64,000 nucleotides of DNA from Blastocladiella emersonii ATCC 22665 (Eukaryota > Fungi > Blastocladiomycota). Below are positions 1 to 64,000 of this stretch, piece by piece (the stretch's first letter is position 1; every line of letters begins with the position of its first letter). The notes below the pieces were generated by a model. The model made no database searches, was not told the DNA's origin, and worked only from the letters and a program-made list of their open reading frames with translations. A program made the translations under genes and the position numbers. The DNA is taken from positions 1,922,001 through 1,986,000 of the forward strand of contig JANHCV010000003.1 in NCBI GenBank assembly GCA_025594325.1. Direction: 5' to 3'.

Positions 1-1461
1 TCCGCGCGGGACTCGTCACGGCGGCCGCGTGCATGGGCCGGAGCCCCGGCGGCGGTTTCGCAACCGACTTGCGCACCATGTCGCGGGCGAGCGCGGGCGC
101 GCCGGCGCGCAGGTCGAGGAACGGCGCGCCGGTGGTCTCCAGTACCCAGCGCGCGAGCCACGCGCGGAACGGCTCGCCGAGCACGGTGGCCGAGCCCGGG
201 AACAGGCGGAAGTGGAACATGGCGCGCGACAGGCCGCACCACGGGCGCACGTGCGCGAACAGGGTGAACATGGGGTCGGTCGGGAGCGGGCTCGTCGGCG
301 GGCCCGCCGCGTCCGGGTCCTCGGCGGACGAGGGCGGCGGGGTCGGAATGCGCGTAGTGGCGAGCAGGCGGTGCAGGAGCGAGGTCCACGTTTGGACAGA
401 CTCGGCGAGCGTGATCCACTGCACGGTGCGCGGCGGCGAGTGGGTGAAGAGCTTGACGAGAGCGCGCGGGTTGAACCCGAGGTGCCAGCTGCGCTTGGCG
501 TCGGCCTCCTGCGCGGCGGCCAGGGCGGCCTTGGCGTCCGCGTCGACGGGTGGCTGTGCCGGCGGGCGCGTCCATGCCGCGGCGGGGAGCAGATCGGCGA
601 GCATCGATTCGTGGAGAACGAGTCCCTCGATGCACTCGAGTGCGATCTCGAGGTGCTCGGCGGCCACGTCAAACTTGCGGTCGACGAGGGCCTTGAAGGC
701 GGTGAGCCAGGCGCGCTGCAGCTCGACGAGCGGGTGGATCACGTCCGCGACGAGCGCCTGGTCCTGCGCGGCCGCGTCGCCGTCTACCGCGCCCATGCCT
801 CCGGCGTTGATGAGGTACTCGAGCATCTCGGCCGTGGTACGGAGCTCGCCGAGCACCGTGGCGTCGGGGGTATGGTCGAGCAGGTCGAGCGCGGCGCGGT
901 CCGTGTAAAAGTCCTCCTCCTCGTAAATCCCGATATCGTAGACGGTGCGCACGACGTGGTGCGACGCGCGCAGTGCGCCGCGGACGAACGAGCGCAGGGC
1001 GAGCGAGTGCGCGGACCCGCCCGACGGCAGGCCGGCGGCGGCGTGGCGCGCGTAGACCGAGTTGAAGAGCGTGCCGCTCAGGGCGCCCGACCCGCCGAGA
1101 AACGTGGCCTGGGCGCGGAACAGCTCGAGCAGCGTGGCGGCGGTCTCGCGGACGGAAAGCGACGGCAGGCGCGCGACAAAGGCGGCGTCGTGCGGCGGCT
1201 CACGCGCGTCCGACGGCAGGGCCATGCCCGAGTCCATCTTCGGACTCATGATCTCGATGGCCAGCATGGCGTCGTACAGCAGCAGCGAGTCGGAGCGCAC
1301 CAGCTCGCCGACGTCGAGCTCTACACGAGGGCACGGCGTGAGCGAGGGGCGGTGGGGCCGAGGATCAGGCGTGAGCCGTGTGCCGTACCGCTGGTGGTGG
1401 CCACGAGCCAGTCGGTCGCGTCGACAAAGGCGCTGCCGGGTTTCGCGAGCTTGGGCGGCAT
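1..1461 (-). CDS. NAA35: NatC auxiliary subunit NAA35/Mak10 (5' part; runs off the left edge)
   Basis: ATG at 1461 (MPPKLAKPGSAFVDATDWLV), GT-AG intron 1321-1388, then ELDVGELVRSDSLLLYDAMLAIEIMSPKMDSGM, matching the Mak10 N-terminal signature (L.DAM.A.EIM.PKMDSGM). The frame continues with VYDIGIYEEEDF and GFNPR and stays open to position 1. Not listed in the supplied ORF track. Confidence 0.8.
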
Positions 1462-1805
1462 CTTGGTGTCGGTTCACGGGTGGCAGAGATGCATGTGCGC
1501 CGACGAGCGGGGCAGCGTTAGACTCTCGGGGGAGAGAGGAAGCGCGGCCCTGTTGACGGCGGGTCGTCGGCGCGCGGAGACGCGAACGGCCAAAACGCGT
1601 TTCACTGATTTGCAGTGCCCACGTGAGCGGTTTTATGAGCTGGTTTTCGGTCGGAGCAGCCTGTTCGTCGCGCTCGTCATCTCCCTCTGCGCTGATCGCG
1701 TCCTCTGCCAGACTGCACCGCTGCAGCCCACGTATCACTCGCTGCAACGCGGCCGCATCACATCGGCAGACACAAGTGAGACGCGTCCGCGCCTGTATCA
1801 CCACC

Positions 1806-4151
1806 ATGTATCGAGCCCCTGCCGCGGCCAACCCGTTCGCGGGCCCGGCCGCCACCACCACGGCCACTGCCGCCAGAGCGCCGGCGTGGTCCTACGGCAC
1901 CAGTGCTATGCCCACCGGCCCCGCGGCACCCATCACGTCCGCAGTCCCCGTGGCCAAGGCGGCGGCCAAGCCCGCGCGGTCCGGCTTTGCGCGCACGGCG
2001 GGCGCGCTGCTCAACCGCGACCTGCTCGTCTTTGCCTCGGCGACGCTGTGGCTGCTCATCCACCTGGCGCGCTCCACGCTCGCCGTCTTCCAGCGTGCGT
2101 TCCCTCACCCTCGTTCGACGCGCCCCGCATCTAACTTTGCCGGACGTGTAGCCAACTCGGGCGTCATCCCGCCCACTTTCTACTCGCCGCTGTCGTGGCT
2201 GTCGACCACGTCCGTGTGGCTGTTTGCCGTGGTCCCGCTCGTCCTGTGGAAGCGGCACTCGTACCGCGCGCGGCCCTCGCCGCCCCCGCGCCCGTCGTGG
2301 ATGCTGCTCGCCCTCACCGAGAATGACGCCGTTGCCTCGTTCTTCGCCTACTGGCTCTCGTCGTTTGTCGTCGTGCACACGCTCACCAGCGGGTTCGCCG
2401 GGCTCTGGACTCTGCGCGATGCCAGGTGCGTTTCTTGTCGTCTCAGCTGCTGCCCCCCGACCAGACTGACGCTCTCGTCCAAATATAGCGGCGCGCTCAA
2501 CCCCAACTTTGTCGACGTGCACCTCGCGCTGGTCCTCGGCGTCGTCTTCTTCCAGGCCCCGCGCCTCGTCATGAACGCGGGCGGCAAGATGCCCGAGTTC
2601 CCGTCCACCTCGGAGCGCGGCATCCTGTGGTTCCTCTCGGCCCTCCTCACCATCGGGCAGCGCGTCGTCCACCGCGCCCCGTTCGTCGCCCTCTTTGTCT
2701 GCACCAGCTGGGCCGCCGTGCACACGGTCGCGACGCCGTTCCTGCAGTCCGCGGGCAGCCTGCTCCTCCCGCGCACCGCGCCGTACGCGTGGACGTGGAC
2801 CGCGGTCCTGGCGCACCTCGCGAGCCCCGTGGTCGTGCTCGCGCTGGTCCTGATCCAGCTCGTCCTGCACACGCTGTGGGTCGCTGTAGATGTGGTGTGC
2901 GACGGGTTTGCCACCACCAACTTTGTCGTGGCGGCCAAGTCCAACGCCGAGCTCGTCGAGGGCCTGCTCCTCGCCGACAAGCCCCTGCTGCAGCACCACG
3001 CGTTCCTCGAGCTCACCACCACCGTCGCCAACGACAAGGACCGCCGCCTCACCGTGTACCGCGAGCAGCCCGATGTGGCCACCTGGTCCAAGATCTGCGA
3101 CGCGTCGCTCCGCGCCATCGACGAGTTTGCCGCCTGCCTCGACGAGTTTGTCTCGCCCATCACGTTTGCCGCCGCGCAGCCGCTCGAGGTCTCTGCCTCG
3201 GACGCCGCGGCGAGCAGCTACGTGGGCGCGGCCTCGGGTGTCGCGGACCGCGAGATGGCCGACTTTGACAAGCTCATCAAGCCCGCGCCCCCCGCCAACA
3301 AGTGGATCTCGGCCGCCGGCACCGTGTACGACGGGTACCTCGTCCCGTTCGGCCAGTGTGTCGCCAGCATCGTGCACTCCGCCACGCCGGCGCCCGCCGG
3401 TGATGCGCCCGTGCCGACGGGTCCCGTCGTCCCGCCGCGGCCCGGGTTCACGTGGGCGACTGAGCCCGCTGCTACGAGCACCGTTTCCGTTGCCGCGCCT
3501 GTGGCGATCGTCAAGCCCAAGGAAACCGAGTCGCGGTCCATCACGTCCATGATCCCGTCGTCCCTCTTCCCGCGGCTCTCGCGCTGGCTCCCGACGCGGC
3601 TCGCGGCGCATTGCGGGCACTTCCACGCGGCGGTGCGCATGACGGCGCTGACGTCCGACTACCAGGTGGCCATGTGGGCGGCAGTCTCAGTGGCGCAGCT
3701 CGCGGTGCACTCCAAGGTCGAGGACCCGTACGGGCTCGTGTACCCGGACCTGGCGCGGATCCTGACGTCGCTGCTGCGGGTGATCGAGCTCACGGCGCCC
3801 GTCATGGCCGCGACGCCCGCGTGGACGTGGCGGCGCGACCTCGTCGACGCCCTCCCCGCGGCGTACGCCGAGGCGTGGGTGCACGTCGAGAAGGCCGGGT
3901 GGTCGAGCGCGGCGGTGCAGAATGCGCTGCTCACGTCGTCGACCGTGCGGGAGTTCGCGCTACAGAAGCGCGACGCCGACGACCTCGCGCACCGGCGCGT
4001 CCGCCGCGTCCTCCTCGTCCACGACGCGGCCGTCGCCGCCGTCACGGGCATCCACGCCCGGTTCCCCGGGTACCTCGCGCGCACCGTCCTCCCGCAGCTC
4101 GCCGACAAGGAGCGCGCGCGCGCCCGCGAGGTGCTCCGGCTCGACCGGTGA
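1806..4151 (+). CDS. NDC1: Transmembrane nucleoporin Ndc1
   Basis: N-terminal multi-TM region, then QHHAFLEL...DRRLTVY and a C-terminal AVSVAQLAVHSKVEDPYGLVYPDLARILTSLL motif resembling Ndc1 S..ED.YG.V..D+..IL..L. Predicted introns 2095-2151 and 2426-2488. Confidence 0.75.
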   Translation: MYRAPAAANPFAGPAATTTATAARAPAWSYGTSAMPTGPAAPITSAVPVAKAAAKPARSGFARTAGALLNRDLLVFASATLWLLIHLARSTLAVFQRAFPHPRSTRPASNFAGRVANSGVIPPTFYSPLSWLSTTSVWLFAVVPLVLWKRHSYRARPSPPPRPSWMLLALTENDAVASFFAYWLSSFVVVHTLTSGFAGLWTLRDARCVSCRLSCCPPTRLTLSSKYSGALNPNFVDVHLALVLGVVFFQAPRLVMNAGGKMPEFPSTSERGILWFLSALLTIGQRVVHRAPFVALFVCTSWAAVHTVATPFLQSAGSLLLPRTAPYAWTWTAVLAHLASPVVVLALVLIQLVLHTLWVAVDVVCDGFATTNFVVAAKSNAELVEGLLLADKPLLQHHAFLELTTTVANDKDRRLTVYREQPDVATWSKICDASLRAIDEFAACLDEFVSPITFAAAQPLEVSASDAAASSYVGAASGVADREMADFDKLIKPAPPANKWISAAGTVYDGYLVPFGQCVASIVHSATPAPAGDAPVPTGPVVPPRPGFTWATEPAATSTVSVAAPVAIVKPKETESRSITSMIPSSLFPRLSRWLPTRLAAHCGHFHAAVRMTALTSDYQVAMWAAVSVAQLAVHSKVEDPYGLVYPDLARILTSLLRVIELTAPVMAATPAWTWRRDLVDALPAAYAEAWVHVEKAGWSSAAVQNALLTSSTVREFALQKRDADDLAHRRVRRVLLVHDAAVAAVTGIHARFPGYLARTVLPQLADKERARAREVLRLDR

Positions 4152-4590
4152 TGTCCTCCGTATTTACTCTTGATCAACCAACCCAACACAGCTAGTTTTT
4201 TAATCCGTTGTGACGCGTGAGAACGCGAGCGGAGCCAAGTGGGAGACACTGCATCATCCTCGCGGTCAGGTGAGGCGGCGTGACGGCTGAGAACGGGGGG
4301 CAGCATCTCCCACGCGGCGCGCGCCCAGAGTATTACGCTGCCCCCCGCCGCGCGTATCACCCTCGCGCCCCTCTCCTCTCTCCCTTCCTGCTGCCGAGCG
4401 CTCCGACCGAGGAGACCCTCGCAGCGCCCTGATCGCCGCGTCCCGCCCCCCGTCCCGCAGCCCGACGCGCGCGCCGCGCCATCCGATCGGGCGCTCAGTG
4501 TCCCACACTGTCTCCCCGCTCTCAACGTACGCGTTTCTCATGTTCTCCGGGGCTACCCGTGCTGATACGCGCCCACACGACGTCTAGACC

Positions 4591-7500
4591 ATGTCCGCCG
4601 ACCCCGGGCGGCCCGCGCCGTCGCTGCCCGGCCACGGCTACGCGTCGCCGTCGTCGCTGCCCTCCTCGGCCGCGGGTAGCGGCGCCGCGCCCGGCCCGTC
4701 GCTCGAGCTCGCGTCCGACCAGGCGTCGCTGCTGCCGTCGGCCATCGACCCGCCGCCGCACATCGACTTCCACCACGGCCACCACCATCAACCGCACGCG
4801 CACGCGCTCGCGCCCCTCGCGCCGCCCAACCCGTACCTGACCGGCGGCTACGCGCTGCCGCCGCCGCCGATGCCCTTCAACCATCACCACCCGACCTCGA
4901 CGCCTTATAGCAGCAGCGCCGCGCTCACGGCGCCGCCCTCGTCAACTGGCGGCTCCCTCGCGCGTCTGACCCCGTCGTCCTTGCTCCCACCACCCGCGCC
5001 CCCTGCGGCCCCGGCCCCGACCCCGCTCGCTACGGGCCCCGCCGCGGCGCTGCACATGCACTACCTGACGACGAGCTTCATGGCGGCGCAGGCCGCGCAG
5101 GCCCAGGCCGTGCACACGCACGCGTCGTCGTACATGGCGACCGACCGCATGCAGCCGAACCTGTACGCTGCTGCCGCCGCGGCGGCTGCGGCTGCTGCTG
5201 CTGCTGCGGCAGCGGGCACGCCGTACCCGGGCCTCCCCGCTCCTGGTCTCGCGCCGTACTCGCTCGCGTTCCCCGGTGCCGCCGCCGCGATGGGGTCGTC
5301 GTACGCGATGCCGACGGCCGCGGCGGCGGCGGCGATGGCCGCGATGCGGATGCCGATGATCCAGCCGCCGACGTCGACGGCGGGGGCCGCGAGCGCGGTC
5401 GGGATGCCGCAGTTCCACCACCACCAGAACGCGCCGGCTTCGTCATCGACGTCGAGCGCGACGGGCGCGTACGACGCGGGGTCGGTCAGCATCTTCGATC
5501 CGGCAGCGGCCGCAGCAGCCGCGGCGAGTCTTGCGCTCGGGATCCAGCAGCAGCACACGCCCATGCTCCCGCCGCCCCTGCCGGCGACGTCCAACGCGGC
5601 GGCGGTCTTCGCGGCATCCACCGCGCCGGCGAGTAGTAGTGGCTGGGCGCCGATGCCGGTGCCGATCTCGCCACCAGTCGTTGCCTCGATGTCGGCCCGC
5701 AGCAGCTCCTTCGCCGCGCCGGCGCCCGTGTCGGCCGCAAGCAGCAGCAGCGCGTTCGCCCCGCTGCGCGCCACGACGTGTCCGCCGCTCCCGCTGCCGG
5801 CACGCCCGCACTCGGCCCCGCTGTTCCCGCCCGCGTCCATGGCGGCAGGCGTCGTGACCGCGAGTCGCCCGCTCTCGAGCGCGGGGATCCGGATACCTCC
5901 ACCACCACCGGCGACTACACCGGCTGCTTCCCACCCGCTCTCGACTGCCACCTCGTCGCTCCCACTCTCGGCTCCCGTCGCGGCATCCTCACTCCCCCTC
6001 GCGGCGCCGGCCGTCGTCCCGCCGCACCCGACCACGGTCGTGCACACGAACCCCGTCGCCTCCTCCTCGTCGCTGCCGCCGTCATTCCCGCACCCGCTCA
6101 ACCCGAACCTGAGCCTCGGCCTCTCTACGCCCGCCGCGTCCGGGTCTGGGAGCCCGGCCTCGGGTATCGTGGCGTCCGCCCCGGCGACCACCGCCGCTGC
6201 CGCTGCCGCCCAGTCGCGCCTGGTTTCGCCACCACCACCACCGCCTCCCGCACCAGCGGCGCCGGCGCAGCCGCAGCCTCATTCGCATCCGCCTCGGTTC
6301 CGCCCCATCGCCGCGCGCCCGCTGCCGCCCGGCTCGGCCGCGCCCGCGAGCAACTCGCTCGCGCCGCTGCTAAGCCCGACCTCGGCTGCCGCCCTCCCGA
6401 TCAAGGTGCCGCTGCCGTACGTGCCCCCGGCGCCCGGCCTGGTTCCGCCGCCGTACGCGCCGCCGGTCGTGGCGCAGCGACAGCAGCAGCAGCAACAAGA
6501 GCAGCGGCAGCAACAGCAGCAACAGCAGCAGCAACAAGTGCAGCAGCAGGTCGGTAGTGTCGCCGAGGCGCTGTCCCTCGCCGACGCGCGGCTGCAGCAG
6601 GAGCCGCCGCCGGCGCAGCACTCGCACCCGGCCAGCCCGCTTCTCTCGCTGTCGCACGCGGCGACGCCGTACTCGGCCCCGCTCACCGCCGGGGACGCGA
6701 CGCCGCCCGAACCCGAGCCCGACTCGGCGGCGGCAACAACGTCCGATGCGTCGGCGCTCCCCGCCTCCGTCCCCGCGAGCGCTGGAATGCGCAAGCTGTC
6801 GCGGATGCTCGCCGAGCACGAGGCGCGCATCGACCTGTCGGTGCTGCGGCACCAGGCGGGCGACGGGCGGTACCGCAAGCAGCAGCGGTTCCAGCGCACC
6901 GTCGAGGCAGTCCAGGCCATTGTCCACGGCAAGCTGTACAAGGCCAAGTTCTCGTCCCTCGAGACGTACTTCCGCGCGCAGTGGCGCATCTCGCGCGCCC
7001 AGGTGTACCGGTTCCTCGACTGTGCCGTCATCTTACGGGTACGCGCGTGCTGGTGGTGAGGGATGCGATGGGGTGGTTCGAGCGCTCATCACGTTGCGCG
7101 TGTAGGAACTCGCCGACTTCCCCGAGACCCCGACGCGCGAGCGGCTGTGCCGGTCGCTCAAAAAGCTGACCAAGAGCAAGCTCAACCGGCGCATCCTCTG
7201 GCAGGCGGTTCTCGACCGGTTCGGCGCCGAGGAGCGCGACTCGGTGACCTCGACCGCGCTGGGCGCCGTCTGGAAGTGCCTGGTCAAGGAGGGCCGCGTC
7301 GACCCGAACGCCCGCGCCGCCGAGGAGGACGGCTCGGACCTCGACTACGACGACCTCGCCGCGGCCGCCGCCGTCTCGGCCGCGTCCGCCATCGGGCACC
7401 ACCACGCGACCTCGTCGTCAGCGACCTCGGTCGTCACGTCGCCGTACTCGGCCACGCTCCCCGGAAGCGAGGTCGTGTCGCCCGAGTCGCGCACCTCGCT

Positions 7501-9025
7501 CAAGCGCCCGTTCCCTGGCGGCTCGCCCGGCATGAGCGACGCCGAGGACGACGACGGCGGTTTTGTCGGTGGCGCTGACGACGACGAGTTTCGCCCGTCG
7601 CCGCACTCGCACCCGCACCACGCGGTTCCCGGCGGTTTCCGCGCCGCCGGCCCCTCGTCCCGCACGCGCCTCCGCAAGGTCTCCCGCACGGCGGCCCGCG
7701 ACTCGCTCCCCGAATCGCCCTACTCGGGGCCGCTGCACCACGGCCACGGCCACGGACACGGACATGACCACGCTCACGCGCACATCCACCACCCGCTCGG
7801 CCTCGGGCTCGCGCTCGGTCTGAGTCTCGCCAACACGCAGATAGGCGCCCCGCCGGCGGGCGCGGGCGACGAGAGCGGCGACGACGATGCGCCGCCGCTG
7901 TCCCCGCTCAACGTGCGCGGGCGGTCGTTTAGCGACGACGACGAGGACGAGGGGGATGAGGCCGAGTCGCAGCTCATGTCGCCCGTGTCCGCGACGAGCG
8001 GAATGGCCGCGCTCGCCGCCGAAGCCGCGCGCGCGCGGTCCGCGAGCGCCGCGGACGCACTTGCCGCCGCCGCTCCCGCCCAGAGCGCCATGCCGCGCCG
8101 CGGCTCGTACCCCGCCCTCGTCCCGCCCCCGCCACCGCCTGCGCTCCCGCCCCCGCCGCCCCCGGCCCCGCGGCACCGCGTGACGGCGACCATCCGCCGC
8201 CCTCCCCCGCCACCGCTCCCGCTCCCGCCCCCGCCCGTCATCACGCCGCACGCCGACGCGCCCGCCGGCGTCTTCAACACGCTCGTCGACGTGCAGCGCC
8301 TGTACAGCCACGGATTCGCCCTGCAGCCGCGGATCAACGGCGAGTGGTTCACGGACACGATCGAGCAGTGGCGACTCGTCCGCGTCCCCGCTGTCCCGCC
8401 GCCGACGTCGTCGGTGCCGTCGAGCGCTGCGGCGACGCCGCGCCGTGTCGCTGGGGTACCGCCGCCGCTCGTGCCACCGCCGCCACCGGCGCCAGCGGTG
8501 CAGCAGCAGCAGCAGCCGAGGGTCACGGCCGCGGACCTGCTTCTCGCGCCTGATGCGGACGAGGCTGCGGCCGAGGTTCTCGCGGCCGCGACGACGCTCG
8601 CGGGCGGGGTCCGGAACGCGGCGTACCCCGCGCAGCAGCCGGCGGTCGCGTCGCCGTTCACGCCCGCCCTCGTCGAGCCGTGCGCCCCCGTCGCGACGGT
8701 CGAGGAGGGCGCGCTCGCGCTCGAGCGGCTCCGCGCGGCTGCTGCTGCAGCCTCGTCTTCCTCGCCGGCGGCACCGCAGCGTAACGACGAGTTTGGCGCG
8801 AGCCCGATCGCGACGCTCGTCCGCGCCATCCAGAACCCGCTCGCGCAGCTCACGTCCGCTGCCGCCGCCGCCGAGAGCGTGGTGTCGTCGCCGGCGCCCG
8901 CGCACGTCGACGGGATGGGCACCGCCGCGATGGTCGTCGACCACGATGAAGCGGCAGCCGCCGCGGCGGCGGTCGTTGGGATGTTTCTCGCTGACGCGGC
9001 GCGGGGTACCGGTGTGGAGACCTGA
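4591..9025 (+). CDS. Large Pro/Ala/Gln low-complexity protein with one compact HTH-like domain (putative DNA-binding regulator)
   Basis: ORF 4591-7038 joins ORF 7106-9025 through a 67-nt GT-AG intron (7039-7105), giving a continuous globular segment KLYKAKFSSLETYFRAQWRISRAQVYRFLDCAVILRELADFPETPTRERLCRSLKKL. A candidate 5'UTR intron lies at about 4527-4588. Confidence 0.75.
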
Positions 9026-9093
9026 GCGAGCATAATGGCACACGCACTGTAAATATTTACCACCAGCGATTTCATCTCATCTCACAGTACAGT

Positions 9094-12000
9094 CTAGCAC
9101 AGGTGCTCGTCGAGCGTCGCGGTCCCCGCCGCCGCGGCCGTGGTGACGACAGCCGCAGGCACCGCCGACTCGGCCTCGCCGTCAGGCACCGGCGACGTGC
9201 GGTACCGCCCGAGCGAGAGACTCATCAGTCGGCCCGCCGTCGGCACCGGGGCGCTCGCCGGGTGCGTTGAGATGGCGCTCGGCCACGCGGCCTCCGGGTG
9301 GTGCAGCGTCGAGCTCGGGCTGCCCGCGCGCGACTTGGCTCCTCCGCTCCCCTCGAGCCCGAACGCGCTGCGGATCGCCGCGACCCATTCGTCCGCCTCG
9401 GCCGCGGACGTCGCGCGGACCATCAGGGTCACGCCGTCGAGGTTGATCAGCAGGCACGCGGGTGAAGGGACCGCGAGGTGCGCGCTGCGCGGGTACACGC
9501 GAGCGGCGGCGCGGACGCGGGTGTACACGAGGCCGGTTGAAGACTGTAGGAGATGATCAAGGGTTAGTGAGAGACCAGCGAGTGGAGATGGAGGGGCGTA
9601 CCTTCTCTGCCGGGAACGTGAACTGCAGCGACGGGGTCGGGTTGAAGAGCAGCGCGACGTTGACGGTGCGCCAACGCCGGAACAGGCTGCCCATCTGGCG
9701 CAGTGCGAGGCCGGTGCCTGTACGGATCATCTAGAGACGTAATTGAGGTCAGTGCATGCGCCGCGAGGATCAACAAGACAAGTACCGGGTCGGCGGTCGA
9801 AACCGAGCCGCTACCCGTCTTGCCGCTGGCCACGCTCCCGCTCAGCGTCTCGGTTCCGCTGCCAAACTCGGGCACGGCCATCTGGCGCGCGAGAATCGTT
9901 GCCGACCCAGCACTCGCGATCGCCGCCTTGGCGTCGAGCCCGCCGGGGAGGATTTGCTGCGACGCGGGCGTGGGCAGCGGCGCCGCCGCGTACATGGCGG
10001 CGAGGACAGGCCGCGCGACGACCTCGACGAGCACGCTGCCGGTGCCGAACACGATGCCGAAGATCTTGAACACGAGCGGGATCCGGAGCTCAAAGTTGTA
10101 CGGCAGCGGGAGCGGGACGACGATGAAGCATGCGCCGGCCATGCGCGACACAGCGACGGCGAGCGCGCGCGACTCGTTGGTCGCCGTCGGGATGCCGTGC
10201 CCCTTGACGGCGACCACGATCGCCACGAGGATCAGGACCCCGTGGAACGCGGACAGCAGCGCGGTCGTCGCCACGGCCGCCGGCGTGTACACGGCGGGCC
10301 CGCACGCGAACCCGACCGTCCACAGCGACAGGTCGCTGCGGATCGCGACCGGCTCGTTCGTGTACGTCCACAGCGCAATCAGCGCCGCGTCGGTCGCGAT
10401 CACGGCGCCGGCCCGGACGCAGAAGTCGCGCGCGCGCATCGTCGTTGGCGTGAACGGGCGCGACCCCGCCGCGAGAATGATCGGCAGCGACTTGACCGTG
10501 CACGACGCCAGGATCGTGCAGATCCCGAGCGCGAGCGTGTACACGCGCGCCGTGCACACGCCCGAGTCCGGGAACATGATCTCGGGCAGGATCGCGAACG
10601 CGTGTAGCCCCGCGCCCGTCGCGCTCAGAACCAGGAACGCCGGCGACGCCGCCTTGATGACAAAGTGGTGCCGGTGCCACGCGACCAGCGCGATGAGGAT
10701 GGCGGCGGCGGCCACGATCGGCGCGCCGAAGGCGACGAACAGGATGCCGTACGGGTCAGCGAGGTCGGCCTGGTCGAGCGTCTTGACTACACACGGGCGC
10801 GGTACGGGTCAGCGTTGCACAAGAGAACGAGGGCGTGCAAGGTACCGTAGTCGGGCGGCGGGGGCGGGATCCACTTGGACCACCGTGCCTCGTTCCCGCG
10901 GATCCACGCGCACGTCGCTTGACGGACACTCGATGCCGACGCGTTCAACATGAGCCCCATGATCTCCGAGTCGCGCAGTGAGACCGCGCGGAGGAACGTT
11001 GCGGTGTTCGGGTTCTCGCGGTCGAAGCCCGCGGGCGCCGTCTTGAGCGGCTGCTGGGTATCGTCCCAGTCGCACTCGAGCTTGTTGCCCGCGACGCCAA
11101 CCTTGGCCGGGTCAAACTGCGCCGTGCAGTCGGGCGAGTACGCAGGCAGCCGGACGCAGAGCAGGTCGCTGGCGGAGGGCTGAAGCGCGGGCTGGGTGTT
11201 GTGGAAGAGACACGCCGACCGGTCCTGCCCGACGCATTCGGACACTGCGGTCGAGTGCCGGTCACCGAGGTACACGACCACGAGCTTGAGGCCGAGGCTG
11301 ACGATGCGCTGCTCGTTGACGCCGCGGTTGTCCTCGGGGCTCGTGTGCTACGGGAGAGCAAGTCAGCAACAAGGACAGAGGGCGGCCGGGTCGGAGCGTA
11401 CCCAGAACTCTTTGCAGTCCGACATCAGGTCTCCTTGACACTGCGGCGGGACAAAAGTGCCGTCGCGACAGTACGGGTACGTCTTAGAGTCGCACAGCCA
11501 CGAGCCGTCCTGGGTCTTGGCCGGCTGCGTCGTACCCGCCGGCGGAAGCAGCGCAAGCACCTCGGGTTTTGTGAACGGCTTCCACGACTCGAGCACAAGT
11601 CCGGGAAGTCGATCGGTGACCTTGCGGTTGATGAACCATCCCGTTCGACCGGCGTAGCCGATCATGCCGAGGTCCTCGACGGATGTCGTGCGCCGAGTCG
11701 CCGACGAGAGGTTGATGCGCGACCAGTCCTCGAGGTTCGGGCGCGACCGACTTGAGCCCGAGTCCCGCGACGGCCCAGGAAGTTGGGCGAGCGAGGTGCG
11801 GGCGCCCATCACTTCCTGCAGCAACGTTGCCGCGATGGTGGTCGTGAGCTGCGCGCTAGGCGGGTTCAAGGGTTTAGTGGTCGCGATCTGAGCGGATTAT
11901 CGCGAGAGGCGAACCTTGGCCATGCGCCATGGTCAAACTCGACGCTGCGGAGCTGGTTGACGAAGAGCCGTCCCGGGTTGGCCGCAGCCCGTAAGAGCGG

Positions 12001-12123
12001 TCCCGTCCATCCATACTTGTCCGCTATAGCCGCAGAGACGCAGCTCGACGGCGACTGTGCAACGACTGCCGGAGCTAGCCACGCCAATATGATAACGCAA
12101 GTGATCAGAGTGAACTGCTGCAT
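9094..12123 (-). CDS. Class C (GABA-B-like) 7TM receptor with an N-terminal glycine-betaine-type periplasmic-binding domain and a C-terminal PH-like domain
   Basis: Signal peptide MQQFTLITCVIILAWLAPAVVAQ. The spliced ectodomain has WPSAQLTTTIAATLLQEVMG, GYAGRTGWF, EQRIVSLGLKLVVVYLG and QATCAWIRGNEARWSKWIP. The 7TM region starts with VIKAASPAFL. The tail includes FRRWRTVNVALLF and TLMVRATSAAEADEWVAAIRSAF. Several canonical introns keep the frame. Confidence 0.75.
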
Positions 12124-12233
12124 GTTGACATTGCCATGACTTGCAAGCGGTGACGAGCTCCGTGATAGACTCAGGGAGCAGGAGCTCAAACGCGCGATGG
12201 AAGAGAAAAATGCCCCCGAAACGCGAACGGAAC

Positions 12234-12267
12234 ATCACGTGGGAGACGCGTCGGGCGGCGCGAGACA
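12234..12267. promoter_or_regulatory. Composite ATCACGTG (E-box) + GCGAGACA element, copy 1
   Basis: ATCACGTG at 12234-12241 and GCGAGACA at 12260-12267, about 110 bp upstream of the receptor ATG in the divergent promoter shared with the aminotransferase. Confidence 0.4.
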
Positions 12268-12707
12268 GCGGGGGAGACGTTTCAGACCCACGTGCGGGTC
12301 AGTGGCGCGACCACCGCGACGCGTGCGGACAGAGGGTACGGAATGGTGCTCATAAGACCGCTATGTACGGTAACTAACCGATCCCGCGCATCTCCGCCGC
12401 AATGAACGGCGCACTCTCAGGATGACGGGCACTGCCCTGCGCAAAATGAACCCGAGGACTTGGAGCGTGGCGCAAATAACCTTCGCGAGCTACCAGTTGC
12501 GTCCTGTGGCGCTCCTCGTCGGTCAATTGTCGTGAGAACGATGTGTACCGCAAAGAGAGATTACGGCCACCAGTTTAGCTTGCGGGACGTGAGTGCGGCT
12601 GAATCCCATGTGTGCCCTCCGACTCAGGGCGAACCAATTGTCTATGAGCTGCCTTCAAGTAGCAAGGATCGCCCGCGCGAGAGCACACTCGACAACTAAG
12701 CACTAAC

Positions 12708-14918
12708 ATGGAAGCTATCGATCGAGTACTTGACAAGCCCGCTCGGTCCTTCTCGGTCCCCGGCCTCACACCCTCGGTCAAGTCGGCCTCCTCGCTCCTT
12801 CCGGCGCCGCTGCGCGTCGAAGCTGTCCGCAAGGCCGTCATCGGCCGCAAGGCGACCTTCACGACACCGCTCGGGTTCAAGCGCCGCATCACGTACTGTG
12901 ACTATTTTGCGTCAGGCAAGCCGCTGGCCTTCATCGAGGACTTCATGCGCAACGAGGTGCTGCCGTACTATGCCAACACGCACACGACGACCACGGTCAC
13001 GGCCGAACGTACCGGTGCCCTTCGCGAGGCCGCGCGCGCCGAGATTCTGCGCGCGGTCAATGGTGTTCCTCAGCCTCGAGAACCTTCGATTGCTCGCGTC
13101 GACGAGGGCGTTTGCGATGTTGCAGCCCCGCCGCTTGCTGGCATCGGGTCCAACTACTTGGCCAACCTCGGTACCTCGTCCATCTCGGCGCACACGGTCC
13201 CCGCCCGCCCCAACACGCACTACACGGTCCTGTTCACGGGCAGTGGCAGCACGGCCGCGATCCAGCACCTCCTTCTCACGCTGCGCCTGCACGACGGCGC
13301 CGTGTGGCCTGGACCGCGCCGTCCGGTCGTCCTGACGTCCATCATGGAGCACCACTCGAACCTACTCCCGTGGCGCGAGTCGCACTGCGACGTGATCACG
13401 CTGCCCGTCGTCAACAACGGCCGCGCGCTCGACCTGGTCGCGCTCGAGTCGGCTTTGTGTAAGGCGACGGCCGCGGGTGCGCCACTCATCGTCGGCAGCT
13501 TCTCGGCCGGGTCGAACGTGACGGGTATCCCGATCGACGTGCGCCCCGTCGCGCGCCTGCTGCACCGGTATGGCGCACTCGCGTGCTTCGACTACGCGGG
13601 CGTCGGCGCGTACGTCGACATCGACATGCAGGGCTCCGACCCTGTTTTCGATCCGCTCGGCTATCTCGACGCCGTGTACCTCAGCCCGCACAAGTTTATG
13701 GGTGGTCCTGGTACGCCCGGCGTGCTCGTGATCCGCACTGCGCTTCTCGCAGCCAACAAGGTCCCGGCTCGGCCTGGCGGCGGCGCCGTGTGCTTCGTGA
13801 GCCAGACGACCCAGAACTACCTTCACCACGATCTTGCTGACCGCGAGGAGGCCGGCACGCCCGCGATTCTCGAGGCGATCCGGTGTGGGCTCGCGTTCCG
13901 CACCAAGGCGTGCATTGGTACCGACACGATTCACGCGCTCGAATCGCGCATCTCACGCGCTAGTCTGGATCGGCTGACGGTGCACCCGCACATCCAGGTG
14001 CTCGGCGACACGACCGGCGACCGGGTCCCCGTCTTTTCGCTTCTCGTTTCGTCGCCGCTGCCAGGCCTTCTTCTACACCACAACTTTGTCTCAGCGGTGC
14101 TCAACGACGTGTTCGGGATCCAGTCGCGCGGCGGGTGCATGTGCGCGGGACCGTACTTCGAGGTCCTCAGCGCTTCGACTCGCAATCGGATCGCACTCAT
14201 GGAGCGGCTGTTCAACCACGACGATGCGGTCCGCGCCGAGGCGCTGCGTGGCTGTCCTTCCAGCTGTTCGTGTGGTGCTAGTAGCTCGACTCCGCTCTTC
14301 ATCGATTCGCTTCGCCACGGATTTCTGCGCTTCTCGTTCAACTACTTCACGGCCCCGCACGAGGTCGAGTACGTGCTGCGCGCCGTCGAGTGGGTCGCGA
14401 CACACGGCTACAAGCTGCTGCCGCTGTACCGCGTCGATCCCGCCAACGCCAAGTGGACGCCGCGGCTGCCCGTCGGCGAGATCGTCGACATGGTGCGCGG
14501 TGCCTCATCGGGCGAGCTCGCGGGTGTCTCCTCGACTCGGGCATCGGTGTCGAGCAGTATCACCGATTTGCTGTCGACGACTTCGGCGCGCAGTCTCGGT
14601 CAACTTGCTTCTTGGCAGCGCGCGGCGTTCGACGACGCGAACCGACTCATCAACAACTCGCGCTTTATTGCTTTGTGCCGAGGGATTCGCGACGAGCTGT
14701 CCAAGGAGCTCGAGCACGACTTTGGGCGCCCCGAGGTCGCCGCTGTCGCGCGCCTGCGCTGGTGGATGCACCCGTCCGAGGCGTGCGAGATTGTCCTCCG
14801 CCAGGGCAACGATCGGGCGGGCGACTTGACTTTGACTCGGAGTGGCAAGTCGAAGCAGGGGCTCGCTGCTCGGTTCCTCGCGAGCGTCAAGCGGTCGGCG
14901 TCGCTGCAGAGCTTGTGA
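12708..14918 (+). CDS. Class V PLP-dependent aminotransferase / cysteine desulfurase-like protein, copy 1 (intronless)
   Basis: TYCDYFASGKPLAFIEDF, YANTHT, LFTGSGST, MEHHSNLLPW, FDYAG, PLP-lysine motif SPHKFMGGPG, EEAGTP and GIQSRGGCMCAGPY (candidate catalytic Cys). Confidence 0.9.
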   Translation: MEAIDRVLDKPARSFSVPGLTPSVKSASSLLPAPLRVEAVRKAVIGRKATFTTPLGFKRRITYCDYFASGKPLAFIEDFMRNEVLPYYANTHTTTTVTAERTGALREAARAEILRAVNGVPQPREPSIARVDEGVCDVAAPPLAGIGSNYLANLGTSSISAHTVPARPNTHYTVLFTGSGSTAAIQHLLLTLRLHDGAVWPGPRRPVVLTSIMEHHSNLLPWRESHCDVITLPVVNNGRALDLVALESALCKATAAGAPLIVGSFSAGSNVTGIPIDVRPVARLLHRYGALACFDYAGVGAYVDIDMQGSDPVFDPLGYLDAVYLSPHKFMGGPGTPGVLVIRTALLAANKVPARPGGGAVCFVSQTTQNYLHHDLADREEAGTPAILEAIRCGLAFRTKACIGTDTIHALESRISRASLDRLTVHPHIQVLGDTTGDRVPVFSLLVSSPLPGLLLHHNFVSAVLNDVFGIQSRGGCMCAGPYFEVLSASTRNRIALMERLFNHDDAVRAEALRGCPSSCSCGASSSTPLFIDSLRHGFLRFSFNYFTAPHEVEYVLRAVEWVATHGYKLLPLYRVDPANAKWTPRLPVGEIVDMVRGASSGELAGVSSTRASVSSSITDLLSTTSARSLGQLASWQRAAFDDANRLINNSRFIALCRGIRDELSKELEHDFGRPEVAAVARLRWWMHPSEACEIVLRQGNDRAGDLTLTRSGKSKQGLAARFLASVKRSASLQSL

Positions 14919-15345
14919 CCAGCCGGAGAACATGATTGATCAGTATGCATCTAGATTTTTTTCGTGATAAAGCAGCGTACTGAAAGTTTCTTACGTTGTG
15001 GAGTTGTGAATGATTTGAACGCGACGCGGCTGGTTGAGGCGCAACGCGTCGCGTTTCACCTTCACATGCAATCCGAGGGCGCGTCGCGACTTCCGAACCA
15101 AGGCGCATCTAGGGTGGACCTCAGATCCGCCTCGCCGGAACGAGCAGCATCTCGCCCCTCTTCCGATTGGAACCTTTCGCGCACTCCTCGACTTCGAACT
15201 GTACTTGCGCTGCCACAATGGTGATAGCGATGGCAACCCGGCAGAGCAGTCCCCCAATGGCATTGTGCGGTGCGAACTGGTGACGGGCTGTGGCGCCGCG
15301 TGGGTTGCTCTCGTCCTGTCGGCTCGACTGTTCGGTCAAATTAAG

Positions 15346-15906
15346 CTATGCGGTGAACGTGGCCGCAGGTGGGCGGGATCGACGATGGGAACAAGCAGTT
15401 AAAATCTCGCTGAGGTCCGAGGGGCCGTCCATCCTCGTATCCACCGCGAATTCAAACGCCGGGACATTCTTGACCACCGCCTTACCCGTGGGCGCCCGGA
15501 GCGCTTCGACCGAGGCGGCGAAGTCTCGGAGCTTGGGCAGGATCAGGGCGTGACGGCGAAACAGCCTGGCCGCCATGGTCCGCGTGCGCGTCAAACGTGC
15601 GCAGCGCTCGTCGGCGTCGCTCACATTTTTCTGGCGGCGGATGAAGGCCTCGTGGGAGTCCATCTGGATGTACCACGCTCGGATGACGAGAGGAAGCCGC
15701 TTGAGTTGAGGAAGCGCAATCTCGGTCAGATACGAGATCTTGAACGCCAGCGGACCGCGGAACTTGTACGGTGGCCGCAGCTGACGCGTTTCGGTCGTCG
15801 TTCCAGTTGAGGGCACGGCCGTCACGTTGCACGGCGCGCCGACCATGGCCGTGGGGCTGTGTGCATGCGATGAAACGAATGATTGCAGTAACAGTGTGTC
15901 CGCCAT
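15346..15906 (-). CDS. Hypothetical orphan protein in a lower-GC island
   Basis: Open frame MADTLLLQSF...RLPLVIRAWYIQMDSHEAF... with protein-like composition and no recognisable family. Start and 3' end are uncertain. Confidence 0.3.
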   Translation of the reverse strand: MADTLLLQSFVSSHAHSPTAMVGAPCNVTAVPSTGTTTETRQLRPPYKFRGPLAFKISYLTEIALPQLKRLPLVIRAWYIQMDSHEAFIRRQKNVSDADERCARLTRTRTMAARLFRRHALILPKLRDFAASVEALRAPTGKAVVKNVPAFEFAVDTRMDGPSDLSEILTACSHRRSRPPAATFTA

Positions 15907-16184
15907 GTTTGCTGTTTGAGTAAATGCACCGCGGGAGCCGAATGCCGAGAGCGCGGAGCTGTCGCTCAATGTTGAGAACACTCGATGTATGCACTGCCAG
16001 CCGTGCAGGGCTTGCGGGAGTCACGAAGCATCACATGAGTTCGGTGCCGCCGGCGCGCCAATGTGGACGCTCAGAAACACAAGTGATGTTAAAAGACACG
16101 GGCATTGACGATAAGCTCAAGTGGATGCAGTTAGTAGCGTTCCTGGGGTCCTCGAACGGGCCCGATCCGCAAGGGTCAGGGACG

Positions 16185-16228
16185 CGTCGATCAATCACGT
16201 GGGACGCGTGAGACAAAAGTGTCTCGCG
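16185..16228. promoter_or_regulatory. Composite ATCACGTG + GCG(T/C)GAGACA element, copy 2
   Basis: CGTCGATCAATCACGTG at 16185-16201, then GCGTGAGACA-AAAG-TGTCTCGCG, a near-palindromic pair. Confidence 0.45.
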
Positions 16229-16398
16229 GCCTTGCTCACCAGCCCCCTGCTGCTCACCACCGCCGAGGAATAGATCGTCCGCAACCTGAAGTTTAGATCA
16301 GCGAGTTGTTGGCAGCTCAGTGCTATACCCTTCGGGACTGCTGTATAAGGACTGTCGCCGAGCATCGCGACTCGTCACTCTTCAAGGTTGCCTTTGAC

Positions 16399-18320
16399 CT
16401 ACAGATCCCATTCATCGAGCCCAAACAAATCGTCCTCGAGCGCGCCATCATCAAGCACTCCAGGCTCCCACTTCTCCGCGGCATCCCCCGCCGCCGCCGC
16501 CGCTGCTGCCGCGGACCCCGCCCCCGCCGCTCCCACCGCCCCATTCGCCGCATCACACTCCGCCTCGAGCTCCGCAAGATCAACCTCGATCCCACACCCG
16601 AGGACGCGGTCGACCTCCGCATTCACGAGCGCGGGCGTGAGCTCGGGCCACGTCCCGCGGACGCGTTCCGTAACCATCGCACGCGCCGCGACGCGCGCGT
16701 GCCAGACGGTCTGCGCCGCCGTGATCCGCGTATTCCGCTCCTCGAGAGCGAGGGCGCGCGCGCGCAGGGCGTGGGCGGCGCGGGTCGCGGAGACGTGCGC
16801 GGCGTGGGCGCGCGCGAGGTACGCGACGTACGCGCGCGCGGTGCGGTCGGCGGCGGCGGGCGCGGTGGTGGGTGGAAGCGGTGGGGGCGGCGGGACGTGC
16901 AGGACCGACGGCGGCTGCGCGTAGTGGTGGCTGGTGAAGGTCGAAGCGGTGGCCGGGGTGGTGATGGAGGGCGCGGCGACGGTGCTCGCGCGCTGCGTTC
17001 GCCGCCGTTTCGTCGGTGGCGGGACGGCGAGGGGCGGGCGGGCGCGGGATGGTGGGGCGGGGCTACGTTCGAGCGGGTCGGGTCAGCGTTAAGGAGACAC
17101 GCAATTCGTCTTGTATGATCGTACGTCTGAGTCTGGCCGTGTGCGTGCGACCACGCCGGCGCGGGGTTGCTGTACTGCGGCGCGGGGTGCCCGTATTGCG
17201 GCGCAGGCATACTGACCGGGATCCCGCGCCCAGCGTGCGTGGGCGACGTGACGGGCCGGCCGCGGAGCTCGCTCGCGACCGCCGCGCGGACCGATGGCGC
17301 GGACGTCGGGACCGGCGCTGGCGTCACGGTCGGTGGCGGTGCCTTAGCCGCAGCTGCTGCCGCCGCCGCAGCAGCCGCCATCGCGGCCTGCGCGGCAGCG
17401 ACGTGCGACGCGACGGCCTCCTGCTGCGCCGAGGTCGGCACGCCCGAGTGGAGCGGCAGCTGGAGCTGCTGCGGCGTGACGAGCGCGGGCGTGCCCTGCC
17501 GCTGCGTCGAGGCGCCCGAGACGGGACCGCTGGCGGTGGCGGACGGTGCGGGTGTCGCGTGGCTGCTGGGCGCGGCGGCGTCGTCCGAGTCGTCGTCGCG
17601 GTGGTCGGGTTCGGACGAAGCAGGGGCCGCCGCAGCTCGAGCTGCTGCCGCGTTGGGGTTCGAGGACGAGGTCGAGGACGCTGAACCACCCGCTCCCGCT
17701 GGTCCGGTCGGCTGCGAAGCCGCCGCAGACGCCGCCTGTGCAGAGGCCCGGGACCCCTTAGCCTGCGGCAGCACAAAGTTCTCGCGGTTCGCCCAGATCG
17801 CGTCGAGGTCCTTGAACCGCCGACACTTGGCCTCGAGGTACTCTTCGAGCTTCGCCTGCCCGTGCTCGGCGGCGATCGCGGCGCCGTGCTCGGCGCGCCA
17901 CGCCCGGACCGACTTGTAGGTGCTGAAGATCTGGCGCAGCTTGTCGCGGACGTCGCCCGTGCTGCGGTGCGCGATACCGACGGCCGCGAGTCGCGCAACG
18001 ACCTCGGCGCACAGAGACTCCTTGGACTCGCCCGTCACGCCGTCCCACCGCGCAAAGTTGCCCGGGGCGATGACCCAGCTCAGCACCAGGTCGCCCGAGC
18101 ACGGCCGGTCGGGCGCCGTCGCGTCCGAGTCCCACGCGATGCGTTTGCGGCGGATGGGGGCCGCCGAGGACACGGGCGCGGCGGCGGCGGCGGCGGCGGC
18201 GAGCTGCAGCGGGTCCGATGCAGCAGAGTGGTGGTGGTGATGGTGGTGGTGCGACGGCGGCGGTTGCTGCGGGTAGTGCAGCGGCGGATGGTGGTGATGG
18301 TGTTGCGGCGGCGGATGCAT
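16399..18320 (-). CDS. Myb/SANT (trihelix)-like putative DNA-binding protein
   Basis: His/Gln-rich N-terminus and the domain RRKRIAWDSD...SGDLVLSWVIAPGNFARWDG...RSTGDVRDKLRQIFSTYKSVRAW...LEAKCRRFKDLDAIW. Intron 17063-17124 joins a C-terminal exon with an NLS-like TKRRR and a helical segment ending DEWDL. Confidence 0.65.
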
Positions 18321-18578
18321 CGAGTCTCAGAGGGTTGGGTGTCGTTACATGCAAGAGTTTGTTGATGATGGGGAGGAGCGAGCCAGGAGGCGCAGCCAAG
18401 GTCCTGGCCAAGGTCCGACCGGTTCGCTCCGACCTCGCCGACCTCCGACCAACTCCCCCCTCTCGCCTCGCAACGCACGATGGTACAGAATGGAGGATAT
18501 ATCAACGAGTGCAAAAAGAACGATGGATGAGACGGCTGAGAAATAAATGAAGGATACCCGGCTTCCAGCAGCACCGAG

Positions 18579-20905
18579 CTAGTACCGGAACTTGTCGAAC
18601 GCGGCGTGGGCCTCCTCGTAGTGGTTTTGCTGGTTATCGACGTCGATGGCAAAGCAGAGGTACGTGGCGTCGACGACGTGCCCGAGCACCTCGCCCCAGA
18701 ACCGCATCACGGCCCACCCGATCCACATGCCAACGACGATGACCGCGCGGGTACTGCTCGGGTCGCCGCCAACGACACCCGTCCCGTCACGGATCTCGCC
18801 GTCGCCGCGCATCGCGGTCACGATCCCGAGCCCGACGATCCCGGATAGGATCGCGTTGCCGAGCAGCAGGACCGCCTGGGTGAACGCGTCGCGCAGCATG
18901 GCCGACGACACGGCGCGCGACAGGAGCCGCGAGCTGGCGCGCGCGCTGGCCACGTACCCGCGGCCCGTGATGGCCGCGTACACGAGCGTGTAGTGGTTGA
19001 CCGTCTCGACGATGCGCGCCGCGATCCCCAACGCGGGGGTGAGGAGCCGCTCGATCCACGACCACGCGACGGCGGCGGGGGCGCCGAGCGGGCCGAGCGC
19101 GGCCGTAGCCGCCGCCGCGAACCGCGCGCCGTGGTCGTCGCCCATGATCCGCGGCCGGATCTGGCGCCGGTACACGCGGTGGGCGAACTGCGCCGCGCGG
19201 ATCACCGTGACGACGAGTCCGCCGGCGCACGCGGTGCCGATGAGGACCGTGGCGGCGCGGTGCAGGGCGCGGCGCGCGCGCTCGGTGCCCGACAGCCGCG
19301 ACGCGTGGCGCGAAAAGTACCAGTGGTGGACGATGCACGCGATGGCCATGCGGTGGACCGCCGCGATCACCTGCGTCGTCCACACCAGCATCACCGTGTA
19401 GAAGAGCAGCGTCGGGGTCCAGTGCAACCCGAGGACCCACGACTCAAGGACGACCGCGGGGTCGGCGATGGAGGGCGACCCGGCGAGCGCGAGGAGGCCT
19501 GCGGTCAGGGCAATGAACCGCGCGACCGTCGCGATCCACAGGACCACGAACACGAGCGACGCGAGGAGCAGGCCGAGCGAGAGCCCGAAGATGGTCGGGT
19601 TGTTGCGCAGGACGTGCGTCGCGAGCTGCAGCACGCGGATCGTGAGCTCGATGTGGTCGCTCTGCAGGTACGTGACGAGCGCGAACACGGTGCCCGTGAC
19701 GACCGTCGTGACGAGGACTAGCACGAGGAACGTGGCCTGCGCGAGCGACGCCTGTGTCGTGGGCGCGGGCTGGAACAGGAGCGCGAGCGCCCAGCCCGTC
19801 AGGCCGATGCACGCGCCCGGGATAAAGAGGACCGTGGCCCACACGATGATGCGGACAAAGGCGCCCATCATCAGGACCCACACGGCGCCGAGTAAGCATG
19901 AGAGAAGGAACACGGAGACGAGGACGGGGATCGCGTCCGAGATGGCGAGCAGGATGGTCGGCCGTGGCACGGCGATGGCCGGTGATGATGGCTACACTCG
20001 CGCGGGAGAGTTAGATGGGCCTTGAGGCGCTGCTGGTAGCGAGTGGAGCGCACCGACGAGGTCAACCAGAGTCCCAAAGAGAGGAACACGAGGGCAACGA
20101 AGCACGACCCGAACAGCACGGCCCAGAACGCGTCGTTGGGCGGGAGCATCGCGAGGTACTGCCGCCATGGCGCAAACGAGGCCTCGTCCTCGGCCACCGG
20201 GCCGACCGCTACCGCTGCGGCGGGCGCCGCTGTTCGATGATGGGGATGGCTTCGTTTTGGCGGTGGCGCCGCGCGCTCCGGGTCACGGCCACCACGGGCC
20301 CACCGCCCGCCGCCCGCGTCGGCCACGGTCGCGTCGGGGTCGTCGTGCTCCTCGGCGAGCAGCGCGTGGTACACGTCGTCCTGGTCGTCGCGCTGCTCGG
20401 CCTGGAAGATGGCGTTGGACTCGGTCATGCGGACGGGGGTCGGGAGCTATTTGGCGGCAAGCAGGTCGGTCAGGGCACGGGTCTGGGTGTGAGAAAGAGC
20501 GAGCGGTTACGAACCCACTTTTCCATGCGGTCATGCAGGTTCTCGGTGCTCTCCTCGAGGTACGCGTCGTCGTCATCGTCGTGGTGTGGGTCGATTAATG
20601 GCTGCTCCGGCGCACGGTAGGCATGGTGGTGGTGCACGGGCGGCGGAGGCGCGGCTAGTGCGGGGCCATCGAACGGGTCGAGGTACGCCTCGTCGTCGTG
20701 GCCGGCGCCCGCCGCGTAGTCCACGTCTACGTCGAGTCGCGAGCGGGTGGTTGGTCCAGGGTCCGGCACTCGCAACAGGTCAGGCCATACCGAACGGGTC
20801 GAGGGCGGGCAGCGATGGGCCGGGCAGCGTAGGCCTTGCGGACGCGGAAGATGCATGGTGGGAGTAGCGTGCGTCCACTGCGGGGAGTGGCGGGTTGAAT
20901 GACAT
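18579..20905 (-). CDS. Choline transporter-like (CTL/SLC44, Pns1 family) membrane protein
   Basis: About 10 hydrophobic segments, with GTACAGGLVVTVI, NHYTLVYAAITGRGYVASA and VDATYLCFAID typical of the CTL family. The acidic N-terminal exons are split by short introns; ATG inferred at 20905. Confidence 0.8.
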
Positions 20906-21163
20906 TGCAGGATGGCGAGAAGTAGAGAGTCCAGTCTTGGCGGGCGGGAGTGTGAAGCGGCCCGCCGAGAGGGACCTGCCCAAATCGACCCGGGATGCCA
21001 TGACGGCGATGACGCGATGGGAGCGGCGCGGCGCGCCCACGCGCGGTCACTCTGCCCTTGCTGCTGCTGCTTGCTGCGCCCGACACGCGTCTCGCGTCGG
21101 GTGTGAGACACTTTTTTAGGGTGAAAAATCGATATCATCAATCACATTCCACGGACACAAAAA

Positions 21164-22666
21164 TTACTCGGTGCACTTGATCGTGTCGTCGCCCGACTCG
21201 TAGATCATGCCGTCGGTGAGGAGGGCGGCGATGGCGTCCTCGGCCTGGTGCGGCTTGACGGCGCCGCCGACCATGCGCACCACCTCCTGCGCCACGAACG
21301 CGCGGCTGGCCCCGTCCGTGTGCACAAACTCGGGCCGCCGCAGCACCGAAATGGTCGCGTTGCGCACCGGGTCGCCGAGATCGGGCTGCCCGGGCGCCAC
21401 AAAGTTGTTGCCCGGACCGCCGCCGCCGTACCCGCCCTGCTGCTGCTGATGCTGCTGCATGCCGCCGCCCATGTTCTGGCCCGGCGGGTTGTAGCCGCCG
21501 CGGTACTGGCCCTGGCCCTGCTGCTGCTGCTGCTGGGGCGGCTGGTACTGGTTGTTGCCGCCGTACCCGGCACCAGGACCGCCGTACCCGGCCTGCGCGC
21601 CGCCGTAGCCCTGGTTCTGCTGTGGCGGCTGGTAGCCCTGGTTCTGGCCGTACCCGCCCTGGGCAGGCGCGCCGCCGTACCCAGCCTGCGCGCCGCCGTA
21701 CCCGGACTGGGCGGGAGCACCGTAGCCGCTGGCCGCGGGGGCAGCGCCGTAGCCCTGCTGCTGGGTCGCGGGCGGCATCTGGCCCGCGCCGGGCTTGCCC
21801 TTGGCGAGCTGCTTGGGGCTCGGCCCACGCGTGGCGACGAGGTGCTGGGCGATGGACTGCATCTGGTGCATGACGATCTCGTTGTAGTCGGTGACGGGGC
21901 GGATAGCGTGGGCGAGGAGGTGGCGGCGGTTGTTCCAGGCCTTGAGCGGGCCGTAGACGCGGACCCAGGCGCCTTCGACGACGTTGGCGAGGGCGCGGCG
22001 CGCCTTGGTGTCGGACCCGTCGCCATTAGCGTTGTTGGAGGTGAGGTACATGCGCACGTCGAAGCCGCCCGAGAAGTCGTGCACCTTGAACGCCGCAAAG
22101 GTGGCCGCCTCGTTGCACCCCGACACCTGGCCGACCACCGACACGAGCGACAGCTCGACGCCGTCCACGACAAACGCGCCGTCGCCGTGCGGCTGCACCG
22201 CGCCCTGCAGCTGCCGCACCGTCAGCGGGCGCACCGTCTGCTCGCGCCCGCGCGGCCGCCCGCCGTCCGCAGCCGCCGACTGCGACGCCTGCTGCGTGAA
22301 CCCGCCGGCGCCAGCGTTGTTGGTGTTGCCGTAGCCCGAGTTGCCGCCGCCGTAGCCCGAGTTCCCGCCGCCGTACGAGTTGTTCCCGCCGCCATACGTG
22401 TTGTTGGATCCGCCATATCCGGCGTTACCGCCGCCATACGAGTTGCTGGCACCCCCACCGTAGCCGCCTCCACCGTAGCTGCCGCCGCCGCCATAGCCAC
22501 CACCGCCGTAGGCGCCCTGGCCCTGCTGCTGCTGCTGCTGGTTGTTGTTGTTGTTGTTGTAGGCCCCACCGCCGCCATATCCCCCACCTCCTCCCCCGTA
22601 GCCGCCGCCGCCGTAGCCGCCGCCGCCGTAGCCACCGCTGCCGTAGCCGCCACCCTGGTTGTACAT
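21164..22666 (-). CDS. RPA2: Replication protein A 32 kDa subunit with extended Gly/Tyr/Asn/Gln-rich regions
   Basis: OB fold QTVRPLTVRQL...VSVVGQV...DFSG...WVRVYGPLKAWNNRRHLLAHAIRPVTDYNEI and C-terminal winged helix AEDAIAALLTDGMIYESGDD. Intronless. Confidence 0.9.
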   Translation of the reverse strand: MYNQGGGYGSGGYGGGGYGGGGYGGGGGGYGGGGAYNNNNNNQQQQQQGQGAYGGGGYGGGGSYGGGGYGGGASNSYGGGNAGYGGSNNTYGGGNNSYGGGNSGYGGGNSGYGNTNNAGAGGFTQQASQSAAADGGRPRGREQTVRPLTVRQLQGAVQPHGDGAFVVDGVELSLVSVVGQVSGCNEAATFAAFKVHDFSGGFDVRMYLTSNNANGDGSDTKARRALANVVEGAWVRVYGPLKAWNNRRHLLAHAIRPVTDYNEIVMHQMQSIAQHLVATRGPSPKQLAKGKPGAGQMPPATQQQGYGAAPAASGYGAPAQSGYGGAQAGYGGAPAQGGYGQNQGYQPPQQNQGYGGAQAGYGGPGAGYGGNNQYQPPQQQQQQGQGQYRGGYNPPGQNMGGGMQQHQQQQGGYGGGGPGNNFVAPGQPDLGDPVRNATISVLRRPEFVHTDGASRAFVAQEVVRMVGGAVKPHQAEDAIAALLTDGMIYESGDDTIKCTE

Positions 22667-22986
22667 TGCAGAGACTGAGAGGTTGGGTTTGGGTTCGAGT
22701 GAGTGAGACTCGCGTCGAGGGGAGCGGCGATCGCGTGCGGGCCGGCTTTTGAAAGCGGAGACGAGCGAGACGGACTCACAGCGCGCCGACCGCGAACCGA
22801 CCGGATTTTTGGCCGACGCGATGCGTCACGCGGCGTCGGGTGACGCGCTCACCCGTGGCCGTCGCGGTCGGTCCCGTTCCCGTTCGCTCGCCGCGGCCCG
22901 CTCCCACCCTCGGCGACCGCCACAACGCAACTCCCCGACACAACTTGCCGCAACCGCACCCCCGACGCGCACGCACACGCAGAACT

Positions 22987-25900
22987 ATGGATCCGTTGCT
23001 GTACGACGAGTTCGGCAACTACATTGGGCCCGACCTCGACGACGAGGACGACGACGACCTGGCGGCGTTGCCCGGCCTGCGTCTGTCGCCTCCTCGCGCC
23101 GGTGTCGCACCACATGGATATGGCGACGATGATGACGTCCCCATGCGCGAGGCCTCGCCAACGCGCACCGCCGTGCCCGACGCCGCCGCCATGCAGATCG
23201 TGCCGCACGAGGAAAAGGAGTACTACCCGTCCGCGTCCGAGGTGTACGGCGAGGACGTGGAGACGCTCGTCGAGGAGGAGGACGCGCAGCCGCTCTCCGA
23301 ACCCATCATCGCGCCCATCAAGACCAAGGCCTTTTCGCTGCTCGGTCTCGGCGAGGACACCGACGTGCCCGAGACGGCCTACTCGACCGAGTGCGTTTTC
23401 TCATTTCTCTGGGTATTGTGCCCGTACCCTGCTCACCCGCTCCCACTCAACCCAGGTTCATGCTCGACCTCGCCCAGCACCCGAACCTCGTGCGCACCGT
23501 CGCCGTCGTCGGCCACCTGCACCACGGCAAGACGGCCATCATGGACATGCTCATTGAGCAGACCCACCCGCACGTCCGGTGGGACCTCGTCAAGAACAAC
23601 CGGTACACGGACACGCATCCGCTCGAGCGCGACCGCGGCGTGTCCATCAAGACCGGGCCCATGTCGCTCGTCCTGCCCACGCTCTCGGGTAAGCACTACC
23701 TGATGCACCTGCTCGACACCCCCGGGCACGTCGATTTCGTGGACGAGGTCGCCTGCGCGCTGCCGCTGTGCGACGGCGCCGTGGTCGTCGTCGACGCCGT
23801 CGAGGGCGTCATGGCCAACACGGAGCGCATCCTGCGCCGCCTCGTCGCCGACGACATCCCGTTCGTCCTCGTCATCAACAAGGTCGACCGCCTGATCCTC
23901 GAGCTGCGCCTGCCGCCAGCCGAGGCCTACTTCAAGCTGCGCCACGTCGTCGAGGAGGTCAACTCGGCCGTCGCCGCCGCGTGCGGCGCGTCGCGCGAGC
24001 ACGCCGACCGCCTGCGCGTCTCGCCCGACCGCAACAACGTCGTGTTCGCCGCGTCCGAGTTCGGCTTCTCCTTCACCCTCAAATCGTTTGCCCAGCTGTA
24101 CGCCGACACCCACCCGGGCGTCGACGCCGCGCGCCTCGCGCCGCGCCTGTGGGGCGACATCGTGTACGACCCGGACTCGCGCAAGTTCCAGCGCTGGGTG
24201 TCCGGCACCTCCCGCCCGCGCTCGTTCCAGCACTTTGTCCTCGAGCCCCTGTACAAGCTGTTCTCGGTGACCGTCGGCGAGTCGGCCGACCACATCCGCG
24301 AAACCCTGCGCGCCGTCGGCGTCCCCGTCAAGGCGTCCGAGCTCACCCTCGACGTCGCGCCGTTCCTCCGCCTCGTCCTCACGCGCTTCTTTGGCCGCGC
24401 CGTTGGCCTCGTCGACGCCCTCGTCCACGCGATCCCGAGCGCTGCCGATAACGCGCACACCTGGGCACAACGGTGGTACCGCGGCGACCGCACGGGGCCC
24501 GCATGGGACTCGCTCGTCGGCGCGAAACCTGACGGCCCGCTCGTCGTGCACGTCACCAAGCTATACCCGCGCGCCGCGACGGCGGGAGCGGGCGGGAACG
24601 CGTCGGCGAACGGCGGGGTCGCGTTCGACTGCCTCGGGCGCGTCGTCAGCGGCACGGTGCGCGCCGGGCAGGCGGTCCAGGTGCTCGGCGAAAAGTACTC
24701 GGCCGACGACGGCGAGGACTCGGCGCGCGCGACCGTCGCGTCGGCCGCGCTGTTCCAGTCGCGGTACACGGTGCCCGCGGGGGCCCGCGGGATCGGGCCC
24801 GGGAACCTGGTGCTGCTCGGCGGGATCGAGGCGAGTATCGTCAAGACGGCGACGGTCGTGGACCCGTCGCTCGTCGCGGACGCGGACGAGGGGGTCGGGG
24901 ACGGGATCGGCGCCATGGCCACGTTCGCGGCGCCGCGGCACCTGACCGAGGCGGTGCTCAAGATCGCGCTCGAGCCCGTGCAGCCGTCGGAGCTGCCCAA
25001 GATGCTGTCCGGCCTGCGGCACATCAACCGCGCGTACCCGCTCGCCATCACGCGCGTCGAGGAGTCGGGCGAGCACGTGCTGCTGGGCCCCGGCGAGCTG
25101 TACCTCGACTGCGTCATGCACGACCTGCGCAGGCTGTTTGCCGACATTGAGATCAAGGTGTCGGACCCCGTCACGCGGCTCGCCGAGACCATTGTCGAGA
25201 CGTCGGCGCTCAAGTGTTTCGCCGAGTCGCCCAACAAGCGCAACAAGCTGTCCATGATCGCCGAGCCCCTGCCCGGGTCGGTCGTCGCGGCCATGGAGCG
25301 CCGCGAGCTCAACATGGACATGCCCGCGCGCGACCTCGCCAAGCGGCTCGTGGCCGACCACGGGTGGGACGCGCTCGCCGCGCGCAACGTGTGGGCGTTC
25401 GGCCCCGAGGACCGCGAGGCCAACGTGCTCGTCAACGACACGCTCGCGGGCGAGGTCGACAAGCAGCTGCTGTCCCGCATCCGCGAGTCGGTCGTGTCCG
25501 GGTTCGCGTGGGGCACGCGCGAGGGCCCGCTGTGCGACGAGCCGATGCGCAACGCCAAGTTCCGCCTGGTCGGCGCCGACATTGCGCCGCACGCCATGCA
25601 CCACAGCGGCGGGCAGATCATCCCGACGGCGCGCCGGCTCGTGCACGCGTCGTTCCTCATGGCGACGCCCCGCCTCATGGAGCCCGTGTACGCGGTCGAG
25701 GTGCAGACGCCCGCCGACGCCATCTCGGCCGTCTACGCGGTCCTCGCGCGCCGCCGCGGCCACGTCCTGCAGGACCTGCCCAAACCCGGGTCGCCCCTGT
25801 TCACGGTGCGCGCGCTGCTCCCCGCCATGGACGCGGCCGGGTTCGAGACGGACCTCCGCTCGCACACCCAGGGCATGGCGTTCGCGCAGACCTACTTTGA

Positions 25901-26114
25901 CCACTACCAGATCGTGCCCGGCAACCCGCTCGACAGCTCGATCGTGCTCCGCCCGCTCGAGCCCGCGCCCGCGCCCGCCCTCGCCCGCGACTTCATGGTC
26001 AAGACCCGCCGCCGCAAGGGGCTCGCCGAGGATGTCGCCATCACCCAGTACTTTGACGACCCCATGGTGCTCGAGGTCGCGCGACAGGAACTCGCGCGCA
26101 TGGGCGTGCTGTAG
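22987..26114 (+). CDS. SNU114: U5 snRNP 116 kDa GTPase (Snu114/EFTUD2)
   Basis: N-terminus MDPLLYDEFGNYIGPDL, G1 GHLHHGKT, DTPGHVDF, NKVD, EF-2-like C-terminal domains and ARDFMVKTRRRKGL. Intron 23391-23455. Confidence 0.95.
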
Positions 26115-26330
26115 ATGACGCGGCGAGGGCCGGTTTTGTTGAGTGGGGATGGCGTTCCAGAAATGTATCTTTTGCACCCGATACGCGCGGCTTCGAGCGT
26201 GGAACGTGGAACGTGGAAGGCAGGAGGGAAGGCCGCCGGCCTCAGCGGTGCGCCGCGCCTGCCCGATATAATCCCAAGCTGCCCCCTCGTTTCCACGCTC
26301 TCTCTCCCACAACACGCACTCGCACACTTC

Positions 26331-28295
26331 ATGAATCAGCAGCAACATCGTGCACTAGCCTTCCTCGCCCTTGTCGAGGCCGCCGCCGTCCTCGCCGCGC
26401 CCATGCCCAAGGGCGGCGGCGGTGGTGGTAGAGGCGGCGGCGGCAGCCGTGGCGGGTCCTCGTCGTCTTCGTCGGGCGGCAAGCCGTCCTCCTCGGGCAG
26501 CAGCAGCAGCAGTGGCAGCAGTGGCAGTGGTAGCAGCAGCAGCGGGTCCACGTCCAGCGGTAGCAGCGGCCGCACGACGACGCCAGCGGGAACGGCGCTC
26601 TACGGGAGTACGGAATCCCGAGCCCCTTCCTCCTCTCCTCTCTCCCATCGCTGATCAAACTCGCATCTAGGCACCTACCCGCGCATCTACTACGGCCCGT
26701 ACGGGTACGGGTACTGGGTGTACGTGCCGTCGTCCAACGGGTGCCGGTTCTACCGCGAGGACGGCACGCTCGTCGACGGCACGTACCAGGCGCAGTGCGA
26801 CCGCCGGTCCGACGGCAGCAGCGTCGTGTGGATCGTCATTGGCGCCATTGCCGGCGTCGCGGTCCTCGGCGCCGTCATCTACTTCATCTTCCAGCGTCGC
26901 ATCGGCCGCAAGGAGAAGACGCCGTCGCTCAAGTTCGCAAACGGTGCGGCGCCGAGTACCTCCAACTACGCGGCGGTCCCCGCGCCCTCGACCATCGGCG
27001 GCAGCTCGCCCGCGCGCGACTACGCCCCGCCCGCGCAGGTCACATACCAGGGCTCGTTCGCCGCGCCCGTCCACCGTGCGACGGCCGACGCCGCGGCGCG
27101 CGGCCGCGAGTTCATCAACAACACGCCGCCGATGCCGTTCAACCCGACCCCCGAGGCGCTCGACGCCATGGCCAACCCGGCGGCCTGGGCGCTCGCGCTG
27201 CCGTTCCAGGACATGGCGTCTTTCGTCGGCGTCGCGCCCGAGGACGGCACCGTGCACTTCTTCCCGAACCCGATCACGCGCGCGTCGGCCGACACGGACC
27301 TCACGCTCGTCAGCAACCTGCCCGTCCCGTGGCTCTTGCCTGCGCACGCGCAGCCGCCGCCGCCCGTGCTCTACTACGAGGTGACGGTCGTCGCCATGGC
27401 GCCGCAGACGACGCTCGCCATCGGCCTGGCCACGGTCCCGTACCCGTACTTCCGCCTGCCCGGGTGGCACGACTGGAGCGTCGGGTACCACTCGGACGAC
27501 GGCCGCGTGTTCTGCGACAACGACGGCGACGGCGACGCGTACGGGAAGCCGTTCCGCGTCGACGACGTGATCGGCGTTGGGCTCCGGACCGCTGATGGGT
27601 CGTGCTTCTTCACGCGCAACGGCGTCGTGCTTCCGACGGTCGAGGGTCCGCGCGCGCCGTGTCCCGAGACGGCGGTCCATATCGCGGTCGGCGCCGACGG
27701 CCCGTGCGCGGTGCGCCTCAACTGCGGCCAGCTCCCGTTCCGGTGCGCCCAGTTCAACTCCAACCCCGAGCAGGGCGTCCGCGGCGCCGGGTACGCCGTC
27801 GAGCGCCTTCCCGTGTACTCGGTCATGCCCACCGCGATGCCCGAGCCGCCGATGGATGCAGGCGCGGCGCCCGCGTACGCGACTATGAACATGCCGCAGC
27901 CCCCGCCGCCGTCGTCGTCAACTGCTGGTGCTGCTGCTGCGCCAGTGTACCCGACCATGTCGATGCCGCAGCCCCCGATGGTGTCGGCGACCAACACGAC
28001 GCCACCTCAGTACCGCTCCATCGACGCGTACCCGCCGCCGCCTGCTCTCGCAACCCCGACCTCGGCGACCCTCGCCGCCCCGCCCGCAGCCACGATGCAG
28101 ATGCCGTCGCCGTCGGTCGTGGCTGCAGTCCCGCTCCCGCCCTCGCCGTTGATCCAGCCCATCGGTATGACGGGCCCGGGCGCGGCTGCGGCGGTGCCGA
28201 ACGAGGCCGCGTCGTCGGCTACGACGCCCCTCGTCGCGTACCCGTCGGCGCCCGCGGCTGCCGTTGTGCGCCAGGCCGGGGATCGCGCAGTGTAG
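26331..28295 (+). CDS. Single-pass membrane SPRY-domain protein (Ssh4/Ear1-like)
   Basis: Signal peptide, Gly/Ser stalk, TM VVWIVIGAIAGVAVLGAVIYFIF, and SPRY motifs LYYEVTV, IGLATVPYPYFRLPGW...SVGYHSDDG...GDVIGVG-like...FFTRNG. Intron 26608-26670. Confidence 0.8.
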
Positions 28296-28400
28296 TTTGG
28301 AATGAATGAATGGAGAATAGATGGCACGACAAACCGTGATTGAACGACAAATGCGTACAAAAGAAGCACCGTTTTGAACGCTGCGCGACTTAGAACGGTA

Positions 28401-28792
28401 CAGCTGGGCGCGTCGCTGCGTCTTCTTCACGCATAAGGTCATTTCAGTGGGCAGATGTGGCGACGGTCGGCGTGGCCGTGGTCGAGGGCAAACTTTTGGG
28501 ATTCGGACTGCCGCTCGGCCTCATCGTCTACTTCACGTTCTGGATCGCACTCGAAGGTGTGGCCCTCTTCGCGGCCGCCTTCTACGGCTTGGGCGCCTCG
28601 TCCATCACCTTTAGCACGGACACGAACGTCTGCATGAACCTCCACAAGCGCATGTTCCCCAAGACCTTCGCGTCGCTCGTCGCGCCCGCGGTCCCTGGCG
28701 CCGCCGCCTCAGCCGAGGTCTGGACCGCGTCACCGACGGTCGCGGACGAGCAGACTGGATCGTGTGGTTTGTTTGCAATGTATCTCCCCTAG
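28401..28792 (+). pseudogene. Fragment of a small membrane-protein gene, copy A (no ATG)
   Basis: Coding-like GC3 bias with translation VATVGVAVVEGKLLGFGLPLGLIVYFTFWIAL...FYGLGASSITFS. No in-frame ATG upstream; similar to 30210-30504. Confidence 0.45.
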
Positions 28793-28992
28793 TCTTTATT
28801 GCACACACCTTGACTCGCGCGAGAGGAGAGGAGCGGCCAAGATGAAACGCGACCCGACGAGGGTGGCGCAGCTGGGCGCGTCGCTGCGCCACCCGCTTGC
28901 TCGGAGTCACCTGAGATCTGCTGCTTTCGCATTGTTCATCATCTCAGGCAGTGCACGACCAGTGTGCAGAGCGACTCGAGCAAGGCACCGCC

Positions 28993-28999
28993 TATAAAT
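28993..28999 (+). promoter_or_regulatory. TATA box of the orphan gene at 29093
   Basis: TATAAAT about 95 bp upstream of the ATG, followed by a pyrimidine-rich leader. Confidence 0.55.
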
Positions 29000-29092
29000 C
29001 CCGGCCGCCCTCCCCGCTTCAGCTCTTGCTCTTCACCCTTGCCTCAAAGCAGACCTTGTACCACATCCGACTTCACTCGCCTGTATCGCACC

Positions 29093-30076
29093 ATGTCTGC
29101 CCAGATTGCCCTCGCCTCGTCGTCCTCGTCGTCCAAGGTGTTCTCGTCCTCGGCCAAGCTGCCGCTCAATGGCACCAGCATCAGCATGCCCGAGAACAAG
29201 CAGACCACCAACAACAACGAGTGCGTCGACTCGACGCCGACCCCCACGGCCGGCACGCTCAAGCACCGGTTCGAGCAGCTCGCGCTTGCTCCCGGCTCGT
29301 CCAAGTCTCGTTCGCCCTGCTCGCGGTCCAAGGACCAGGTCCACATCGCCCATTTCGGCGGCGATGCCAAGAACCAGCTCGGGCAGGGCAACAACGAGAC
29401 CAAGTCGGTTCCGGCGTGCGCTGTGACGGCGGCGGTGGTGCTCGAGGCGCTCGCCGGGGTGCATGTATCGACCCTGCGCGCTAGCTTTGAGCCCGCCGCC
29501 GTGGCTGCTGTCACACCTGCCATCGTCCCGACTACCCAGACCGCTGTTGTCGACGCTCCCGTGTCGACTGCGGCGTCGATCAAGCTCCAGGAGACCTCGA
29601 CGTGCACCGACCCCGCGGGCACAGTGGCAACCGAGTTCTCCACCCTGTTCGAGTCGACGAACGCGACCCACGTTCCCGCCGTCCCCGCCCAAGCCGAGAA
29701 GAAGCGCAGCACCGCTGGCAAAGTTCTGCGCTGGGTTCGCCGCCGTGCCGGCCACCGTGGCAGTGCGCCGGCGGCCGCGGTGAACCCCGAGGCGAAGGTG
29801 GCGGCGGTGGCCGAGTCCATGGCCATCGACTCGACCCTCGTCAAGCTTTCGGCCGAGCTCGGGTCGGATCAGACGCTGGTCGAGTCGGCTTCGAGCTCCC
29901 GCTGGTCTACGATCAAGGCTCGGTTCAGCAACCTCCTGGGCGGTGCATCCAGTACCGTCAAGGTGTCTGCTGCGACTTCCGAGCCGCGCTCGACCAAGTT
30001 TGGCGTCAAGGTTCTCCCCAGTTCCTCGGCGTCCGTTGTCCTGCGGTCCGCCGTGGCCGCCGTTGACGCTCTCTGA
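29093..30076 (+). CDS. Intronless Ser/Ala/Thr-rich orphan protein
   Basis: 327-codon ORF with strong C/G-ending codon bias, a TATA box upstream and a T-rich 3' flank. No recognisable domain. Confidence 0.6.
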   Translation: MSAQIALASSSSSSKVFSSSAKLPLNGTSISMPENKQTTNNNECVDSTPTPTAGTLKHRFEQLALAPGSSKSRSPCSRSKDQVHIAHFGGDAKNQLGQGNNETKSVPACAVTAAVVLEALAGVHVSTLRASFEPAAVAAVTPAIVPTTQTAVVDAPVSTAASIKLQETSTCTDPAGTVATEFSTLFESTNATHVPAVPAQAEKKRSTAGKVLRWVRRRAGHRGSAPAAAVNPEAKVAAVAESMAIDSTLVKLSAELGSDQTLVESASSSRWSTIKARFSNLLGGASSTVKVSAATSEPRSTKFGVKVLPSSSASVVLRSAVAAVDAL

Positions 30077-30209
30077 GTTTCTGTGTTTTGATTTTGTGAT
30101 ACCCCTCATCTGTTCCTGTCTCTTGTACAGAACCGTTTGTTTGCGCTTCTCTTGTTCGAAGATTTGATTTCTTTCGTGTGTTCCCAACATCATCACTTCG
30201 TCGACCTGG

Positions 30210-30504
30210 ATCAGACTCAGCAACTTGGCTCGAATGGGAGATTGACACGGCGGGTCGTCCGTACGTGTTTGCTGACGGCGATCCAGAACCTCATTTTACT
30301 CGCGTACGTGGCCAACTCGTTCGGCATCGTGGCGACGATGGCCATGGTCGGCGTGGCCGTGTCGACGGCGGGATCCTCCGTTTGGGTATGCTGTTCCTCG
30401 GCCTGATTCTCTCCGGTTCTTTCTGGGCGCTGATCGCGGTCAGCACAATCACGGCCACGTTGTACGGCCTGCGCACCTCGGCCGTCACCCTCAGCGCGGC
30501 GTAG
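30210..30504 (+). pseudogene. Fragment of a small membrane-protein gene, copy B (frameshifted)
   Basis: QQLGSNGRL...LILLAYVANSFGIVATMAMVGVAV, then a one-base shift near 30360, then DGGILRLGMLFLGLILSGSFWAL...LYGLRTSAVTLS. Aligns by eye with copy A. Confidence 0.45.
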
Positions 30505-31285
30505 CCAGTCACGGGCGACTCGTGTATCGTCAACGTTGGACTCGACAAGGACGCGCTCACCGTAATGGCTGACTTCACGGAGAGGGCCGTTGTCATTGTT
30601 CGAGAGAGCCTGTCCGTACTCATCGCAGGCCACGTCCAAGCGTGCGGCAACTTCATTGCGCCAAATACCCATCGTTCCTGCTCATGCTGACAAGCGCCTC
30701 TCGTACGCTCATTGACGACGAGGTCCTCCTGGATCGCACCGAGCGCCGTGCGAAGTGCCACGAGGCCATGTGTTGAGCCCGCGTGCGGCTGCCAGCCAGG
30801 GCGCCCGAGTTCGTTGATTATGAGTGCATAGGCCGAAGAAGGCGAGACTATCGGGTATGAGCCGGAGTTTCTCAAGAGTCGGCGAAACAGTTCTCGACTG
30901 ACGCAAGCGGATCGAGTGCGTCGCGTCGTTGTCGTGGCCCGACTCGCGTCGAGGCGCTGAAGCGGTCCGTGCAACATCAAAGGAGGGTTTCTAACATAGA
31001 TAAGCAAGTTGCATGAGGTGCCATCGTAATACTAGAGGAAGTTGTAAACGGATCGGTCAACGAGTGGCGGAGAAGCAATGCTCAAAGCGCGAGCGACCGC
31101 CGCGGCGCGTCCTCTCTCTCTCAACTCTCACGACACCATGGAACTGATATAACGAAAGATGTGATATTGATTGCTGGGTAACATGACAAAGTATTTACAT
31201 GACCGATCCTCGCATTCGGACCGTCCAGGACCTTGGGGAATGTGCTTGAGGGTGGCGAGTCCGAGGACGCGACGCGACGCCGCCT

Positions 31286-32062
31286 TCACATGAGGTTGTG
31301 GTGGACAGGCAGGAGCGTCATGACATCGCCGCCGACGTCGCCGTGGTGCGGGGTCGGGAGGAGGAGGTGGAAGTCGCCGTTGCCGCCGCCGTCCGCGGGC
31401 GATGGGCCCCAGGTCGCCGGGTCGCCGCCGCTGGCAATGAGCGAGCCGCCGTCGCCGTCGGTCGAGCTGTGGTTGCCCCACTGGCCCTGCTGCTGCCACT
31501 GGTTCTGCGCCTGGAACGCGTCGCCGCCGTGGCTCTGCTGCCACTGCGACTGGGCCTGCGACTGGGCGCCGTGGTCGCCCCACTGGGTCTGCGACTGCGA
31601 CTGCGACTGCTGCTGCGCCGCGTCGCCCGAGTTGTTGCTGCCCAACTGGCCCTGCCACTGCGACTGCGACTGGGCCCCGTGATCGCCGAACTGGGTCTGC
31701 GACTGCGACTGGTTCTGGGCGCCGTTGCCGCCGTTCTGCGTCTGCCACTGCGACTGCGACTGGGCGCCGCCGTCGCCCCACTGGGTCTGCGACTGCGACT
31801 GGGACTGCTGCTGCGCGGGGTCGACCGAGTTGTGGCCCTGGAACTGCGACTGCCACTGCGACTGCGACTGCGACTGGTTGCCGCCGTCGCCAAACTGGTT
31901 CTGGGTCTGCGACTGGGACTGCGACTGCGAGCCGTTGCCGCCAAACTGGGTCTGCGACTGCGACTGGGACTGCTGCTGGGCGCCGTTGCCGCCCCACTGG
32001 TTCTGGAACTGCGACTGCGACTGCGACTGGACGGGCGGGACGAAGATCGGGCCGAAGGTCAT
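31286..32062 (-). CDS. Gln/Ser/Gly/Trp repeat protein (QSQSQSQxQ(W/F)GxxG repeats)
   Basis: 258-aa ORF with genome-typical codon bias (CAG TCG), about 11 imperfect repeats, a TATA box about 100 bp upstream and a possible 5'UTR intron at 32064-32119. Confidence 0.75.
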   Translation of the reverse strand: MTFGPIFVPPVQSQSQSQFQNQWGGNGAQQQSQSQSQTQFGGNGSQSQSQSQTQNQFGDGGNQSQSQSQWQSQFQGHNSVDPAQQQSQSQSQTQWGDGGAQSQSQWQTQNGGNGAQNQSQSQTQFGDHGAQSQSQWQGQLGSNNSGDAAQQQSQSQSQTQWGDHGAQSQAQSQWQQSHGGDAFQAQNQWQQQGQWGNHSSTDGDGGSLIASGGDPATWGPSPADGGGNGDFHLLLPTPHHGDVGGDVMTLLPVHHNLM

Positions 32063-32160
32063 CCTGGAGAGGTGGTGGAGGTGGTGGTGTGGGTGTGGCG
32101 GCGCTGGACGAGGAGGTACTGATGATCAAGTCGGTCTGAGACGGCAGGGGAGCGGCCCGT

Positions 32161-32167
32161 TCTTATA
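32161..32167 (-). promoter_or_regulatory. TATA-like box of the QS-repeat gene
   Basis: TATAAGA on the minus strand, upstream of the QS-repeat ORF. Confidence 0.45.
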
Positions 32168-32981
32168 GGAGCCGGCGCCGCGTGACAGCAAGCCGCTGAG
32201 CACGGTTGCGTTGCATTCTGAGCCGGATCAAAGACGGAGCGGTGAGCCGTCGCGGTATGCGGTTCACGGACGCGGGGGAGGCGCCGCAACGCGCCGCAGT
32301 TCCAGCGGAAAGCTGCGGCTGCGGTCAGCGTCGGCTGCGGATTCGACCGGAATCCGGTGCACCGGCCGCTGTCAACGGGGACCTTGGAAAGAGGAACGCG
32401 GAACGCAAGCGGGAGGGAACGCGGTTTCGAGCCGTTGAAGCGGAAAGCGGTGACACGCGTCCGAGTGGCGGTGGCTCAGCCACGGGTGGCGCAGCCGCGA
32501 GCGCATCGCGTCGCGTTTCAGTTCTGTTGCTGTCCCTTGATGCGCTGGACGCATCTTGATCTTCGTGCAACATCTCGAGAGGTGCTCAACCGAGCTACGG
32601 TCTAGCGCAAGGGATCGTGTCGACCACGTTGGCAACGATGCAGCCCCTTTCAGATCGGTGGCGGTAAGAGCGACTGCCCGTCCGTCGCTACCAAATTCAG
32701 AGTTCCGTCACATCTCAATCGGAGGAGGGACCCTGGCTGCTGCATTTTCTTGGTCCGAGTCAACAGTGCTTAGCCCCGCACGCGATAGCGAGTGCCTGTT
32801 TCTGTCTCCCACGCCAGTGGTCCGCGACGCGTCGCGTGTCGCGTCCCTCCACGCCGCGATCCCGCCGTCCTCGCCGAGCGAACCCTCCCGCCCGGCAGCT
32901 GCGTCGAAAAGGAACTTGCGTCTTGTACTTGATGCATCGCACTATCTGCCCCATGTAACTCTCGAGCGCGCCACGCAAACC

Positions 32982-35900
32982 ATGAACCGATCGAGCCTCT
33001 CGGCCGCGGCTGGCAGCGCGCTGTTCCCCTCGTCATTTCACGTCTCCGCGTCCACGGCCAACGGGCTCAGCGGCATGGTCGCAGGCGGCATTCCGGCTGG
33101 CTTGGCGAACCCACTCCACTACCGCCATGAAAGCCATGAGCCCGACGCACCGCCGTCGCCCCGCGCCGCTCCTGTGAGCGCCGCGGCGACGGCAGCCATG
33201 GTCGGCCAGCGCGCGGGCGCGTTCGAGCAGACCGTGTTCAATGTGGCCTACATCACTTCGCGACGAGAGCAGATCAACCCGAAGTTCTCGTGGGCCATGA
33301 CCATCGTCGACGACGCGCAGGTGCGTATGCCGCGCCGCGATCTGGCCCGGCTGAGCTGGCTCGAGCTCGCGACTTACCACAATACCACCTCGCATCGCAT
33401 AGCTATTGTCGTTCGTGTTCAAAGATCAACTACTAGGTGGTCTTCCGCCTATCTTCACGTCCGTCGTCGAGCCGACCAAGTTTCTCAACTCATATATGGC
33501 CTTCGCGCTCTCCAATGTCGCCGGTACACTATAGCTCGGGTCTTTAACTTGCAGAACGCCGACTGACGATTCTGCGAGCTGCATATAGCCATCATCGCGG
33601 TCTTGTCCACGATTGCGCTCATTTTTACAGTCATTGTCGCGATGCACCGCCAGGCCAAGGTGCCGATCTCGGTCCTGCGCCTGCTGCGCCTGCTCTGCAC
33701 GCTGCTCTTCACCGTCTTCAGCATTCCGACTGCGGGCCTGTTCCTCAAGGGCCTCCACAACCGGAACGGCCGCGTGCACATCTACGACCAGGCGTTTGAC
33801 TCGGCGCGCCATTTTCCTCTCATGGCCTTTGACATCCTCAGCATCGTTGTGTTCGTCCCTCTGCTGCTCGTCGGCAGTCTACTGGTACGTGTTTCGCTCG
33901 GTGGTGCGGTTGGCCGATGTACTGAGTGCGCCCTCGCCCTGGTCAAGTAGTACATTGAGAACTCGCCGACCAGCACGAACCCGCTCGCCCGCGCACACGG
34001 ACGCACCGATCTGCTGGCGCGGTCACTCCGTCTCCTCTTCGTCGCCCTCAGCACGTTCGCGTTCGATTTCGGTGACGAGGGCAAGTGGGTGTTCATGATC
34101 GCCGTGTCCGCGGGCCTCGCGTACCTCACCTACGAGTTCGCCGTGTCGCAGCCCTACTACTCGGCGCGCATGACCATCGTGCGATCGAGCTTCACGGCCT
34201 CGGCCAGCGCGTCGATGCTCGCGTCCATGGTCATGGTCGGCGTCGGCCAGCCGTCGTGGTCGTGGATGGTCCCCGCCATCACGGCGCCCGTCGTGTTCGT
34301 CATCGCGCTACTCGGCGTCCGGTGGTTCATCTGGCACTACTTTGCCCTCAGCATCCGCCGCTGGCACCGCTACGCCTCGGCCAACTCGAGCGCTGGCGGG
34401 CTCGACTTCACGGGCCTCGCGCACCCCGAATTCGGGACGATCCTCGCGTCCACGCTCGAGACCAGCTCGCCCACCCTGCCTCACGAAGTGGGCTCGATCC
34501 GGTTTGCCCAGGCGCCCATGACCACGCAGCAGCGCGCCCACTCGTTCTCCGGTAACGGAACCACCAGCGCGCTCCCGTCGCAGCAGCTCCAGCAGCAGCC
34601 GGCCATCGTCGAGACGCGGTTCCCGTCCATGGGCCGCACCATGAAGTCAGCGCGGTTCTCGGTCGGTGGCGGTGGCGGTGGAGCCATGGGCGCGCGGTCC
34701 ATCGAAGCCCCCGGCCAGTCGACGTTCACAACGCTCGGCCACGGCCCGGGCAACAACCTCCTCGAGGGCCTGCTCAAGGGCAGCTCGCTCGAGGCGCTCA
34801 AGACGGTGCTGGAGCGGCCGGGAAAGCGCGACCGACACCGTCGGCGCGTCTTTACGAGCCCGCTGCAGGTCGAGATCTGTGCGTACCATTCATCTCTGTC
34901 TTGCGCCGACCGCCTCCGCTGACATCTGCGTCTACCACAGGCATCCGCTTTCTGCGACTCGGAGACCCGACGGCCAAGCAAATCTCGCTCGGACTTCAAC
35001 TTCTCGATTGCGGGCTGAGCCAGTTCCCCAAGGACCACCACCTGCAACTGCTCGCTGCGACCTACCTCGCCGCATACTTTGGCCCGAGCGGCGAGCGCGC
35101 CGCGCGCGTGCTCATGGACGAGCTGCACCGGTCGCACCGAAACGTGTCGTTCGGGGTGCGCTACCTGATCTACCTCCGGGTGCGCGCGCTGCGCGACCGC
35201 GGCGAGGGAGCGCTCGATCTCGCTGCTCTCGAAAGTTTGGGACGCGAGGTGCGCCGGTACCACGTCCGTGCTCTCCGCGGGATCCGCGACCTGTGGGAGT
35301 GCATCCGCGTCCGCGCCAGCCCCGGCGTGCTCGTCGACGTGGTCGCGTCCCTCGCCGCGAACCAGGCCGGCGCCGACCAGTGCTACCGTCGCCTGCTCAA
35401 CCGCGACCCGCGCAACCGCACCCACCTGCGAGCGTACGCGCAGTTCCTCGCGTGTGTCGAGGCGGACCCGGTGCGCGCGCAGCACATGCTCGAGATTGCC
35501 GAGGAGGGTACGCTTCCGCTCCTCGCACTCTTGTCTTCCGTGGAAACTAACCGACTGATGAACCGTGTAGTCGAGCTCGAGGAGACGAGCGCCAAGGCGC
35601 GCGAGTACCAGCCCGAGACGTCGTTTCCCGACACGGCGCCCATCACCACGACCTTCGTCTCGACCACGGCGGCCGCGGCCGCGTCCATGACCACGGCACG
35701 CGCAAGTCCAGTGCCTCCATCGCCGCCACCACCGCCCGCGCTGCGCACCGACCCCATGGTGTCCAGCAGCGGCCCGCAGATTGGCGGCAGCCACGGCGTC
35801 CTGTCCTCGCTGGCCATGACGCCGTCCAGCCCGCTCGGGATGCCTGTCGTGAGCGCCAACAGCAGCGGGAGCTCGGCGAGCAACGACGATTTCGGCTCCG

Positions 35901-38377
35901 ACTTTCTCTCGCGGATGCAGCAACCGCCGCGGTCGCCCCAGCCCCAGCGCTCGTCGACGCTGCCGCGCGCCAGCAGTCGAACCGCCGCCAACCCGGCGGG
36001 CACTCCGATCACTCCGGCGTCGCCTGGCACGAGGACGCCCGGCAGCGGCAGCACCAAAGGCCCCGTGCTACGCACGAGCCAGGTCCTGTTCGCACCGCCG
36101 CGGCCAGCGACGCAGGCGCTCAGCCCGGCCGGCGGCAGCCTGGTGACCGACGACGCGGGGCCCGTCGAGCCGACCCCGATGCTCCCGCCGCCGGGGCAGC
36201 CGCGCGGAATCGCGGTGCCGAGCGTTCCTGGACGTCCCGGCTCGAAGACGTCGGGCAGCTCGCTGAGCCGGGCCGAGCGCGCGCGCGCCGCGACGCGGCG
36301 CCAGATGATGGAGCGGCTGACGCGGCCGCTGCGTCGCGTGTGGGAGGTGGCGGTCCCTTCGGTCCTGTTCTTCGGCAGCGTGATCGGCGGTTTCGCGCTG
36401 TGCATCGACTTTTTCAACGCGACGACGGACCTGCTGCACCGGTTCGAGGTGAGCTCTAACGCGATCGCGTACTCGGTCGAGCTGATCCGCCAGCTCCGCG
36501 CGCTCGTCAACTACAACGCGCTCGGCAACGTGGCCGGGGCGCTGGGTGCGGCCAAGAAGATGGAGGAGAGCTACGCTTCGACCGTGGCGCTGCTCGAGAG
36601 CCTCTCGCAGTGGGACTCGCAGTCGTCGACGCAGGCGGCCATGACGCGGCTCTACTGGACGCAGATCATCAGCGCCAACTCGACCGACTTCACGCCCGTC
36701 GACCTGCCGCCGCTCCAGGTCCTCGGGCTCGTGGTCCAGGCCGCGTCGATTGCGTCTGGGTTCAAGGCGCCGGGCGTGCTGACCACGGACCTCTTCATTG
36801 CGACGCCCGAGCTTCGGCTCCTCGGCTACAACATGATGAGCATCCTCTACGGGCTCGAGGAGCTGCCGGACGTGATCATCCAGGACTACGCGGGCAGCGT
36901 CAACAAGTCGGTCATCACCATGTTCCTCACGCTCGCGCTGTCCATCAGCTTCTTCCTCGCCGTTTCGGTCGTCATTTTCCGCCTGGTACGCATGGCCGCT
37001 CGTGGTCGCTCGCGGAAGCTCGGCTCACGTCCTCGAATGACTAGGTCCTCAACCGCTTCTTTGCCAACGAGTCGCACACCCTCGCGATACTCAGCACCCT
37101 GCCACCGTCAGCCGCCAGCGCCCTCGTGACCGAGATGGAGGACGAGATCGAGAACTTTTGCGAGGTGACGGGCGATGCCGACGAAGCCGGGGCCGGGGGC
37201 GCCGCGGCGGAAGTGGACTCGCCGTCGACAGCGACCACGCGTGCCAGCAGCGGCAGTACGGGAACAAGGCGCACGCTTCGATACCGGGCCGCGCTCGCGG
37301 CCGGGTGGCTCATTGCCAGCACGTTCGTCCTCAGCATGTTCCTGGTTGCGCTCAAGTACGTTTCCTCGCGCTCGCGCAGGATGAATGTTCATCAGAGATC
37401 GCGTGCTGACAACGGAGACACTCGTACGTCTAGATCGTCGTCTGTGACGGTGCCCATCAATCAGATGATCAAGTCCAGCAACCGAGGCTTCCACATGTCC
37501 GTGTGCTCGGTCTTCACCCGCGAGTTCTTCTCGGTCGACACGACGGTGTCCGACGGTACGCGCGCGAATGCATCCGCGATTCGCGATTGTGCTGACGTTC
37601 GAGCGTCCGCGTGTAGCCGAGTCGATTCGGCAAACGCGCAGCTCCATTCTCGACCTGCGCACGATCCACCAACAGCTGACAGTCGACGACCGCGGCCTGT
37701 CGCAGCTGCTGCCGGCGCTCACGGTGGTCCCGCGCCCGCTCTCATCGCTGTCCGGCATCGTCGCGCGGCCGGACCTCGGGTTCACGGCCGAGATGGCTTC
37801 GCTCCCGCTCAACACGGAGCTGTCGCGCTACATCGAGGTGATCACGCGGCTCATGGACCAGGTCGTACAGAGCAAGACGGACCCGACTTTCGATGCCACC
37901 AACACGACAACGACCGCGTACCGGACGTGGCAGCTGAGCGAGCTGCTGAGCAACGACATCCTGCCACGGCTCAACGCTATCGGCGACGCGCTGCAGACGA
38001 GCATGGCCAACGAGGTGTCATTCAACATGACGCTATGCAGCGTGATGCTCGCGTTCGCGCTGATCACGGGTGTCGCGCTGGCCGGCCTCTACGCAGGCGT
38101 TGCGCTGCGCAGGTTGCGCCGCGAGGCCAAGACGCTCGCGTGCATCATGCACCTTCTGCCGGCCGCTGTGGTCAAGGACGCGCCCGACGTGGCGCGATTC
38201 ATCGAGACGGGCGGCATGTCACTCGAAGCGGTGGCGTCGGGCGACGCGTCCAACATGGCGTCCAACTCGTCTGCGCAGCAGGCGGTCAGGGCGCATGTCA
38301 GGGCGAGGTCGGGCCCAGACCAGCAGCAGGACGACCAAGCAGCGACGGCGTCCATGTCGTCGCGGGGAGATTTATAG
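32982..38377 (+). CDS. TmcB/TmcC (tiny macrocysts)-like multi-pass membrane protein
   Basis: Multi-intron gene: N-terminal TM bundle (DAQLLSFVF..., LLFTVFSIP), RRVFTSPLQVEIC.RFL, TPR-like YRRLLNRDPRN...LRAYAQFLACVEAD...AQHMLEIAEE, then two TM-ectodomain-TM units ending in E..TL..L..LP motifs. Family call is from recalled motifs. Confidence 0.65.
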
Positions 38378-38871
38378 AAGACAATGAGATGCCTTTTGAT
38401 CATCCTGGTGGTCGGGTATTGGCTAGACGCAACGATCCGGCGCATCGAGGATGGCTGAACGCGTCGCGTTCCATGTTCACGTGCGTGTGTCCGCCGCGTC
38501 GTTTCTTGCTGGCTTGACATCACCGCATGGAAGCTCTCGAAAGTCGTGGAGTGATTGGGTTCTGGACGTTGTTGGCGCGTCTCCATGGTTGCAGTCGCGG
38601 TGACAGTTGTAGCGCAGGCAGAGGGGTTACATCGCGACCACCTGCGCGCTAAAAAGAGAGCTGTCAGTCAAATTCGGAGTACACCGAGAGTCTCCCGCGA
38701 CCGAGGAACTGGGGACTGGTCACGCGTGCGACAATGGAATGCTCTCAAGTCTCCCGCACCCAATTCGGACCAGGCACACGGTCCGCGGACTAATTTGAAC
38801 GTCAACGGCGCTCTCCGTAACAGCCCAACTGTGCTCTCTACTTGCAATGGAATGTAATCAGCTATTTCACC

Positions 38872-41145
38872 ATGGACATCATCGATTGGACCCTCGACAA
38901 GGCCAAGCGGAGCTACTCGATGGCCGACTTGACCTTGTCGGCTTTGCCAACGACGCCGCTGCTGCTTCCGCCGCCGCGGGTTGAGGCCATCCGCAAGGCC
39001 ATTATTGGGCGCAAGGCGGAGTTCATCACCCCGCTCGGCTTCAAGCGTCGCGTAACCTACTGCGACTTCTTCGCCTCGGGCAAGCCGCTCGCTTTCATCG
39101 AGGACTGTATGCGCGACGAGGTCATGCCCTTCTACGCCAACACCCACACCACGACCACGGTCACGGCCAAGCGCACCGGCGCGCTCCGCGAGGCCGCCCG
39201 CGCCGAGATCCTGCGCGCCGTCAACGGTCTGCCCAAGCCCGCCGCTACTCCGACTTCCGCTCATCACGGCGCCAAGGACGAGGGCATCGCCACGCCGACC
39301 ACCGGATCACCCGACCAGTCCGAGGCCAGCAGCGGCGACGACTTGGCCAGCGACAGCGGCGCGTCGTCGATCGTCATGGACGCAAACGCAGCCGCAGGCC
39401 TTCCGCCCGTCTCGCGCCCCGACACGCACTGCACGGTCCTGTTCACGGGCAGCGGCAGCACGGCCGCGATCCAGCACCTGCTCCTGACGCTGCGCCTGCA
39501 CGACGGCGCCGTGTGGCCTGGACCGCGCCGTCCGGTCGTCCTGACGTCCATCATGGAGCACCACTCGAACCTACTCCCGTGGCGCGAGGCGCACTGCGAC
39601 GTGGTCACGATCCCCGTCGTCGACAACGGCCGCGCGCTCGACCTGGTCGCGCTCGAGTCGGTTTTGTGCAAAGCGACGGCCGCGGGCGCGCCGCTCATTG
39701 TCGGCAGTTTCTCGGCCGGGTCCAACGTGACGGGCATCCCCATCGACGTGCGGCCCATCGCGCGCCTGCTCCACCGGTACGGCGCGCTCGCATGCTTCGA
39801 CTACGCGGGCGTCGGCGCGTACGTCGACGTGGACATGCAGGGCGACGCGGCCGCCGACCCGCTCGGGTACCTCGACGCCGTGTACCTCAGCCCGCACAAG
39901 TTCATGGGCGGGCCCGGCTCGCCCGGCGTTCTGGTCGTGCGCACCGCGATCCTGTCCGCCAACAAGGTGCCCGCGCGGCCCGGTGGCGGCGCCGTGTGTT
40001 TCGTGAGCCTGGCCGGGCAAGAGTACGTGCACCAGGAGATCGAAGAGCGCGAGGAGGCCGGCACCCCCGCGATCCTCGAGGCGATCCGGTGCGGGCTCGC
40101 GTTCCGCACCAAGTCCCGCGTCGGCGCCGACACGATCCACGCGCTCGAGTCGCGCATCGCGCGGGCCGGGCTCGACCGCCTGACGGCGGACCCGTGTATC
40201 GAGGTGCTGGGCGATACGACCGGCGACCGCGTGCCCGTCTTCTCGATCCTGATCGCGGCGCCGCGCGAGGGCATGCTGCACCACCACAACTTTCTGTCGG
40301 CGGCGCTCAACGACGTGTTCGGGATCCAGTCGCGCGGCGGGTGCATGTGCGCGGGCCCGTACTTTGAGGTACTGAAAGCGATCCCGCGCGACCGCGTCGC
40401 GCTCATGGGCCGCCTGTTCAACCACGACGACGCGGTCCGCGGCGAGGCCCTACGCAGCGGCGACGCTTCGCCGTCGTGTACGTGCGCCGCGGCTAAGTCG
40501 GCGGCCGGCGGCGGCGCAAGCGATACCAGCAGCAGTACTGGCGCGGATAAGGCGGGCAGCAGCAGCGGTGTCAAGGTCCCGTTCATTGACTCGCTGCGCA
40601 GCGGCTTCCTCCGCTTCTCGTTCAACTACTTTTCCGCGCCGCACGATGTTGAGTACGTGCTGCGTACCGTCGAGTGGATGGCGACGCACGGCCACAAGCT
40701 GCTGCCGCTGTACCACGTCGACCCGGCGCACGGCAAGTGGGAGCCACGGGTCTCTGCCCAAGAAGTCGCGGATCTCACGCATCGAGCTCCCCTCAGCGGG
40801 TCGCTGAACACGCTGGCTGTCGATAGCGCAGACGTCCACGCCGGCAGCCTTGCACGCCTCACGTCACGCCAGCTCGCGGCCTTCGACGAGGCCAACCGAC
40901 TCATCGATCCTCGTCGACTGCACTCGTGGCGCCGCGACCACACCGACGAGCTGGCCGCGGAGCTCGTGCGCGACTACGGCCGCCCCGAGGTCGCGGCCGT
41001 CGCGCATCTGCGGTGGTGGCTCCATCCCGCCGAGGCGTGCGCCGATATTCTCGCGAAAAGAGCTGTACAGGACACGGGCAAGTGGTTCGCGTCGATGGGC
41101 GGCCGCCTGCTCGGCCGGATCAGACGGGCCACGCACGATGTGTGA
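38872..41145 (+). CDS. Class V PLP-dependent aminotransferase / cysteine desulfurase-like protein, copy 2 (intronless)
   Basis: Same motifs as 12708-14918: YCDFFASGKPLAFIED, YANTHT, SPHKFMGGPG and GIQSRGGCMCAGPY. Confidence 0.9.
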   Translation: MDIIDWTLDKAKRSYSMADLTLSALPTTPLLLPPPRVEAIRKAIIGRKAEFITPLGFKRRVTYCDFFASGKPLAFIEDCMRDEVMPFYANTHTTTTVTAKRTGALREAARAEILRAVNGLPKPAATPTSAHHGAKDEGIATPTTGSPDQSEASSGDDLASDSGASSIVMDANAAAGLPPVSRPDTHCTVLFTGSGSTAAIQHLLLTLRLHDGAVWPGPRRPVVLTSIMEHHSNLLPWREAHCDVVTIPVVDNGRALDLVALESVLCKATAAGAPLIVGSFSAGSNVTGIPIDVRPIARLLHRYGALACFDYAGVGAYVDVDMQGDAAADPLGYLDAVYLSPHKFMGGPGSPGVLVVRTAILSANKVPARPGGGAVCFVSLAGQEYVHQEIEEREEAGTPAILEAIRCGLAFRTKSRVGADTIHALESRIARAGLDRLTADPCIEVLGDTTGDRVPVFSILIAAPREGMLHHHNFLSAALNDVFGIQSRGGCMCAGPYFEVLKAIPRDRVALMGRLFNHDDAVRGEALRSGDASPSCTCAAAKSAAGGGASDTSSSTGADKAGSSSGVKVPFIDSLRSGFLRFSFNYFSAPHDVEYVLRTVEWMATHGHKLLPLYHVDPAHGKWEPRVSAQEVADLTHRAPLSGSLNTLAVDSADVHAGSLARLTSRQLAAFDEANRLIDPRRLHSWRRDHTDELAAELVRDYGRPEVAAVAHLRWWLHPAEACADILAKRAVQDTGKWFASMGGRLLGRIRRATHDV

Positions 41146-42109
41146 TCCTTTCATGCGTTGAGCCGGGCTTGATATACCAGTTGCTGTAGTAGTCGTAACC
41201 GCGAGTCGGACGTGTCGCGGCCGCTGGCACGAAGGCGAACGGGAGGGTACCGAGCGGGCAGAGCGGGCAGTCGGCCGTGGCCGTCCATGGCCATGGTCAT
41301 GGCCACGCGCAAGCAACCCAGGATCCTGATGCAACAAAGCGGACCAGGAACGTAAAGTAGCAACACGACCACGCCAAAGCGAGGCACGAAGGCGGACGTA
41401 AAGTAGCAACGCAATAGAGATGTCTTTCGAGTGGTTGCCCCCAACAGTCAAAGGCTCATAGAGCCGGCCGCCGAGCAGAGCCCAGCAGCGCATACAGAGA
41501 GGTACGAAATACTCGATAGCCTCGCGCTCTCCCTCGTTCCCGTTACCCCTCCCGGACTCGACCGCCCGATCAGGCATGCACACGACCCCGAAGGACACGC
41601 ATACACATCCATCACGAACGGTGGGGCCGGTCGGCGAGGCGGAGGGCGTCCAAGGCAGCGCCAAACCCAAGGATCAGTGGAGCGCAGTCAGCCCGAAAGC
41701 CTTCCACACTCTACATCGTCACCTGCGAGGGCAGCCTGGTCTCGGAGCGGCGAAAAGGGACGATAGTTAGTATCGCACCGTACCGAGCGTGAACCGTACG
41801 CCAGAACGGGGCCCATGAGGGCGGTCCAAGCGCTTCACCTCGGCGAGTGCTGGTGATTTGATCGGTGATGGGAGAGCGAGGACCGACCGCGCTTTTGTAC
41901 CGACCCCGACCGCGCGACCGAGTGCATACACGCAGTGGGTTGCGTCTCCGGTCAGCTGGTGAAACGTGAGCGAGCAACGATCATGCGTCAGATCAGCGTG
42001 GAATCGAGTCGATGACCAAGTTCAGCGACGCGTGCGGTAGCGGTAGAGATAGGCAAATGAGCGAAACTATATGAAAGCGAGAGAACAACTAGATCGATCC
42101 GACACTAAT

Positions 42110-45100
42110 TCAGGGCCAGACGAGGGTGAGCATGAACTTGGAGCCGTTGGCCTCCTGCTCCTCCTCCATGACGAGCTTCTGGGCGGCGCCGCGCTGGAAC
42201 GACGGCAGGAGCGTCTTCTTGAGGGTCTTGGCAATGAAGTCGGCCTGGGTCGAGAGGACCGTGGCGAGCTGGGCGTTGGGGTCCTCGGTGATCTTGTACA
42301 GGTAGTCGACGACGTCCGTGGGCACGAGACCGGCCTTCTTGCGCAGGCGCTGGACGCGGTTGATGACCTCGCGGGCGAGCGCCTCCTGCTCGAGGGCCTC
42401 GTCCTTGCCGACGTCCATGAGGATGAGCACGTCCTTGTCGTTGGCGGCCTCCCAGTCGGCCGAGGTCCCCGCGTAGTACCGGATGACCTTGAGGTCGTCG
42501 GCCGACAGCGCGATGCCCTCGACCGTGATGGCGCCGGTGCGGGCAAACTCCTTGACCTGCGCCGACGACACTTTGGCGAGCCCGTTCTTGACCTTGGGCA
42601 TGTCCTTGCGCAGCTTGATGCCGAGCACCTTGAAGTCGGCCTCGGCGCGGTACGCCACGTGGTACTTGTCCTCGTCCGACGTCAGCGTGAGCGCGCGCAC
42701 GTTGAGCTCGTCGCGGACAAACTGCTCGAGCGACTGCACGTCGGCGAGGTACTCGGGGTCGGCGTGCAGGACGACGAGCTCGCGGAGCGGCGTCTTGAGC
42801 CCGATGGTGCGGCGGTCGCGGACCACGCGGCCGAGCTCGATCACGGCCTGCATGCGGGCGACGCGGCGCTCGATGACCGTGTCAAAGTACTGGTCCTTGA
42901 CCTCGGGGAACATCTGGAAGTGGACCGAGGCGAACTCGGCCGCGGCCTGGGCGTCGACGGCCGCGTCGGGCGCGGGGACAAACGCCTTGAGCTGCTGGTA
43001 CAGCGACTCGGCCATGAACGGCGTGAAGGGGGCCATGACCTTGGACAGCGACAGGAGCACCTCGAACAGCGTGTTGATGGCGGCGAGGCCGTCCTCGAGC
43101 CCGCCCTCGCACTTGAGGCGGCGGCGGTTGTACCGCACGTACATGTTGGTGAGCTGGTCAATGAACTGGAGCAGGCGCGGCACCACCGTGTACAGGCGGT
43201 ACTCGGACATCTCGGTGCGCACGTAGCCGACGAGCGACTGGAGCGAGGCGAGCACCCACTTGTCCATGACGTTGTTGGCGCCGGTGCCGACGAGCGACGG
43301 GTCGAAGGTGAAGTCGACGGCGTGCTCCTGCTTGACGAGCGCGATCTGGTTCATGAGGAACTTGAACGAGTTGTGCCAGGGGAGCAGCACGCGCGACACG
43401 ATCTCGCGGACGCCCTCCTCCTTGAACAGCAGGAACTCGCCGCGGACGACGGGCGAGTTGATGAGGTACAGGCGCAGGGCGTCGGCGCCGTACGTCTCGA
43501 GGATGTGGGTCGGGTCCGGGTAGTTCTTGAGCCGCTTGGACATCTTCTTGCCGTCGCCGGCGAGCACGAGCCCGTTGACGATCAGGTTCTGGAACGGTGG
43601 CTTGTCGAAGAGGTGCGTCGACAGCACCATGAGCGTGTAGAACCACCCGCGCGTCTGGTCGATGCCCTCGGCGATGAAGTTGGCGGGGAAGCTGGCCTCG
43701 AACTTCTCCTTGTTCTCGAACGGGTAGTGCTGCTGCGCGTACGGCATCGAGCCCGACTCGAACCAGCAGTCGAACACCTCCTCGACGCGGCGCAGGACAC
43801 CGTTGCCCGAGGGCGCCGGGATCGTGATGTGGTCGATCGAGTCGCGGTGCAGGTCCGTGATGTTGTCGACGCCCGAGAGCGCCTGGAGCTCGGCGACCGA
43901 CCCGACGCAGACCATCTCCGAAAAGTCCTCGTTGACCCACAGCGGGATGGGCGTGCCCCAGTACCGGTTGCGCGACACGTTCCAGTCGCGGGCGTTGGCG
44001 AGCCAGTTGTGGAACCGCTTCTCCTGGACAAACTGCGGGACCCAGCGGGACTGGTTGTTGTTGGCGCACAGGCGCTCGCGGAGGTGCGCGACGCGGATGA
44101 ACCACGAGGGGACCGCGCGGTACATGAGCGGGGTGTCGGACCGCCAGCAGAACGGGTACGAGTGGGTGAAGGTGGACTGGCGGATGAGCCGCTTGCGCGC
44201 CTTGAGGTCCTTCTGGATGCCCTTGTCGGCGTCCTTGAAGTACTGGCCGGCGTAGTCGGACACGGGCTCGGTCATGCGGCCGACGTCGTCGACGGGGCAC
44301 GGCAGGAGCTCCTCGGTGATGATGCCGGCGGCGAGGCACACGCGGTGGTCGTCCTCGCCGAACGCGGGCGCCTGGTGCACGATACCGGTGCCCGAGTCGT
44401 CGGTCACGTAGCTGTCGACGACGACGCGGAAGGCGCCGCGCGGGGCAAACTCGGCGGCGAAATAGTCGAAGAGCGGCACGTACTCGATGCCCTTGAGGTC
44501 CGAGCCGAGGTAGCGGTCGACGACCGTGAACTTGGCCTTCTTGAGGTCCTTGTAGATGGCGTCGAGGCGCTTCTCGAGCAGGATGTAGTGCGAGCCCGTC
44601 TCGTGGTCCTTGATCTTGACGTACTCGAAGGTCGGGTTGACGCAGACGGCGAGGTTGGAGGGCAGGGTCCAGGGCGTGGTGGTCCAGGCGAGGAAGGCCG
44701 TGTCGGGGTCGTTGACGAGCGGGAAGGTGACGATGACCGAGGGGTCGTTGACGTCCTTGTAGTTCTGCGAGGCCTCGAAGTTGGCGACGGGGGTCGAGCA
44801 GCCCGTGGAGAAGGGCATGACGCGGTAGCCGCGGTAGACCTGGTCCTTGTCGACGAGCTGCTTGAAGACCCACCAGACCGACTCCATGAAGTCCGGGTTG
44901 AGGGTCTTGTAGTCGTTCTTGAAGTCGATCCAGCGGCCCATGCGGGCGACGGTGGTCTCCCACTCGGACGAGTAGCGCATGACGATCTCGCGGCACGCGG
45001 CGTTGTACTTGTCGATACCCATGGCCATGACGTCGTCGCGGCCCTTGATGCCGAGCTTCTTGTCGATCTCGTGCTCGACGGGGAGGCCATGGCAGTCCCA

Positions 45101-45423
45101 GCCGAAGCGGCGCTCGACGTAGTGGCCCGTGTTGTGCGCGTAGCGGGTCACAATGTCCTTGATGGTGCCGGCGAGCAGGTGGCCGTAGTGCGGCAGGCCC
45201 GTGGCGAAGGGCGGGCCGTCGAAGAAGGAGAAGACGGGGCGGCCCTCGGACAGCTTGAGCGACGTGTGGAAGGCGTCGAGCTCCTCCCACAGCGCGAGGA
45301 TCTTGTGCTCCTCGGTAGGGAAGTTGATGGCTGTTGGCGTGGTCGTGGTTGCGGATGTGAGCAAATGTTCCATGGTTGTTCATCGCATCGTCAAGAGAGA
45401 TACATACGGCCAGAGTCCGCCAT
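42110..45423 (-). CDS. ILS1: Cytosolic isoleucyl-tRNA synthetase
   Basis: GPPFATGLPHYGH (HIGH), GWDCHGLP, WTTTPWTLP, SRNRYWGTP and KMSKR. The true start is probably ATG 45423 (MADSG|PINF) through intron 45331-45407. Confidence 0.95.
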
Positions 45424-46083
45424 GGTGAAGAAGGGTGATCGCTCGGCAGCGGCGAGACGAGTGACGGCGGGTCAGAGGTCGGTGGCCGGGAGGAAGAGGA
45501 GAGCGAGCAGCGGGCAGGGCAGGCAGCAGCGTGGCGGACGGCTCGGCTCTTGAGGACTCTGGCGCGGCGAACACACGTCCCCCAACGAATGAAAAAATTC
45601 GCACACTCGCGAAAACGAGTCGAAACGGGATTTCGGGCTGAAGACTCTTGTTTCCGCGCGGGCGTGGCGTCACGTGCGGATTCCGACTCATGTTCGCAGT
45701 CACCTCGCCCGCGTCGAGCCGTCGCGCAGATGGCACGAGAGTGACGCGGTACGTGTGTAATACATGCGCGAGACAATTCAAGAGGTGCAGCGAGTATTCG
45801 GGGAGACATGTCGAGGAAGCGATGGGAGTGGCAGCCCGCTCGCGTGCGATCGGCCCGCCTTCTCTGCGCGTCTCTCTTGCACGTCTCGACGCCCACAGCA
45901 GCACGGGGGGCGCTGCTCACACGCTCCGCCTTCCTGCCCTGCGAGCCTGCCCCGCCGCGCGCGCCCTGATCCGCTCGCCGCTCCCTCTCTCCCTCCAAGA
46001 ACGCTCAGCGCGCACGCGAAGACCTCGCCCTACCACGTAGCAAACGGATCGACGCACCTGCCCGCGCTGAACGACACCACACC

Positions 46084-47956
46084 ATGGCGCTCCGAATCCC
46101 CAAGCTCCCGAGCTCGTTCAAGGACGGCTACAAGGTGGGTTCGCGCTGCTGCGCGCGTGGTTTATAGGATGGGTTCTCGGTCGGCGCGGATGTGATCAAC
46201 GAACGACGCGACGCCCATCCTCGAGAATTCGTGCCCACGCCGACGCGTCGCACATGCTGACGCCGCTCCGTTGCCCATCCTGTAGCACCTGCAGGGTGTC
46301 GACGAGGCCGTGCTCCGTAACATCACCGCCGTCACGGAGCTCGCCGCCATCGTCAAGACCTCGTTCGGCCCCAACGGCCGCAACAAGCTCATCGTGAACC
46401 ACCTCGAGAAGCTCTTCGTCACCTCCGATGCCATGACCATCACCCGCGAGCTCGAGGTCGTGCACCCCGCCGCCAAGCTCGTCGTCATGGCCTCGCAGGC
46501 CCAGGAGGCCGAGGTGCGCGCTCTCGCTCACGCGCTCCTCCGCGCTCGAACCTGCCCACTCACTCTCTCCCCTGGAAACGCGTAGATGGGCGACGCCACC
46601 AACCTCGTCACCATCCTCGCCGGCGAGCTGCTCAAGAAGGCCGAGGAGCTCCTCCGCCTTGGTCTCCACACGTCGGACATCATTGCCGGCTACGAGGTGG
46701 CCCACAAGAAGGCGCAGGAGTTCATCAACCAGCTCGTCCTCGCCTCGGTCGACAACCTCAAGACCCGCGACGGCCTGCTCAAGGCCGTCTACCCCGCCGT
46801 CATGTCCAAGCAGTACGGCTACGAGGACGTGATCGCGCCCCTCATTGCCGACGCCACCCTCAACATCATGCCCAACAACCCCAAAGATTTTTCCGTCGAT
46901 TCGGTCCGCGTCGTCAAGATCATGGGCGGCTCCGTCTTCGACTCCAAGGTCGTCAAGGGCATGGTGTTCGGCCGCGAGCCCGACAGCGACCTCAAGAAGG
47001 CCACCAAGGCCAAGATCGCCATCTTCACGTGCCCGCTCGACATCTCGCAGACCGAGACCAAGGGCACCGTGCTCCTCCACAACGCCGACGAGATGCTCAA
47101 CTTCTCCAAGGACGAGGAGAAGCGCCTCGAGGCCCAGCTCACCGACATTGCCAACACGGGCGTCAAGGTCGTGATCGTCGGCTCCGGCATCGGCGAGCTC
47201 GCCCTGCACTTCATGAACCGCCTCGGCATCATGGTCGTCAAGGTCCTGTCCAAGTTCGACCTGCGTCGCCTCGCCCGCGTCACGGGCGCCACGGCGCTCG
47301 CCCGCATCGGCGCCCCCATGGCCGAGGAGCTCGGCTACTGCGACGTGGTCGAGACGGTCGAGATCGGGTCGGACCGCGTCACGGTCTTCCGCCAGGAGAA
47401 CGAGAAGACGCGCACCGCCACCATCGTGCTGCGCGGGTCCACCCAGAACCAGCTCGACGACCTCGAGCGCGCCGTCGACGACGGCGTCAACACGGTCAAG
47501 GCCCTCACCAAGGACAACCGCCTCGTCGCCGGCGCCGGCGCCGCCGAGATCGAGCTCGCCCTCCAGCTCCAGGCCCTCGCCGCCAAGACCCCCGGCCTCA
47601 ACCAGTACGCGATCCAGAAGTTTGCCGAGACCCTCGAGGTCGTCCCGCGCACCCTCGCCGAGAACGCGGGCCTCGACGCGACCGAGCTCGTGTCCAAGCT
47701 CTACGCCGCCCACCAGGCTGGCAAGGCCAATGTCGGCGTCAACATCGAGTCCGACTCGACCGACAAGAACGACTCGGGCCTCCTCGATGCCGCCGAAAAG
47801 AACCTCGTCGACCTCCTTGGCGTCAAGGCCTACGCTATCCGCATGGCCGCCGATGCTGCCCTCACGGTCCTTCGCGTTGATCAAATTATAATGGCGAAGC
47901 TTGCTGGGGGCCCGAAGCCCGCGGCTGGGCAGGGGCAGAACTGGGACGAGGACTAA
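46084..47956 (+). CDS. CCT8: Chaperonin CCT/TRiC theta subunit
   Basis: TSFGPNGRNKLIVNHLEKLFVTSDA, GDATNLVTILAGELL, SKQYG and LRVDQIIMAKLAGGPK..NWDED. Introns 46135-46285 and about 46514-46585. Confidence 0.95.
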
Positions 47957-47979
47957 TTTTGTTGTATCATCTGTCGCGC

Positions 47980-48050
47980 TCGAATGTACTCAATGTTTTG
48001 TCAAGGAACGCGTTCGAATGTACTCGATGTTTTGTCAAGGAACGCGTTCG
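47980..48050 (+). repeat. 34-bp tandem duplication in the CCT8 3' flank
   Basis: TCGAATGTACTC(A/G)ATGTTTTGTCAAGGAACGCGT occurs twice (47980-48013 and 48014-48047) with one mismatch, followed by TCG. Confidence 0.9.
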
Positions 48051-49016
48051 CAGCCTGAAATCGCTCTGACCCCACCACCTCGACCGTATTCTTGAGTTTC
48101 ATGCTCTGTTGATCCTCGTTTTTTGAGGTAAACTGAAAGAACTTGGTCCTTGCAAATGTTAGGGAACTTGGCCCGCCATGAAGCTGAGCGCTGAACGCGA
48201 AGACCACTTTGTCTGCCATCGATTACCAGCACTTTCGGTCAATGCAGTAAGATGTTTGCATCGTCATGCTGCCGACGAATCGATAGCTCACGATAGTTAC
48301 GTTGATTCCGCACCCAAACAGTGGTACGCCATCACCCTGATGGGTGAGATGATGGAGGACGTTGAGCAGCTCGCGCACCAACAAAATCAATCCTCGTCAA
48401 GTTGTTTTCCTGTACTCTTTCATCTCCGCCTGTCCAAGGACCTTAGATCTCCGGCGCCGTGGTAGCAAAGGTTCACTGTGGACCACTAACCACAAGCGCG
48501 GGACGCGGTGCTTGTGGACGCCGTCGATTGCAACGCCAGCACCGGCTAGGACCCGCACGGCAGCCTACGAGCGGACCCAGTACTTGAGCCTGCGCTGGTC
48601 GCGCAAATCGCACTGCGCGAATAACGCTGGTCATGGGCTCCGTATCTGTGAGCAGCGACGTGGTCTCGAGCTCCTGTGTGAGCACGAGCGGGAGCGGGTC
48701 CGCGTCCCACGACTTTCCACTCGCGCTCCATAGCGCGCAGCCTGGGCGCGCCCTTGTCCTCGATCGCGATTGCTGAGTTCCAAGGGTATCATCGCGTCAA
48801 TCGTTCGCGAAGCACGCCTAGCACGCGATAGGCCAGATTCCATGGTTGGCAGCCGCGAGATTCCCGCCGCGGCCCGCCGTCAGAGGAACATGCGCCCCTG
48901 ATCCGTTGCTCCAAGTCATGCACATGTGGACCTTCACGTTACCATTGTCAGAGGTAGCGGTTATGGACGGAGGTTGCTTGTTACGCTTGATCGGGGCAGC
49001 TGCGACGCGTCTCACA

Positions 49017-49047
49017 TGTCTCGCGCTTTGCACGTGATTGATCGACG
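49017..49047. promoter_or_regulatory. Composite ATCACGTG + CGCGAGACA element, copy 3 (reverse orientation)
   Basis: CACGTGATTGATCGACG at 49031-49047 is the exact reverse complement of 16185-16201; TGTCTCGCG at 49017-49025. Confidence 0.45.
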
Positions 49048-49171
49048 GGTAGTGAAGGTCGTTGCCGGGACAGCTCCTGGGCAGTCGAGCTCGGTGGTCA
49101 TCGTCGTATTCCTATCTCATTTTTTTCGGTTCTCGCATTAGTTAACATCCTCGTGGGTTTCAAAATGGCCA

Positions 49172-49998
49172 TCAATCGCTATGCATGATCTCATGTGATG
49201 CTCCCCTTGCGGCGCTCCCAGGCTGGTGCGCCACCATCCAGCTGGCCAGCAAGGTCGACCCTGGTCTGTATTGAATCGTGTATTTGATGCCGTACCATGT
49301 AATAACTTGAAGCAATAGAAACAGCCAGTCACATGAAGCAAACGTCCCGGCCGTCCCGACCAACAACCAGTCTCGCTGCGCCCAGCTTGTAAAAGTACTT
49401 GGGCACTTGAGCCTGAGCTTGAAGACGCCTGGCGGGACGCTGGGCTTTGCGATGGCCGGCGGCGGCGGTAGGTTGGCCTCCTTGGCCTCCATGATCTCGA
49501 TCTCGCGCGCAAACCAAACGGCCTTCATTCCGAGTACGGCGCACCGGCTCCACAAGGGCACAACTACGCTGTAGCCGGGGCCCTCCTCCACCCGGTCGGC
49601 ACGAAACAGCGCCAGATCCCAGACCGGCACGCTGCTCGAATTGGCCAACGCGGGAACGCAGTAACACCACAGCGCGCCCGTCGGCATCCTGGTATTGCCG
49701 CTGCCCTTATACTCGTGCTCAAGGACCAGGTGGTGAGTGCCCGCGCGGAACGCCTTCATGGCTTCGGTCGGCGTGTGGATATTAAACGAGGCGGCGGCCG
49801 TGGGGGCGGCGAGCACCGTCGCGGTGACGGGAGCCCTCGGGTCGGCGACGGCGCGGTGAGCGGGAACGACTGGACGCCGCCGACGACCGAGACCAAGGGC
49901 GAATTGTTGGTGGTCTCCGCTGCAGGGGCCGCGAGTGCGAGGCGAGTGCCTACGCGGCCCGCGGCGCCCCACACGTTTATGTTGATAGGGTATTCCAT
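49172..49998 (-). CDS. Hypothetical or degenerate orphan ORF
   Basis: Protein-like segment HHLVLEHEY...ALWCYCVP...VWDLALF...VVPLWSRC...WFAREIEI. The likely start (MEYPIN) and end lie in different frames, so it needs introns or frameshifts. Confidence 0.25.
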
Positions 49999-50620
49999 GG
50001 TGTGTTGCATAGAGTGGAGTGGAACGAGATGATCTTTTGTTTGCATGCACTCTGCAGGCTCGGTCGGAGTGATGGTTCGTATATTCGGATTTCAGGCGTG
50101 GAAGATTGAGCTGAGCTGCGAGACACCAACACGTCACGTTTTCTGAACACTGCGTCGAAGTTCGCGCTCAGCACCCCTGCCTCCGCGTTCATGGTCAGGT
50201 GAAGAAACTTTTCGCAAAAACCATGAGTTGAGTTTCAGACTACGATGCACTCGATAATTATGACATGTGTGCGCCCGGGTACCTCGCCCTAGTCGCGCTC
50301 AGCACACGGCCGTGCCGCCATCACCCACGGTCGCATCCTGCGCATTGTGCAATGTGACGGTCACTTCTTCGACCCAAATGACCGAAATGCTTCAGCTGCT
50401 GCCGCTGTACAAGGGCCCGCGGCCCGCTGGCGTTCAAGATCTCGCACCTGACCGAGCTTGCGCTACCTCAAGTGGAGCGACTTCCTTCCACAAACGTGGT
50501 ACACACAGACGAACTCCTATGGGGCCTTCATTCCACTTCCGTCCATACACGCGCGGTGATGATGGCCACCTGCACTCGAGCTCGCCGACTCGCGACGCGT
50601 GTCGATGGACGCTTCTCGAT

Positions 50621-50649
50621 ATCACGTGACCCGCGAGACATGCGAGACA
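50621..50649. promoter_or_regulatory. Composite ATCACGTG + CGCGAGACA element, copy 4
   Basis: ATCACGTGAC-CCGCGAGACA-TGCGAGACA. Confidence 0.4.
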
Positions 50650-50836
50650 CGGGTCGGGTTCGAGGCGCGAAGCCATGACGTGAGAGCACTAGGACTGGGG
50701 TCATAGACTTCTCGTTCAGGTACGTTAACAATTGCGTGTACTCTTTGCTTTTGTCACAAACCACGAACACCACCACTTCCGGCTGCGGCGTCATTCAAAC
50801 CACGACGACCACCTCGTTGAGATCAAAGTGAGCTAG

Positions 50837-53013
50837 TCAGCGCTGCTTGATTGGGCTGCCGAGCCCCATTTCGCGGTCGCGCACGTAGTCGACGGGGACG
50901 AGGCGTGGGAGGTCGACGAGCTGGGTGCCGAACTTGGTCATGACGTAGGAGAGCGCGACGGCGACGAGGAAGGCGATGGCGAGCTGGTACCGGACGAGGT
51001 CGCCGAACTCGCGCGTGAGCAGGAGCGCCAGCGTGAGGGCAAACGCGGCGAGCAGGACAATCGACAGGACGAGCGTGTGGGCTTGGTTGAACCGCGGCGC
51101 GTCGTACGGCGAGCCCGACGACTTGCCGCCGCTGCCGAACCCGCGCGCAGCGACGAGGGGCTGGTTCGCGGGCCGGTAGTTGCCGAGGAACAGGTCGTAG
51201 GCGTCCTGGCGCGACCCGTCGAGGAAGTTGTTCTTGACGTAGCGGACGACCGAGTTCCAGCCGTCGTTGAGGGCGCCCCGCTTGGTGCGCTGCCCCGTGC
51301 GCGTGTAGTCGGTCTTGAGGGCGCCGGTGCCCGAGTACAGCACCGAGACCACGTCGGCGTTGTCGGCCCACATGTTCTTGAACGTGCGCTCAAAGTCGGA
51401 CGCCGGGTCAATGGTCTCGGCCGGGGCCAGGACGCCGAGGTCGCGCAGCTGCGCGACGAGCACGTGCTTGGCGAGGACCGACTGCACGACGTTGGTGCGG
51501 TCGAGGCAGTCGATGCAGTTGGTGCGCACGACGCCCGACTGGGTCGCGGCAATGTGCGGGGTGCCGGCGCGCGGCAGGGTGCAGGCGAGAGCGCCGTGGG
51601 CGTCGAGGTCGGGCTGGATCTGGTTGACGAGCAGCGCGATGCGGTCGTAGCGCATCTTCTTGCACTCCTCGTGGAAGTCGAAGTGGACGTACTTGAGGCG
51701 CGGGTCGGCGAGCTGGTTGACCTTGGCCTGGAACTCGCGGCCGAGCGGCAGCTCATACCCCTTCTTGTTGATGAGGTTGACCATGACCTGGCCCGTGGTG
51801 CCGTACGTGTGGAACTGGTCGTTGACGTGGGACGCGAAGACGGCGTCCGAGTTGGGCTTCTCGACGAGCTCGAGGACGGGCGTGTACTTGGAGTTGACCT
51901 TTTGGCGCCAGAAGAGCGGGATCGAGCCGCGGATCTGCACGAAGCTGCGCACGTGCGTGAGCATGTCGACGGGCACCTGGTAGCACACGAGCTGCTCGGT
52001 CTCGGCGTAGTTGGCGACGTGGCCCTGGTCGTCGATGCCGCGCGAGTGGTAGCGGGTGCCGACGCGGTGCACCGACTTGCGCGTGATGAGCGCGTACTGG
52101 AACATTTTGTGGTTGATGGACGCGGTCGCGATCTTGACGTCTACGGGTTGGGTGCGTGGGTAAGCGTGTGGAGGCGAGGTGGCTCCGTGAGGGCGGTCGC
52201 GTACAGCCGCAGATGACGGGCAGGATGAAGCCGTGGAGGTGCGGCGTCGACTGGGACATGGCAATGAGCTTGGACTGGAGGTAGTGGTTCCAGAAGAAGC
52301 GACGGTCGGCCTAGGGAGAGAGACGCGCGACGCGGGATCAGCGACGTTCGGAGGAGCGACATGAGGAAACACGCACGCGCTGCCACAGCGGCGTCGAGAG
52401 CGGCTGCTGCAGGTTGGCCTGGGTGCGCGAGGTGAGGTCCCAGGTGGTAGAAAAGTACATGTGGCCCTGCTGGCACATGCGCTCAAGCAGGCTGAGGTAC
52501 GCGTCCTCGTCCTTGCGCTGGGCCTCGGACAGCGACCACACGCTGCGGGCGACGGGCAGGATCTTGGTCTCCTCGACGGCGTACACGTCGTGGTCCGAGT
52601 CGGGGAACAGGCGGCCGACGCGGCGCTTGCGCGTGATGACGACCAGGTAGTCGCCGGCGAGCAGCGGGACCAGGCCGAGCACGCCGTCAATCTCGAGCGT
52701 CTGCTCGTAGAAGCTGAGGGGCACGGACTCATTGGGCGCTGGTTCAAGTGCGGGTTAGCGCTTTGCCCGACGACCAAAGGAAGAAGGTCAGGGCGTACCA
52801 ATGACCGAGATCTCGCCCGTGTCGCGGCGGATCAGCACGCGCGGCGACGCCTCGAGCGAGTTGAACACGATGGGCTCGATCGTGTACGCGTCATTGGATA
52901 CATAGCTGGGCGGCAGCGAGGGCGGGCGGGGACTGTCAGCTTTCGCGCCCATCCCATCCGCGGTCGATACATGGTGCAAATGCATACAGTCGGAGCCGGT
53001 TATAGGCCGCCAT
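50837..53013 (-). CDS. SAC1: Phosphatidylinositol phosphate phosphatase Sac1
   Basis: GVLGLV, RGID.QGHVANYAETEQ, QIRGSIPLFW, HFDFHEEC, catalytic RTNCIDCLDRTNVVQ, WADNAD...YSGTGALKTD and two C-terminal TMs. ATG inferred at 53013; several introns. Confidence 0.95.
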
Positions 53014-53105
53014 GGTGGATTACGTTGCGTTCAAGGGAGCGGGGAGCGCGCGGCGGCGGCGAGAGCCTCGACAGGTGTGGGTGGCGCCACTCGCGCTCGC
53101 CCGCA

Positions 53106-53129
53106 GCAGGGGGGCTAAGTCCCCCCTGC
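53106..53129. other. Perfect 9-bp inverted repeat in the SAC1/XLF bidirectional promoter
   Basis: GCAGGGGGG-CTAAGT-CCCCCCTGC. Confidence 0.7.
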
Positions 53130-53280
53130 CCGCAGGCGTGAAAAACGCGAGTTTCACGCGTCACCTGATGCGAATGAAACGCGTTCTGGCTGGCAGCCTC
53201 GCGAGTTTGTGAGTCCCCCGCCCGACGTCAGCACCGCCGAGGACTCACAGCGCAGCCACCCGCTGCTGATGAATAAGGCC

Positions 53281-55142
53281 ATGGACACCGCAAGCGCGGC
53301 CACCACCGCCGCCGCCACAGCGAGGCCCGAGGACCTGTTCGGCGTGTGGCACCCGTGCCCGGTGCACGCGCCCGTGGCCGGCGATCGGCCCACGGTGACG
53401 CCGTCGAGCAGGGCCAAGCCGACGACCACGCTGCTCGTTCGCATGACGCGCAACGAGCAGCGCGGCGGGCTCGCCGTCACCTTCATCAACCCGGAGACGG
53501 GCCACGTGTGGGAAGATCGCGTCGACGACGACGCCGCGTTGCTGGACCGCAAGCAGCAGCACGCGAAGCTGCTCATGATCGACACAGAGACGCTGGTTAC
53601 CGAGCTGGCCCGCGTCGTCGCGCGCGATTTTGAAGGCCAGCGACCGCACCTGCATCTGCAGTATCGCGACGCCGACCTCGGGCCCGCGGGCATCGTACAC
53701 GCCTCTCATTCGGCCGTGTCTCACCCATGCAACTGCTGACGCGCGCGGGATTCTAGGCCGATCTGCGGCTCACGCGTACCGTCGGCGGGCTGCGGCTGTC
53801 GTGGGTGTTCGAGGGCCAGCCGCTCACCGCGTCGCGCGCCCTCGCGCTGGTCCTGCGCGAGCTGACCACCCCGCTCATGCTGCTGTACCAGTGGAGCCAG
53901 CTGCACGTCGAGCACCTCCGCAACGCACTCACTTCGCGCGAGACTGAGCTCGCCGCCGCTCAACGGCTGCTTGGCGACCCGGAGATGACCAAGGGTGCGT
54001 TCGGTTCCGCGTCCTGCGCAGGGGAGTAGTGTCGGCGCTGATCTCTCCATCCGGGTGTAGTAAAGAAGCCCGCCACGTTCGGCCACCTCGCCATGCCGCC
54101 GATCCTCAACCTGGCCACCGTCTTCTCGCGCCGCCAGGACTGGCGCCTCGTGTCGCGGACCAGCACCACCACGTCGACGACCATGGCCACGGCCACGGCC
54201 ACCGCGAACGGCCAAAGCAGCACGACCTCAACCACAACGACTACTACCATCACCTCGACCTTCTCGTCCGCGGCCGTCGCCAACCCGAAGCCCGAGGACT
54301 CCAGGCCCGCCGCCCCGCCAGCGCGCGCCAACCCGCCGCGCCTGACCTCGATCCTGTCGTCGCCCGGCCCCACCGACCGCGCGCCCCCGTCCGCGTCTTC
54401 GGTCCACTTTGCCTCACAAGCGCCCGCCGCTCCTCCTGCGCCCTTCATACCGGCGGGCGTGAACCTGTTCGCGCTGGCCTCGCAGCCGAGCTCGATGCGG
54501 CAGCTCGATCTGGGCTCGTCGCAGCATAACGGCGGCGGCGGCTACGGGTCGTCGCAGTTCGGCTACGGTTCCTCGCAGTTCGGGTTCGGGTCGCAGTCGC
54601 AGTACATGCCCGGGTCGTCGCAGGCCGCCATGTTTCCGCGCTCGTCGTCGCCGCCGCGGTCCGATCCGCCCGTCCCCGCGCCCGGTCCGAGTATCCTGCC
54701 GCCACAGCAGCAGCACCCGAAACCGGCGGCCGCCGCGACGACGACGAGGGTCACGCTCGAGCTGTCCGACTCGCAGTTCGACGGCCCGCTGAGTCCCACG
54801 GCATCGGTTTTCGCGGCACCCGCGGCCAAGTCTACCACCACCGCCGCGGCACCAGCGCCAGCGCCGACCCCGGCCACGCTTCCGCCATCGATCCTGGTCC
54901 CGCGCCTTGGTAAGCTCACCGCCGCCGCGGGCGGCAGCGAGCCGGCCAAGCTCCTCCCGTCGTCAATCGTCGTCCCGCACCTCGGCGGGAGCTCGCAGCA
55001 GCACACGGCCAGCAGCAGCTCACAGCTCATGTCGTCGCAGATCTCGCTCGCCGACGAACCGAGCTCCTCCACTGGCGGCGACGGTACCACCGCCGCGGCG
55101 CCGCGGCCCAAGAAACGGCCCAAGACCAAGAAGCTGTTTTGA
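53281..55142 (+). CDS. NHEJ1: XLF/Nej1 (NHEJ1)-like non-homologous end-joining factor
   Basis: After splicing (introns 53695-53756 and 53995-54060), LRLSWVFEGQPLTASRALALVLRELTTPLMLL...VEHLRNALTSRETEL resembles the XLF head/coiled-coil junction. A disordered tail ends in KKRPKTKKLF, resembling the XLF Ku-binding motif. Confidence 0.65.
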
Positions 55143-55180
55143 TAGTGTGATACAATGTATTCATTCATTCCCACCCCTCC

Positions 55181-58100
55181 TCAGCTCATGTGCAAGTCGA
55201 AGCCCTCGGGGAGCACCTCGAGCGCCCACTCGCCCAGGTTGTCGGGGAACGCGGGCAGCGGGACCGCCGCGGGCGTCGCGGCTGACATGGACGGCGGCAC
55301 GTCCTCGCCGCGCTCCGTCTTCTGCGGAGCCGCCGGCATCTCGTTCGGCGCCTGCCCTGCGCCCGCGTCCGCCGCCTGCGGCGCCGCCGCGGGGTCGCGC
55401 GTGAGCACGGGCGAGTCGCTCGGCTCGCTGATACTCCGCCGCTTGAGCTGCGGGTGCTGGCACACGCCGGCCTGCGGCGGTTCCACCGGCGCCGCACTCC
55501 CACCGACCGTGACGACGCGTCCCGCGAGCGGCTGCGTGTTCCCGCGGCACGCGAGGTACGCGTCCGCGAGCGTGTGCATTTCGCGGGCGTACCGGCCGGG
55601 GTCGTGGAGGAGCTCGACGACGGCGGCGGCCTGCTGCGCGTGGCGGCGCGCGTGGTACGCCTCGCTGACCTCGTCCGGGTGGATGTGCGCGGGGAGGTGG
55701 AAGGTGGTCGGGAGGGTGGTGCCCTCGGTGGGCGAGGTCGCGTTGCCGCCGTTTTCGCGCGCGAGGACCGCCTCGATCTCGGCCAGCTGCGAGACGGCCA
55801 TCGAGTACGTGTGGACGGCGAGGGCGGCGTGTGGCGTGAGCCGGGCGAGGACGGCGGGCAGCTCGCGCAGGCAGTCGCGGATCAGGGCCGCGTTCCCGCC
55901 ACCCGCGACGACGACGCGCGCGGCCGCGATTACGGACCCGAGCTGGTGCAGCATCACGGTGAAGAACTGGTGCTGGCGCGGCGAGATGGCGACGAAGATG
56001 TGCACGATCGACTGCACGGCCATCTCGAGGATCGAAATGTACTGCGCGTACAGCGGCGGGAGCCGGATGCGCGCCGCGGCCGACGCCAGCGCCTCGTTGC
56101 CGTTCGCGTCGGACGCGGCCATCGGGGTGTCGCTGCCGTTGGCGGCGGAGGCAGACTCGGTGCTGCTGCGCATGCGCTCGATCAGGTACGGGCGCGCCTT
56201 CATGAGGTCGCCGGCGCGCGCGGACGCCGGGGTGCGTCGCGGGGTGCCGGGGTCGACGCAGACCTGGTTGGTGAGGACGCCGGCGATGACCATGGACACG
56301 AGCGGGCGGTACAGGTAGACGATGCACTGGTAGTACCCCATCATGAGCACGGCCGACTCGAGCGCACGGACCGACGGCTCGACGCCGGGCGCGAACTGGG
56401 CCGGGTTGAACTCGAGGTGCGGCGGGATCGCGGCGCGGAACTCGGTGAGCGCCGCGTGCAGCTCGGGGAGGAGCGTCGAGGGCAGGTGCGAGCGGCGGTA
56501 CCGGAACGAGTTGACGGCGCGCAGGACGCGGCCCGCGATGACCACCCACCGCGCGTAGTGCGGCCAGTAGCTCGATTCGGGCAGCAGCATCGCCTGGTCG
56601 TCCGGGTACCGTGCGCGGTTCTCGGGCGTCGCCGTCAGGTCCGCGAGGTCCAGGTCGCAGTCGTCCTCGTGCAGCTGCACGGGCCGCCCGTTGGCCGCCG
56701 CGCTCAGCCGGTCCAGCGTCACCACGATGCTCCACGTGATGAGCCGCGTTGGGATCCCCGGCGCAACGTGCGCCACGAGCGCGTGGGCGGGTGGGGACCG
56801 GTTGTCGCGGTACGACGGCGAGAACTCGCGCCCGGGCTCGGCCTGCTGCTGCTGCTGCTGCTGCATGGCCGGGTGGGCGAGGTGCGTCGGGGTCGGCGGG
56901 ACCTCCTCCTCGTTGTGCCCGTTGACTGAGCGCGGGGCCTCGATGGGCGAGTCGACCTGGACAGCGCGCGGATCGAGATGGAGGCCGAGCGCAACCGCCA
57001 TCCGCGCCGCCATGCCGTCGAGCAGCCACGTGTTCCCGGCCGCCTGCCCGTTATCGTGGGCGGCGAGCAGGAGGCACGCCTGGACCGACTCGATGCGCCC
57101 GACGGGGGTCTCGAACATGCTGGGCAGCAGGCGCTTGGCGTGGGCGACGAGCAGGCGCGACAGCGGGACGGTCGCGGGCAGGATGTGGTGCTGGCGCTCC
57201 CACTGCAGGGCGGCGAGCGACATGAGCGCGTACAGGAGAAAGTAGGCGTCGTAGGGCGGCTGCGGCGAAGTGCGGTCGAGGATCGGGCGCAGGTACGCCT
57301 CGATGCGCGGGCGGTGCAGCATCGGCAGCCAGTGGTGGATCGTGTTGAAGTACACGTCGACGAGCAGGTGCGCGAGCGGCGCCGGAGGGAACCAGAACCG
57401 GTGCTGCTGGTCGACCTCGATCGCGTGCATGCGCTGCTGGGCGAGCCTACGTAGGGGAATGATGATGAGTTGGCTGAAGGCGATCCGACTTTGACGGAGG
57501 AAAGAGCAACGTACTGCGAGATGAACACGTTGATGCCCTCGACGTCCGAGTTGGCGGGGAGCCCGCGCAGGAGGTGGTAGCCCGACGAGTTGCCGTAGTT
57601 GGAGAAGCCGCGCGCGTTGCCCTCCTCGTCGAGCGTGACCATGAGGGTGAGGTTGGAGGCAATGTCGTCAATGTCCTGCGGCGTCGACTTGTGTGGCGAC
57701 GGGCCGAGACCGGCCTGCATGCCCGTCGCGGGCTGGAACGGGCGCTGCGGCGGCGGTGTCTGGTCGGCATATGCGCGCGACAGGTCGGGCTAGTTACGGG
57801 CGGAGCAGTCAGCGTACAGTTGAGACGGACCAAGACCGATGTGACGTACGGTAGACGGCGCCGTATGCGACGCGCTACTCGCGAGCGAGTCGAGCGACGT
57901 GGTACTCGAGGCCGCCGACGAAGTGCCCGGGACGGCCTTGGGTCCGCGCTTGGCGGGGATGCCGTAGGCGCAGTTGAGGCCAAAGGCGTGGCAGTGCTCG
58001 CACGGGAACCCGCCGCCGCACCGGATCTTGCGCCGGCGGCAGTTGAGGCACGCCTGCGAGACGCGCGCCTTCTTGACGGGCGCGAGGTTGATGGCGACCA

Positions 58101-58766
58101 CGTCGACGGGGTACGGCGGCATGCGGGGCGCGCCGCCGGAGTTGATGAACTGCGCCGGCGCGCCTGGCGAGTGGGGGGAAACGCGTCAGTTGGAGTTGGT
58201 GGGAACGTGTCAATCAAGCGTACCAGGAACCGTGCCATCGATCCGCTGGTACACGATGGGCGCGCTGCCGTTCGGGTTGTACTGGGAGAGCGTCGCGCCC
58301 GCGCTCAGCTGGACGGGGGCGGAGGGCACGATGGGGGTCTGCGGCGGCGCGTACTGCTGCTGAGACGGCTGCTGCTGGTGGTGGTGGTAGACGGACGCGT
58401 CGTCACCGGCGTTATGCGACTCGACGACAGGCAGCGCCGGCGGCTGCGGCTGCGGCGCGCCGGGATGGTGAAGCGGCTGAGGCTGCTGCTGCTGCGACTG
58501 CTGCTGCTGGGCCATGGGGTCGTACTGGCGCGGATCCTGCTGCGACGGCACGGGCGTGTACATGTCGCGGTACTCCTGGTGTTGCTGGTACTGCTGCGGC
58601 TGGCCCATGGGCGCGGGCGCCGGGGCGATCGGAATGGCATGGTGCGGGAGGTGGTGCTGGTGGTACTGCGGCTGCGGCGCCTGCTGTTGCTGAGGATCGA
58701 GGCCCTGCGGCAGCGGCGGCGCCTGGGCATACATGTCCGGGTCGTAGCCGGACGGCGGATGATACA
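55181..58766 (-). CDS. Zn(II)2Cys6 transcription factor with a fungal-specific TF (middle homology) domain
   Basis: ACLNCRRRKIRCGGGFPCEHCHAFGLNC, LVDVYFNTIHHWLPMLHRP, IESVQACLLL and GMAARMAVALGLH. Gln/Pro-rich N-terminus; several introns. Confidence 0.92.
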
Positions 58767-60049
58767 TGGTTCGATGCGGCGAGTGCTACGGGGTTTGGGG
58801 GGGAGAGAGAGAGGGCGGGGAGAGCGTGAGTGCAGGGAAAGCGCGCACCGCGTGCATGGGAGATCCAACGGATTTGAACGGAAGGGCGTGTTCGCGCGCC
58901 GCCGCCCACCCTGCCCTGCCGTGGCCGCAGTCGCAGGCCGCGATGCCGTCGGAAGAAATCGCATCCGGCGCCGCGCAAGGGACGCCGTGGCCCGCGGATG
59001 GCGCCATCCCCGCGTGTGGCGACGGAGACGGGCCGAGCCGTGGGCGTGCGCGGGCCCCAGCGCCTGTGGCCGCCGACCCGTGTGTGCCCGCGTCGGCCCG
59101 AGTTCGCCCGTCCACGCTTGCGCCGCCGCGACCTCGGGCCGGGGACCGCGCGGGCGACGTGGGAGGCGCGACGCGGCAGGGACCATGGGCGCGAGACGAG
59201 GAAGAACAATCGTTACGTACGACGGGAGATCCGGGGACTTGCTGCTGCGTGGCACCAGATGCGGGATGAACTGGTGGTGAGGGACGCGCGTGTGGCGCAG
59301 CGTGCAGAGGTGTGTGATGTCGACCAGCGACCGAGTTTCTCTCTCACGGCGTGCGGGGGTCAAGGAGGAGCTCCGAGCAACCGGCCGCGCGGGACGACGT
59401 AGGTTAAGAACGGCGACAAGAGCTCCAAGGAGTTCACAACAACGCTGAACGTGTCCAAGCGACGGCGCCGCGTTGAACAAGGCCGCGACCGGAAGAACGG
59501 GGTCCCAAACATTTGAGCCGACCTGAGTCGCGTGGCGGCGGCTTGGGCGCCACTTACAGTTCATTGCTCGCCGTGAAAGCGGGGGTGCCGTGAAGAAATA
59601 CTCGCAACGGCGTGTCGGAGCCGCGCGTTCATCGCAGCGTCGAACGTCGCACGTACTGGCGTGGGGTCGGTCGGTGGGCACTGCGAAGGCTCTGCGGCCC
59701 AAATGAGGGCGGGCAACCGTGTTGCATGCCTGAGGGAGACGCTTCGATTGTGAGCGAGCAGGAGCGAGCAGAAGCGAGAAACGCGTCTCCGCTCCGACTG
59801 CGAGACATCACGTTCGCGAAACGTGATTTCGCGACGCGTCTCCTTGCCTCGGGCCGATCGACTCACGGCCGACTCGTCCACTGCGCCGCCCGGTACTGCG
59901 AGTCACTTCCCTGGCATCCCTTGAACCCATTGCACCAAGTCCATGGTCCCTGCCAAGCGAGTGGGCTCTGTTCTTGTGACGCACCGGATCACCGTCGAGT
60001 CAATCGCGGCCGAGATGCCCAAACAAGTGCTCGCTCTCTCAACCCTGCA

Positions 60050-62035
60050 ATGCATCGAATCCTACAAGTACGGCCGCGGCCCCCTCGGCTGATGCTGCCA
60101 TCAACTCGACTCTCGACCACAAAAACCATGTCATCAACACCGAACCGCGACACGGTGCTCGCCGCTACGGCCGCCTGCGCTGCGCTCGTCGGGATCGCTG
60201 CTGTCCTGCCCCGCCGCACCCGCTTGCGAGCCGCGACTGTTGCAGCCGACACCGCGACCGGTCTCCTCGCCGCCCGTCGCGGCCTGCACACCGAGGCTGG
60301 CGGCACTGTGAGCGGCGAGCCGCTGCTCTCCGATCCCGCCGCCCTCGCGCCACCACCACCACCCGTCGCGACCCCCGACCTCGCCGACCCCGCGGGCTGG
60401 CTCCTCGGCGCCTTCGCCGACCAGCTCGCCGCCTCGATCGGCCTCGCGGGCAACCCGATGGTGACGGGGACGATCGCCATGACCGCCGTCGCCGCCGTGC
60501 TCGCAGGCGCGCGGCTGGTGAGCGACGCGGCGCTCGACGTGCTCAGCAAGCGCGTGCTGGCGGTCGCCGAGGTCGACAGCCGCGACGAGGTGTACTCGTG
60601 GATCCTCGAGTGGCTCGCCGTGCACACCGAGTACGGCAAGGACTGCACGCACGTCGCCGTGTCCGCGAAGCCGCGGGTACGGCTCGCCGAGGGCGCGCGC
60701 CGGTACGGCGACGACCCGGAAATGGACGGCACGGTCGTGCGAAAGGACGACGAGTCGCTGCGGCCCGTCTACTACTTCCCCGCCATGGGCCGCCACTTCT
60801 TCTGGCACAAGGGCCGCCTCTTCTGCCTCTCGCGCGACCAGGCCGGCCCGCGCACCGCCAGCGGCAGCGGGCTCGTCCCCGAGACCCTCACCATCACCAC
60901 GTTCGCGACGTCACGTGAGCCGCTCGAGGACCTGCTGCGCGAGGTCCGCAAGGCCGCCGCTGTCCGCGACAACGCCCGCACCGCCATCTACACGGGCGAC
61001 CAGTACGGGTCGTGGCGACGCCTGTACGACCGCCCGTCGCGGCCCATGGAAAGCGTCGTCCTCGACGCGCGCGTCAAGGGCGACCTGGTCGCCGACGCGC
61101 AGGACTTTCTCAAGAGCGAGATGTGGTACGCCGAGGCCGGGCTCCCCTACCGCCGCGGCTACCTTCTATCTGGGCCACCCGGGACCGGCAAGACGAGCCT
61201 CGTCACGGCGCTGGCGGGGCACCTGGAGCTGCCCATCTACATCATCAACCTCGCGTCAACCGTGCTTGACGACTCGAACCTGCTCGAGCTCATGCTCGAG
61301 ACCCCGCCGCGGTGCATCATGCTACTCGAGGACATCCACGCCGTGTTCAAACCGTCGGAATCGGACGTGCCGCTCGCTGCCACCAGTGGTGGTGCGTCGC
61401 CCGTCAAGCCCGACTCGCCGGCCGAGGGCGAGAGCGACGATGAGGGCAGCACGACCGCCGTCGCCACCGGCTCGTCCGCCGAGCCCCCGAGCGGCGGATA
61501 CACGTACACGCACCGGACGCTGCAGTCCAAGGTGTCCTTCTCGACGCTGCTCAACATCCTCGACGGCGTGATCGCGAGCGAGGGCCGCCTGCTCATCATG
61601 ACGTCCAACTCGCCCAGTCTCGACCCGGCGCTCCTGCGCCCGGGCCGCATCGACCGCAAGATCTACCTCGGCAACTGCACGCCGGCCATGGCCGCGGGTC
61701 TGGTCCGCCGGTTCTTCGCGACGCCGCCGACCGACACGGATCCGGCGACCTGGGAGGCGAGCGTGACGGCGGTCGCGCGCGCCATGGCGCAGGCCGTGGC
61801 CGCGGACGCCGAGCATGTCGATCAGGGTGAGGCCGCGTCGCGCCACGAGCTCACGGACCAGGACGCGGCCGACGCGGCCGAGCTCCAGCTCGAGGGCGGC
61901 GCACACGCGCTCCACCGCGAGTCGCGCATGTCGCCCGCGCAGGTCGTCGGGTTCCTCATGCGTTGGCGCGGTGATGCCGCCGGCGCGCTCGCGAACCTCG
62001 GCGAGGTGCACACGTTGAGTCGGCTTATGAAGTAG
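60050..62035 (+). CDS. BCS1: BCS1-like mitochondrial AAA ATPase (intronless)
   Basis: BCS1_N features (DEVYSWILEWL, YYFPAMGRHFFWHKG, ETLTITTF, RPMESVVLD, WYAEAGLPYRRGYLL), Walker A GPPGTGKTS, LLNILDGV and LDPALLRPGRID. Start is either ATG 60050 (Arg/Ser-rich presequence) or ATG 60128. Confidence 0.85.
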   Translation: MHRILQVRPRPPRLMLPSTRLSTTKTMSSTPNRDTVLAATAACAALVGIAAVLPRRTRLRAATVAADTATGLLAARRGLHTEAGGTVSGEPLLSDPAALAPPPPPVATPDLADPAGWLLGAFADQLAASIGLAGNPMVTGTIAMTAVAAVLAGARLVSDAALDVLSKRVLAVAEVDSRDEVYSWILEWLAVHTEYGKDCTHVAVSAKPRVRLAEGARRYGDDPEMDGTVVRKDDESLRPVYYFPAMGRHFFWHKGRLFCLSRDQAGPRTASGSGLVPETLTITTFATSREPLEDLLREVRKAAAVRDNARTAIYTGDQYGSWRRLYDRPSRPMESVVLDARVKGDLVADAQDFLKSEMWYAEAGLPYRRGYLLSGPPGTGKTSLVTALAGHLELPIYIINLASTVLDDSNLLELMLETPPRCIMLLEDIHAVFKPSESDVPLAATSGGASPVKPDSPAEGESDDEGSTTAVATGSSAEPPSGGYTYTHRTLQSKVSFSTLLNILDGVIASEGRLLIMTSNSPSLDPALLRPGRIDRKIYLGNCTPAMAAGLVRRFFATPPTDTDPATWEASVTAVARAMAQAVAADAEHVDQGEAASRHELTDQDAADAAELQLEGGAHALHRESRMSPAQVVGFLMRWRGDAAGALANLGEVHTLSRLMK

Positions 62036-62305
62036 AATACATCACAGTTTAGCACCTTCGACTGCCTTCGTCACTCGACAGCTTGAATGTGGCAAAGTGG
62101 GCGGTGCGAGACAGTGTCATTGACTAGCAATATAATACCCTTTCTTCGAGTGACTGTGTGACCGGCCTCGCTGGCACCCTCGTAGTCGCTGCCTTGAAAC
62201 GTTCTTGAGATAGTTCGAGCTGTGGTCGATGGCAAAACTCACGATCATCTACCGTTGGTCGACGCTTCGTGTGCGAAAATAACAAACGTATATGTACAAG
62301 AGGTG

Positions 62306-62871
62306 TCACTTCGACTGCGGCGGCGCCTGCGCTGTTGCCGCGTTCGCGAGGACGAGGTCGACGCGCGGCTCAAGAAAGTCGAGCGCGAGGTGGACCGCGC
62401 GGCTACGCATGCGCCGTTCGCGTGAGCCATGCACTGTTCCGGTTCAAAGCGCGCAACGTACACGTCCTCGTAGATGGCGACCAGTCGGTCGTTCAACGCG
62501 TTTCCAAGCTCGTCGGCGCGGGCGACCAGTCCAGCTGCCGCTGCGCTTGGCGCTTCCACCCGCTGCACCGTGTCGACGGCGCCGGCATGAACGTGGACGG
62601 CTGTCGCGTGTGCGGTCGCCGAGGCCTACTCATGGCGTCAGCGACGTCCGACCCGCACGGCTGACGATACGTGTACCTCGGCCAACTGCGCAGTCACATC
62701 TCGCACAAGCGCCGCCAACGCACCTGAAGCGCGTTCAAGTGCTGCACTTAGAGTCCGCGCTTCGGTCGCGGCGAGCGCTGCAGCTGCGGCCGAAGCGGTG
62801 CTCGCGACCGACGCCGCGCGCGTGTGATTTGTTGCGCGCGGCGACGTCGGCGTCTGCGGCGTCGAAGACAT
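62306..62871 (-). CDS. BORC subunit 6 (lyspersin/DUF2365)-like coiled-coil protein
   Basis: Three exons splice to MSSTPQTPTSP...LERASGALAALVRDVTAQL...AVD...GLVARADELGNALNDRLVAIYEDVRAVHLALDFLE, matching the recalled BORCS6 pattern L+AR.EEL...+..+...+R.+...LD.LE. Confidence 0.55.
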
Positions 62872-63725
62872 AACAGGAGCAGGGACGGGTTGCACCGACT
62901 CGGTGTACCACGCGGGGTTCATTCGCTACGTTCCTTCAGGTTAACAGAGAGCGCGGGCTAGACGCGTCGTGTGAGCCAGCCACCTCACGCGGCGTGCCGG
63001 CTCGCGTGCCCCCTTCCGTCGTGATCCAGTCGCTGATCGTCTTGTCCAGCGCCGCGGCTTCGACGAGACCTCTAAGACGGCGCTACGGCGAGTCTTTCTG
63101 CTGTGGCGAGTGAGGACGTTTGGGCAGGGCCCACGCCCTGATCGGCGAGTGATGCCACCGTGCTTGTATGCGAGAGCGCTCCCAAGCAGGACCCTGACGC
63201 CGCGGTGACGCTGAAAGGGCGAGGATTTGCACCACGGGAGCGCTTTTCACAGGCCGAGGCAGGGCAGTTCCCGTCGTCCCGGGTGGCGATGCACAGCTGG
63301 CCCCGCTCTGTTGTTCTTCCGGGCATCCAGGGGGTTGCGGGCGATGGTCCACGCGGCCCCAGTCCGCGACTGTGACGTGATGTGGCCGAGCCGGACCTGA
63401 AGTCGCGGCGCTCATCGCGCATCGCGGCGCCACCCGGGGCTTGCGCCCCCCCGACCTGCAGCCTGCTTGCGCTCCCGACTCTCGCTCTCCGGCACCGACA
63501 ACAAACAGAGTCGACCGACCAACTTGCTGCACTGCGAGGCACCCGCGAGACACACGCGCGCACCTTGCACTGTTGCGACCGTGGCATCAACAACGACACT
63601 CGAGGTATGCCGCTTCGGGCGCTCCTGTCGTATCGCAGCGAGGGCTCTCGACTGACCCGGGCGCCGGCGCAAGTACTAGACATACCCTCCCTACTACAGA
63701 CGACTAGACGACGACGACGGACACG

Positions 63726-64000
63726 ATGCTCGGCCAGTACGACATCGTTTACGCCATCCACGACTTCAAGGTGCGCTCCTCGCTATCGATGCGTGACTCA
63801 CAGAGCACTGACGCCCTCTCCAACAACTAGGCCGAGGACGAGGATGAGGTGAGCTTCAAGGCCGGCGAGGAAATCATTGTCCTCGAGCGCGACGCCGAGT
63901 TCAATGACGGCTGGTGGATGGTACGCCCTCTCATGCTTCCCTAACTTGTCAGAGCTCCATTAACCACATTCATGGTGTGTGTAGGGCCGCACGCAGGACG
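63726..64000 (+). CDS. N-terminal SH3-domain protein (Boi1/Boi2-like), truncated by the right edge
   Basis: Spliced VYAIHDFK|AEDEDEVSFKAGEEIIVLERDAEFNDGWWM|GRTQD is a canonical SH3 domain. A candidate 5'UTR intron starts at 63605. Confidence 0.8.

What the first reader, a model, noticed from the sequence alone, without database searches (positions are those of the whole stretch)
6787..7300. Bacterial/phage-like HTH domain embedded in a fungal low-complexity protein: candidate undescribed transcription-factor family
Seen: the only clearly globular region of a roughly 1450-aa Pro/Ala/Gln/His-rich protein is a ~150-aa spliced domain (LYKAKFSSLETYFRAQWRISRAQVYRFLDCAVILRELADFPETPTRERLCRSLKKL...RRILWQAVLDRFG). 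It matches no standard fungal DNA-binding class I recognise (Zn2Cys6, bZIP, bHLH, HMG, APSES). Recalled knowledge: the pattern LY+..h.+fE.Y....W..SR...YR.I..A.V...L...PT.ER..R.L..L....R..W..AV...G resembles uncharacterised HTH proteins of cyanobacteria, plasmids and phages. Inference: a horizontally acquired DNA-binding domain that has been domesticated (it contains a spliceosomal intron and is flanked by activation-domain-like tracts), analogous to the viral KilA-N origin of APSES factors.
Basis: partly seen in the sequence, partly recalled or inferred. Interest (0 to 1): 0.8.

Follow-up and report, generated by a model that had tools for sequence, protein, structure and literature searches.

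The report
ParB-type HTH family in zoosporic fungi
A long, mostly disordered fungal protein carries one small, strongly basic helix-turn-helix domain. The domain defines an undescribed gene family of flagellated (zoosporic) fungi, and its detectable relatives outside those fungi are plasmid and phage DNA-binding proteins of bacteria, so it is probably an anciently captured DNA-binding module.

Summary
A two-exon gene (4591-7038, 7106-9025; 67-nt GT..AG intron; 1455 aa) encodes a low-complexity protein. Its main conserved part is a 149-aa basic domain (pI 10.5) at 6787-7038 plus 7106-7300.

- **Intron:** no RNA run was listed. An uninterrupted Allomyces ortholog reads straight across the junction. 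The same phase-0 intron position occurs in Paraphysoderma, Geranomyces and a Batrachochytrium paralog.
- **Family:** a fungal-only profile finds 260 representatives at E<=1e-10. All of the roughly 45 that carry an organism name come from zoosporic fungi or an aphelid. None of 119 full-length members has a Pfam domain, and no paper was found.
- **Fold:** AlphaFold2 of the Allomyces ortholog (74% identical) gives pLDDT 92, all-alpha, with a clear HTH. It resembles the ParB/Spo0J/KorB/SopB DNA-binding domains (Z 5-7) and Raf1-alpha (Z 8).
- **Prokaryotic relatives:** homology is solid. hhalign gives 98.8%, and a bacterial/viral-only HMM scores the window's domain at 54.9 bits. Relatives sit on cyanobacterial and Streptomyces plasmids and phage contigs. 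They lie next to ParA-type ATPases or DNA methylases, or are fused to methylases or a primase zinc ribbon.

I read it as a nuclear DNA-binding regulator built on an anciently acquired ParB-type HTH. DNA binding, transcription-factor function and the direction of transfer are inferred, not shown.

The parts
4591..7038 (+). Exon 1 of the gene (816 codons, counted from the first ATG of the ORF; the true start was not verified). It is a Pro/Ala/Gln/His-rich low-complexity N-terminal half followed by the first 84 residues of the domain.
   Evidence: ORF list and translation; composition and homopolymer runs.
7039..7105 (+). Spliceosomal intron, 67 nt, GT..AG, phase 0. It lies directly after the recognition helix (..LDCAVILR | ELADFP..).
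   Evidence: Reading through meets a stop at 7057-7059 and the downstream frame is shifted by one. Profile positions 85 and 86 abut across it. An intron-less Allomyces ortholog is contiguous here. An intron sits at the same position in Paraphysoderma, Geranomyces and Batrachochytrium. No RNA run was listed.
7106..9025 (+). Exon 2 (639 codons plus stop). It holds the last 65 residues of the domain, then an acidic, low-complexity C-terminal half (pI 5.2).
6787..7038 (+). N-terminal part of the conserved basic domain (residues 733-816 of the protein). It includes the helix-turn-helix.
   Evidence: Alignment to orthologs; HMM match to positions 2-85; model of the 74%-identical Allomyces domain, pLDDT 92.4.
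7106..7300 (+). C-terminal part of the domain (residues 817-881). It has four further helices and the invariant P..ER.CR.L and LW motifs.
6958..6984 (+). First helix of the HTH (LETYFRAQW), followed by the turn RIS at 6985-6993.
   Evidence: DSSP of the model, helix 61-69 of P0004:628-782, mapped onto the window through the alignment. The mapping to window coordinates is my own arithmetic.
6994..7038 (+). Recognition helix (RAQVYRFLDCAVILR; its last residue, E, is the first codon of exon 2). S-R-A-Q-V-Y-R is invariant in the ortholog alignments.
   Evidence: Model helix 73-88; invariant columns S72 to D81.
8270..8392 (+). Second conserved island (aa 1205-1245). It is predicted as one helix followed by a beta-hairpin. 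Its role is unknown; it could be a dimerisation or partner-binding module.
   Evidence: BLASTP islands shared with Allomyces, Paraphysoderma, Geranomyces, Powellomyces and Gonapodya proteins; alignment A8; AlphaFold2 pLDDT 76.9.

Best explanation
The gene encodes a nuclear DNA-binding regulator, most likely a transcription factor. Its single DNA-binding module is a stand-alone ParB/KorB-type helix-turn-helix domain. In this reading the basic domain (pI 10.5) docks on DNA through the helix LETYFRAQW, the turn RIS and the recognition helix RAQVYRFLD. The flanking helices complete a ParB-like DNA-binding platform. The long Gln/Pro/Ala/His-rich and acidic disordered arms would recruit other factors, and the small C-terminal island would provide partner or self-association. 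The domain founds a multi-paralog family found so far only in zoosporic fungi and an aphelid. That family is homologous to small HTH proteins of bacterial plasmids and phages that act in partition, replication and DNA-methylation modules. The likeliest history is a single ancient capture from such a mobile element before the zoosporic fungal phyla diverged, followed by intron gain and paralog expansion. Shown here: the gene model (by comparison with other genomes), family membership, phyletic spread, fold and homology to the prokaryotic family. Inferred: DNA binding, nuclear and transcriptional role, and direction of transfer.
For: - **Gene model and conservation:**
- **Family size:** the fungal-only profile finds 2571 representatives at E<=1e-3, 260 at <=1e-10 and 76 at <=1e-30 among 1.84 billion proteins.
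- **Taxa:** every named member is from Blastocladiomycota, Chytridiomycota, Monoblepharidomycota, Neocallimastigomycota or the aphelid Amoeboaphelidium. Allomyces macrogynus alone has at least three paralogs.
- **Fold:** pLDDT 92.4, pTM 0.85, ten helices with an HTH. In the search of representative PDB chains, the top 13 of 48,161 chains include Spo0J (Z 6.9, 108 aa, 3.2 A), ParB-parS (6.4), KorB (5.8 and 5.7), SopB (5.1) and P1 ParB (4.8). ESM Atlas matches include phage proteins (TM 0.62-0.67) and a ParB_N protein (0.52). BFVD phage proteins match at probability 1.0.
- **Sequence homology to prokaryotic proteins:** hhalign 95.8%, 96.6% and 98.8%. The fungal HMM scores a phage UViG protein at 45.8 bits and Chroococcidiopsis and Fischerella plasmid proteins at 41 bits. 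Rescaled by me to the 1.84-billion-protein library, those are E of about 5e-7 and 2e-5. A bacterial/viral-only HMM scores the window's spliced domain at 54.9 bits, against 4.3 bits or less for unrelated window ORFs. tblastn gives E 2e-4.
- **DNA-related contexts of the relatives:** in a Streptomyces plasmid the gene overlaps the end of a ParA-type ATPase gene. Fusions occur to an N6/N4 DNA methylase, a Dcm methylase and a DnaG-type CHC2 zinc ribbon. An N6/N4 methylase is the neighbour on a phage contig.
- **Charge:** domain pI 10.5 with acidic or neutral flanks.
- **Single origin:** the fungal sequences form one clade against the 13 bacterial ones (support 100).
Against: - No experiment or expression data support any of this; no RNA run was listed.
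- The structural Z-scores (5-8) lie in the range the tool warns can reflect a common helical arrangement. The single best PDB match is Raf1-alpha, a chaperone domain that is not a DNA binder.
- Foldseek against the PDB gave nothing at E<=1e-3.
- No ParB_N, HTH_ParB, KorB or DUF3102 Pfam match was found in fungal or bacterial members.
- The start of the recognition helix (S-R/K-A-Q-V/A-Y-R) is nearly constant across the family representatives I inspected. That is unusual for a transcription-factor family that has diversified its targets.
- No classical basic NLS cluster was found; no 8-residue window holds 5 or more K/R.
- Only 13 bacterial sequences were in the tree, and the tail of the 2571 hits could not be listed. 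Donor, direction and absence from other eukaryotes are therefore not established.
Confidence: 0.6

Rival explanations
1. The domain binds DNA, but the protein is a chromatin or epigenetic factor rather than a classical transcription factor. For example, it could read or target adenine-methylated DNA, a mark reported to be abundant in early-diverging fungi (from my own knowledge, not checked here). The domain would have been inherited from methylase-linked ParB-type HTH modules.
For: Prokaryotic relatives repeatedly accompany DNA methylases: fused to an N6/N4 methylase in Iamia, fused to Dcm in Gloeothece, and next to an N6/N4 methylase on a phage contig. Iyer et al. report a ParB-type HTH fused to a Dam-type methylase in chytrids and chlorophytes (PMC4738411). 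The near-invariant recognition helix across paralogs fits a common ligand better than diversified motifs.
Against: None of the 119 fungal members scanned carries a methylase or any chromatin-reader domain. No methylase-fused protein appeared among the 119 full-length family members scanned (drawn from the listed hits). Nothing was tested with respect to methylated DNA.
Confidence: 0.15
2. The domain has lost DNA binding and serves as a protein-protein interaction or scaffold module, as the structurally similar alpha-domain of Rubisco accumulation factor Raf1 does. The disordered protein would then act as an adaptor or condensate scaffold.
For: The best PDB fold matches are Raf1 alpha-domains (Z 8.0 and 7.4), above ParB. 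The invariant surface helix could be a conserved protein interface. The protein is about 85% low-complexity sequence.
Against: The domain is strongly basic (pI 10.5, net charge about +16). Its sequence relatives sit in DNA-handling contexts. No sequence similarity to Raf1 or any other PDB chain was detected. The conserved Ser/Arg at the N-cap of the second HTH helix is shared with the bacterial proteins.
Confidence: 0.15
3. The gene is a remnant or passenger of a mobile element or virus resident in this genome, not a domesticated host gene.
For: The prokaryotic relatives are plasmid and phage genes. Weak BFVD rows include Pandoravirus proteins.
Against: Orthologs and paralogs exist in all zoosporic fungal phyla with an intron at a conserved position. 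There is a single copy in the 64-kb window. A scan of viral contigs with the fungal motifs confirmed no relative by tblastn. The tree has strongly conserved orthologous clades.
Confidence: 0.03

Closest known systems
Central HTH DNA-binding domain of ParB/Spo0J, KorB, SopB, P1 ParB, Noc and VirB
   Same: An all-alpha domain with an HTH. The model superposes over 98-119 residues at Z 4.8-6.9. Bacterial sequence relatives occupy the ParB position directly downstream of a ParA-type ATPase on a Streptomyces plasmid. In KorB, specificity comes from contacts outside the HTH. I take that only from the title of Khare et al. 2004, as listed in the references of PMC5415576. It would be compatible with the invariant recognition helix seen here.
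   Different: There is no N-terminal ParB_N (CTPase / sulfiredoxin-like) domain and no Pfam HTH_ParB or KorB match. The protein is eukaryotic, contains an intron and is embedded in more than 1200 residues of disordered sequence. There is no partner ParA.
Unnamed HTH proteins of cyanobacterial and Streptomyces plasmids and of phage contigs (for example WP_010999851.1 on Nostoc PCC 7120 pCC7120alpha, WP_330628012.1 of Streptomyces cellulosae, IMG/VR locus L015)
   Same: Demonstrable homology over about 110 columns: hhalign 98.8%; 41-46 bits with the fungal HMM; 54.9 bits in the reverse direction. The motif order is the same: LY+..F.[ST]FE.Y...W..SR..[AV]Y.L..A..V...L...P..E...R.L, then W..A.
   Different: Identity is 22-33%. 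The bacterial proteins are 160-330 aa, intron-less, annotated 'hypothetical', and lie in partition, replication or methylase modules. The fungal clade is separated from them by a long, fully supported branch.
ParB-type HTH fused to a chlorophyte-type Dam methylase in chlorophytes and chytrids (Iyer, Zhang and Aravind 2016, PMC4738411)
   Same: A ParB-type HTH of phage origin reported in chytrid fungi.
   Different: That protein is an N-terminal fusion to an adenine methylase. None of the 119 members of the present family has a methylase domain. I could not fetch that protein, so whether the two HTHs are specifically related was not tested.
APSES / SBF-MBF transcription factors derived from the viral KilA-N domain (Medina et al. 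2016, PMC4862756)
   Same: A precedent for a DNA-binding domain from a virus or mobile element captured early in fungal evolution and turned into a transcription-factor family (abstract).
   Different: The relationship is analogy only. No KilA-N or APSES Pfam match was found. The present fold is all-alpha, whereas KilA-N is a different fold to my knowledge (not tested here). APSES factors persist in Dikarya, whereas this family has so far been seen only in zoosporic lineages.
Alpha-domain of Rubisco accumulation factor 1 (Raf1)
   Same: The highest structural scores: Z 8.0 over 119 residues and 7.4 over 98 residues.
   Different: No sequence similarity was detectable. Raf1 is a chaperone of cyanobacteria and plants and has an additional beta-domain. 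The Z value is within the range the tool flags as possibly generic for helical proteins.

Membership tests
ParB/KorB-type HTH DNA-binding domain (fold / superfamily level) | An all-alpha DNA-binding domain containing an HTH that superposes on the central domain of ParB, Spo0J, KorB or SopB | tested here: met
   Model pLDDT 92.4. Spo0J Z 6.9 (108 aa, 3.2 A); ParB-parS 6.4; KorB 5.8 and 5.7; SopB 5.1; P1 ParB 4.8; VirB 3.7. The first six of these are within the top 13 of 48,161 chains; VirB is at rank 42. Caveat: Z below 8 can be a generic helical arrangement, and Foldseek against the PDB gave nothing significant.
ParB/KorB-type HTH DNA-binding domain (fold / superfamily level) | N-terminal ParB_N (CTP-binding, sulfiredoxin-like) domain, as in canonical ParB, KorB and Noc | tested here: not met
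   No Pfam ParB_N in the window protein, in 119 fungal members or in the bacterial relatives examined.
ParB/KorB-type HTH DNA-binding domain (fold / superfamily level) | Match to a curated sequence model of ParB-type HTHs (Pfam HTH_ParB, KorB, DUF3102) | tested here: not met
   No such hit even at E up to 5. DUF3102 and Plasmid_parti_N appear only as language-model neighbours, which are leads only.
ParB/KorB-type HTH DNA-binding domain (fold / superfamily level) | Binding to specific DNA sites | not testable with these tools
   Needs EMSA, DAP-seq or protein-binding microarray.
Unnamed plasmid/phage HTH family (cyanobacteria, Streptomyces, Verrucomicrobiota, IMG/VR phage contigs) | Significant profile-level sequence homology over the whole domain, in both directions | tested here: met
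   hhalign 96.6% (E 5e-10) and 98.8% (E 1e-16). The fungal HMM gives 45.8 and 41 bits. The bacterial/viral-only HMM gives 54.9 bits on the window's domain, with decoys at 4.3 bits or less. tblastn E 2e-4.
Zoosporic-fungal family defined here (orthologs of Allomyces AMAG_03573) | Invariant motifs KLY, Y-F, SRAQVYR, P..ER.CR.L and LW over about 150 aa, with colinear alignment | tested here: met
   74.5% identity to Allomyces proteins over 149 aa; invariant columns; groups with AMAG_03573 in the tree (SH-aLRT 94).
Standard fungal DNA-binding classes (Zn2Cys6, C2H2, bZIP, bHLH, HMG, homeodomain, Myb, APSES/KilA-N) | Match to the corresponding Pfam model | tested here: not met
   No such family in the whole window protein or in the ortholog domains.
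Raf1 alpha-domain | Sequence relationship to Raf1 and presence of the Raf1 beta-domain | tested here: not met
   Only structural similarity (Z 8.0 and 7.4). No PDB sequence hit for the fungal or bacterial profiles at E up to 10.

The most novel reading that the evidence does not exclude
The family could be a eukaryotic heir of the methylase-linked or partition-linked ParB-type HTH modules of phages and plasmids. It might work not as an ordinary promoter-binding factor but as a reader or targeting subunit for adenine-methylated DNA, or as a ParB-like protein that marks and bridges specific chromosomal sites, in zoosporic fungi. A function tied to their unusual 6mA-rich chromatin (6mA abundance is from my own knowledge, not checked here) would explain why it has not been seen in terrestrial fungi.
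Probability: 0.1. Interest if true: 0.85.

Novelty: new variant of a known kind. Interest (0 to 1): 0.62.

Why it matters
Catalogues of fungal transcription factors are built from Pfam families, so a family with no Pfam model would be missed. Yet it has at least 260 representatives (50%-identity clusters) at E<=1e-10. It has several paralogs per genome in Allomyces and a large expansion in the gut fungi (Neocallimastigomycota). It also has a member in the amphibian pathogen Batrachochytrium dendrobatidis.

If it binds DNA, it would be a major lineage-specific regulator class of the zoosporic fungi. It would also be a second clear case, after APSES/KilA-N, of a mobile-element DNA-binding domain recruited early in fungal evolution.

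The work also gives the many 'hypothetical' proteins on cyanobacterial and Streptomyces plasmids a family context as ParB-like HTH proteins. Finally, it offers a testable link between phage and plasmid DNA-methylation or partition modules and eukaryotic chromatin.

Tried and rejected
- **Family scans of the two exon pieces:** Pfam, PHROGs and NCBIfam gave only noise.
- **Contiguous ortholog domains:** Pfam and PHROGs gave nothing significant.
- **PDB sequence searches:** single sequence, fungal profile and bacterial profile gave nothing.
- **Foldseek against the PDB:** nothing at E<=1e-3; nuclear-receptor and TFIIB rows had TM about 0.2 and were discarded.
- **Word-index search with the fungal profile for short proteins:** returned fungal fragments and one weak bacterial hit, P0062. 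The word-index search with P0062 found only one further relative.
- **tblastn against the phage genome collection:** nothing significant with P0062, the Verrucomicrobial protein or the Allomyces domain. Phage presence was shown only through IMG/VR contigs.
- **Scan of viral contigs with fungal motifs:** no relative.
- **RNA-seq support for the intron:** no run listed.
- **Searches for papers naming AMAG_03573, AMAG_01438, AMAG_11911 or BATDEDRAFT_90358:** none found.
- **Transposon or virus remnant:** considered and rejected (conserved intron, orthology).
- **Chance ORF or low-complexity artefact:** considered and rejected (E values down to 1e-78; high-confidence fold).
- **APSES/KilA-N membership:** considered and rejected (no match).
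- **Not possible here:** listing the tail of the 2571 profile hits; fetching the chytrid Dam-HTH fusion; handing the window's own spliced protein to the remote tools. The 74%-identical Allomyces domain was folded instead.
Full report
**1. What is in the sequence**

The window is GC-rich (67%). On the + strand an ORF runs from 4591 and meets a stop at 7057-7059. Removing 7039-7105 (GTACGC...GTGTAG, 67 nt) joins it in phase to the frame that continues to the stop at 9023-9025. The product is 1455 aa with no internal stop.

The protein is 20% Ala, 15% Pro and 11% Ser, with poly-A(16), poly-Q(10), poly-P and HG runs. It is strongly basic (pI 10.5; 32 K+R against 16 D+E). The N-terminal arm is neutral and the C-terminal arm acidic (pI 5.2).

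**2. Is the domain real, and is the intron real?**

A word-index search with exon 1 as query, scored on its last 92 residues (which hold the exon-1 part of the domain), found 23 hypothetical proteins of zoosporic fungi. These are Allomyces, Paraphysoderma, Geranomyces, Powellomyces, Gonapodya, Neocallimastix, Anaeromyces and Irineochytrium.

The spliced domain aligns to them end to end, with no gap at the exon junction. Identity is 43-75% and E values run from 4e-78 to 2e-29. A profile of fungal domains (A2) matches exon 1 at positions 2-85 and exon 2 at positions 86-150.

- The Allomyces macrogynus ortholog (AMAG_03573) has no intron here and reads ..AVILR ELADFP.. continuously.
- Paraphysoderma (105 nt), Geranomyces (115 nt) and the Batrachochytrium paralog BATDEDRAFT_90358 (126 nt) have a GT..AG phase-0 intron at the identical codon boundary.
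- Neocallimastix has none.

The intron is therefore old. It predates the split between Blastocladiomycota and Chytridiomycota and at least one paralog duplication. The comparative support for splicing is strong. No RNA run was listed for this stretch, so direct expression evidence is missing.

Outside the domain, only one further island is conserved: aa 1205-1245, window 8270-8392. It is predicted as a helix followed by a beta-hairpin (pLDDT 77).

**3. The family**

Pfam, PHROGs and NCBIfam (on the exon pieces), Pfam and PHROGs (on contiguous ortholog domains) and PDB sequence searches give no family for the domain.

An exhaustive hmmsearch of the fungal-only profile against 1.84 billion representatives found 2571 proteins at E<=1e-3, 260 at <=1e-10 and 76 at <=1e-30. 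Only the best 150 are listed.

Cluster look-ups of 30 of them, plus the names from the first searches, gave about 45 named members. All are zoosporic fungi or an aphelid:

- Blastocladiomycota: Allomyces (three paralogs: AMAG_03573, AMAG_01438, AMAG_11911), Coelomomyces, Sorochytrium, Paraphysoderma.
- Chytridiomycota: Batrachochytrium, Boothiomyces, Obelidium, Nowakowskiella, Blyttiomyces, Phlyctochytrium, Chytridium, Rhizophlyctis, Dinochytrium, Fimicolochytrium.
- Monoblepharidomycota: Gonapodya.
- Neocallimastigomycota: an expansion of short N/K/I-rich paralogs.
- Aphelid: Amoeboaphelidium.

None of the 119 full-length members scanned has any Pfam domain at E<=1e-3, apart from one marginal FRG1 hit.

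In a maximum-likelihood tree of 114 fungal and 13 bacterial domains, the window groups with AMAG_03573 and a JGI protein (SH-aLRT 94). Several paralog clades are visible.

First-reader notes on other pieces of this genome describe four more 'phage/bacterial-like HTH in a long disordered protein' genes. These are plausibly the paralogs, but I could not check them. No paper names these genes.

**4. Fold**

The window's own spliced protein cannot be passed by reference, so I folded the 74%-identical Allomyces domain with alignment A1. The result was pLDDT 92.4 and pTM 0.85, with ten helices.

Helix 61-69, the three-residue turn and helix 73-88 form the HTH. In window terms these are LETYFRAQW, RIS and RAQVYRFLDCAVILRE. 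The intron falls at the end of the recognition helix.

| Library | Result |
|---|---|
| Foldseek against the PDB | nothing significant |
| Representative PDB chains (48,161), Raf1 alpha-domains | Z 8.0 and 7.4 |
| Same search, Spo0J | Z 6.9 |
| Same search, ParB-parS | Z 6.4 |
| Same search, KorB | Z 5.8 and 5.7 |
| Same search, SopB | Z 5.1 |
| Same search, P1 ParB | Z 4.8 |
| Same search, VirB | Z 3.7 |
| ESM Atlas, phage proteins | TM 0.62-0.67 |
| ESM Atlas, a ParB_N protein | TM 0.52 |
| BFVD, phage proteins | probability 1.0, TM about 0.6 |

The Z values lie in the zone that the tool flags as possibly generic for helical proteins. The structure alone is therefore suggestive rather than decisive.

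**5. Prokaryotic relatives**

The profile word search gave one weak non-fungal hit, P0062. Its contig has overlapping genes and a 23S_rRNA_IVP neighbour, so it is prokaryotic.

A scan of bacterial genomes with P0062 and P0197 found seven loci in Verrucomicrobiota, Deltaproteobacteria and Iamia. tblastn with one of them found 112 plasmids, mostly Nostoc (35) and Streptomyces (26). IMG/VR held five phage-contig loci.

Statistics:

- hhalign of the fungal against the bacterial profile gives 95.8%, 96.6% and, with 18 bacterial and viral sequences, 98.8% (E 1e-16, 111 columns).
- The fungal-only HMM scores a phage-contig protein at 45.8 bits and Chroococcidiopsis and Fischerella plasmid proteins at 41 bits. 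Rescaled by me to 1.84 billion sequences, these are E of about 5e-7 and 2e-5.
- An HMM built only from bacterial and viral sequences scores the window's spliced domain at 54.9 bits and exon 1 alone at 27 bits. The unrelated window ORFs among the 959 targets score 4.3 bits or less.
- Plain tblastn of the Allomyces domain reaches E 2e-4 on cyanobacterial plasmids.

Contexts:

- On a Streptomyces linear plasmid the gene overlaps the stop of a ParA-type ATPase gene (AAA_31/CbiA). This is the ParB position of a partition operon.
- In Iamia the domain is fused to an N6/N4 DNA methylase.
- In Gloeothece it is fused to a Dcm methylase.
- In a deltaproteobacterium it is fused to a DnaG-type CHC2 zinc ribbon.
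- In Chroococcidiopsis it follows a DUF3987 gene.
- On the phage contig its neighbour is an N6/N4 methylase.

None of these proteins matches Pfam ParB_N, HTH_ParB, KorB or DUF3102.

**6. Interpretation**

The domain is a ParB/KorB-type HTH at the fold level. By sequence it belongs to an unnamed plasmid and phage HTH family. In zoosporic fungi it stands alone inside long disordered proteins.

The basic charge, the HTH and the DNA-handling company of its relatives make DNA binding the likeliest activity. The Q/P/A-rich and acidic arms fit a transcriptional regulator.

The start of the recognition helix is almost invariant across paralogs. That is unusual for a diversifying transcription-factor family. 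It is compatible with the KorB precedent, where specificity lies outside the HTH. I know that only from the title of Khare et al. 2004, listed in PMC5415576. It is also compatible with a common ligand.

Rivals are a chromatin or 6mA-linked role, a Raf1-like protein-binding role and, very unlikely, a mobile-element remnant.

Three observations point to one ancient capture from a prokaryotic mobile element: wide bacterial and phage distribution, restriction (so far) to zoosporic Holomycota, and a single, well-separated fungal clade. However, only 13 bacterial sequences were in the tree and the tail of hits could not be inspected. Donor and direction remain inferred.

**7. Comparison with the known, and novelty**

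Iyer, Zhang and Aravind (PMC4738411) noted a ParB-type HTH in chytrids, but as the N-terminal part of a Dam-type methylase. No member of the present family has a methylase domain, and I could not fetch that fusion to compare it.

APSES/SBF from KilA-N (PMC4862756) is the closest evolutionary analogue, not a relative.

I therefore rate the finding as a new variant of a known kind. The HTH superfamily is known. The architecture is new and stand-alone. The family is eukaryotic, intron-bearing and expanded, and it lacks both a Pfam model and any literature I could find. Function is untested.

**8. Verdict**

- My confidence is about 0.9 in the homology and fold assignment, about 0.7 in DNA binding and about 0.5 in a transcription-factor role.
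- Interest: 0.62.

Noticed in passing
window 7039-7105; L020 750-854; L021 870-984; L023 954-1079; L008 3592-3684; L022: A phase-0 intron lies directly after the recognition helix at the identical codon boundary in the window, Paraphysoderma, Geranomyces and a Batrachochytrium paralog. It is absent from the Allomyces ortholog and from Neocallimastix. Many metagenomic ORF fragments of the family also end at profile position 84-85, apparently running into the same intron.
   Followed up: yes
window 8270-8392: A second conserved island of the same protein (aa 1205-1245; consensus G-Y-x-L-Q-P ... G-x-W ... Q-W-R-L-V) is shared with orthologs in Blastocladiomycota, Chytridiomycota and Monoblepharidomycota. 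It is predicted as one helix followed by a beta-hairpin (pLDDT 77). Its function is unknown.
   Followed up: partly
model of P0004:628-782 (ortholog of window 6787-7300): The best PDB fold match is the alpha-domain of Rubisco accumulation factor Raf1 (Z 8.0 and 7.4), above ParB and KorB. This hints that Raf1-alpha may itself have a ParB-like HTH fold. No sequence link was detectable.
   Followed up: partly
L006 3099-4223; L010 1846-3783; L015 1386-2372 and 2974-3486; L011 2808-4750; L007 3503-4240: Bacterial and phage relatives of the domain recur in DNA-methylase company: fused to an N6/N4 methylase, fused to Dcm, and next to an N6/N4 methylase on a phage contig. One sits in the ParB slot behind a ParA-type ATPase on a Streptomyces plasmid, and one is fused to a DnaG-type zinc ribbon. 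All are annotated 'hypothetical' and lack a Pfam model for the HTH part.
   Followed up: partly
proteins P0118, P0125-P0151, P0161, P0179 (Piromyces, Neocallimastix and rumen-type metagenome contigs): The anaerobic gut fungi carry a large expansion of short (200-430 aa) N/K/I-rich paralogs with the variant recognition helix W-N-I-S-K-A-Q-A-Y-R-Y-L. UniRef names one of them (P0133) an F-box protein, but Pfam did not find an F-box at E<=1e-3.
   Followed up: partly
other pieces of the same genome (notes s1-269666, s1-260240, s1-256449, s1-273313): Four other first-reader notes describe phage/bacterial-like HTH domains inside very long disordered proteins elsewhere in this genome. They are probably the paralogs expected from the three Allomyces paralogs.
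   Followed up: no
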